Below, piece by piece: positions 1-64,000 of a DNA stretch of 64,000 bases. Source of the DNA: Pristiophorus japonicus. Lineage: Eukaryota. The stretch covers positions 19,592,001-19,656,000 of the forward strand of contig NC_092001.1 in the NCBI RefSeq assembly GCF_044704955.1. Reading direction: 5' to 3'. Both the position numbers and the translations under genes were made by a program. Numbering within the stretch: the stretch's first letter is position 1; every line of letters starts with the position of its first letter. Below the pieces are notes generated by a model. The model worked only from the letters and a program-made list of their open reading frames with translations. It was not told the origin of the DNA and did not search any database.

Positions 1-123
1 GGCAAGGGTGTAAAGGGTTGCACAACCAAAGCGGGTAGATGGTGTTGAGGTAGATATCAGCCATGATCTGATTGAATGGCAGAACAGGATGGATGGGCTG
101 AATGGACTTCTCCTGTTCCTATG
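1..123 (+). mobile_element. CR1 LINE 3' terminal fragment (in Ig intron)
   Basis: Matches the 3' tail of the CR1 copies elsewhere in the window (ATCAGCCATGATCT..TTGAATGGC.GA.CAGG...; compare 59820-59900, and 17230-17300 and 61590-61660 on the minus strand). Confidence 0.75.
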
Positions 124-841
124 ACACTATTACTGTCCTGCATTTATATTTCTTCCTTACTCTCTCTCACTAGACATGATAAAAGCTCACTAATGACAGA
201 AATATAACAAAAAACTACTTCACATCAGTATTGCAATTTATTCCACATGACAAAAGACCCGTTGAAATTCCCTTACCACGACCTTTTACTTCTGCTCTGC
301 CGTGGGAGGGGCGGGGGCTGCGACTGGTTCCTGCACATTTTCATCAACCCCAAAATCACAAGACACCAGAAAATTAACTTTGTTTCCTGTTGCAACTATA
401 ATCCTGGATTTGATTTGACACTCGTTTTGAACCAATGCAATTTCCATGTAGAGCTCTTCATCCTGGGGGTTGAGCCATTATATTGAGGGGAAATGCGTTC
501 GCGCAGAAGGATCGATAGACGGGCGTAAAGGAGCAAGGATTTTCGGGACGAGCGCTATTCAGTGCATAACACAATTGCACCGAACGTTATTCAATGTTTT
601 ATGTCGGGTCTTTGCCTCACAGCCGATCACAGGTGGCTCTGGGTGCAAATACACAGGAAATGTTAAAGAGACTCCCGGGATGGCTGCCAATTCGTTGTCC
701 TTCCAATAATGATGGTTGTTAAGCAACAACGAGAGGTTAATATCTCAAAGGTGATTTATTCTACTTTTGGGAGTTAAGCAGAATGCTGCTATCCTGACTC
801 TGGAGATGAAGCTTTGCTTGACTTTCATTTCTGCTTCACAG

Positions 842-1147
842 AAGATTCCTCGTGCAACGATCCAACAATCACTCTTTCGCCGCCGTCACTCGAGCATGTC
901 TTAATGGAGGCGACAGTGACCTTAACCTGCATCGTGTCGAATGCTCCTTTTGGAGTCACCGTGTCCTGGGAGCGGAAAAAGGACATTTTGAAACCAGAGA
1001 ATCACGCTGAACAGGGAGAGGCCGATAGTGTGATCATCAAGTTAGACATCTCGACACAAAACTGGCTGAGTGGGATTGTGTTTGACTGCGTGGTGAGCCA
1101 TCGGGATATGCCGACTCCGATCAGAGGTTCCATCCACAAGGAAATGG
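842..1147 (+). CDS. IgNAR: Ig heavy-chain constant exon, penultimate C1-set domain (IgNAR C4; alternatively long-IgW C5)
   Basis: Acceptor TTCACAG ends 841, donor G|GTGAG at 1148, phase 1/1. Translation (E)[42 protein letters not shown]...[28 protein letters not shown] has the canonical Cys-Trp-Cys and resembles shark IgNAR C4 as I recall it. Confidence 0.9.
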
Positions 1148-1282
1148 GTGAGCGGCGTGATTGTTGGAACACGTGAGAGGCTGTGACTATTCCCGGTCCT
1201 TGTACATGGGCCAATTCGTTCTAATAAGTATTTTAATAGATTACTTTGATAATTCAAATGGTAATCCCACGAACTAAATACT

Positions 1283-1460
1283 CTGGGATATGGGATGATG
1301 CATTTAAGGGGAAGTTAGATAATTGCAGGAGGGAGAAAGCAATAGAAGGACATATTGCGTGGTTTCGATGGTGAGCTGGGAGTAGGCTCGTGTGGAGCAT
1401 AAAAGTTGGTATAAATCAGTTGGCCGAATGGCCTGGTTCCTAGCAGTGAATCCTATGTAA
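1283..1460 (+). mobile_element. Old CR1-type LINE 3' fragment in the intron between the two C exons
   Basis: GCATTTAAGGGGAAGTTAGATAA...GGCTCGTGTGGAGCATAAA...GGCCGAATGGCCTG resembles the CR1 ORF2 end and 3' UTR. Confidence 0.6.
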
Positions 1461-1663
1461 TTTTCCAGTACAACTCTTCAAGCTCCCAGAGAGAAGGATT
1501 TTATTCCATTTTGATCTGGGCTGAAAAACTGGACATGCCACAGAGGCGAAATTGTGAATCCTTAAAAATTCCGCGCAAACCACATATCTCGCGCATTTAA
1601 ACACCGGTGTCATTGTCTCTGGAAGTCTCCAGTTCATTGATGTTTATTGTAATTGATCTGCAG

Positions 1664-2055
1664 CTAAAGATCCGCGGGAACCGGTCGTGTCTGTCCTCCT
1701 GCCCTCGGCAGAAGAAATCTCCGCTCAGAGGTTGGTCAGCCTCACCTGCTTAGTGAGAGGTTTCTCCCCCCGAGAGATCTTCGTCAAGTGGACCGTCAAT
1801 GACAAGCCGGTGAATTCGGGCAACCACACGGACACCGAGGTGAAGACGGATAACAGCAGCAGCTCTTTCTTCACGTACAGCCTGTTATCCATTGCAGCCG
1901 AGGAGTGGGTCAGCGGTGCTTCTTACTCCTGTGTGGTAGGACATGAAGCCATCCCCTTGAAGACCATCATCAGAACAGTCAATAAATCCAGCGGTAAACC
2001 CAGTTTTGTGAACATTTCTTTTGGTCTGATGGTCACGGTCAATGCTTGTCAATGA
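1664..2055 (+). CDS. IgNAR: Ig heavy-chain last constant exon (IgNAR C5 / long-IgW C6) with secretory tailpiece
   Basis: Acceptor CTGCAG ends 1663 (phase 1). (A)[42 protein letters not shown]...[29 protein letters not shown] followed by tail [20 protein letters not shown] with N-glycan sequon and penultimate Cys; TGA 2053-2055. Confidence 0.92.
1991..1999 (+). promoter_or_regulatory. Internal 5' splice donor for the membrane isoform (AGCG|GTAAAC, cut after 1993)
   Basis: Canonical position at the G-K of SSGK; joining G1993 to AT4911-4912 gives an in-frame GAT (Asp) into TM1. Confidence 0.85.
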
Positions 2056-2083
2056 GAATCTCTCGATTGCATTTCAGTTCTTA

Positions 2084-2099
2084 AATAAAAACCAATAAA
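2084..2099 (+). terminator. Tandem poly(A) signals of the secreted mRNA
   Basis: AATAAA at 2084-2089 and 2094-2099, ~30-40 nt after the tailpiece stop. Confidence 0.8.
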
Positions 2100-2489
2100 T
2101 GCCTTTTCTTCCAATCGTGAGTTACACACACAGCCGCTCAATTAATTTTGTTTCTCATTTTTGCCAAAGGACGGGCTGTTAATGTGAAGCAGAGTTATTG
2201 TCGGAATGGGCACAAAGCTGGTACAGCCAGCGCTCCCAGCTCAGATACACCACAGTTTGGAGACAGAATGAAGCTCTTTCATGACAGGATTCCTCAAAGT
2301 AATTTCAGCAACTTTCTTCCCACTGGCAGAAACTGCAAAGTTCCATTTTCATACAAACAAATGCAGCACATTTAGATCTATGTGTCATTGTTTCTCGTGT
2401 TGTCCATCCCTTCAGATTTGGGGCCGGTTTTAATTGGCAGCATCGCACCCTCTTGGATCTGAAATGAGGGCGACACGGGAACAGGAACT

Positions 2490-3510
2490 GTACCTACCAC
2501 TGCCCCACCAGAGAGAGAGAACAAGTAAATTGTTAACCCCCTGTACCCCCCACTGCCCCACCAGAGGGGAAAGGTCAATTGTTAACCCCCTGCACCACCC
2601 ACTGACCTACCCGGTGGAGGGGAAAGGTCAATTGTTAAGCCACGGTACTCCCACGACCCCGCCAGAGAGAGGGGAAAGGTCAATTGTTAACACCCTGCAA
2701 CTCCCACTGCCCCAACAGAGCGAGGGGAAATGTCAATTGCTAACCCCCTGTACCCCCCACTGCCCCACCAGAGGGGAAAGGTCAATTGTAAACCCCCTGT
2801 ACCCTCCCTGCCCCACCAGGGGGAGGGGAAAGTTCAATCGTTAACCCACTGTACACCCACTACCGCACTAGAGAGAGGGGAAAGGTCAACTGTTAATTCA
2901 TTGTAAGACCACTGCCCCAACAGAGGGAGGGGAAAGGTCAATTGTTAATCTCCTGCACCTCCCACTGCCCCACCAGAGAGAAGGGAAAGGTCAATTGTCA
3001 ATCCCCTGTATCTCACACTGCCACACCAGAGAGAAGGGAAAGGTCAATTGTCAACCCCCTGGACCTCCCACTGCCCCGCCAGAGAGAGAGTGAAAAGGGC
3101 AATTGTTAACCATCTGTACCTCACACTGCCCCACCAGAGAGAGCAAAGGTCAATTGTTAATCCCCTGTAACTCACATTGCCCAACCAGAGGGAGGGAAAA
3201 GGGCAATTGTTAACCCCCTGTACCCCCCACCACTCCACCAGAGAGGAAATTCAATTGTTAACATCCTGTACCCGCCACTGCCCCACCAGAGATAGAGCAA
3301 AGGTGAATTGATAATCTCCTCTACCTCCCACTGCCCCACCAGGGGGAGGGGAGAGGTCAATTGTTAACCCCCTGTACATCCGCTGCCCCATCAGAGAGAG
3401 GGGAAAGGGTAATTGTTAACTCATTGTGTCTCCGATTCTCCAACACAGTGAGGGGAAACGGCAATTGTTAAGTCACTGTACCCCTCAATTCCCACCAGGG
3501 AGAGATGCCC
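2490..3510. repeat. ~52-53 bp minisatellite, ~19 units (GAGGGGAAAGGTCAATTGTTAACCCCCTGTACCCCCCACTGCCCCACCAGA-like)
   Basis: AAAGGTCA recurs at 2570, 2623, 2675, 2777, 2881, 2933, 2986, 3039, 3145. Confidence 0.9.
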
Positions 3511-3631
3511 ATCGTTGAATTGTTGCATCCGTCCTCTGACGTCACCTGGCGTCTCACGCTGAAAACATTTACACAGAGCGGGGAAGAATGCGTGCAAAAG
3601 TGTTTGCGTGTGTTTTTGTGAAAGTTCACGT

Positions 3632-4290
3632 TTACACATAAACACACAGAGACTTACACATAAACACGGACATAGGCACACTTACATAGGATATTACACA
3701 TGCCCAGAATATAATACACGCCGTCATTGTCTGAACCAGTTATTAGTACTCTCTGAAAGTTTGAATGACTGCAAAAATACACACACACACACTTACACTA
3801 AACAGACAAAATCACACGCATTAACACACATACACACACACGCACACACACATGCACTTACACTCGCATAAACACACACATGAACACAATCCCACTGACG
3901 CATAACACACATACACACATTTACATGCGAACACACACATTTACATACAAGCACGCACATGCTTACCCCTAAACATACAGAACACTTACACATAACCATA
4001 AACACACACATGAAAAACACACACATGAACGTACTTATACAAAACACACATATTTAAACATAAATACACAAAATTTCATATAAACACACAAAGACCGACA
4101 AGTAAACGTACACAAGCGTACGAAAAAAACACACACTTACACATAAATATAGATGCATAGAATCGCACATGAACACCCGCAAACTTGCATATCAACATTA
4201 CATTAACACACATCAACACACAAACACAGATTAAACCAGAACAAGTGATCGTCATGCACATATATGTAAACACTAAAGTGCACAAAATAC
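3632..4290. repeat. Degenerate (CA)n-rich low-complexity tract
   Basis: Continuous ACACAC/ACATAC runs on the + strand. Confidence 0.9.
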
Positions 4291-4910
4291 ATCAGGCTAT
4301 CGATGAATATAGAATTAAAATGCACTCTTGGAACAGCCTCCCAACCATTATATTAAATAATTCATTTCTGATGTCATAATATCTCACATTCCTCTATTCT
4401 GGTCCTACACACACACTGAATTAACGTTCTTAGTTGGAAACTGATGCAAGTTATTATGTTTAGAACATTGACCTTCACAAACTAATCAAGATTATAACTC
4501 ACATCTGACGTCTTACGCTGCCCGCTTGACAGTCTCCAAATAATTAGGTAGCTAAAACTATTGTTAAAATAATCGGTATCGCTCAGTAAACCTCCCTCGA
4601 TATTACATCATACTATTCCCGATCGGTAAATCCTATGAAATTTATACAAAATCAATGAGCTTGTGACATTTAAGGAAAACTGTCAAATTTTCCAACACGG
4701 ACTGTAGAAGGATCATAAAGGAAGAGCGACTGTGGAATTAGGAACACAGATAGATTGTTGGGAGTGATTAACTTAACACAGGGCATACATTGAACATCAA
4801 ATTAGAGAACAACCTAATAACTTAAGGAAATAAAATAGAATATATAACAATTATACGATATTTTGGATTAGCAAACGATCTGAATATTTTCCTCCTCTAC
4901 ATCTCCGCAG

Positions 4911-5038
4911 ATTCCTCAGATCATATCTGGGATGAAGACTACGAGGACCAGAGTGGCAACATCTGGACAACCGCTTCCACATTCATCATCCTGTTCTTCC
5001 TGAGCATGTTCTACAGTGCTGCCGTCACTCTGGTGAAG
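4911..5038 (+). CDS. IgNAR: Ig heavy-chain transmembrane exon TM1
   Basis: Pyrimidine tract and CCGCAG acceptor end 4910; (D)[42 protein letters not shown] has an acidic spacer and the conserved antigen-receptor TM motif; donor AAG|GTGAG at 5039. Not in the ORF track. Confidence 0.95.
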
Positions 5039-5176
5039 GTGAGAAGATTCAGTGCATTCGCTTCGAGCTGACTGAAGCGGTTTGCCAAATCTCTGAACGT
5101 TCCATTGATAAAAACCCTGAGATAAATGCCCCAAAGCACTAAATCCCTGCTTCAATCTTTTATCACTCTTTTACAG

Positions 5177-5185
5177 GTCAAGTGA
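5177..5185 (+). CDS. IgNAR: Ig TM2 exon coding part (VK-stop; cytoplasmic tail KVK)
   Basis: Acceptor CTCTTTTACAG ends 5176, then GTC AAG TGA. Confidence 0.92.
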   Translation, partial: VK

Positions 5186-5247
5186 TCGGCTGGATCTCGG
5201 CCGCCGTGGATTTTCCTCATTGGTTATTAACATCCCTGTGTCCTGAA

Positions 5248-5602
5248 AATAAACTAGGTTCTCTTGGTGATTCCCAGATTCAATTGACTTCAGTTTTTTC
5301 GTCTCTGTGTTTGAGAAGTGAGATATTCGTGGCTATAATGTAAATGTATCTCTGAGTTTCATAATTGTTTGAATATCTCATGTGTAACGAAGTCACTTTT
5401 CTCATTCATGATTCACAATTATTTCCTTCCCTTTATGTTGAACTGGTTCTCTCTCCCTTGTGTCTGTTGCAGTTGTACAGATAGCTGGCAGCTCAGGCCG
5501 TGTGTGTTCCAGGCTCAATGTGACGCTCATTTGTTATATTCAATTTGTGTTAACATTTTAAAAACGTCTCTGTAAATTGTTCTATGTGAAATTGTTAATA
5601 AA
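5248..5602 (+). terminator. Candidate poly(A) signals of the membrane mRNA
   Basis: AATAAA at 5248-5253 and 5597-5602; which one is used cannot be told from sequence. Confidence 0.6.
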
Positions 5603-5984
5603 TCATGAATGATAAATGGAATATATTGGACTTTGTTGAGTTCCATTCTCCAAGGCTCATTCACATCGTTCCCTTTCCCTATCATACTTTGTTTTATTCC
5701 CCTGAGAGTTATTCGTCACCCGTCCGGTTTGAGTTGTGTTTGAATCCAAGTCCCTTTGGTGAAGGGGCTGCGCCACCTAGTGTCCTATCATTGTAACGAC
5801 ACAATACCCCCAGCCTTTTTACGTTGTGCTGCAGAGGCGAAATGACTGCACAGCGAACAGGCGGATCATGCAGTCTCTTTTAATATTATGCTCTTTCACG
5901 TGCCAGGTTATGTTAAAGAGAAATACTCTGATGCATCAACGTCTGATAGATTATAGTACGTGTCAGAGTAAATCGCATTTTAAA

Positions 5985-6572
5985 CTCCCATCAAACATTC
6001 CCAGGGCTGGTGCTGCGCTGGTTAAATAGACAGTAAAGCTCCGTCTGCAATGTCCTATCAAACACTCCCAGGGCAGACACTGCACAGATGAGACCCAGAG
6101 TAAAGCTCCCTCTACACTGTACCATCAAACACTCCCAGAGCAGGTGCAGCACTGGTTAAACACAGTGAAAAGCTCCTTCTACACTTTCCCGTGAAACGCT
6201 CCCAAGGCAAGTACAGCACGGGATAGATACAAATCAAAGCTCTCTGTGCACTATCCCATCAAACACTCCCAGGGCAGGTACAGCACGGGTTAGATCCAGA
6301 ATACGTCTCCGGCTTCACTGTCCCATCAAACACTCCAAGGGTAGGTACAGCACGGCTTAGCTACAGAGTAAAGCTCCCTCAACACTGTCCCGTCAAATAC
6401 TCCCGCAGCATGTGCAGCATGGGTTAGATACAGAGAGTACAGTCCCATCTACAATGTACCAACACACTCCCAGGGCAGGTACACCACGGGTTAGATACAG
6501 AGCAAAACACAATCTACACAGTTCCATCACACAATGCAAGGGCAGCTACAGCACGGATTTGATATGGCACAG
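5985..6572. repeat. ~67 bp tandem repeat, ~9 units (CACTGTCCCATCAAACACTCCCAGGGCAGGTACAGCACGGGTTAGATACAGAGTAAAGCTCCCTCTA)
   Basis: Directly visible periodicity; the same unit reappears at 16900-17176. Confidence 0.9.
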
Positions 6573-6821
6573 AAAATCCGGGGAGCTCAAACTCTGGGAG
6601 TGATACCTAAAGCCTGGGGCCTATGTGACAAACAGACAGTCGTTCCGTTTTTACTGTACACACACAGAAAGCAAAGAAAGAGACTAAAGTTGGAGAGACT
6701 TTATTTGAGAGAGAGGTTCGGGATCACACAGCGTCTGCAGATACATTTGCAGCCTTCTGCCCAGTGAGCACCGCAAGATACAGGCAATGTGACAGGCGGG
6801 AAAATTGAAATGTGATGTAAG

Positions 6822-7033
6822 ACTAGTGTATGGAGAAAGAGTCAGACTGAACACTGCGAGCTCAAAGTAAAGTGTGACATTCGTCTTTTATTGCAGGTCT
6901 CCAGACTGCCTCTCCAACCTGTGAAGCCTTCTGAACTATCTGTGCTCCCAAGGGATTATGGGATTCCTTGGCACTCCGGGGAATGCGACTACTGGTGGCT
7001 GCACAGAGTAAATACAAGCCCACATATATAACA
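6822..7033 (-). repeat. 3' LTR of the Gypsy element
   Basis: Ungapped alignment to 11053-11264, about 31 mismatches in 212 by manual count. Confidence 0.9.
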
Positions 7034-9464
7034 ACATTCCCCCCCAGAGTATAACTATTGACAATGGGAGTCGATCTGGGGCCCTTATTGTCCTGGTTGA
7101 TCATCTCGGTGTGAAAGCTGGTGTAGTTGAATCATTTGTTGGGCGCTCGCCGGGCTGCTGTGCAGCTGGCCTTGCTGGGCTGCCTGGTGTGTTGGGCCCT
7201 GCAGGGCTGCTGTGGATGATGGGTTCTGCTTCATGGTCAACGTGGTGTCATTTCCCACTGGTGTGTGTGTTGATGGATCAAAAAAGGTAGGGTCCAATGT
7301 GGGTTGCTCAGGGTAGTCCGTGAATCTGAGTTTGATTTGGTCCAAGTGTTTCTGGTGAATGAGTGCATTTGAAAGTTTGACCCGACACACCCTGCTCCGC
7401 CCTTTGGCCATGACAGTGCCGGGAAGCCACTTGGGACCTAGTCCATAATTTAATACCAATACAGGATCATTGAATTCAATCTCGCGTGACACATTTGTGC
7501 TGTCATGGCGCGCACTTTGTTGAAGCTGCCTGCTCTCCACCTGTTCATGTATTTCAGTGTGTATAACAAGAGCCTTATCTTAAGTGCTCTTTTCATGAGC
7601 AGTTCAGCGGGTGGGATCCCAGTGAGCGAGCAGGGTCTTGTGCGGTAGCTAAGCAGGACTCGGGAAAACGAGTCTGGGGTGAGCCTTCAGTTACCCTCCT
7701 CAAGACTTGCTTGATGGTTTGCATTGCTCTCTATGCCTGACCATTGGACGCTGGTTGGAAACGGCGCAGTTTTGACATGCTTGATCCGTTAAGGTTCATG
7801 AATTCTTTGAAATCATTATTGGGAAAACATGGCCCGTTGTCGTTCAACAGAACATCGGGTAAGCTGTGTGTGGAAAACATGTCCCGCAGGCTTTCAGTGG
7901 TGGCAGCAGACTTGCTAGCCGACATTATCTCACATTCAATCCACTTGGAGTACGCGTCTACAACCACAAGGAACATTTTACTAAGCATGGGCCGGCATAG
8001 TCGACGTATACCCTAGCCAAGACCTGAAACTTAGAGGCGCCTCCCAGGGTACAATGCTTAACTGCGAGCATGCGTTACATCTGTGAATGCAGGACTCTAA
8101 GTCCGCATCGATACCGGGCCACCATACGTGGGATCTGCCTATCACTTTCATCATTATGATGCCTGTGCGGGTAGTTGGAGGCAATTGATGAAGGAGCCTC
8201 TGCCCTTCTGTGAAACACTACTCGATTGCCTCACAGCAGGAAGCCTGCCTATATAGACATTTCATCTTTGCGCCACTGGAATGGCTTTATATCTTCCTGC
8301 ATTTCCACTGGGACACTGGATCAACTCTCGTGAAGCACACAGCTTTTGACTAAGGATATAATGGGTCCTGCTTGTCCTGTGATGGGTGATTGCTCACTCT
8401 CAAATGCTTCTATAACCTTGGCTAGATCTGCAGGCCGCCCCATTTCCACCCCCGTGGTGGGCAATGGCAGCCTACTGAGAGCATCGGCGCAGTTTTCTGT
8501 GCCTGGCCTGTAATGGATGGCATGGTTGGATGCGGACATCATGAACGGCCATCTCTGGATGCGGGCCGATGCATTTGTATTTATCCCTTTACTCTCGGAA
8601 AAGTGGGATATAAGTGGCTTATGTTCAGTTTCTAATTCGAATTTTAGCCCAAGCAGGTATTGATCCATTTTCTTTACCCCATAGACACACGCTAACACTT
8701 CTTTTCCAGTCATGCTGCAGACAGACACCTTAGACAGACTCCTGGATGCATAAACCATCGGTTGCAGTTTCCTGAAATCATTAGCTTGTTGCAAAACCCA
8801 TTCGCCCCCTTTTCAAGTAAGACATGGAGTGCTTCTAGCAGGGTGCTAAGACCCGGTAAGAAGTTACCAAAGAAATTCAAGAGTCCCAGGAATGACTGCA
8901 GCTCCGCCACGTTCTGTGGCCGAGGTGCGTTCTCGATTGCCTCCGTCTTCGCTTTAGTGGGTCTGATTTCGTCCGCCGCATTCCTCCTTCCAAAGAAGTC
9001 CACTTCAGGCGGCAGGAAAACGCACTTTTAGCGATTTAAGGTGAGCCCCATGCGGTTGAGTCGACTAAGAACCTCCTCCAGATTCTGCAGATGCTCGACT
9101 GTGTTCCGACCTGTGTACAAGTTGTCGTCCTGGAAGATTATGTTGTGCGGGACCGACTTCAGTAAACTTTGTATGTTTCTCTGGAATATCGTCGCCACCG
9201 ATTGGATTCCAAACGGGCATCTGTTATAAACAAAAACACTTTTGTGCCTGTTGATGCCAGTGAGGGCCTTCGATGATTTCTCCAGTTCCTACCTCATGTA
9301 TGCTGAGGTCAGATCCCGCTTCGTGAACGCCTTTCCTCGCGCCAGCGTTGCAAAGAGGTCGTCGGCTTTTGGAAGGTGGTATTGATCCTGCAGGGAGAAA
9401 CGATTGATAGTTACTTTGTAATCGCCACAAATTCTGACGTTGTCGTCTCCCTTGAGGACTACAA

Positions 9465-9538
9465 CTCTCTCGCCTTCTATCTCTCTCTCGCCTTCTCTCT
9501 CTCTCTCTCTCTCTGTTTCTTTCTCTCTCTCACTCTCT
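9465..9538. repeat. (CT)n microsatellite inside the Gypsy RT
   Basis: CTCTCT run; reads EREREREGERE in ORF 9289..9669. Confidence 0.9.
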
Positions 9539-11052
9539 TGATCGGTGAGAAGATGCCCTCGCTTTGTAGCTGGTCGAGCTCGATTTCTACCCTTTTCTCG
9601 CATCATGTTCAGTACTGCTTTCACCTTGTGACGGATGGTTCGTGCCCCCGGAATTAGGTGGATCTGCACTTTTGCTCCTTGGTATTTCCCGATGCCTGAT
9701 TCGAACAGCGAAGGAAATTTGTTTAAGACCTGTGCCCATGGAGATCCGTCAGCGGGCGATCGCGCTCAGATGTGGTCCCAGTTCCAGCGTATCTTTCCCA
9801 GCCAGCTCCTGCCGAGCAGCATGGGACCATCGCCCGGTAACAAGCAGAGTGGTAGCTTGTGCACCATTCCATCGTAGCAGACCTTTATGGTAGCACTGCC
9901 TATTACAGGAATCAGTTATTTCGTGTAAGTTCTTAGTTTCGTGCGAACTGGAGTTTTGACTGGGCTTGAGGCCACGTTGCACCACAAAATTTCGAAAGTC
10001 TTTTCGCCCATGATGGACTGGCTCACCCATGTGTCCAGCTCCATTGACACCGGGAGTCCATTTAGTTCAACAAGTTCAACATTCAGCATTATCGGTGGAC
10101 AATTCGTGGTGAATGTTTGCACTGCATGTATCTCTGCCTCATCGGTCTGAGGCTCTGGTTCATCGTGATCCTCTATGGATATGTTCTCCTCTGCAACATG
10201 GTGGTTTGCTGGTTGAAGAAGTTTTGCAGCTTGCCTGCACACTCGTTGGCGATGTCCCATTGTTGCACAGCCCTTGTAAACGTACTCTTTGAATCGGCAT
10301 GAATGGAATCGATGACTGCCTGTTCAGCGCCAACAAGGTGTTAATGGCCTTGCCTTCATCATCCTTGATGATCGTCTTTGAGTCATCTGCGGACGTGCAG
10401 CTGCAGGTATGTTTGACCTGCCCTGTACATTATGATTCAAAAACAACATCAATTTGTTCACAGTACTTGTAGCAGCACTTTTGTGTTGAGAGATTTGCTT
10501 CGTATTGTCACTGATGGCAATATACGCCTGGGTTATCGCTGTGGCCTTACTCAAGGTTGGGGTCTCTACAGTCAAAAGTTTGCGAAGTATAGTCTCGTGG
10601 CCAATGTAAATTATGTAAAAGTCTCCGAGCATATGCTCCAAATGTCCTTCAAATTCGCAATGTCCAGCAAGGCTTCTTAGCTCGGCGAAATAACACGCCA
10701 TTTCCTCGCCTTCAGACCTTTTGTCGTTATAGAGCCGGTACCTCGCCATCAGAATGCTTTCCTTCGCGTTCAAATGCTCTCGGACCAGTGTGCACAAATC
10801 GTCGTACGATTTCTCTGTGGGTTTCGCTGGAGAAAGCAGATTCTTGATGAGGCCATACGTTGGTGCCCCACAGACGGTGAGGAGGATCGCCCTTCATTTG
10901 GCAGTGCTCTCTTCCCCATTCAGCTCGTTGGCCACGATGTATTGGTCGACTCGTTCCACAAATGTTTCCCAAACTTCTCCCTCCGAGAATTTCTCCAGGA
11001 TGCCCACTGTTCTCTGCATCTTTGGGTTCGCTGTTTGTATCTTGTTGCCAGT

Positions 11053-11264
11053 TGTTGTGTATGGAGAAAGCGTCAGACTGAACACTGTGAGCTCAAAGTA
11101 AAGTGTGACCTTTGTCTTTTATTGGAGGTCTCCAGAGTGCCTATCCAACCTGTGAAGCTTCCTTAAATACGTGTGACCCCAAGGGATTATGGGATCCCTT
11201 GGGACTCCAGGAGATGAGCCCTCTGGTGGCTGTACAGAGTAAATACAAGCGCACCTATTTAACA
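11053..11264 (-). repeat. 5' LTR of the Gypsy element
   Basis: TGTT...AACA termini, adjacent to the PBS. Confidence 0.9.
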
Positions 11265-11339
11265 CTCTCGATATTCAGTAAGACAAGGAATTAGCTAGAA
11301 ACTTACGACCATAAATCTCTTTGTTCCCATGCTTTATTG

Positions 11340-11570
11340 AAAGTTTTACCATTTATTGTACATTTCCTCCCTTTACTTTCCTCCCAAAATCTATCGCAGC
11401 ACATTTCTCTGCATTAAATTTAATTTCACATCTACCAGCCCCAATTACTAACCTATGTATTGACAATGAAAGCACTTAAACTCAACTTCACAGTTGGCCA
11501 TGGGACCTTTCTGGCGTTCCATAGAGCTTTCAATCACGTGCCCCATATACCCAAGCCCAGATCATTTCTC
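11340..11570 (-). mobile_element. Highly decayed CR1 RT fragment
   Basis: TTCCTCCCAAAAT...CACATTTCTCTGCATTAAATT resembles the rc of the RT segment seen at 17980-18030 and 19950-20000. Confidence 0.45.
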
Positions 11571-11689
11571 TGTGATGGGCGGCACTGTGAGGAGTGGCGC
11601 TGTGAGGGGCGGCCCTGTGAGAGAATAGCCTAACTCCCAGGACTTAGCTTAAACCTGAAGCAAATACTAGTTCCCAGACTGTAACAATA

Positions 11690-12370
11690 AACCCTAAAGT
11701 AATCCTAAACATGAACAGAGAAACTGATACCAAAAAAGAAGTAACCAGAACATAAAGAATCATATTCTTAATTAAAATAATTTAAAATAATGAAAATAAC
11801 TGACCCGAACTCCAGACCCTATCCCTCATAAACCTATAGGTAAAATTTGTAAACACAGACCCCAGCCACAAAACCAAACCCTAACCCAGGACCATAAAAG
11901 TAACTCGAGCCCCAAGAAATATTTTTTCCAGACTCCAGCCCCAAAACCTAGTTCGGCCCCAACTCTCTAAGAACGAATCCAAAGCAGAAGTTTAAAATCA
12001 AGCCCCCAGCCGCAAATCCTAACCCTAAAACTAAATCCTAACCCTCAGAAACCTAAACCCAAAACTTGTAAACACAGACTCCTACCCCAAAATCAAACCC
12101 TAACCCAAGACCCGAACCTCCCTAAAATTTAACACTAACATAAAACATAACAGTGCAGAACACAACCCAAAAACCCCAACCCTAACTCTCGATCCTAAAC
12201 CCTTGAAACCGAACCCTAACCTAATGCTGTACGGCCCAAACCACTGCTTCCAAACTCAGTCCTAACCCCAGACGCTAGATCCCCAAGACTGAACCCGAAC
12301 CTAAAATATATTAATGCAGACCCTAACCCCAAGTCATATCTCTAAATGCCCCTAATTCTACCCCCTGCCC
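11690..12370. repeat. Degenerate interstitial telomere-like tract (CCCTAA variants)
   Basis: Multiple CCCTAACCC / CCTAACCCTAA / CCTAAACCC motifs, e.g. ~11879, 12018, 12097, 12180, 12214, 12320. Confidence 0.65.
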
Positions 12371-13083
12371 TTATCTCCTCCTCATAGAAACAGGAACTAA
12401 ACAGAAATGTGTGTAAAACAGAGTCCCAAGCCGCCCACCCCCGAGTAGACCAGGAATCAGAAGGGCCCACAAAAATCGGGTACAATAGATGACACAGCGA
12501 ACCAAACCAGGAATAAAACAAAAGACTGGACTGAACGAAGAGAGTTATAACAAAAACAGAACAGAACTAACCCGCAAACTATAACAAAACCAAAAAAAGT
12601 ACAAAACAAAAAAAATTTACAAATGTATTAAAAATGAGTTACAAAAATCAAAAAAACATTTTTACAGGAAGTAAGGGGTAAATGGGATAGAAAAAACTTA
12701 AAAGAGAGAAACAAACTGTCAGAACTAAAAACATTAGACCCCCCACGAAAGATCCCAACCCTGAACCACGGGCATTCAAACAGGTGACGCATCACACACT
12801 ACACATAAACATGAACAAAAAGGGGGCGGAACTCCACATTTGTACCTAACAATCAGTGAGGACCACTGATCACACAGACTCAACACAAAAACAAGAACCA
12901 TAACTCTAGCCATAGCTCACGATTAACACCTTATCACTGAGAGGGAGGAGGTTTAAATAATTTCTTTCCCACCTCCCAAACCTTCTCGTTCAGACTGACC
13001 TAAAGTCTCCATAACCTCTCACTGTAAGTTTCTCGATCTGATACCCTCTGACCCTTGAGCCCCACGATCCGTTTGCTTTTCCT

Positions 13084-13123
13084 GGTCTCTGATGAAGCTC
13101 CAGTAAGGGCGAAACGTTAGATT
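13084..13123 (+). ncRNA. Minimal type I hammerhead ribozyme (Penelope-like-element type)
   Basis: GGTCT-CTGATGA-A-GCTC-CAGTAA-GGGC-GAA-ACGT-T-AGATT: full core CUGANGA/GAAA, stem II GCUC/GGGC, palindromic loopless stem III ACGU, GUU triplet, stem I GGUCU/AGAUU. Confidence 0.75.
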
Positions 13124-13455
13124 CTCGACTATAATTAGCCATCAAGACGATGGATCATGAAGTGAGGGTAAACCCCACACCCCCCACCAAAAAAACCACT
13201 TTACTTTTATCCCCTAACCCTTGGGAGACTTCTCCCTCATTCTCTCCACACTTCCAACCCACCGTGTCGGTCTTTTTCTTGAAAAAGAAAGACTCTCTCT
13301 CATTTCCCTTCTTAACAAAAGATGTTCTCCATACCAGCTCTAATTGTACTGCTATGTAGAACTCGTGGGATAAGTGGTTCTCTGCTCCTCGTCCCCCGCT
13401 ACCCAACAGAAAACTATTGCTATCGAACCACTACATACACACACACCTCGAGGGT

Positions 13456-13602
13456 CACCTCGAGTCTCGTCGCCGAGAGCATGCAAAAGTCTAGCGTAGG
13501 CAGCGCAAGGAGCTCGCGGCAAACCTGTCCCACCCTCCCTTACACTCACCGACTGAATGAACCATCCGTGACAGGGACTGTGATTCTCGTATTGGACTGT
13601 TC
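13456..13602 (+). mobile_element. RTE-clade LINE 3' fragment
   Basis: Reverse complement of 13670-13816; encodes the HLESRRREHA...RDCDSRIGLF-like C-terminus. Confidence 0.75.
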
Positions 13603-13603
13603 C

Positions 13604-13830
13604 TCATAGGCAGTCGCTCGAAATCGAGCAAGATTTGCATTCATTCGTAAAATGAGTCCTTAGGTGACTGAACAGTCCAATACGAGAACCACAGTCCTTG
13701 TCACAGGTGGAACAGACAGTGGTTTAGGGAAAGAGTGGGTGGGACTGGTTTGCCACACGCTCCTTCCGCTGCCTGCGTTTGATTTCAGCATGCTCTCGGC
13801 GACGAAACTCGAGGTGCTCAGCGCCCCCCG
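13604..13830 (-). mobile_element. RTE-clade LINE 3' end
   Basis: Minus strand reads GAEHLEFRRREHAEIKRRQRKER..NQSHP...CSTCDKDCGSRIGLFSHLRTH (C-terminal C2H2), then a short 3' UTR ending CCTATGA. Confidence 0.8.
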
Positions 13831-15440
13831 ACACATACAGGATAACCGTGACACGCCGCACAAAAAACCTACCGGATCCCTCCCATACAAGCTTAACCGA
13901 GACCCCCTCCTCCACACACACCCATAACCGAACCGTGACACCCCCACACACAAACCCTAACCGAGTCCCTCCCATACAACCTATTCGAGACCTCTCCCCA
14001 CACAAACACACACAACACAAGCGTGACCACCCTTCCCACTCACAACCTAACCGAGACCCGCACACACAACATAACCGTGACCCCCACCACACACACAACC
14101 TAACCGAGATCTCCCCACACACAATCTAACCGTGACCCCCAGCACACACACGACCTAACCGAGACCCGCCAAACACATAACGTAACCGAGAACCCCCAAA
14201 CACACAACCTAACCGAGACGACCACCACACAACTGAATAGAGACTCCGCCACACATAACCTAACCGAGACGCCTCCCCCACAGGCAACCCAACTGAGCCT
14301 CCCGCAACACATAACTTTACCCAGACCACCCCCACACACAACCTAACCGAGATCCCCTGACACACACAACTTAACCGAGACCCCCCACACAAAAACTAAC
14401 CGAGACGCCCCCAAACAAAAACGAACCGAGACTCCCCCCCACACACACAACATTAGCGTGACCCCCTACACGCAACCTAACCGAGACACCCCCACACACA
14501 CAAACTAACCGTGAACCCCGCGCTCAAACTAACCGAGACCCCCCAACATAAACATCCTAACCGAGACACCCCACACACACACAACCTAACCGAGACACCC
14601 CCACACACAACCGAAACGAGACCCCCCTCCCCAACACACACACCCTAACCGAGACCCCCGCGCATACACAATCTAACCGAGCCCCCCGCACAGACAACCA
14701 AACCGTGACCCCCACCCCTGCATAGACAACCAAACCGTGACCCCCACTCCCCACACACAACCTAACCGTGACCCCTGCCCACACACACAACCTAACCGAG
14801 ACCGCCCCACACACCCAACGGAACCGAACCCCCCCCCCACACACACACCACCTAACCGAGACCTCCACACACACACAACCTAACCCAGACCCCGCCCACA
14901 AACAAACTAATTGAGATCTTCCACACACACAACCTAACCGAGACTCCCCCACACAACCTAACGGAGAGCCCCCCCACACACAACCTTACCGTGACCCCCC
15001 CACACACAACCTAACCGTGACCCCCCCACACACAACCTAACCTTGACCCCCCCAACCACAACCTAACCGTGACCCACCCACACACAGAACCGAACCGTGA
15101 AACCCCCCCACACATAGCCTAACCGAGACCCCACCCCCGCTACACACACAACCTAACTGATAACCCCCCCACCTTCACAACCTAACCTGAGCTGCCCCAC
15201 ACATAACCTAACCGAGACACCCCCACACAACCTAACCGCGAACCCCCGCACACACACACAACCTAACTAAGACGCACCCACACACACAAACTAACCGAGA
15301 CCCCCCACAAAACCTAAGCGAGACCCCCACACACACAACCTAAACGAGACAACCCCACACAATCTAACCGATACCCCCCACACACAAGGTATCCCAGAGC
15401 ACCCCACTCCCGCACACAACCTATCCGAAATCCCACAGCA
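13831..15440. repeat. ~24-28 bp minisatellite (CACACACAACCTAACCGAGACCCCC), ~60 units
   Basis: CCTAACCG(A/T)GACCCC core repeated throughout. Confidence 0.92.
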
Positions 15441-15532
15441 AGGTCCATTTGCACATAATCAAAAATACATTTTCTTTAAAAAAAAATCAAATCGGTGATC
15501 TCAGCAAAACAAAAGGCCCCAACAAACGGAGG

Positions 15533-15860
15533 TCATCATCGTCATAGACATCCCCTCGGAATCAAGGAAGACTGGCTTCCACACTAAAAATGAGTTCTCA
15601 GGTGACTGAACAGTCCAATACGAGAATTACAGTCCCTGTCACAGGTGGGACAGACAGTCGTTGAGGGAAGGGGTGGGGAGTCTGGTTTGCTGCACGCTCC
15701 TTCCACTGCCTGCACATGATTACTGCATGCTCTCTGCGATGAGTCCAGAGATGCTCAGCACCCTCCCGGATGCACTTCCACTTATGGCGGACTTACGCCA
15801 AGGACTCCCAGGTGTCAGTGGGGATGTTGCATTTTATCAGGGAGGCTTTGAGTGTTTCCC
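15533..15860 (-). mobile_element. RTE-clade LINE 3' end with (GAT)n tail
   Basis: TCATCATCGTCATAG tail; homologous to 13604-13830 and extends further 5' (LKASLIKCNIPTDTWESLA). Confidence 0.8.
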
Positions 15861-16899
15861 AGGATCCTTCAACGGCTTTAACAATAACAATAACTCCCCA
15901 ATTAACATCCATAACTTAGAACACTGGCAATAATATTATTAATAAATCCAAAAAAATAATATTGACTTACATACAATTAATAAGTTCCCTAACTTACAGA
16001 CACCAATTGGATACACAGTAAGGAACTAACAACCCACCTAAAAACAATTTTAAACGACAAACACACACTTACCCCCACCCCAAAAATAATAACCCTGCCG
16101 AAACCAACACCATCATAAGAGGGACTGCAAATAAATACAATCCAATCTCCATCAACTTAATCTCTTGGCACAATTCAATTTACCATCAATTTAATTATTA
16201 ATAAAACACTTCCATAAAAGTTCCAAAGGAACATTACCCCACTGTCCCAAACAACAAAGGCCCCAGCCTTCAAAATAGAATAGTACACCACTATCCAGAA
16301 TAAAATTAGAGCAAGACGTTAGTGTCCAGAACGACACACGCAGCCACTGCAGCTCTGATACAGCAAATAATGTACAGGAGAAAACCCAAACAACTAAAAA
16401 TGGGAAGCTGGAACAGAACGTATATTACCCATTTTAACCCCAACCCAGATCTAATCTAAAAATAGAGCATGACATCAGGGTCCAGAACGGCACAGCGGTC
16501 CAATCACAGTAAATTGGGGACATCAGAGAATCCAATTTAGCAAACAGAAGCAACTAGAAGCTAAAGGATCATACTATTAATCAAATTAATTGAAAATAAT
16601 GAAAATAACGAATGAGAACAAATCAAGCGACAAGAGCAAGAAAGGCTGAGTCACAAACTCCGGAAAGCATGAGCCAATCAAAAGTGGCAGTAAGGAAAGC
16701 AAAATTCCAAAGGGGCATTATCCCACAGCCTGAAAACTAACACCAACTTCAAAACACACTAACAGATTTGTCAAGTTCAATTTCCTCTTCATCAATCCGT
16801 GTTCATTCTGTCCAATCCAGTTATTACTTGCGAAGTGCCCTGTTACCTGCTTAATAATCGATTCGAGCATTTTAGCTACTCCTGATTTCATGGCTATCG

Positions 16900-17176
16900 A
16901 TACTGCATGGCTTACATACAGAATAAATCGAACTCCATCCTATCCCAAGCACTACCAGGGTTGATACAGAGTAGATCTCAGTCTACAATATCCAAAACAC
17001 TCCCAGGGCAGTGCAGCACGGGTTAGATACAGAGACAAGCTCCCTCCATATAGTCCGATCAAACAATCCCCGGGCAGGTGCAGCACAGGTGAGACGCAGA
17101 TTATATATTCCTGTACCCTGCCTCAAATACTCCCAGGGCACATACAGCACGGGTCAAATATAGAGCAATCCCCACC
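16900..17176. repeat. Second array of the ~67 bp repeat (~4 units)
   Basis: AAACACTCCCAGGGCAG.GCAGCACGGGTTAGATACAGAG as at 5985-6572. Confidence 0.85.
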
Positions 17177-17223
17177 CACTGACACGGCCCCACCCACTGA
17201 CTAGACCAAACCGACTGACTGCT

Positions 17224-18860
17224 GTAGAAGCAGGAGAGGGTCATTTTGCCCCTCGAGCCAACTCCACCTTTCAATAAGATCATGGCTGATCTGATCATGG
17301 ACTCAGCTCCACTTCCCCCCCCCCCCACCGCTCTCCATAACCCTTTACTCCATTATCGTTCAAAAATCTGTCTATCTCCACCTTAAATATATTCAGTGAC
17401 CCAGCCTCCACTGCTCTCAGGGCAGCGAATTCCGCAGAATTACAACCCTCTGAGAGCAGAAATTCCTCCTCATCTCAGTTTTAAATGGGCGGCCTCTTAT
17501 TCTAAGACGTAATCCTCAGTTTTAGTTTCCCCTATGAATGGAAATATCCTCTCTGCATCCACCTTGTCGAGCCCCCTCATTATCATTCAGTTTAAATAAG
17601 ATCACTTCGCATTCTTCTGAACTCCAATGTGTATCGGCCCAACCTACTCAACCTATCCTTTAAGTCAACCCCCTCAGATCCTGAATGAACCTAGTGAACC
17701 TTCTCTGAACCACCCCAATACAAGTATATCCTTACTTAAATATGGAGACCAAAACAGTACGCAGTGCTCCAGATGTGGCCTCGCCAATACCCAGTTCAGT
17801 TGTAGCAGGACCTCTCTGCTTTTATACTCTATCCACCTTGCAATAAAGGCCAACATTACATTTGTCTTCCTGATTTTTTGCTGTACCTGCATACTAACTT
17901 TTGGTGTTCCATTCACAAGGACCCCCATGTCTCTCTCTGCAATTTTTCTCCTTTTAAATTATAATTTGCTTTTCTATTATTTCTGCCAAAGTGGATAACC
18001 TCACATTTTCCCACATTATACTCCATCTGACAAATTTTTGCCCACTCATTTCGCCTGTCTATATCATTTTCCAGATTTTATGTGTCCTCAATTTGGTCTT
18101 CCACCCATCTTTGTCTCATCAGCAAATGTGGCTACATTAAACCCTGTGCTTGCATCCAAGTCATTCAAAAGATTGTAAATAGTTGATGATCTAGCAGCGA
18201 TACCTGCGGCAGTCCATTAGTCACCATTTGCCAACTGGAAAAAGACTCATTCATCACGACTCTCACTTTTCTGTTAGTTAACCAATTCTCTATCTATGCT
18301 AATATACTGTCATCAGACCCATGATCTTTTATCTTGTACAGTAATCTCTTATGTGGCAGCTTATCAAATGCCTTCGGGAAATCCAAATACATCACATCCA
18401 CTGGTTCCCCCTTATCCACCCTGCTCATTACATCCTCAAAGAACTCCAGCAAATTTGCCAAACATGATTTCCCTTTCATAAAACCATGCTCACTCTGCTT
18501 GATTGAATCATGCTTTGCTAAATGTCCCGATACTGTTTCCTTGATATTGGACTCCAGCATTATCACCAACGACAGATGTTAGGCTAACTGGTCTATAGTT
18601 TCCTGCTTTTTGTCTGCCTCCTTTTTTAAAGAGAAGCGTCACATTTGCGGTTTTACATTCTGCTGGGACCGCCCCAGAATCCAGGGGATTTTGTTAGATT
18701 ACAGCCAATGCATCTACTATCGCTGCAGCCGCTTCTCTTAAGACCCTCAGGTCCAGGGGACTTGCCTGCCTTTAGTCCCATTATTTTATCGAGTACTACT
18801 TAATTAATGATAGTGATTGTATAAACTTCCTCCCTCCCTATAGCCGCTTGATTATTCACT
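17224..18860 (-). mobile_element. 5'-truncated CR1 LINE (ORF2 RT and 3' UTR), degenerate
   Basis: HGFMKGKSCLANLLEFFE, YLDFPKAFDKLPHKRL, LARPHLEHCVLFWSPY; CR1 3' tail at ~17224-17310. Confidence 0.92.
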
Positions 18861-19207
18861 TCAGTATTACTTAGAGTGACCGAATATTTTACGGTAATTA
18901 AACTGATCTCAGCCTGTATCTGTCAGATATTAACTCCAACATGGTCCCAGTAAACATTTCCACTCCCCTTTCCTCCGCTGTTTCTTCAGGTTTGCTTTTG
19001 AAGACAGGCTCATGGAGAGAAACACCCTGCATGGAATGATCTCAAATTGAGAATTTCTAAGGGACAAGGCTCCCAGCTTAAATAATTATCTGTGCTTTTC
19101 CGCTGCACCCGCCCCCAGGTCCTGTTCCTTGGCTGATATTCTGATAAAAGTGAGTTGGGAAAAGTGTACTTTGATTTTCGCAGGCTGAAATAGTGCAGAG
19201 AGCTGCA

Positions 19208-22200
19208 CATAGAAATATAGAAAATAGCGGCAGGAGTAGGCCATTCGGCCCTTCGAGCTTGCTTCACCATTCAATAATATCATGGCTGATCATTCCCTCA
19301 GTACCCCTTTCCTGCTTTCTCTCCATACCCCCAGATCCCTGTAGCCGTAAGGGTCATGTCTAACTCCCTCTTGAATATATCCAATGAACTGGCATCAACA
19401 ACTCTCTGCGTCAGGGAATTCCACAGGTTAACAACTCTCTGAGTGAAGACATTTCTTCTCAACTCAGTCCTAAATGGCCTACCCCTTATCCTAATTGTGT
19501 CCCCTGGCTCTGGACTTTCCCTACATCGAGAACATTCGTCCCGCATGTAAACTGTCCAGTTGCGACAGAATCTGATATGTTTCTATGAGATCCCCTCTCA
19601 TCCTTCTAAACTCCAGTGTATAAAGCCCCATTTGGTCCAGTCTCTCCTCATATGTCAGTCAAGCCATCCCTGGATTCAGTCTGGTGAACCATTCCTGCAC
19701 TCCCTCAATAACAAGAACGTCCATCCTCAGATTTGGAGTCCAAAACTGAACACAACTGCAGTAAGACCTCCCTGCTCCTATACTCAAATCCCCTAGCTAT
19801 GAAGGCCAACATACCATTTGCCTTCTTCACCGCCTTCTGTACCTGCATGCCAACTTTCAATGACTGATGTACCATGACACCCAGGTCTCGTTGCACCTGC
19901 CCTTTTCCTAATCTGTCAACATTCAGATAATAGTCTGTCTCTCTGTTTTTACCACCAAAGTGGATAACCTCACATTTATCCACATTATACTGCATCTGCC
20001 ATGCATTTGCCCACTCACCTAACCTGTCCAAGTCACTCTGCAGCCTCTTAGCGTCGTCCTCACAGCTCACACCGCCACCCAGTTTAGTGTCATCTGCAAA
20101 CTAGGAAATATTACACTCAATTCCTTCATCCAAGTCATTAATGTATATTGTAAAGAGCTGGGACCCAGCACTGAGCCGTGCGGCACTCCACCAGTCACTG
20201 ACTACCATTCTGAAAAGCACCCGTTTATCAATACTCTCTGCTTCCTGTCTGCCAACCAGTTATCTATCCACGTCAGTGCATTACCCCCCAAAACCATGTG
20301 CTTTGATTTTGCACACCAATCTTTTGTGTGGGACCTTGCCAAAAGCTTTTTGATTGTCCAAATATATCACATCAACTGGTTCTCCCTTGTCCATTCTGCC
20401 AGTTACATCATCAAAAAATTCCAGAAGATTTGTCAACCATGATTTCCCTTTCATAAATCCATGTCACTGCTTTCCAAATGCGCTGCGATTTCAGCCTTAA
20501 TGATTGATTCCAACATTTTCCCCACTACTGATGTCAGACTAACCGTTCTATAATTACCCTTTTTTTCTCTCCCTCCTTTTTTAAAAAGTCATGTTATATT
20601 AACTACGCTCCAGTCCATGGGAACTGATCCAGTATCGATAGACTGTTGGAAAATGATCACCAATGCATACACTATTTCTCGGGCCACTTCCTTAAGTACT
20701 CTGGGATGCAGACATTCATGTCCCGTGGATTTATCGGCCTTCAATCCCATCAATTTCCCAAACACAATTTCCCGTCTAATAAGGATATCCTTCAGTTCCT
20801 CCCTCTGGCTAGACCCTCGGTCCCCTAGTACATCCGGAAGGTTATTTGTATATTCCTTCGTGAAGACAGAACCAAAGTATTTTATCAATTGGTCTGCCAT
20901 TTCTTTGTTGCCCATTATAAATTGAACTGAATCCGACTTCATGGGACCTACATTTGTCTTCAGTATCTCTTTTTCTCTTCACATATCTATAGAAGCTTTT
21001 GCAGTCAGTTTTTATCTACCATGCAAGCTTCCTCTCATACTCTATTTTCCCCCTCTTAATGAAACACTCTACTGAATTTTAAATTTCTCCCAGTCCTCAG
21101 GTTTGCTGCTTTTTCTGGCCAATGTATATGCGTCTTCCTTCGATTTAACACTATCCATATTATCCCTTGTTAGTCACGGTTGAGCCACCTTACCCGTTTT
21201 ATTTTTACTCCAAACAGGATGTGTACAATTGTTGAAGCTCATTGATGTGATCTTTAAATGTTTGCCATTACCTATCCACCGTCAACACTTTAAGTATAAT
21301 TTGCCAGTCTATTCTAGCCAATTCACGCTTCGTTCAGTAGAAGTTACCTTTCTTTAAGATCAGGACCCTAGTTTCTAAATTAACTGTGTAACTCGCCATC
21401 TTAATGAAGAATTCTACCATATTATGGGCACTCTTCCCCAAGGGGCCTCGCACAACTAGATTGTCAATTAGTCCCTTCTCATTACACATCAACCAGTGTA
21501 GGATGGCCATCTCTCTTTTTGGTTCCTCGACATATTGGTCTCGGGGACCATGCCTAATAGACTCCAGGAAATCCTCCACCGCATTGCTACCAGTTTGGTT
21601 AGCCCAATCAAGATGTAGATTAAAGTCGCCTATCATAACTGCTGTATCTTTATTGCACACATCCCTTATTTCTTGTTCAAATTCTCTGCTGCTGTTCGGT
21701 GGTCTGTTCACAACTCCCACTATCACTTTCTGCACGTTGGTATTCCACAGCTCCACCCATACCGATTCCACATCATCCAAGCTAATGTCCCTCCTTCTAT
21801 TGCATTAATTTCCTCTTTAACCAGCAATGCCACCCACCTTCTTTTCATTTCTGTCTATCCTTCCTAAATGTTGAATACCCCTGGATGTTGAGATCCCAGC
21901 CTTGGTCACCAGGGAGCAAAGACTCTGTGATTCCAATGACATCATATCCATTAACCGCTATCTGCGTAGTTAATTCGTCCACCTTAATCCGAGTACTCCT
22001 CGCGTTGAGGCACAGCGCCTTCAGGCTTGCCTTTTAACATAATTTGCTCCTTTAGAATTTTGTTGTAATATGGCCCTTTTTTGTTTTTTGCCTTGGTTTC
22101 TCTGCCCTCCACCTTTATTATTCTCCTTTCTATCCATTTCTTCTTCTTTCATTTTATTTCCCTCTGTCTCCCTGCAGAGGTTCCCATGCCCCTGCCATAT

Positions 22201-22712
22201 TAGTTTAACTCCTCCCGACCAGCACTCGCAAACACTCCCACTGGGACATTGGTTCCGCTCCTGCCCAGGTGCAGACCGTCCGGTTTGTACTGGTCCCAAC
22301 TCTCCCACAACCGATTCCAATGTCCCCGAAATTTGAATCCCTCCCTTCTGCACCCCTCCTCAAGCCACGTATTCATCTGAGCTCTCCTGCGATTCCTACT
22401 CTGACTAGAACGTGGCACTGGTAGCAATCCTGAGATTACTACTTTTGAGGTCCTACATTTTAATTTAGCTCTTAGCTGCTTAAATTCTTCTCGTAGTACA
22501 TCATCCCGTTTTTTGCCGATACCGTTGGCACCTATATGCACCACGATAACTGGCTGCTCACCCTCCCTTTTCAGAATGCCCTGCACTCGCTCCTAGACAT
22601 CCTTGACCCTTGCACCAGGGAGGCAATATATCATCATGGAATCTCGGTTGCGGCCGCAGAAACGCCTATCTATTCCCCTTACAATCGAATCCCCTATCAC
22701 TGTAGCTCTCCC
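19208..22712 (-). mobile_element. Near full-length degenerate CR1 LINE: ORF1 SGNH esterase, ORF2 APE endonuclease + RT, (TTTCTATG/A)n tail
   Basis: ORF1 VIGDSIVRG...VVHIGANGIG...VISGLLP...DGLHL (22200-22700); endonuclease ESVWVEL, RPPN, GDFN (21334-21780); RT 19700-20940; tail CATAGAAATATAGAAA at 19208. Confidence 0.95.
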
Positions 22713-22754
22713 ACAAAGTTCAGTCCCGGCCCCTGTGTCATTTTCCAGTGAGCA

Positions 22755-22847
22755 GAAGAGCGCATGTGCCCTCTCCTCCCCCAGCCCTGCCTGTGAAGAT
22801 GATTTAAAACAGCCTGGAACGGAGACCCCCGCGGCCCTGAGGTAAGG
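22755..22847 (+). promoter_or_regulatory. Putative promoter / non-coding first exon, possibly of the downstream ZNF gene
   Basis: GC-rich patch, NRF1-like GCGCATGTGC at 22760, YY1-like AAGATG, strong donor GAG|GTAAGG after 22841. Confidence 0.4.
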
Positions 22848-22960
22848 CAGCGAACAGCAGCCTCCTTGCAGCAGCGCAGTGTTGAGGGAGCGAGTCCGCA
22901 GCTGGGCTCAATGATCGGCATTGAGTCCGGGGGAATTTCAGGGAGAGTGGGTGGCTATGG

Positions 22961-23347
22961 GTAAGAGGCAGAATAGAGCAGGAACTAGTGTCAGTGCGTG
23001 GTGTGAGTGGGGGAAGGGAGAGGCCATTCTCGGGCTGTGTGTGGACAGCGTGTGTCCAGGGTAAAGGGGGACAGAATGGGCAAAATATGCTATTTACAAT
23101 CATTGCTGCTTTCTCTCCCCAAACCAGTAGCGAACGTTCCTGGTTTAGTTCCGTCAGCGTCTTTGTGTAAGAGGCAGAGTGGAGCAGGAACTAGTTCTGG
23201 AACATGATGTGAGTGGGGAAGGGATAAACCATTCTCGAGCTGTGTGTGGACAATGAAAGGTGACAGAGAAGTTCAACCACCTCGCTCTTTCAAATCATTG
23301 CTGCTTTCTTTCCCCAAATCAGCAATGAATGTCCCTGATTGAGTTCC
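22961..23347. repeat. Diverged ~200 bp tandem duplication
   Basis: 22961-23152 vs 23167-23347 share GTAAGAGGCAGA..GAGCAGGAACTAGT, CCATTCTCG.GCTGTGTGTGGACA and AATCATTGCTGCTTTCT. Confidence 0.85.
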
Positions 23348-23879
23348 AATCTCACCGTGTTTGATGTTCATGGACAGTGAGCAGTGGAAACATAGCCTGA
23401 CAGTGAGGATGTGGGGAGTTTCACAAAGTGCATCTATTGCAGGCACCTGGAGAGGCGTGTGGGAGAAGATATTTTAAAGACCGGTTATATTGTTTTGGTG
23501 AGCTCTCCAGAACCATTTTGCTGGTGATCGAGAGCGACACGCAACCTCAGATACACCATATTCTTCGCCGCATCCATATCTTAGAAGTAATAATGTTCTC
23601 GAATTTATTATTCTCAGGACAAAATTCTTCATACAGCCAGAACAAATGTGATCTTTTCTCCTCCACCCAGAACACAAGCAACAGTGCAGACAGCTCCTTC
23701 GCACACAGAGTAAGTAGATTAACACTCATAGACCGCAGAGACACAGAACTAATCTCAATCTTATTGTCACAGACAGCAGGAGCTGTCAGTCCCACAGTGA
23801 TCCGAAGTGGCAGAGTTACATTGTGAATCTTACTGCCACATGGTGCAGGAGAATTAGATGCTGTTTCACCATTGAAACA

Positions 23880-26800
23880 GATCACACTGACAGGTACAAT
23901 AAACACCCACAATCACTTGCCAGAACCTGTCAGGTACAGATTATACTCCACACTCACATACCAGAACCTGTCAGGTAAAGATAATATCCATACTCACCGA
24001 ACAGAAATTGACAGATACAGATTAAACCACACACTGACATAGCAGAAACTGACAGGTACAGATTATATTCCACACTCACATACCAGAGACAGACAGGTAC
24101 AGATTATACCCACACTCACATGCCAGAGACTGACAGGTACAGATTATACCCACACTCGCATGCAAGAAACTGACAGGTACATATTATACCGCATACTCAC
24201 ATAGCAGATACTGACAGGTACAGATTGTACCACACACTCACATACCAGACACTGACAGGTACAGATTATACCCCACACTCACATACCGGAGACTGACAGG
24301 TACAGATTATGCCGCATACTCACATACTAGAAACTGACAGGTACAGATTATACCCCACACTCACATACCAGACACTGACAGGTAAAGATTATACCCCACA
24401 CTCACATACCGGAGACAGACAGGTACAGATTATACCCACACTCACATACCAGAGACTGACAGGTACAGATTATACCCACACTCGCATGCAAGAAACTGAC
24501 AGGTACAGATTATACCGCATACTCACATAGCAGATACTGACAGGTACAGATTATACCACACACTCACATACCAGACACTGACAGGTACAGATTATACCCC
24601 ACACTCACATACCGGAGACTGACAGGTACAGATTATGCCGCATACTCACATACTAGAAACTGACAGGTACAGATTATACCCCACACTCACATACCAGAGA
24701 CTGACAGGTACAGATTATACCGCATACTCACATACCAGAGAATGGCAGGTACATATAATAACCACAGGCACATACCAGAGACTGAGAGGTATAGATTATA
24801 CCCCACATTCCCACACCAGAGACTGGCAGGTTCAGATTAAAACCACACTCAAGCACCAGATACTGACAGGTACAGATTATACTCGACATTCACTTACCAG
24901 AAACTGACAGGTACAGATTATACCCCACACTCACATACCATAAACTGACAGGTACAGATTATACGCACAATCATATATCAGAGACTGACAGATACAGATT
25001 ATACCCACACTCACATACCAGAGACTGACAGGTACAGATTAAAACCACACTCACATACCAGAGACTGACAGGTACAGATTATAACCACACTCACAGACCA
25101 GAGACTGACAGGTACAGATTAAAACCACACTCAGATACTAGAGACTGACAGGTACAGATTAAAACCACACTCACATACCAGAGACTGACAGATACAAATT
25201 ATAACCACACTACATACCATAGACTGACAGTTAAAGATTATACCCACACTCACTTACCAGAAACTGACAGGTACAGATTATACCTCACACTCAAAAACCA
25301 GAGACTGACACGTACACATTATTCCGCATAACACACATACCAGAAAATGACAGCTGCAGATTATACCCCACACTCACATACCAGAGACTGACAGGTACAG
25401 ATTATACCGCACACTCACATATCAGATACTGAGAGGTACAGATTATACCCACCCTCATATACCTGAGACTGAAAGGTGCAGATTATGCCTCACACTCAAA
25501 AACCAGAGACTGACACGTACAGATTATACCCCATAACACACATACCAGAAAATGACAGCTACAGATTATACCGCACACTCACATACCAGATATTGACAAG
25601 TACAGATTATACCCACACTCACATACCTGAGACTGAAAGGTAGAGATTATAGCACACATTCACTTACCAGAGACTGAGAGGTATAGTCTAACCCCCACAC
25701 TCACATACCAGAGAGTGAAAGGTACAGTTTATAACCACACACACATGCCAGAAACTGACAAGTACAGATATTATCCACACTCATATATCAGAGACTGAAA
25801 GGTACAGATTATACCCACACTCAATTAATTGAGACCGAAAGATGCAGATTATAACGACAATTACTTAGCAGAGACTGACAGGTACAGTTTATACCCCACA
25901 CTCAAATACCAGAGACTGAGAGGTACAGATTATACCCCACACTCACTTACCAGAGACTGACAGGTATAGATTATACCCCACACTCAAATACGAGAAACGG
26001 ACAGGTACAGATTATGCCCACACTCACTTACCAGAGACTGACAGGTACAGATTTTACCCCAAACTCAAATACCAGAAACGGACAGGTACAGATTATACCC
26101 ACACTCACTTACCAGATACTGACAGGTACAGATTATACCCCACACTCAAATACCAGAAACGGACAGGTACAGATTATACCCACACTCACTTACCAGAGAC
26201 TGACAGATACAAATTATACCCCACACTCACATACCAGAAACTGACAGGTATAGATTATACCCACAATCACATATCATAGGCTGACAGGTACAGCTTATAC
26301 CCACAGTCACATACCAAAGACGGACAGGTACAGATTATAACCACACTCACATACCAGAGACTGACAGGTACAGATTATACCCACACTCACATACCAGAGA
26401 CTGACAGGTGCAGATTATACCCACACTCGCATACAAGAAACTGACAGGTACAGATTATACCCCACACTCACATACCAGAGACTGACAGGTACAGATTATA
26501 CCCACACTCACATACCAGAAAATGAGAGTTACAGATTGTACCCCACGCTCACATAACAGAGACTGAAATATAGAGATTATACCCCACACTCACATACCGG
26601 AGACGGACAGGTACAGATTATAACCACACTCACATACCAGAGACTGACAGGTACAGATTATACCGCACACTCACATACCGGAGACTGACAGGTACAGATT
26701 ATGCCGCATACTCACATACTAGAAACTGACAGGTACAGATTATACCCCACACTCACATACCAGACACTGACAGGTAAAGATTATACCCCACACTCACATA

Positions 26801-29800
26801 CCGGAGACAGACAGGTACAGATTATACCCACACTCACATACCAGACACTGACAGGTAAAGATTATACCCCACACTCACATATCAGACACTGACAGGTACA
26901 GATTATACCCACACTCACATACCAGAGACTGACAGGTACAGATTATACCGCATACTCACATACCAGAGAATGGCAGGTACATATAATAACCACAGTCACA
27001 TACCAGAGACTGAGAGGTATAGATTATACCCCACATTCACACACCAGAGACTGGCAGGTACAGATTAAAACCACACTCAAGCACCAGATACTGACAGGTA
27101 CAGATTATACTCGACATTCACTTACCAGAAACTGACAGGTACAGATTATACCCCACACTCACATACCATAAACTGACAGGTACAGATTATACGCACAATC
27201 ATATATCAGAGACTGACAGGTACAGATTAAAACCACACTCACATACCAGAGACTGACAGGTACAGATTATAACCACACTCACAGACCAGAGACTGACAGG
27301 TACAGATTAAAACCACACTCAGATACTAGAGACTGACAGGTACAGATTAAAACCACACTCACATACCAGAGACTGACAGATACAAATTATAACCACACTC
27401 ACATACCATAGACTGACAGTTAAAGATTATACCCACACTCACTTACCAGAAACTGACAGGTACAGATTATACCTCACACTCAAAAACCAGAGACTGACAG
27501 GTACAGATTATTCCGCATAACACACATACCAGAAAATGACAGCTGCAGATTATACCCCACACTCACATACCAGAGACTGACAGGTACAGATTATACCGCA
27601 CACTCATATATCAGATACTGAGAGGTACAGATTATACCCACCCTCATATACCTGAGACTGAAAGTTGCAGATTATGCCTCACACTCAAAAACCAGAGACT
27701 GACACGTACAGATTATACCCCATAACACACATACCAGAAACTGACAGGTACAGATTATACCGCACACTCACATACCAGATATTGACAAGTACAGATTATA
27801 CCCACACTCACATACCTGAGACTCAAAGGTAGAGATTATAGCACACATTCACTTACCAGAGACTGAGAGGTATAGATTAAACCACACACTCACATACCAG
27901 AGAGTGACAGGTACAGATTATAACCACACACACATGCCAGAAACTGACAAGTACAGATTATATCCACACTCATATATCAGAGACTGAAAGGTACAGATTA
28001 TACCCACACTCAATTAATTGAGACCGAAAGATACAGATTATAACGACAATTACTTAGCAGAGACTGACAGGTACAGTTTATACCCCACACTCAAATACCA
28101 GTGACTGACAGGTACAGATTATACCCCACACTCACTTACCAGAGACTGACAGGTATAGATTATACCCCACACTCAAATACTAGAAACTGACAGGTACAGA
28201 TTATATCCACACTCACTTAACAAAGACTGACAGGTACAGATTTTACCCCAAACTCAAATACCAGAAACGGACAGGTACAGATTATACCTACACTCACTTA
28301 CCAGATACTGACAGGTACAGATTATACACCACACTCAAATACCAGAAACGGACAGGTACAGATTTTACCCACACTCACTTACCAGAGACTGACAGATACA
28401 AATTATACCCCACACTCACATACCAGAAACTGACAGGTATAGATTATACCCACAATCACTTATCATAGGCTGACAGGTACAGCTTATACCCACAGTCACA
28501 TACCAAAGACGGACAGGTACAGATTATAACCACACTCACATACCAGAGACTGACAGGTACAGATTATACCCACACTCACATACCAGAGACTGACAGGTGC
28601 AGATTATACCCACACTCGCATACAAGAAACTGACAGGTACAGATTATACCGCATACTCACATACCAGAGACGGGCAGGTACAGATGAAAACCACACTCAA
28701 ACACTAGATACTGACAGGTACAGATTATACTCGACACCCACTTACCAGAAACTGACAGTTACAGATTATACCCCACACTCACATACCAGAGACTGACAGG
28801 TACAGATTATACCCACACTCACATACCAGAAAATGAGAGTTACAGATTGTACCCCACGCTCACATAACAGAGACTGAAATATAGAGATTATACCCCACAC
28901 TCACATACCAGAGACGGACAGGTACAGATTATAACCACACTCACATACCAGAGACTGACAGGTACAGATTATACCCACACTCACATACCAGAGACTGACA
29001 GGTGCAGATTATACCCACACTCGCATACAAGAAACTGACAGGTACAGATTATACCGCATACTCACATACCAGAGACGGGCAGGTACAGATGAAAACCACA
29101 CTCAAACACTAGATACTGACAGGTACAGATTATACTCGACACCCACTTACCAGAAACTGACAGGTACAGATTATACCCCACACTCACATACCAGAGACTG
29201 ACAGGTACAGATTATACCCACACTCACATACCAGAAAATGAGAGTTACAGATTGTACCCCACGCTCACATAACAGAGACTGAAATATAGAGATTATACCC
29301 CACACTCACATACCAGAGACGGACAGGTACAGATTATAACCACACTCACATACCAGAGACTGACAGGTACAGATTATACCGCACACTCACATATCAGATA
29401 CTGAGAGGTACAGATTATACCCACCCTCATATACCTGAGACTGAAAGGTACAGATTATGCCTCACACTCACAAAACAGAGACTGTCACGTACAGATTATA
29501 CCCCATAACACACATACCATAAAATGACAGCTACAGATTATACCGCACACTCACATACCAGATATTGACAAGTACAGATTATACCCACACTCACATACCT
29601 GAGACTGAAATGTTGAGATTATACCACACATTCACTTACCAGAGACTGAGAGGTACAGATTATATCCCACACTCACATACCGGAAAGTGACAGGTACAGA
29701 TTATAACCACACACACATGCCAGAAACTGACAAGTACAGATTATATCCACACTCATATATCAGAGACTGAAAGGTACAGATTATACCCACACTCAATTAA

Positions 29801-32800
29801 TTGAGACCGAAAGGTACAGATTATAACGACAATTACTTAGCAGAGACTGACAGGTACAGTTTATACCCCACACTCAAATACCAGAGACTGAGAGGTACAG
29901 ATTATACCCCACACTCACTTACCAGAGACTGACAGGTACAGATTATACCCCACACTCAAATACCAGAAAAGGACAGGTACAGATTATACCCACACTCACT
30001 TACCAGAGACTGACAGGTACAGACTATACACCACACTCAAATACCAGAAACGGACATGTACAGATTATACCCACACTCACATACCAGTCACTGACAGGTA
30101 CTGATTATACCCACACGCATATGCAAGGAACTGACAGGTACAGATTATAACACACAATCACATACCAGAAACTGACAGGCACAGATTATACCCCACAATT
30201 ACATACCAGGAAATGACAGCGACAGATTATACCACACTCATACACTAGAGACTGACAGATACAGGTTATACCCCACACTCACAGACCAGAGACTGACAGG
30301 TACAGATTATACACACACTCACATACAGAAACTGACAGGTACAGATTATACCCACACTCCCTTACCAGTGATTGACAGGTACAGTTTATACCTACACTCA
30401 TTTACCAGAAACTCACAGGTTCAGATTATACCCACACTCACATAGCAGAAAATGAGAGTTACAGATTGTACCCCGCGCTCACAAAACAGAGACTGAAATA
30501 TAGAGATTGTACGCGACACTCACATACCAGAGACTGACAGGTACAAATTATACCCCACACTCACATACCAGAAACTGACAGGTATAGATTATACCCACAA
30601 TCACATATCATAAGCTGACAGGTACAACTTATACCCACAGTCACATACCAAAGACGGACAGGTACAGATTATAACCACACTCACATACCAGAGACTGACA
30701 GGTACAGATTATACCCACACTCGCATACAAGAAACTGACAGGTACAGATTATACCGCATACTCACATACCAGAGACGGGCAGGTACAGATTAAAACCACA
30801 CTCAAACAACAGATACTGACAGGTACAGATTATACTCGACACCCACTTACCAGAGACTGACAGGTACAGACTATACACCACACTCAAATACCAGAAACGG
30901 ACATGTACAGATTATACCCACAGTCACATAGCAGAAAATGAGAGTTACAGATTGTACCCCACGCTCACATAACAGAGACTGAAATATACAGATTATACTC
31001 GACACTCACATACCAGAGACTGACAGGTACAAATTATACCCCACACTCACATACCAGAAACTGACAGGTATAGATTATACCCACAATCACATATCAGAGG
31101 CTGACAGGTACAGCTTATACCCACACTCACATACCAGAGACTGACAGATACAAATTATAACCACACTACATACCATAGACTGACAGTTAAAGATTATACC
31201 CACACTCACTTACCAGAAACTGACAGGTACAGATTATACCTCACACTCAAAAACCAGAGACTGACACGTACACATTATTCCGCATAACACACATACCAGA
31301 AAATGACAGCTGCAGATTATACCCCACACTCACATACCAGAGACTGACAGGTACAGATTATACCGCACACTCACATATCAGATACTGAGAGGTACAGATT
31401 ATACCCACCCTCATATACCTGAGACTGAAAGGTGCAGATTATGCCTCACACTCAAAAACCAGAGACTGACACGTACAGATTATACCCCATAACACACATA
31501 CCAGAAAATGACAGCTACAGATTATACCGCACACTCACATACCAGATATTGACAAGTACAGATTATACCCACACTCACATACCTGAGACTGAAAGGTAGA
31601 GATTATAGCACACATTCACTTACCAGAGACTGAGAGGTATAGTCTAACCCCCACACTCACATACCAGAGAGTGAAAGGTACAGTTTATAACCACACACAC
31701 ATGCCAGAAACTGACAAGTACAGATATTATCCACACTCATATATCAGAGACTGAAAGGTACAGATTATACCCACACTCAATTAATTGAGACCGAAAGATG
31801 CAGATTATAACGACAATTACTTAGCAGAGACTGACAGGTACAGTTTATACCCCACACTCAAATACCAGAGACTGAGAGGTACAGATTATACCCCACACTC
31901 ACTTACCAGAGACTGACAGGTATAGATTATACCCCACACTCAAATACGAGAAACGGACAGGTACAGATTATGCCCACACTCACTTACCAGAGACTGACAG
32001 GTACAGATTTTACCCCAAACTCAAATACCAGAAACGGACAGGTACAGATTATACCCACACTCACTTACCAGATACTGACAGGTACAGATTATACCCCACA
32101 CTCAAATACCAGAAACGGACAGGTACAGATTATACCCACACTCACTTACCAGAGACTGACAGATACAAATTATACCCCACACTCACATACCAGAAACTGA
32201 CAGGTATAGATTATACCCACAATCACATATCATAGGCTGACAGGTACAGCTTATACCCACAGTCACATACCAAAGACGGACAGGTACAGATTATAACCAC
32301 ACTCACATACCAGAGACTGACAGGTACAGATTATACCCACACTCACATACCAGAGACTGACAGGTGCAGATTATACCCACACTCGCATACAAGAAACTGA
32401 CAGGTACAGATTATACCCCACACTCACATACCAGAGACTGACAGGTACAGATTATACCCACACTCACATACCAGAAAATGAGAGTTACAGATTGTACCCC
32501 ACGCTCACATAACAGAGACTGAAATATAGAGATTATACCCCACACTCACATACCGGAGACGGACAGGTACAGATTATAACCACACTCACATACCAGAGAC
32601 TGACAGGTACAGATTATACCGCACACTCACATACCGGAGACTGACAGGTACAGATTATGCCGCATACTCACATACTAGAAACTGACAGGTACAGATTATA
32701 CCCCACACTCACATACCAGACACTGACAGGTAAAGATTATACCCCACACTCACATACCGGAGACAGACAGGTACAGATTATACCCACACTCACATACCAG

Positions 32801-35800
32801 ACACTGACAGGTAAAGATTATACCCCACACTCACATATCAGACACTGACAGGTACAGATTATACCCACACTCACATACCAGAGACTGACAGGTACAGATT
32901 ATACCGCATACTCACATACCAGAGAATGGCAGGTACATATAATAACCACAGTCACATACCAGAGACTGAGAGGTATAGATTATACCCCACATTCACACAC
33001 CAGAGACTGGCAGGTACAGATTAAAACCACACTCAAGCACCAGATACTGACAGGTACAGATTATACTCGACATTCACTTACCAGAAACTGACAGGTACAG
33101 ATTATACCCCACACTCACATACCATAAACTGACAGGTACAGATTATACGCACAATCATATATCAGAGACTGACAGGTACAGATTAAAACCACACTCACAT
33201 ACCAGAGACTGACAGGTACAGATTATAACCACACTCACAGACCAGAGACTGACAGGTACAGATTAAAACCACACTCAGATACTAGAGACTGACAGGTACA
33301 GATTAAAACCACACTCACATACCAGAGACTGACAGATACAAATTATAACCACACTCACATACCATAGACTGACAGTTAAAGATTATACCCACACTCACTT
33401 ACCAGAAACTGACAGGTACAGATTATACCTCACACTCAAAAACCAGAGACTGACAGGTACAGATTATTCCGCATAACACACATACCAGAAAATGACAGCT
33501 GCAGATTATACCCCACACTCACATACCAGAGACTGACAGGTACAGATTATACCGCACACTCATATATCAGATACTGAGAGGTACAGATTATACCCACCCT
33601 CATATACCTGAGACTGAAAGTTGCAGATTATGCCTCACACTCAAAAACCAGAGACTGACACGTACAGATTATACCCCATAACACACATACCAGAAACTGA
33701 CAGGTACAGATTATACCGCACACTCACATACCAGATATTGACAAGTACAGATTATACCCACACTCACATACCTGAGACTCAAAGGTAGAGATTATAGCAC
33801 ACATTCACTTACCAGAGACTGAGAGGTATAGATTAAACCACACACTCACATACCAGAGAGTGACAGGTACAGATTATAACCACACACACATGCCAGAAAC
33901 TGACAAGTACAGATTATATCCACACTCATATATCAGAGACTGAAAGGTACAGATTATACCCACACTCAATTAATTGAGACCGAAAGATACAGATTATAAC
34001 GACAATTACTTAGCAGAGACTGACAGGTACAGTTTATACCCCACACTCAAATACCAGTGACTGACAGGTACAGATTATACCCCACACTCACTTACCAGAG
34101 ACTGACAGGTATAGATTATACCCCACACTCAAATACTAGAAACTGACAGGTACAGATTATATCCACACTCACTTAACAAAGACTGACAGGTACAGATTTT
34201 ACCCCAAACTCAAATACCAGAAACGGACAGGTACAGATTATACCTACACTCACTTACCAGATACTGACAGGTACAGATTATACACCACACTCAAATACCA
34301 GAAACGGACAGGTACAGATTTTACCCACACTCACTTACCAGAGACTGACAGATACAAATTATACCCCACACTCACATACCAGAAACTGACAGGTATAGAT
34401 TATACCCACAATCACTTATCATAGGCTGACAGGTACAGCTTATACCCACAGTCACATACCAAAGACGGACAGGTACAGATTATAACCACACTCACATACC
34501 AGAGACTGACAGGTACAGATTATACCCACACTCACATACCAGAGACTGACAGGTGCAGATTATACCCACACTCGCATACAAGAAACTGACAGGTACAGAT
34601 TATACCGCATACTCACATACCAGAGACGGGCAGGTACAGATGAAAACCACACTCAAACACTAGATACTGACAGGTACAGATTATACTCGACACCCACTTA
34701 CCAGAAACTGACAGTTACAGATTATACCCCACACTCACATACCAGAGACTGACAGGTACAGATTATACCCACACTCACATACCAGAAAATGAGAGTTACA
34801 GATTGTACCCCACGCTCACATAACAGAGACTGAAATATAGAGATTATACCCCACACTCACATACCAGAGACGGACAGGTACAGATTATAACCACACTCAC
34901 ATACCAGAGACTGACAGGTACAGATTATACCGCACACTCACATATCAGATACTGAGAGGTACAGATTATACCCACCCTCATATACCTGAGACTGAAAGGT
35001 ACAGATTATGCCTCACACTCACAAAACAGAGACTGTCACGTACAGATTATACCCCATAACACACATACCATAAAATGACAGCTACAGATTATACCGCACA
35101 CTCACATACCAGATATTGACAAGTACAGATTATACCCACACTCACATACCTGAGACTGAAATGTTGAGATTATACCACACATTCACTTACCAGAGACTGA
35201 GAGGTACAGATTATATCCCACACTCACATACCGGAAAGTGACAGGTACAGATTATAACCACACACACATGCCAGAAACTGACAAGTACAGATTATATCCA
35301 CACTCATATATCAGAGACTGAAAGGTACAGATTATACCCACACTCAATTAATTGAGACCGAAAGGTACAGATTATAACGACAATTACTTAGCAGAGACTG
35401 ACAGGTACAGTTTATACCCCACACTCAAATACCAGAGACTGAGAGGTACAGATTATACCCCACACTCACTTACCAGAGACTGACAGGTACAGATTATACC
35501 CCACACTCAAATACCAGAAAAGGACAGGTACAGATTATACCCACACTCACTTACCAGAGACTGACAGGTACAGACTATACACCACACTCAAATACCAGAA
35601 ACGGACATGTACAGATTATACCCACACTCACATACCAGTCACTGACAGGTACTGATTATACCCACACTCATATGCAAGGAACTGACAGGTACAGATTATA
35701 ACACACAATCACATACCAGAAACTGACAGGCACAGATTATACCCCACAATTACATACCAGGAAATGACAGCGACAGATTATACCACACTCATACACTAGA

Positions 35801-38800
35801 GACTGACAGATACAGGTTATACCCCACACTCACAGACCAGAGACTGACAGGTACAGATTATACACACACTCACATACAGAAACTGACAGGTACAGATTAT
35901 ACCCACACTCCCTTACCAGTGATTGACAGGTACAGTTTATACCTACACTCATTTACCAGAAACTCACAGGTTCAGATTATACCCACACTCACATAGCAGA
36001 AAATGAGAGTTACAGATTGTACCCCGCGCTCACAAAACAGAGACTGAAATATAGAGATTGTACGCGACACTCACATACCAGAGACTGACAGGTACAAATT
36101 ATACCCCACACTCACATACCAGAAACTGACAGGTATAGATTATACCCACAATCACATATCATAAGCTGACAGGTACAACTTATACCCACAGTCACATACC
36201 AAAGACGGACAGGTACAGATTATAACCACACTCACATACCAGAGACTGACAGGTACAGATTATACCCACACTCGCATACAAGAAACTGACAGGTACAGAT
36301 TATACCGCATACTCACATACCAGAGACGGGCAGGTACAGATTAAAACCACACTCAAACAACAGATACTGACAGGTACAGATTATACTCGACACCCACTTA
36401 CCAGAGACTGACAGGTACAGACTAAACACCACACTCAAATACCAGAAACGGACATGTACAGATTATACCCACAGTCACATACCAGAAAATGAGAGTTACA
36501 GATTGTACCCCACGCTCACATAACAGAGACTGAAATATACAGATTATACTCGACACTCACATACCAGAGACTGACAGGTACAAATTATACCCCACACTCA
36601 CATACCAGAAACTGACAGGTATAGATTATACCCACAATCACATATCAGAGGCTGACAGGTACAGCTTATACCCACAGTCACATACCAAAGACGGACAGGT
36701 ACAGATTAAAACCACACTCAAACAACAGATACTGACAGGTACAGATTATACTCGACAACCACTTACCAGAAACTGACAGGTACAGATTATACCCCACACT
36801 CACATACCAGAGACTGACAGGTACAGATTATACCCACACTCACATACCAGAAAATGAGAGTTACAGATTGTACCCCACGCTCACATAACAGAGACTGAAA
36901 TATACAGATTATACTCGACACTCACATACCAGAGACTGACAGGTACAAATTATACCCCACACTCACATACCAGAAACTGACCGGTATAGATTATACCCAC
37001 AATCACATATCAGAGGCTGACAGGTACAGCTTATACCCACAGTCACATACCAAAGACGGACAGGTACAGATTAAAACCACACTCAAAAACCAGATACTGA
37101 CAGGTAAAGATTATACTCGACACTCACTTACCAGAAACTGACAGGTACAGATTATACCCCACACTCACATACCAGAGACTGACAGGTACAGATTATACCC
37201 ACACTCACATACCAGAGACTGACAGGTACAGATTATACCAACACTCTCATACAAGAACAGACAGGTACAGATTATACCGCATACTCACATAGCAGATACT
37301 GACAGGTACAGATTAGACCCCACACTCACATATCAGACACTGACAGGTACAGATTATACCCCACACTCACATACCGGAGACTACAGGTGCAGATTATACC
37401 GCATACTCACATACTAGAAACTGACAGGTACAGATTATACCCCACACTCACATACCAGGCACTGACAGGTACAGATTATACCCCACACTCACCTACCGGA
37501 GACTGACAGGTACAGATTATACCCACACTCACATACCAGAGACTGACAGGTACAGATTATACCCACACTCGCATACAAGAAACTGAAAGTTACAGATTAT
37601 ACCGCATACTCACATACCAAAGAATGGCAGATACATATAATACCCACAGTCACATACCAGAGACTGAGAGGTACAGATTATACCACACATTCACACACCA
37701 GAGACTGGCAGGTACAGATTAAAACCACACTCAAACACCAGATACTGACAGGTACAGATTATACTCGACAATAACTTACCAGAAACTGACAGGTAAAGAT
37801 TATACCCCACACTCACATACCATAAACTGACAGGTACAGATTATACGCACAATCACATATCAGAGACTGACAGATACAGTTTATTCCCACACTCACATAC
37901 CAGAGACTGACAGGTACAGATTAAAACCACACTCACATGCCAGAGACTGACAGGTATAGATTATAACCACACTCACATACCAGAGACTGACAGATACAAA
38001 TTATAACCACACTCACATACCAGAGACTGACAGGTAAAGATTATACCCACACTCAGTTACCAGAAACTGACAGGTACAGATTATACCTCACACTCAAAAA
38101 CCAGAGACTGACACGGACAGATTATACCCCATAACACACATACTAGAAAATGACTGCTACAGATTATACCCCACACTCACATACCAGAGACTGACATGTA
38201 CAGATTATACCGCACACTCACATATCAGATACTGAGAGGTACAGATTATACCAACCCTCATATACCTGAGACTGAAAGGTACAGATTATGCCTCACACTC
38301 AAAAACCAGAGACTGACACGTACAGATTATACCCCATAACACACATACCAGAAAATGACAGCTACAGATTATACCGCACTCTCACAGACCAGATATTGAC
38401 AAGTACATATTATACCCACACTCACATACCTGAGACTGAAAGGTAGAGATTATACCGCACATCCACTTACAGAGACTGAGAGGTACAGATTATAACCCAC
38501 ACTCACATACCAGAGAGTGACAGGTACAGATTATGACCACACACACATGCCAGAAACTGACAAGTACAGATTATAGCCACACTCATATATCAGAGACTGA
38601 AAGGTACAGATTATACCCACACTCAATTAATTGAGACCGAAAGATATAGATTATACCGACAATTACTTACCAGAGACTGACAGGTAAAGATTATACCCAG
38701 ACTCACTTACCAGAGACTGACAGGAATAGATTATACCCCACACTCACTTACCAGAGACTGACAGGTACAGATTATACCCCATACTCAATTACCAGAAACG

Positions 38801-41800
38801 GACAGGTACAGATTATACCCCACACTCAATTACCAGAGACTGACAGGTACAGATTATACCCACACTCACTTACCAGACACTGACAGGTACAGATTATACC
38901 CCACACTCAAATACCAGAAACGGACAGGTACAGATTATAACCACACTCACTTACCAGAGACTGACAGGTGCAGATTATACCCCACACTCAAATACCAGAA
39001 ACGGACAGGTACAGATTATACCCACACTCACTTACCAGAGACTGACAGGTACAGATTATACACCACACTCAAGTACCAGAAACGGACAATTACAGATTAT
39101 ACTCGACACTCACTTACCAGAAAATGACAGGTGCAGATTATACCCCACACTCAAATACCATAAACTGACAGGTACAGATTATACGCACAATCACATATCA
39201 GAGACTGACAGATACAGTTTATACCCACACTCTCATAGCAGAGACTGACAGGTACAGATTTAAACCACACTCACATACCAGAGACTGACAAGTACAGATT
39301 ATAACCACACTCACACACCAGAGACTGACAGGTATAGATTAAACCACACTCACATACGAGAGACTGACAGGTACAGATTAAAACCACACTCACATACCAT
39401 AGACTGACAGGTAAAGATTATACCCACACTCACGTACCAGAAACTGACACGTACAGATTATACCCCATAACACACATACTAGAAATGGACAAATACAGAT
39501 TATGTCCACACTCACATACCAGTCACTGACAGGTACAGATTATACCCACACAATCACATACCAGAAACTGACAGGCACAGATTATATCCCACAATCACAC
39601 ACCAGAAAATGACAGGTACAGATTATACCACACTCATACACCAGAGACTGACAGGTTCAGGTTATACCCCACACTCACAGACCAGAGACTGACAGGTACA
39701 GATTATACACACACTCACATACAGAAACTGACAGGTACAGATTATACCCACACTCACTTACCAGTGATTGACAGGTACAGTTTATACCTACACTCACTTA
39801 CCAGAAACTCACAGGTACAGATTATACCCACACTCACAAACCAGAAAATGACAGTTACAGATTGTACCCCACGCTCACACAACAGAGACTGAAATATACA
39901 GATTATACTCGACACTCACATACCAGAGACTGACAGGTACAAATGAAACCCCACACTCAAATACCAGAAACTGACAGGTACAGATTATACCCCACACATA
40001 CATACCAGAGACTGACAGGTACAGAGTATACTTCAGATTCACAAAACAGAGACTGAATGGTACAGACTATACCCCACACACACATACCAGAAATTGACAG
40101 GTACAGATTATACCCACACTCACATACCAGAAAATGACAGGTACAGATTATACCCCATAATCACATACCAGAGACTGACAGGTACAGATTAAAACCACAC
40201 TCACATACCATAGACTGACAGGTAAAGATTGTACCCACATTCACTTACCAGAAAATGACAGGTATAGTTTATACCTCACACTGAAAATCCAGAGACTGAC
40301 ACGTACAGATTATACCCCATAACACACATACCAGAAAATGACTGCTGCAGATTATATCCCACACTCACATACCAGAGACTGACAGGTACAGTTAATACCG
40401 CACACTCACATATCAGATACACAGAGGTACAGATTATACCCACCCTCATATAACTGAGACTGAAAGGTACAGATTATGCCTCACACTCAAAAAGCGGAGA
40501 CTGACACGTACAGATTATACCCACACTCATTTACCAGAAACTGACAGGTACAGATTATACTTCACATTCACAAAACAGAGACTGAATAGTACAAACTATA
40601 CCCCACACACGCATACCAGGAATTGACAGGTACAGATTATACCCACACTCACATGCCAGAAAATGACAGGTACAGATTATAGCCCATACTCACATACCAG
40701 ACACTGACAGGTACAGATTATACCACACACTCACATACCTGAGACTGAAATGTACAGATTATACCCCACATTCACTTACCATAGACTGCGAGGTACAGAT
40801 TATACCCCACACTCACATACCAGAGAGTGACTGGTACAGATTATAACCACACACACATGCCAGAAACTGACAAGTACAGATTATATCCACACTCATATAT
40901 CAGAGACTGAAAGGTACAGATTATACCCACACTCAATTAATTGAGACCGAAAGATACAGATTATACCCACACTCACATACCAGAAAATGACAGGTACAGA
41001 TTATACCCCATACTCACATACCAGACACTGACAGGTACATATTACACCCCACACTCACATACCAGAGACTGATAGGTACAGAGTATACCCCACACTCACA
41101 TACCTGAGACTGAAAGGTACAGATTATACCCCACATTCACTTACCAGAGACTGCGAGGTACAGATTATACCCCACACTCACATACCAGAGAGTGACTGGT
41201 ACAGATTATAACCACACACACATGCCAGAAACTGACAAGTACAGATTATATCCACACTCATATATCAGAGACTGAAAGGTACAGATTATACCCACACTCA
41301 ATTAATTGAGACCGAAAGATACAGATTATACCGACAATTACTTACCAGAGACTGACAGGTACAGATTATACCCACACTCACTTACCAGAGACTGGCAGGT
41401 ACAGATTATACCCCACACTCACTTACCAGAGACTGACAGGTACAGATTATACCCCACACTCACTTACCAGAGACTGACATGTACAGATTATACCCCGCAC
41501 TCAAATACCAGAAACGGACAGTTACAGATTATACCAACACTCACTTACCAGAGACTGATAGGTACAGATTTTACCCACACTCACATGCCAGAAACGGACA
41601 GGTTCAGATTATACCACACTCACTTCCCAGACACTGACAGGTACAGATTATACCCCACACTAAGATACCAGAAACGGACCATTCCAGATTATACCCACAC
41701 TCACTTACCAGAGACTGACATGTACAGATTATGCCCCACACTCAAATACCAGAAACGGACAGGTACAGATTATACCCACACTCACTTACCAGGGACTGAC

Positions 41801-44800
41801 AGGTACAGATTATACCCCACAATCAAATACCAGAAACGGACAAGTACAGATTATAATCACACTCACATACCAGTCACTGACAGGTACTGATTATACCCAC
41901 ACTCACATTCAAGAAACTGAGAGGTACAGATTATAACACACAATCACAAACCAGAAACTGACAGGCACAGATTATACCCCACAATCACATACCAGAAAAT
42001 GATAGGTACAGATTATACCACACTCATACACCAGAGACTGACAAATACAGGTTATACCCCGCACTCACAGACCAGAGACTGACAGGTACAGATTATACAC
42101 ACACTCACATACAGAAACTGACAGGTACAGGTTACACCCACACTCATTTACCAGTGATTGACAGGTAAAGTTTATACCTACACTCACTTACGAGAAACTC
42201 ACAGGTACAGATTATAACCACACTCACATACCAGAAAATAACAGTTACAGATTGTACCCCACGCTCACACAACAGAGACTGAAATATACAGATTATACTT
42301 GACACTCACATACCAGAGACTGACATGTACAAATTATACCCCACACTCACATACCAGAAACTGACAGGTACAGAATATACCGACAATCACATATCAGAGG
42401 CTGACAGATACAGCTTATACCCACAGTAACATACCAAAGACGGACAGGTACAGATTATAACCACACTCACATACCAGAGACTGACTGGTACATATTATAC
42501 CCCACACGTACATACCAGAGACTGACAGGTAGAGATTATACCCACACTCATTTACCAGAAACTGACAGGTACAGATTATACTTCACATTCACAAAACAGA
42601 GACTGAATAGTACAAACTATACCCCACACACGCATACCAGGAATTGACAGTTACAGATTATACCCACACTCACTTACCAGAAACTCACAGGTACAGATTA
42701 TACCCACACTCACAAACCAGAAAATGACAGTTACAGATTGTACCCCACGCTCACACAACAGAGACTGAAATATACAGATTATACTCGACACTGACATACC
42801 AGAGACTGACAGGTACAAATTATACCCCACACTCAAATACCAGAAACTGACAGGTACAGATTATACCCAACACATACATACCAGAGACTGACAGGTACAG
42901 AGTATACATCAGATTCACAAACCAGAGACTGAATGGTACAGACTATATCCCACACACACATACCAGAAATTGACAGGTACATATTATACCCACACTCACA
43001 TACCAGAAAATGACAGGTACAGATTATACCCCATAATCACATACCAGACATTGACAGGTACAGATTACACCCCAAACTCACATATCAGAGACTGACAGGT
43101 ACAGAGTATACCCCACACTCACATACCAGAGACGGACAGGAACAGATTATAACCACACTCACATACCAGAGACTGACAGGTACAGATTAAAACCACACTC
43201 ACATACCATAGACTGACAGGTAAAGATTGTACACACATTCACTTACCAGAAAATGACAGGTATAGTTTATACCTCACACTGAAAAACCAGAGACTGACAC
43301 GTACAGATTATACCCCATAACACACATACCAGAAAATGACTGCTACAGATTATACCCCACACTCACATACCAGAGACTGACAGGTACAGTTAATACCGCA
43401 CACTCACATATCAGATACAGAGAGGTACAGATTATACCCACCCTCATATACCTGAGACTGAAAGGTGCAGATTATGCCTCACACTCAAAAACTGGAGACT
43501 GACACGTACAGATTATACCCACACTCATTTACCAGAAACTGACAGGCACAGATTATACTTCACATTCACAAAACAGCTACTGAATAGTACAAACTATACC
43601 CCACACACGCATACCAGGAATTGACAGGTACAGATTATACCCACACTCACATACCAGAAATTGACAGGTACAGATTATACCCCATACTCACATACCAGAC
43701 ACTGACAGGTACATATTACACCCCACACTCACATACCAGAGACTGATAGGTACAGATTATACCCCACACTCACATACCTGAGACTGAAAGGTACAGATTA
43801 TACCCCACATTCACTTACCAGAGACTGCGAGGTACAGATTATACCCCACACTCACATACCAGAGAGTGACTGGTATAGATTATAACCACACACACATGCC
43901 AGAAACTGACAAGTACAGATTATATCCACACTCATATATCAGAGACTGAAAGGTACAGATTATACCCACACTCAATTAATTGAGACCGAAAGATACAGAT
44001 TATACCGACAATTACTTACCAGAAACTGACAGGTACAGATTATACCCACACTCACTTACCAGAGACTGACAGGTACAGATTATACCCCACACTCACTTAC
44101 CAGAGACTGACAGGTACAGATTATACCCCACACTCACTTACCAGAGACTGACATGTACAGATTATACCCCACACTCAAATACCAGAAACGGACAGTTACA
44201 GATTATACCAACACTCACTTACCAGAGACTGATAGGTACAGATTTTACCCACACTCACATGCCAGAAACGGACAGGTTCAGATTATACCACACTCACTTC
44301 CCAGACACTGACAGGTGCAGATTATACCCCACACTAAAATACCAGAAACGGACCATTCCAGATTATACCCACACTCACTTACCAGAGACTGACATGTACA
44401 GATTATGCCCCACACTCAAATACCAGAAACGGACAGGTACAGATTATACCCACACTCACTTACCAGGGACTGACAGGTACAGATTATACCCCACAATCAA
44501 ATACCAGAAACGGACAAGTACAGATTATACTCACACTCACATACCAGTCACTGACAGGTAGTGATTATACCCACACTCACATTCAAGAAACTGAGAGGTA
44601 CAGATTATAACACACAATCACATACCAGAAACTGACAGGCACAGATTATACCCCACAATCACATACCAGAAAATGATAGGTACAGATTATACCACACTCA
44701 TACACCAGAGACTGACAAATACAGGTTATACCCCACACTCACAGACCAGAGACTGACACGTACAGATTATACACACACTCACATACAGTAACTGACAGGT

Positions 44801-47800
44801 ACAGATTATACCCACACTCATTTACCAGTGATTGACAGGTAAAGTTTATACCTACACTCAATTACGAGAAACTCACAGGTACAGATTATAACCACACTCA
44901 CATACCAGAAAATGACAGTTACAGATTGTACCCCACGCTCACACAACAGAGACTGAAATATACAGATTATACTCGACACTCACATACCAGAGACTGACAG
45001 GTACAAATTATACCCCACACTCACATACCAGAAACTGAGAGGTACAGATTATACCGACAATCACATATCAGAGGCTGACAGATACAGCTTATACCCACAG
45101 TCACATACCAAAGACGGACAGGTACAGATTATAACCACACTCACATACCAGAGACTGACTGGTACATATTATACCCCACACATACATACCAGAGACTGAC
45201 AGGTACAGATTATACCCACACTCATTTACCAGAAACTGACAGGTACAGATTATACTTCACATTCACAAAACAGAGACTGAATAGTACAAACTATACCCCA
45301 CACACGCATACCAGGAATTGACAGTTACAGATTATACCCACACTCACTTACCAGAAACTCACAGGTACAGATTATACCCACACTCACAAACCAGAAAATG
45401 ACATTTACAGATTGTACCCCACGCTCACACAACAGAGACTGAAATATACAGATTATACTCGACACTCACATACCAGAGACTGACAGGTACAAATTATACC
45501 CCACACTCAAATACCAGAAACCGACAGGTACAGATTATACCCCACACACACATACCAGAGACTGACAGGTACAGAGTATACTTCAGATTCACAAAACAGA
45601 GACTGAATGGTACAGACTATACCCCACACACACATACCAGAAATTGACAGGTACAGATTATACCCACACTCACATACCAGAAAATGACAGGTACAGATTA
45701 TACCCCATAATCACATACCAGACACTGACAGGTACAGATTACACCCCACACTCACATATCAGAGACTGACAGGTACAGATTATACCCCACACTCACATAC
45801 CAGAGACGGACAGGTACAGATTATAACCACACTCACATACCAGAGACTGACAGGTACAGATTAAAACCACACTCACATACCATAGACTGACAGGTAAAGA
45901 TTATACCCACATTCACTTACCAGAAAATGACAGGTATAGTTTTTACCTCACACTGAAAAACCAGAGACTGACACGTACAGATTATACCCCATAACATACA
46001 TACCAGAAAATGACTGCTACAGATTATACCCCACACTCACATACCAGAGACTGACAGGTACAGTTAATACCGCACACTCACATATCAGATACAGAGAGGT
46101 ACAGATTATACCCACCCACATATACCTGAGACTGAAAGGTACAGATTATGCCTCACACTCAAAAACCGGAGACTGACACGTACAGATTATACCCACACTC
46201 ATTTACCAGAAACTGACAGATACAGATTATACTTCACATTCACAAAACAGAGACTGAATAGTACAAACTATACCCCACACACGCATACCAGGAATTGACA
46301 GTTACAGATTATACCCACACTCACATACCAGAAAATGACAGGTACAGATTATACCCCATACTCACATACCAGACACTGACAGTTACATATTACACCCCAC
46401 ACTCACATACCAGAGACTGATAGGTACAGATTATACCCCAAACTCACATACCTGAGACTGAAAGGCACAGATTATAACCCACATTCACTTACCAGAGACT
46501 GCGAGGTACAGATTATACCCCACACTCACATACCATAGAGTGACTGGTACAGATTATAACCACACACACATGCCAGAAACTGACAAGTACAGATTATATC
46601 CACACTCATATATCAGAGACTGAAAGGTACAGATTATACCCACACTCAATTAATTGAGACCGAAAGATACAGATTATACCGACAATTACTTACCAGAGAC
46701 TGACAGGTACAGATTATACCCACACTCACTTACCAGAGACTGACAGGTACAGATTATACCCCACACTCACTTACCAGAGACTGACAGGTACAGATTATAA
46801 CCCACACTCACTTACCAGAGACTGACATGTACAGATTATACCCCACACTCAAATACCAGAAACGGACAGTTACAGATTATACCAACACTCACTTACCAGA
46901 GACTGATAGGTACAGATTTTACCCACACTCACATGCCAGAAACGGACAGGTTCAGATTATACCACACTCACTTCCCAGACACTGACAGGTACAGATTATA
47001 CCCCACACTAAAATACCAGAAACGGACCATTCCAGATTATACCCACACTCACTTACCAGGGACTGACAGGTACAGATTATACCCCACACTCAAATACCAG
47101 AAACGGACAAGTACAGGTTATACTCACACTCACATACCAGTCACTGACAGGTACTGATTATACCCACACTCATATGCAAGAAAATGAGAGGTACAGATTA
47201 TAACACACAATCACATTCCAGAAACTGACAGGCACAGATTATACCCCACAATCACATACCAGAAAATGATAGGTACAGATTATACCACACTCATACACCA
47301 GAGACTGACAAATACAGGTTATACCCCACACTCACAGACCAGAGACTGACAGGTACAGATTATACACACACTCACATACAGAAACTGACAGGTACAGGTT
47401 ATACCCACACTCATTTACCAGTGATTGACAGGTAAAGTTTATACCTACACTCACTTACGAGAAACTCACAGGAACAGATTATAACCACACTCATATACCA
47501 GAAAATGACAGTTACAGATTGTACCCCACGCTCACACAACAGAGACTGAAATATCCAGATTATACTCGACACTCACATACCAGAGACTGACAGGTACAAA
47601 TTATACCCCACACTCACATACCAGAAACTGACAGGTACAGAATATACCGACAATCACATATCAGAGGCTGACAGATACAGCTTATACCCACAGTCACATA
47701 CCAAAGACGGACAGGTACAGATTATAACCACACTCACATACCAGAGACTGACTGGTGCATATTATACCTCACACATACATACCAGAGACTGACAGGTACA

Positions 47801-50800
47801 GATTATACCCACACTCATTTACCAGAAACTGACAGGTACAGATTATACTTCACATTCACAAAACAGAGACTGAATAGTACAAACTATACCCCACACACGC
47901 ATACCAGGAATTGACAGTTACAGATTATACCCACACTCACATACCAGAAACTCACAGGTACAGATTATACCCACACTCACAAACCAGAAAATGACAGTTA
48001 CAGATTGTACCTCACGCTCACACAACAGAGACTGAAATATACAGATTATACTCGGCACTCACATACCAGAGACTGACAGGTACAAATTATACCCCACACT
48101 CAAATACCAGAAAGTGACAGGTACAGATTATACCCCACACATACATACCAGAGACTGACAGGTACAGAGTATACTTCAGATTCACAAAACAGAGACTGAA
48201 TGGTACAGACTATACCCCACACACACACACCAGAAATTGACAGGTACAGATTATACACACACTCACATACCAGAAAATGACAGGTACAGATTATACCCCA
48301 TAATCACATACCAGACACTGACAGGTACAGATTACACCCCACACTCACATATCAGGGACTGACAGGTACAGATTATACCCCACACTCACATACCAGAGAC
48401 GAACAGGTACAGATTATAACCACACTCACATACCAGAGACTGACAGGTACAGATTAAAACCACACTCACATACCATAGACTGAGAGGTAAAGATTGTACC
48501 CACATTCACTTACCAGAAAATGACAAGTATAGTTTATACCTCACACTGAAAAACCAGAGACTGATACGTACATATTATACCCCATAACACACATACCAGA
48601 AAATGACTGCTGCAGATTATACCCCACACTCACATACCAGAGACTGACAGGTACAGTTAATACCGCACACTCACATATCAGATACAGAGAGGTACAGATT
48701 ATACCCACCCTCATATACCTGAAACTGAAAGGTACAGATTATGCCTCGCACTCAAAAACCGGAGACTGACACGTACAGATTATACCCACACTCATTTACC
48801 AGAAACTGACAGATACAGATTATACTTCACATTCACAAAACAGAGACTGAATAGTACAAACTATACCCCACACACGCATACCAGGAATTGACAGGTACAG
48901 ATTATACCCACACTCACATACCAGAAAATGGCAGGTACAGATTATACCCCATACTCACATACCAGACACTGACAGGTACATATTACACCCCACACTCACA
49001 TACCAGAGACTGATAGGTACAGATTATACCCCACACTCACATACCTGAGACTGAAAGGTACAGATTATACCCCACATTCACTTACCAGAGACTGCGAGGT
49101 ACAGATTATAACCCACACTCACATACCAGAGAGTGACTGGTACAGATTATAACCACACACACATGCCAGAAACTGACAAGTACAGATTATATCCACACTC
49201 ATATATCAGAGACTGAAAGGTACAGATTATACCCACACTCAATTAATTGAGACCGAAAGATACAGATTATACCGACAATTACTTACCAGAGACTGACAGG
49301 TACAGATTATACCCACACTCACTTACCAGAGACTGACAGGTACAGATTATACCCCACACTCACTTACCAGAGACTGACAGGTACAGATTATACCCCACAC
49401 TCACTTACCAGAGACTGACATGTACAGATTATACCCCACACTCAAATACCAGAAATGGACAGTTACAGATTATACCAACACTCACTTACCAGAGACTGAT
49501 AGGTACAGATTTTACCCACACTCACATGCCAGAAACGGACAGGTTCAGATTATAACACACTCACTTCCCAGACACTGACAGGTAAAGATTATACCCCACA
49601 CTAAAATACCAGAAACGGACCATTCCAGATTATACCCACACTCACTTACCAGAGACTGACATGTACAGATTATGCCCCACACTCAAATACCAAAACGGAC
49701 AGGTACAGATTATACCCACACTCACTTACCAGGGACTGACAGGTACAGATTATACCTCACACTCAAATACCAGAAACGGACAAGTACAGATTATACTCAC
49801 ACTCACATACCAGTCACTGACAGGTACTGATTATACCCACACTCATATGCAAGAAACTGAGAGGTACAGATTATAACACACAATCACATACCAGAAAATG
49901 ATAGGTACAGATTATACCACACTCATACACCAGAGACTGACAGGTACAGGTTATACCCCACACTCACAGACCAGAGACTGACAGTTACAGATTATACACA
50001 CACTCACATACAGAAACTGACAGGTGCAGATTATACCCACACTCATTTACCAGTGATTGACAGGTAAAGTTTATACCTACACTCACTTACGAGAAACTCA
50101 CAGGTACAGATTATAATCACACTCACATACCAGAAAATGACAGTTACAGATTGTACCCCACGCTCACACAACAGAGACTGAAATATACAGATTATACTCG
50201 ACACTCACATACCAGAGACTGACAGGTACAAATTATACCCCACACTCACATACCAGAAACTGACAGGTACAGATTATACCGACAATCACATATCAGAGGC
50301 TGACAGATACAGCTTATACCCACAGGCACATACCAAAGACGGACAGGTACAGATTATAACCACACTCACATACCAGAGACTGACTGGTACATATTATACC
50401 CCACACATACATACCAGAGACTGACAGGTACAGATTATACCCACACTCATTTACCAGAAACTGACAGGTACAGATTATACTTCACATTCACAAAACAGAG
50501 ACTGAATAGTACAAACTATACCCCACACACGCATACCAGGAATTGACAGTTACAGATTATACCCACACTCACTTACCAGAAACTCACAGGTACAGATTAT
50601 ACCCACACTCACAAACCAGAAAATGACATTTACAGATTGTACCCCACGCTCACACAACAGAGACTGAAATATACAGATTATACTCGACACTCACATACCA
50701 GAGACTGACAGGTACAAATTATACCCCACACTCAAATACCAGAAACCGACAGGTACAGATTATACCCCACACACACATACCAGAGACTGACAGGTACAGA

Positions 50801-53800
50801 GTATACTTCAGATTCACAAAACAGAGACTGAATGGTACAGACTATACCCCACACACACATACCAGAAATTGACAGGTACAGATTATACCCACACTCACAT
50901 ACCAGAAAATGACAGGTACAGATTATACCCCATAATCACATACCAGACACTGACAGGTACAGATTACACCCCACACTCACATATCAGAGACTGACAGGTA
51001 CAGATTATACCCCACACTCACATACCAGAGACGGACAGGTACAGATTATAACCACACTCACATACCAGAGACTGACAGGTACAGATTAAAACCACACTCA
51101 CATACCATAGACTGACAGGTAAAGATTATACCCACATTCACTTACCAGAAAATGACAGGTATAGTTTTTACCTCACACTGAAAAACCAGAGACTGACACG
51201 TACAGATTATACCCCATAACATACATACCAGAAAATGACTGCTACAGATTATACCCCACACTCACATACCAGAGACTGACAGGTACAGTTAATACCGCAC
51301 ACTCACATATCAGATACAGAGAGGTACAGATTATACCCACCCACATATACCTGAGACTGAAAGGTACAGATTATGCCTCACACTCAAAAACCGGAGACTG
51401 ACACGTACAGATTATACCCACACTCATTTACCAGAAACTGACAGATACAGATTATACTTCACATTCACAAAACAGAGACTGAATAGTACAAACTATACCC
51501 CACACACGCATACCAGGAATTGACAGTTACAGATTATACCCACACTCACATACCAGAAAATGACAGGTACAGATTATACCCCATACTCACATACCAGACA
51601 CTGACAGTTACATATTACACCCCACACTCACATACCAGAGACTGATAGGTACAGATTATACCCCAAACTCACATACCTGAGACTGAAAGGCACAGATTAT
51701 AACCCACATTCACTTACCAGAGACTGCGAGGTACAGATTATACCCCACACTCACATACCATAGAGTGACTGGTACAGATTATAACCACACACACATGCCA
51801 GAAACTGACAAGTACAGATTATATCCACACTCATATATCAGAGACTGAAAGGTACAGATTATACCCACACTCAATTAATTGAGACCGAAAGATACAGATT
51901 ATACCGACAATTACTTACCAGAGACTGACAGGTACAGATTATACCCACACTCACTTACCAGAGACTGACAGGTACAGATTATACCCCACACTCACTTACC
52001 AGAGACTGACAGGTACAGATTATACCCCACACTCACTTACCAGAGACTGACATGTACAGATTATACCCCACACTCAAATACCAGAAACGGACAGTTACAG
52101 ATTATACCAACACTCACTTACCAGAGACTGATAGGTACAGATTTTACCCACACTCACATGCCAGAAACGGACAGGTTCAGATTATACCACACTCACTTCC
52201 CAGACACTGACAGGTACAGATTATACCCCACACTAAAATACCAGAAACGGACCATTCCAGATTATACCCACACTCACTTACCAGGGACTGACAGGTACAG
52301 ATTATACCCCACACTCAAATACCAGAAACGGACAAGTACAGGTTATACTCACACTCACATACCAGTCACTGACAGGTACTGATTATACCCACACTCATAT
52401 GCAAGAAAATGAGAGGTACAGATTATAACACACAATCACATTCCAGAAACTGACAGGCACAGATTATACCCCACAATCACATACCAGAAAATGATAGGTA
52501 CAGATTATACCACACTCATACACCAGAGACTGACAAATACAGGTTATACCCCACACTCACAGACCAGAGACTGACAGGTACAGATTATACACACACTCAC
52601 ATACAGAAACTGACAGGTACAGGTTATACCCACACTCATTTACCAGTGATTGACAGGTAAAGTTTATACCTACACTCACTTACGAGAAACTCACAGGAAC
52701 AGATTATAACCACACTCATATACCAGAAAATGACAGTTACAGATTGTACCCCACGCTCACACAACAGAGACTGAAATATCCAGATTATACTCGACACTCA
52801 CATACCAGAGACTGACAGGTACAAATTATACCCCACACTCACATACCAGAAACTGACAGGTACAGAATATACCGACAATCACATATCAGAGGCTGACAGA
52901 TACAGCTTATACCCACAGTCACATACCAAAGACGGACAGGTACAGATTATAACCACACTCACATACCAGAGACTGACTGGTGCATATTATACCTCACACA
53001 TACATACCAGAGACTGACAGGTACAGATTATACCCACACTCATTTACCAGAAACTGACAGGTACAGATTATACTTCACATTCACAAAACAGAGACTGAAT
53101 AGTACAAACTATACCCCACACACGCATACCAGGAATTGACAGTTACAGATTATACCCACACTCACATACCAGAAACTCACAGGTACAGATTATACCCACA
53201 CTCACAAACCAGAAAATGACAGTTACAGATTGTACCTCACGCTCACACAACAGAGACTGAAATATACAGATTATACTCGGCACTCACATACCAGAGACTG
53301 ACAGGTACAAATTATACCCCACACTCAAATACCAGAAAGTGACAGGTACAGATTATACCCCACACATACATACCAGAGACTGACAGGTACAGAGTATACT
53401 TCAGATTCACAAAACAGAGACTGAATGGTACAGACTATACCCCACACACACACACCAGAAATTGACAGGTACAGATTATACACACACTCACATACCAGAA
53501 AATGACAGGTACAGATTATACCCCATAATCACATACCAGACACTGACAGGTACAGATTACACCCCACACTCACATATCAGGGACTGACAGGTACAGATTA
53601 TACCCCACACTCACATACCAGAGACGAACAGGTACAGATTATAACCACACTCACATACCAGAGACTGACAGGTACAGATTAAAACCACACTCACATACCA
53701 TAGACTGAGAGGTAAAGATTGTACCCACATTCACTTACCAGAAAATGACAAGTATAGTTTATACCTCACACTGAAAAACCAGAGACTGATACGTACATAT

Positions 53801-55980
53801 TATACCCCATAACACACATACCAGAAAATGACTGCTACAGATTATACCCCACACTCACATACCAGAGACTGACAGGTACAGTTAATACCGCACACTCACA
53901 TATCAGATACAGAGAGGTACAGATTATACCCACCCTCATATACCTGAAACTGAAAGGTACAGATTATGCCTCGCACTCAAAAACCGGAGACTGACACGTA
54001 CAGATTATACCCACACTCATTTACCAGAAACTGACAGATACAGATTATACTTCACATTCACAAAACAGAGACTGAATAGTACAAACTATACCCCACACAC
54101 GCATACCAGGAATTGACAGGTACAGATTATACCCACACTCACATACCAGAAAATGGCAGGTACAGATTATACCCCATACTCACATACCAGACACTGACAG
54201 GTACATATTACACCCCACACTCACATACCAGAGACTGATAGGTACAGATTATACCCCACACTCACATACCTGAGACTGAAAGGTACAGATTATACCCCAC
54301 ATTCACTTACCAGAGACTGCGAGGTACAGATTATACCCCACACTCACATACCAGAGAGTGACTGGTACAGATTATAACCACACACACATGCCAGAAACTG
54401 ACAAGTACAGATTATATCCACACTCATATATCAGAGACTGAAAGGTACAGATTATACCCACACTCAATTAATTGAGACCGAAAGATACAGATTATACCGA
54501 CAATTACTTACCAGAGACTGACAGGTACAGATTATACCCACACTCACTTACCAGAGACTGACAGGTACAGATTATACCCCACACTCACTTACCAGAGACT
54601 GACAGGTACAGATTATACCCCACACTCACTTACCAGAGACTGACATGTACAGATTATACCCCACACTCAAATACCAGAAATGGACAGTTACAGATTATAC
54701 CAACACTCACTTACCAGAGACTGATAGGTACAGATTTTACCCACACTCACATGCCAGAAACGGACAGGTTCAGATTATAACACACTCACTTCCCAGACAC
54801 TGACAGGTAAAGATTATACCCCACACTAAAATACCAGAAACGGACCATTCCAGATTATACCCACACTCACTTACCAGAGACTGACATGTACAGATTATGC
54901 CCCACACTCAAATACCAAAACGGACAGGTACAGATTATACCCACACTCACTTACCAGGGACTGACAGGTACAGATTATACCTCACACTCAAATACCAGAA
55001 ACGGACAAGTACAGATTATACTCACACTCACATACCAGTCACTGACAGGTACTGATTATACCCACACTCATATGCAAGAAACTGAGAGGTACAGATTATA
55101 ACACACAATCACATACCAGAAAATGATAGGTACAGATTATACCACACTCATACACCAGAGACTGACAGGTACAGGTTATACCCCACACTCACAGACCAGA
55201 GACTGACAGTTACAGATTATACACACACTCACATACAGAAACTGACAGGTGCAGATTATACCCACACTCATTTACCAGTGATTGACAGGTAAAGTTTATA
55301 CCTACACTCACTTACGAGAAACTCACAGGTACAGATTATAATCACACTCACATACCAGAAAATGACAGTTACAGATTGTACCCCACGCTCACACAACAGA
55401 GACTGAAATATACAGATTATACTCGACACTCACATACCAGAGACTGACAGGTACAAATTATACCCCACACTCACATACCAGAAACTGACAGGTACAGATT
55501 ATACCGACAATCACATATCAGAGGCTGACAGATACAGCTTATACCCACAGGCACATACCAAAGACGGACAGGTACAGATTATAACCACACTCACATACCA
55601 GAGACTGACTGGTACATATTATACCCCACACATACATACCAGAGACTGACAGGTACAGATTATACCCACACTCATTTACCAGAAACTGACAGGTACAGAT
55701 TATACTTCACATTCACAAAACAGAGACTGAATAGTACAAACTATACCCCACACACGCATACCAGGAATTGACAGTTACAGATTATACCCACACTCACATA
55801 CCAGAAAATGACAGGTACAGATTATACCCCATACTCACATACCAGACACTGACAGGTACATATTACACCCCACACTCACATACCAGAGACTGACAGGTAC
55901 AGATTATACCCACACTCACATACCAGAAACTGACAGGTACAGATTATAACCACACTCACATACCAGAGACTGACAAGTAC
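23880..55980. repeat. ~32 kb satellite array of 40/41-bp monomers (CCACACTCACATACCAGAGACTGACAGGTACAGATTATAC[C]), ~790 copies, with higher-order repeats
   Basis: Directly visible; identical ORF pairs 5956 bp apart (26014/31970, 26701/32657) and 5225 bp apart (46933/52158, 49661/54886). Confidence 0.98.
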
Positions 55981-56800
55981 ATTGTAAAACATAAAACCAA
56001 GTGGAGTAATAGATAAAATTAAATGTAGACTAACATACCAGAAACTTAGAGGCACAGCTTAAAACCCCACACACATAGCAAAACCTATCCATTACAGAAT
56101 AATACACACAATCGCATAATCAGAGACATAGAGATACAGTATAAAACCCACACTCACATTTCAGAACCGGACCATTTAAAATCCATATTCCCAAAACATA
56201 AAGTTACATACAGTGAAATGCCCATACTCACTTACCAGTAATTGACAGGTATGGGTAAAGGTCTCTCTTCTGTACCAGAAACTGGCAGGTACAAAGGAAA
56301 TCCCGCTCTCAATTAAGCAGAAACTGACAGATATAGAGTAAGGCCCACAATCACATATCAGAACTTGACAGATACAAAATAAAACCCAGACTCCCATAAC
56401 TGAAATGAAGACATATAGAGATAGTCCCACACTCAAATACTAGAGATAGATAGATAGACAGCAAAACTCAGACTCATTTTACCAGAGACCGACAGATGCA
56501 CACTCCTCCAAAACAAAAATTGACAGTTCGAAATTAAAATCAATACTCTATAAGGAATTGGTGTTACACATTAAAACAACACGAACATACTGGAGAATGA
56601 CGGGCATGGAGTAGAGGTTGCATTAACATAACAGTAATGGACAAGTACAGAGTCAAATCCACAATCCAATCCCAGACACCCACAAGATTAATTCCGTATT
56701 TACCTGTCAATGGATCAGAGGGTGAAAGTGTCAGTATCTATCCTATAATCGCTGATCATTCCTACACTGACACAGCACCGGAGATTGAAAGTCGCAGTGT
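55981..56800. repeat. Degenerate satellite edge / transition zone
   Basis: Decayed monomers, e.g. TACCAGAAACTGGCAGGTACA and CCCACAATCACATATCAGAAC. Confidence 0.75.
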
Positions 56801-58552
56801 CCACCCTACACTCACCTGACAATCAGAATCTCACATATTGTCAGAGAATGACAGAGGCAGTATCTATCCAAACTCACCTGTCACATCGTGTCAGAGAATG
56901 ACAGAGGCAGTATCTATCCTACACTCACATGTCACATAGTGTCAGAGAATGACAGAGGCAGTATCTAGCCAACACTCACCTGTCACATATTGTAAGAGAA
57001 TGAGCGAGGCTGTATCTATCCCACACTCACCTGACAAACAGTGTCAGAGAAACACAGAGGCAGTATTTATCCAACACTCACCTGACACATAGTGACAGAG
57101 AATGACAGAGGCAGTATCTATCCAACACTCACCTGGCACATCATGTCTGAGAATGAGAGAGGCAGTATCTATCCAACACTCACCTGTCACATAGTGTCAG
57201 AGAATGAGAGAGACAGTATCTATCCAACACTCACCTGTCACATAGTATCAGAGAATGAGAGGCAGTATCTATCCTACACTCAACTGTCACATAATGTCAG
57301 AGAATGAGAGAGGAAGTATCTATCCAACACTCATCTGTCACATAGTTTCAGAGAATGAGAGAGGCAGTATCTATCCAACACTCACCTGTCACATAATGTC
57401 AGAGAATGAGAGAGGCAGTATCTATCCAACACTCACCTGTCACATAGTGTCAGAGAATGAGAGAGGCAGTATCTATCCTACACTCACCTGTCACATAGTG
57501 TCAGAGAATGAGAGAGGCAGTATCTATCCAACACTCACCTGTCACATTGTATCAGAGAATTGCAGAGGCAGTACGTATCCAACACTCATCTGTCACATAG
57601 TGTCAGAGAATGAGAGAGGCAGTATCTATCCTACACTCACCTCTCACATTGTGGCAGAAAATGACAGTGGCAATATCTATCCAGCACTCACCTGTGACAT
57701 ATTATCAGAGATTCAAAGAGGCAGTATCTATCCTACACTCACATGTCACATCGTTTCCGACAATGACAGAGGCAGTATCTAACCAACACTCACCTGGCAT
57801 ATAGTATCAGAGAAGGAGATAGTCAGTACCTGTCCTACACTCACCTGTCACATAGCATCTGAGAATGAGAGAGGCAGTACATATCCGACACTCACATGTC
57901 ACATAATGTCAGAGAATGACAGAGACAGTAACTATCCAACACTCACCTGTCACAAAATATCAGAAAATGACAGAGGCAGTATCTATCCAAAACGCACCTG
58001 TCACACAGTGTCAGAGAATGGCAGAGGCAGTATCTATCCAACACTTACCTGTCACATAGTATCAGAGAATAACAGAGGCAGTATCTGTTCAAAACTCACC
58101 TGTCACATTGTGTTAGAGAAGGTGAGAGCCAGTATCTATCCAACACTCATCTGTCACATCGTGTCAGAGAATGGCAGAGGCAGTACCTATCCAACACTTA
58201 CCTGTCACAAAGTGGCAGAGAATGACAGAGGCAGTATCTGTCCAACACACAACTGTCACATAATCACAGAGAATGACAAGAGGCAGTATCTATCCATAAC
58301 TCACCTGTCACATAGTGTCATAGAATGAGAGAGGCAGTATCTAGCCAACACTCACCTGTCACTTCGTGTCAGAGATTGAGAGAGGCAGTATCTATCCATC
58401 AGTCACCTGTCACACAGTATCAGCGAATGAGAGAGGCAGTATCTATCCAACACACACCTCTCCCATAGTGTCAGAGAATGAGAGGCATTATCTATCCAAA
58501 ACTCACCTGTCACATAGTGTCAGGGAATGACAGTGGCAGTATCTATTCAACT
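56801..58552. repeat. 51-bp satellite, ~34 units (ACACTCACCTGTCACATAGTGTCAGAGAATGAGAGAGGCAGTATCTATCCA)
   Basis: 17-aa periodicity (LTCHIVSENERGSIYPT) in ORF 57255..57782. Confidence 0.95.
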
Positions 58553-59903
58553 TATATTATTAAGGACACAGTAGCGAGATATTTGGAGTAGCACAATTCA
58601 ATCAAATGGAGTCAGCATGGTTTTTTGAAAATGAAATTATGTTAAACAAATTTGCTGGAGTTGTTTGAGGATCGACTGAGCAGGGTAGATAATGTGGAAC
58701 AAGTGGATGTGGTCTATTTGGATTATTTCCAGAAGGCATTTGACAAGGTGCCCATAAAAGATTACTGCACAAGATAAAAGTTCACGGGGTTGGGGATAAT
58801 ATATAGCACGGATAGAGGATTGGCTACCTAACAGAAAACAGATAGTCGGGATAAATGGGTCATTTTCAGGTTGGCAATCAGTGACTAATGGAGTACCGCA
58901 GAGATCGGTGTTAGATCGTCAACTATTTGCAATCTATATGAATGACTTGGATGAAGGGGCTGAGTGTAATGTAGCCAAGTTTGCTGTTGATACAAAGATG
59001 GGTGGGAAAGCAAAATGGGTGGGACACAAATGATCTGCAAAGGCATAAAGGCATGCTTAGTGAGTGGGCAAACTTTTGGCAGATGGAGTATAATGTGGGA
59101 AAATGTGAGGTTTTCCACTTTGGCAGAAGTAATAGAAAGCAAGTCATAATTTAAAGGGAGAAAAATTGCAAAGTGCTGCATTACAGAATGATCTGGGCTT
59201 CCTTGTGCATGAAACGCAAATAGTTATATGCTGGTACAGCAAATAATCAGGAAAGCAAATGGAATGTTGGCCTTTATTGCAAGGGTAATAGAATATAAAA
59301 GCAGGGAAGTCCTGCTACAACCTTACAGGGTATTGATGAGGGCATACCTGGAGTACTGCATCCAGTATTGGTATCCGTAATTGAGGAAGGATTTACTTGC
59401 ATTAGAGGCTGTTGAGAGAAGGTCCACCAGATTGATTCCGGAGATGAGTTGGTTAAATTATGAGGATAGGTTGAGTACATTGGGCCTATACACAATGGAG
59501 AAGAATGAGAGGTGATCTTTTTGAAACTTATAAGGTAATGAGGTGACTCGATAATGTGGATGCAGTGAGGATATTTCCAATCATAGGAGAAACTAAAACG
59601 AGCGGACATTATCTTAGAATAAGGGCCGCCCATTAAAAACTGAGATGGGGAGACATTTCTTCTCTCAGAAGGTTGTAAATCTGTGGAATTCTCTGCTCCA
59701 GAGTGCTGTGGAGGCTGAGTCATTCAATTAATTTAAAGGCAGAGAGGGACTGATTTTTGTGCGGTAACGGAGTAAAGAGTTATGGGGAGCAGGCAGGGAA
59801 GTGGAGCTGAGCCCATGATGAGATCAGCCATGATCTTATTGAATGTCGGAGCAGGCCTGAGGGATAAAACGGCCGACTACTGCCCTATTTCTTATCTTAT
59901 GTT
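58553..59903 (+). mobile_element. 5'-truncated CR1 LINE (RT and 3' tail), degenerate
   Basis: CAGCATGGTTTT, TTCCAGAAGGCATTTGACAAGGTGCC, AAGTTTGCTGTTGATACAAAG, GCAAATGGAATGTTGGCCTTTATTGC; tail TTTCTTATCTTATGTT. Confidence 0.92.
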
Positions 59904-60392
59904 AACTGAACCCAGCCAGAATAAGCACCCTCTGGGATTGAGCGAGAGGGAGGGAAGTCAGTGAATGTAGAACTGAACCCAGCCAGAGTCAGTACCTTCA
60001 GGGTAGGGGAACCAGTCAGAGTAGAACTGAACCCAGCCAGAGTCAGCATCTTAAGGGGAGGGGAACCAGTGCGTGTAGAACTGAACCCAGCCAGAGTCAG
60101 CACCTTTTAGGGGAGGGGAACCAGTAAGTGTAGAACTGAACCCAGCCAGAATCCGTAACTTCAGGGGAGGTGAACCAGTGAGTGTAGAACTGAACCCAGC
60201 CAGATTCAGCACATTCAGGGGACGGGAACCAGTGAGTGTAGAACTGAACCCAGCCAGATTCAATACCTTCAGGGAAGGGAGAGGGAGGGGATCCAATGAA
60301 TGGGCTCAGTGAGTGTAGAACAGATCCCAGCCAGTGTCAGTACATTCAGGGAAGGAGAACCAGTGAGTGTAGAACTGAACCCAGCCAGAGTT
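59904..60392. repeat. 54-bp minisatellite, ~9 units (GTAGAACTGAACCCAGCCAGAGTCAGCACCTTCAGGGGAGGGGAACCAGTGAGT)
   Basis: GTAGAAC at 59967, 60021, 60075, 60130, 60184, 60238, 60315, 60368. Confidence 0.92.
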
Positions 60393-60587
60393 GGTGATGA
60401 TATTTGGGAGCGGAGCACGGGAGACGTGTTTGAATTTCAGGACAAGTACGGGGAAGAGTGTATTGGATGTGGATGTACAGGTTTGGATGAACAAGAGAGG
60501 AAAGAATGTTCCATACAATCTAAATTTGTCGATTGTGTATTAATGTCCTTTACTTGCAGTAATGATGTATGTAAACTTCTTTTCCAG

Positions 60588-61373
60588 GTTGTTCGATTGG
60601 GCAGGATTTGCAGACGGGAAACTCGAACCAAACATCATGTCAAGATCTGTCAGAATCACTCGATTCATCAGGACATGAATATCATCGGTCTTTGCATGTG
60701 GAAGGAGAAATGTTTGTTTGTTCTGTCTGTGGAAACAGATTTCAAATATCAATGTGACTTGAAAAGCACCGAGACACATGTACCCGAGTGAGTGTTCCTG
60801 TGTACTGACTGTGGAAAAAGTTTTAACCAGTTGCACAGCCTGAAAAAGCATCGCAGCATTGACAACGGGGAGAAACCGTACACGTGTTGCGTGTGTGGTG
60901 GAGGCTTCAACTGAATATACCACCTGGAGAGACACAAGGACGCAAACACCATGGGTAAACCATGGAAATGTGGGGACTGTGGGAAGGGATTCAATTACCC
61001 ATCTGAGCTGGAAATTCATCGTCGCAGTCACACTGGGGAGAGGCCGTTCACCTGCTCTCAGTGTGGGAAGGGATTCACTCAGTCATCCACTCTGCTGACA
61101 CACCAGCGAGTTCACACTGGGGAGAGGCCATTCACCTGCTCTCAGTGTGGGAAGGGATTCACTCAGTCATCCACCCTGCTGACACACCAGCGAGTTCACA
61201 CTGGAGAGAGGCCATTCACCTGCACTGAGTGTAGGAAGGGATTCACTTGATCATCAACCCTGCTGGAACACCAGCAAGTTCACACTGGAGAGAGGCCATT
61301 CAACTGCTCTACGTGTGGGAAGGGATTCAATTGGTCATCCACCTTGCTGACATACCAGCGAGTTCACAAGTGA
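60588..61373 (+). pseudogene. C2H2 (Krueppel-type) zinc-finger terminal exon, disrupted: ~3 degenerate fingers, 3 intact fingers, finger with in-frame stop, finger with His>Tyr
   Basis: Acceptor CTTCTTTTCCAG ends 60587; relic CSVCG, CTDCG and CCVCG fingers with stops/frameshifts; TGERPF linkers; TGA 61248-61250 mid-finger; frame continues to TGA 61371-61373. Confidence 0.75.
60951..61250 (+). CDS. Residual ORF, 99-aa C2H2 zinc-finger protein (3 complete fingers)
   Basis: ACCATGG Kozak context; [61 protein letters not shown]... Confidence 0.6.
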
Positions 61374-61525
61374 CTGCAGGATTTGGATTCTGCTGTTGTC
61401 CATGACTGAATCGTGTCCATTCTTACAGTTGAGCTTTCGTTCTGCTGATATTGATTCCCCCTCTAACTGTGCTGGGGTTTAATATTCTGGATATTTGATC
61501 AATTAATCAACGGGAAAATGCTCAG

Positions 61526-61531
61526 AATAAA
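61526..61531 (+). terminator. Poly(A) signal of the ZNF unit
   Basis: AATAAA ~150 nt after the ancestral stop. Confidence 0.55.
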
Positions 61532-61577
61532 AAATAATGCTGATTGTGTTTGCATCCATTACTTCACCCTTTAAAAA

Positions 61578-63310
61578 AACTTAAGACATCGGAGCAGGTG
61601 TAGGCCATTGGCCCCGCGAACCTGCTCTGCTATTTAATAAGATCATGGCTGATCTGATCTTGGACACAGCTCCACTTTCCTGCCCGATCACCATAACACT
61701 TCATTCCGTTATCGCTCAAAAAGCTGACCAACTCCACCTTAAATATATTCAATGACCAACCTCCACACCTCTCTGGGGAAGAAAATTCCAGATTTACGAC
61801 CATCTGAGAGAAGAAATTTCTCCTCATCTCAGTTCAAAATCCCATATTCTTAAACTATGCCCCCTAGTTCTAGATTCCCCCATGAGTGGAAATATCCTCT
61901 CCGCATCCACCTTGTCGAGTCCCCTCAGTTACATATGTTACAATTAAATCACCTCTCATTCTTCTAAACTCCAATGAGTATAGGACCAGCCTGCACAATC
62001 TATCCCCATATATCAACCTCTTCATCTCAGGAATCAAACTAGTAAAGCTTCTCTGAACTGTCTCCAATGCAAGTATATCCCTCCTGAAATAAGGAGATCC
62101 AAAATGTACGCAGTACTCTAATTGGAGTCTCACAAATACCCTGTACAGTTGTAGTAGGACTTCCCTGCTTTTATACACGATGGCCCTTGCAATAAAGGCC
62201 AACATTTATATTGGCTTCGTAATTGCTTGCTGTATCTGCACACTAACTTTTTGTGTTTCACATACAAGGACAACAAGGTCACTCTGTACTGCTGCATTTT
62301 TTAATACCTCTCCATTTAAATAATAAATTGTATTTTTATTTTTCCTGCCAAAGTGGATAACCTCGCACTTTCCCACATTACACTGAATCTGCCAAATATT
62401 AACCCACTCACTTAGCCTGTCTACATCTATTTGCAGATTGTTTGTGTCCTCCTCCAATTTGTTTTCCCATCCATCTTTGTATCATCAGCAAACTTGGCTA
62501 CGTTACATTCTGTCCCTTCATCCAAGTCATTAATATAGATTGTAAATAGTCGAGGCCGATCCCTGTGACCCCGCACTAGTCAACGTTTGCCAAGCGGCAA
62601 ATGACCCATCTATCTGTCTTCTGTTAGTTCGCCCACCCTCTATCCATGCTAATATTTTACCCCCAATCCTGTGAAACTTTATCTTGTGCAACATCGTTTT
62701 ATTTGGCACCTTATCGAAAGCCTTTTGCAAATCCAAATACACATTATCAACTGATTTAGCCATATCCACCCTGCTCGTTACATTCTCATAGTACTCCAGC
62801 AAATTCGTCAAACATGATATCCCTTTCATAAAACCATGCTGACTCTGCCTGACTGTATTATCTTTTTCCAAATGTCCTGCTGCTTTTTCCTTAATAGAGG
62901 ACTCCAGCTTTTTCCCACCAACAGAAGCTGGGCTAACTAATCTATAGTTTCTTGATTCATGTCTCTCTCCCTTTTTAAATAGGAGTATTACATTTGTGTT
63001 CTTCCAGAACGCTGGGACCTCTCTGTAATCCAGCGAGTTTTGGGAGATTTCAACCAATGCATCCATTATCTCTGCAGCCACTTCTTTTAAGACCCTTGGA
63101 TGCAGGCTATCAGGTCCAGGGGACTTCTCCACCTTTGGTCCAGGGGACGTGTCTACCTTTAGTCCTATTATTTTACCGAGTACTTTTTCTTTAGTGTCTG
63201 TGATTGTTTTAAGATCCCCTTCCATATAACCCCTTGGTTATCTATTGTTGGGATGTATTTACTATCTTCTACATTTAAGATCGATACAAAATATCAGAAA
63301 GGCTTTTCAA
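61578..63310 (-). mobile_element. 5'-truncated CR1 LINE (ORF2), degenerate
   Basis: KSPGPDSLHPRVLKE, NYRLVS, QHGFMKGISCLTNLLE, YLDLQKAFDKVP, LEYCVHFGSPY; CR1 3' UTR at 61580-61690. Confidence 0.93.
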
Positions 63311-63509
63311 ACACTGAAAGCTGCAACAAATGAAGCTGATGTTTGTGAAGCAATTGACAATAAAATTAATTGAATCTGCAGGTTGGTTTTGGATTTCTCT
63401 GGCATGGAGACAGACATGATGTGCCTTGAAACACCGCCGATGTCCAGTAGCTAACGCTGATCCGCCAATTAATTCAGACTGGACCGTGACTGTCCCCTGG
63501 AGCAGGAGG

Positions 63510-64000
63510 AATGAGGGCAGATCAGGGTCAGACACTGAACATCCTGCACCCCACAAGGTCATCACACGCTGCCCCCTCCCAGGGGCAGCTCAGGGTCATA
63601 AACTGCACGCTACAGGGACATCACACATTGCCCCCTCCCTGGAGCAGCTCAGGGTCAGACATTGAACTTACTGCACCCCACAGGGACATCGCACACTGCC
63701 CCCCTCCCTGGGTCAGCTCAGGTTCAGACACTGTACCCCTCATGGACAGCACACACTGTCACCTCCCTGGGGCAGATCTGGTTCAGACACTGAACAAACA
63801 GCACCCCGCAGGAACATCACACACTGCCCCCCCTCCCTGGGTCAGCTCAGGATCAGACATTGAACTTACTGCACCCCACAGGGACATCGCACACTGCCCC
63901 CCTGCCTGGGGCAGCTCAGTGTCAGACACTGAACAAACTGCAATCCACAGGGATATCACACACTGTCCCCTCCCTGGGACAGCTCAGGGTCAGACACTGA
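63510..64000. repeat. ~68 bp tandem repeat (CAGCTCAGGGTCAGACACTGAACTTACTGCACCCCACAGGGACATCACACACTGCCCCCTCCCTGGGG), runs off the window
   Basis: CAGGGTCA-like core at 63523, 63591, 63650, 63719 and onward. Confidence 0.9.

What the first reader, a model, noticed from the sequence alone, without database searches (positions are those of the whole stretch)
13084..13123. Minimal, probably dimer-dependent hammerhead ribozyme 3' of the Ig gene, same strand
Seen: all catalytic core nucleotides (CUGAUGA 13089-13095, GAAA 13111-13114, GUU 13116-13118), a 4-bp stem II with 6-nt loop, a 5-bp stem I (two G-U) and a loopless palindromic stem III (ACGU). Known: this architecture marks type I hammerheads of Penelope-like elements and retrozymes, which cleave as dimers through the palindrome. 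Inference: a self-cleaving RNA (cut after 13118) preserved in otherwise decayed DNA. It could mark an undescribed mobile RNA family, or cleave Ig read-through transcripts ~7.5 kb past the membrane poly(A) signals. I saw no second copy in the window.
Basis: partly seen in the sequence, partly recalled or inferred. Interest (0 to 1): 0.75.

Follow-up and report, generated by a model that had tools for sequence, protein, structure and literature searches.

The report
Penelope-type minimal hammerhead in shark repeat
The motif is a real single copy of the small "dimer-type" hammerhead RNA already described from Penelope-like jumping genes; it lies inside a multi-copy repeat of at least 1.1 kb downstream of an antibody gene of a likely shark or ray, and is most likely an inert leftover of an insertion rather than a regulator of that gene.

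Summary
Observation confirmed: 13084-13123 (+) holds the whole hammerhead core, stem II (4 bp), stem I (5 bp) and a loopless ACGU stem III. It is the only descriptor hit in the window; 1 of 150 simulated windows gave one. It fits the published consensus for minimal hammerheads of Penelope-like elements (PLEs), including the extra base after A9. It is not preserved in decayed DNA: contigs of one related DNA sample tile all of 12300-13429, mostly at 80-95% identity. Every contig covering 13099 and 13122 reads C, turning two G-U pairs into G-C, so this copy is the weakened one; it differs from the family at 2 of 40 motif bases versus at least 29 of about 1,130 overall. No partner copy lies in the window, and an antisense LTR retrotransposon separates it from the Ig poly(A) signal. 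The parent element was not found: no PLE ORF trace within 1.8 kb upstream (insensitive test). Verdict: new member of a known kind, likely silent here; cleavage and expression untested.

The parts
13084..13123 (+). Minimal type I hammerhead motif (PLE type)
   Evidence: fits the consensus line of PMC4209133 Fig. S3
13084..13088 (+). Stem I, 5' arm
13089..13096 (+). Core C3-A9 plus the extra base between positions 9 and 10.1
   Evidence: feature named in PMC4209133
13097..13110 (+). Stem II (4 bp, G10.1-C11.1) with 6-nt loop; contigs read C at 13099 (10 of 10 in X2, 8 of 8 in X3)
13111..13118 (+). G12-A15.1, palindromic ACGU stem III (13114-13117), H17 = U13118; predicted cut 3' of 13118
   Evidence: numbering from established hammerhead chemistry
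13119..13123 (+). Stem I, 3' arm; contigs read C at 13122 (3 of 3 in X2, 3 of 3 in X3)
13070..13083 (+). Pyrimidine-rich stretch 5' of the motif, as in the published consensus ('U rich')
12300..13429 (+). Multi-copy, apparently non-coding repeat that contains the motif. Lower bound: 7 and 5 contigs run over an end of the laid stretch; a retroelement piece begins at about 13440
   Evidence: 134 and 108 contigs laid in X2 and X3, one sample; no Pfam hit in six frames
11800..12350 (+). Degenerate 75-80 nt repeats, each with a CCTAAC/CCCTAA hexamer; whether they belong to the same element is not shown
13456..13816 (.). Inverted pair of RTE-like LINE 3' ends (147-nt arms, 82% complementary) that bounds the repeat on the right; the RTE label is recalled, not from a call
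6826..11264 (-). Broken LTR retrotransposon (RT, RNase H, integrase; LTRs 6826-7033 and 11057-11264, 86.5% alike) between the Ig gene and the motif
844..5602 (+). 3' part of an IgM-like heavy-chain gene: two C domains, secretory tail, membrane exons (4913-5038, 5177-5185), AATAAA at 5248 and 5597

Best explanation
The motif is one copy of a Penelope-type minimal hammerhead inside a multi-copy repeat of at least 1.1 kb, likely the terminal repeat (pLTR) region of a truncated or non-autonomous Penelope-like retroelement, and this lone copy is likely silent. Shown: the anatomy, the repeat family, two stem positions where this copy has G-U and all covering contigs have G-C, and the absence of a partner in 64 kb. 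Inferred from the described class: in a tandem transcript of the parent element two motifs pair through the ACGU palindromes and swap stem I arms, which builds two active cores that cut 3' of U17, probably helped by the element's own protein. Inferred for this copy: with no partner, weaker stems and a competing hairpin that ties up the core, it would cut little or not at all, and it does nothing for the Ig gene.
For: All four features that Cervera and De la Pena list for min-HHRs beyond their descriptor: family structure, extra base between 9 and 10.1, G10.1-C11.1, palindromic 15.2-16.2; matches the Fig. S3 consensus, and the Xenopus (2) family there has a similar loop II, CAGUAAA. Repeat: contigs overlap across 12300-13429 in both X2 and X3 (one sample); identity bands 99+/95-99/90-95/under 90 are 8/19/48/59 of 134 and 7/23/38/40 of 108. 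Stem-improving letters at 13099 and 13122 in every covering contig. A second subfamily appears as loose ends behind 13120 in 5 (X2) and 3 (X3) contigs, 22 of 30 letters alike (my count by eye), with 3' arm AGGCC; one X5 contig has the matching 5' arm GGCCU, which points to a U-A to C-G swap in stem I. Folding: stems I+II -5.8 kcal/mol in this copy against -10.3 for an inactive hairpin; with the two family letters -11.2 against -13.2; dimer form -9.7 against -20.5. Most min-HHRs occur as single motifs of probably truncated PLEs, and a single S. mansoni motif did not cut (PMC4209133); the Anolis PAc motif cut only with protein (PMC11167929).
Against: No PLE protein trace: 0 Pfam families in six frames of 11265-13460, and only weak zinc-finger hits from the LINE piece in 15400-17000; a 41-aa ORF start at 13322 found no relative. 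About 790 nt upstream and 310 nt downstream of the motif are family sequence without an ORF, longer than I would expect (recalled) for common shark PLE tails. The two arms of the stem I swap come from different contigs of different samples, and the X5 contig has a broken core (C3 and A6 changed). One X2 contig (depth 123 of 382) has an A put in behind 13115 and one X3 loose end lacks G16.2, so the palindrome is not kept in all copies. Only 40 of 157 difference rows were shown; none of the 40 lies in the core, but about 0.5 would be expected, so this shows no selection. No contig carries the window's own letter at 13099, so X2/X3 is another individual or species. Nearest-neighbour energies ignore the tertiary core.
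Confidence: 0.7

Rival explanations
1. The repeat is multi-copy because it rides inside duplicated Ig gene clusters or another segmental duplication; the motif came from one old PLE insertion and has not moved since.
For: Cartilaginous fish carry many duplicated IgM clusters (recalled). Summed depth over the motif (about 630-660) against the shallowest listed contigs (4-15) suggests tens of copies, not thousands; the tool warns that this is no copy number.
Against: A subfamily about 27% diverged with an apparently compensated stem I, and loose ends that run on into other sequence at 13286-13373, fit an element better than a passive segment.
Confidence: 0.1
2. The repeat is a monomer of a non-LTR retrozyme with an unusually long unit, which elsewhere forms tandem arrays and circular RNAs.
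For: Non-coding, multi-copy, type I motif; non-LTR retrozymes were reported in the one chondrichthyan genome sampled and leave solo monomers (bioRxiv 10.64898/2026.07.22.740005).
Against: One motif only, no tandem unit with a motif; no contig shows a head-to-tail joint in 1,161 nt (table 5 empty; contigs are short).
Confidence: 0.1
3. The repeat belongs to an endonuclease-less, telomere-attaching PLE (Athena, Coprina or Terminon type), not reported from vertebrates, or to its non-autonomous partner.
For: C-strand telomere hexamers on the same strand as the motif: 9 CCCTAA in 11640-12400 against a simulated mean of 2.7 (maximum 10 in 2000 runs); a 26-nt array with CCTAACC at about 13830-15400; no GIY-YIG trace upstream; satellite-rich window.
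Against: The defining short telomeric run immediately 3' of the motif (PMC6431247) is absent; there is no tandem run of two telomere units anywhere in the window; the hexamers lie in a degenerate local repeat, so they are not independent, and one search did not cover most of them. No RT found.
Confidence: 0.05
4. The host has kept the motif to cut read-through transcripts of the Ig gene, as a fail-safe terminator.
For: Same strand as the gene, 7.5 kb past the last AATAAA of the membrane form; core intact.
Against: No partner or substrate half-site (the strict half-site pattern matches only the motif itself); stems weaker than in the family, and no better kept than the flanks; antisense LTR element and further AATAAA in between; no tertiary loop I-II contact evident.
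Confidence: 0.03
5. Chance match.
For: No Rfam hit at threshold; the minimum-energy fold of 13060-13150 is not the hammerhead and is not unusually stable (z -0.46).
Against: 1 of 150 simulated windows gives a hit; family letters improve both stems; undemanded class features are present.
Confidence: 0.02

Closest known systems
Minimal hammerheads (min-HHR) of metazoan Penelope-like elements (Cervera and De la Pena 2014, PMC4209133)
   Same: Type I, no loop III, palindromic 15.2-16.2, extra base after A9, G10.1-C11.1, 4-5 bp helix I, U-rich 5' flank, occurrence as a single motif in a repeat family; loop II close to the Xenopus (2) family.
   Different: No PLE ORF found next to it; stem II is at the short end (4 bp); the family seems to have tens of copies; no shark example in the supplement file searched (0 hits for shark or Callorhinchus; file 1 could not be searched).
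Non-LTR retrozymes of animals (PMC7229834; bioRxiv 10.64898/2026.07.22.740005)
   Same: Non-coding repeat with a type I motif that needs a partner; proposed to derive from PLE pLTRs.
   Different: No tandem array here; the conserved stretch (1.13 kb or more) is longer than the reported units.
PAc Poseidon element of Anolis (PMC11167929)
   Same: pLTR hammerhead of the same small type; gives the protein-assisted model used here.
   Different: There the ORF starts inside stem II; here the ATG in the core (13092) meets a stop after four codons and no downstream ORF has relatives.
Athena/Coprina/Terminon telomeric PLEs (PMC6431247, PMC8557442)
   Same: Hammerhead plus C-strand telomere-like hexamers on one strand.
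   Different: The hexamers are scattered 0.7-1.4 kb upstream, not a short run directly 3' of the motif; no RT found.

Membership tests
PLE-type minimal hammerhead (min-HHR) | Complete core CUGANGA, GAAA, NUH | tested here: met
PLE-type minimal hammerhead (min-HHR) | No loop III, palindromic 15.2-16.2 | tested here: met
   ACGU 13114-13117
PLE-type minimal hammerhead (min-HHR) | One base between 9 and 10.1; G10.1-C11.1 | tested here: met
   A13096; G13097-C13110
PLE-type minimal hammerhead (min-HHR) | Family with compensatory stem changes | tested here: inconclusive
   Two one-sided G-U/G-C changes in all covering contigs; a two-sided change in stem I is inferred from separate contigs only; some contigs break the core or the palindrome
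PLE-type minimal hammerhead (min-HHR) | Cleavage as a dimer or with protein | not testable with these tools
   Folding energies only
Penelope-like element (EN+), pLTR | Motif in a terminal repeat next to an RT + GIY-YIG ORF | tested here: inconclusive
   No trace in 11265-13460 or 15400-17000 by Pfam, none by protein search; Pfam is weak for decayed PLE pieces (recalled); other copies' flanks could not be read, no genome held
Penelope-like element (EN+), pLTR | Tandem or partial-tandem copies with two pLTRs | tested here: not met
   For this locus: one motif, no second pLTR-like copy in the window; truncated solo copies are described as the usual case
Non-LTR retrozyme | Tandem units under about 1 kb, each with a motif | tested here: not met
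   no joint
Non-LTR retrozyme | Expressed as linear and circular monomers | not testable with these tools
   No RNA holder listed
Telomeric EN-less PLE (Athena, Coprina, Terminon) | Reverse-complement telomeric run immediately 3' of the motif | tested here: not met
   loose ends behind 13120 hold none either
Telomeric EN-less PLE (Athena, Coprina, Terminon) | RT ORF without endonuclease; position at chromosome ends | not testable with these tools
   No genome held
Rfam hammerhead families (clan CL00010) | Score at or above the gathering threshold | tested here: not met
   (HH9 13.5 bits against 52)

The most novel reading that the evidence does not exclude
The motif marks a long non-coding hammerhead retro-RNA of cartilaginous fish (1.1 kb or more, perhaps 1.8 kb with the CCCTAA-bearing repeats) that is not the tail of an ordinary endonuclease-bearing Penelope element: either the first vertebrate member or partner of the telomere-attaching, endonuclease-less PLEs, or a retrozyme with a unit beyond the known size range that makes large circular RNAs.
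Probability: 0.08. Interest if true: 0.6.

Novelty: new member of a known kind. Interest (0 to 1): 0.2.

Why it matters
As found, it adds one more family to a class described in 2014 and has little bearing on Ig biology. What remains open is the carrier: a 1.1-kb or longer non-coding repeat whose parent ORF I could not find. If the parent lacked an endonuclease and sat at chromosome ends, it would extend telomere-attaching retroelements to vertebrates, from which one 2026 preprint, citing earlier work, says they were not found. If the motif cut Ig read-through RNA it would be a new way to end transcription of an immune gene, but nothing here points to that.

Tried and rejected
Whole-genome search: no genome held, so no copy count and no flanks of other copies. 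Rfam: nothing at threshold; the miRNA-like matches at 13568-13705 are the inverted LINE ends. Collection scans: a loose core pattern gave 21 stretches in viral contigs, none with this family's arms or stem II on reading all 21; tighter patterns gave 0 in metagenome contigs and 0 in prokaryote genomes. Sequencing runs: no RNA holder listed, which says nothing on expression; X5 and X6 are of unknown kind, cover 14 and 4 of 30 bins, almost all under 90% identity, and not the motif bin, so they were not used for expression. Parent ORF: Pfam on 12 frames and a protein search with a 41-aa ORF start (weak test) found nothing. Other pieces of the element in the window: nhmmer with 9 pieces found only a 90-nt AT-rich module shared by 11716-11802 and 16524-16611 and a local repeat. 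Partner or substrate half-sites: none beyond the motif with the strict pattern; a looser 8-letter pattern gave 1 other on + and 3 on -, not followed. A possible intron ending at stem I, as in D. virilis (a donor-like GGTAAG in family letters missing from this copy near 13000, a pyrimidine tract before 13084), could not be tested: no acceptor AG in this copy. Earlier notes on this genome or look-alike stretches: none. Paper searches for a shark description of such a family listed none; Lunse et al. (PMC5785218) is not held.

Full report
Observation. On the + strand 13084-13123 reads as stem I 5' arm (13084-13088), core CUGAUGA (13089-13095), one extra A (13096), stem II 13097-13100/13107-13110 with a 6-nt loop, GAAA (13111-13114), C15.2-G16.2, U16.1, U17 (13118) and stem I 3' arm (13119-13123). 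Stem I has two G-U pairs and stem II one. The bare core pattern is near chance in this window (5 matches, 2.2 expected), but the full descriptor hits only here and in 1 of 150 Markov simulations of the window. Rfam does not recognise it: no match at gathering score, and Hammerhead_HH9 at 13.5 bits, E 7.6. The minimum-energy fold of 13060-13150 is not the hammerhead (z -0.46).

Setting. The gene upstream is an IgM-like heavy chain: its last C domain and tail match mostly IgM constant regions among the best PDB hits, and the tail and repeats look like those of a cartilaginous fish (recalled; I did not determine the species). AATAAA hexamers follow the membrane exons at 5248 and 5597, so the motif lies 7.5 kb on. 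In between lie a 67-nt minisatellite, a broken LTR retrotransposon on the opposite strand with RT, RNase H and integrase hits and LTRs 86.5% alike, and further AATAAA at 11686 and 12512. Right of the motif an inverted pair of LINE 3' ends (13456-13816) and a 26-nt array follow.

The motif sits in a repeat family. No genome is held. Four DNA runs of one sample hold about 0.39 of the words of 12700-13500; I laid two of them (X2, X3) and two of the three further runs of unknown kind (X5, X6) on 12300-13460 at 80% likeness. X2 laid 134 contigs and X3 108, in all 30 bins, with overlapping pieces from 12300 to 13429 and most under 95% alike. Summed depth is about 130-800 outside an A-rich spike at 12573-12650 (lower in X3 at the right end), against 4-15 for the shallowest listed contigs; the tool warns this is no copy number, so 'tens of copies' is my rough reading. 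No contig has the window's letter at 13099, so this sample is another individual or species. At 13099 all 10 (X2) and 8 (X3) contigs read C, and at 13122 all 3 and 3 read C; both turn a G-U pair of the window copy into G-C. Of the 40 difference rows shown (117 hidden), 29 have the other letter in 85% or more of X2's depth, so this copy differs from the family at 29 or more of about 1,130 bases, and at 2 of the 40 motif bases. The motif is not better kept than its flanks. Loose ends behind 13120 in 5 and 3 contigs show a second subfamily (22 of 30 letters alike, counted by eye) with 3' arm AGGCC, and one X5 contig has the 5' arm GGCCU: a likely U-A to C-G swap in stem I, though the arms are on different contigs from different samples. 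Against a uniformly kept motif: that X5 contig has C3 and A6 changed, one X2 contig (depth 123 of 382) has an A put in behind 13115, and one X3 loose end lacks G16.2. No joint that would show a tandem unit was listed.

Mechanism. With no loop between C15.2 and G16.2, stem III cannot close in one molecule; two motifs can pair through ACGU and exchange stem I arms, which gives two cores that cut 3' of U17 (established for this class: PMC4209133; PMC6765202). In Cervera and De la Pena's tests a single S. mansoni motif did not cut and dimers cut weakly; the Anolis PAc motif cut only with the element's protein, and no RNA ends were seen at its cut site (PMC11167929); of nine Xenopus retrozyme dimers one cut (bioRxiv 10.64898/2026.07.22.740005). 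For this copy, stems I+II are worth -5.8 kcal/mol against -10.3 for a hairpin that pairs the core with the 3' side; with the two family letters -11.2 against -13.2; the dimer form goes from -9.7 to -20.5, and is in both cases weaker than the best two-strand fold (-22.6, -28.4) (tertiary contacts are not modelled). The window holds no second motif and no matching substrate half. I conclude that the motif served the parent element's RNA and that this lone, weakened copy is likely silent. Cleavage and expression were not tested; no RNA holder was listed.

What the carrier is. The motif meets the sequence criteria of the PLE min-HHR class. Membership of the carrier in the PLEs is inferred, not shown: six-frame Pfam scans of 11265-13460 and 15400-17000 gave no RT or GIY-YIG hit, a 41-aa ORF start gave no relative, and about 790 nt upstream and 310 nt downstream of the motif are family sequence without an ORF. 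Solo motifs away from ORFs are described as the usual state. A classical retrozyme needs tandem units, which are absent here. The upstream 75-80 nt repeats carry 9 CCCTAA hexamers (simulated mean 2.7) on the motif's strand, which recalls telomeric PLEs, but the defining run directly behind the motif (PMC6431247) is missing and no two telomere units stand in tandem anywhere in the window.

What I read. PMC4209133: main text parts 1-2 of 4, supplementary file 2 parts 1-2 of 3 (file 1 could not be searched). bioRxiv 10.64898/2026.07.22.740005: parts 1-3 of 5; its supplements, which list families per species, are closed and may bear on whether this family is known. PMC11167929: parts 1-2 of 4. PMC8557442, PMC6431247, PMC6765202, PMC7229834, PMC6155905: passages only. 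Lunse et al. (PMC5785218): title in a reference list only. Searches listed no paper on this shark family; Repbase and Dfam could not be searched. Seven earlier AI notes from other genomes reach the same reading for similar motifs; they are not evidence, and several differ from this case in reporting very high copy numbers or an adjacent PLE ORF.

Verdict. Real motif, known kind, probably an uncatalogued or little-known family, likely inert at this locus. Interest 0.2. The most novel reading left open, a long non-coding or telomere-type hammerhead element in a vertebrate, has probability about 0.08.

Noticed in passing
window 11800-12350: Degenerate 75-80 nt repeats each with a CCTAAC/CCCTAA hexamer on the + strand (9 CCCTAA in 11640-12400, simulated mean 2.7); link to the hammerhead repeat not shown.
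   Followed up: partly
window 13825-15430: C/A-rich 26-nt tandem array (about 49 copies by TRF) with CCTAACC, lying between two LINE 3'-end fragments.
   Followed up: no
window 11716-11802 and 16524-16611: A shared 90-nt AT-rich module (nhmmer E about 1e-5); 15860-16760 has the same A-rich make-up as 11640-13080 and may be another part of the same element.
   Followed up: partly
window 13000-13001: Contigs carry about 16-18 letters here, with a splice-donor-like GGTAAG in some, that the window copy lacks; may relate to the pLTR intron known from Penelope.
   Followed up: no
window 6826-11264 (-): Broken LTR retrotransposon, antisense and 1.2 kb downstream of the Ig membrane poly(A) signal; LTRs 86.5% alike.
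   Followed up: partly
window 13456-13816: Two LINE 3' ends head to head form a 147-bp inverted repeat that scores against several miRNA models below threshold.
   Followed up: yes
window 23886-55981: 32-kb array of a 41-nt satellite (792 copies), followed by a 51-nt array at 56831-58551.
   Followed up: no
window 60700-61400: C2H2 zinc-finger repeats (84-nt period) with apparent in-frame stops; likely a pseudogene.
   Followed up: no
L002, L004, L018 (viral contigs), match at 1501: Unrelated viral contigs hold loopless-stem-III hammerhead-like motifs with short UAA/UUA stem I arms.
   Followed up: no
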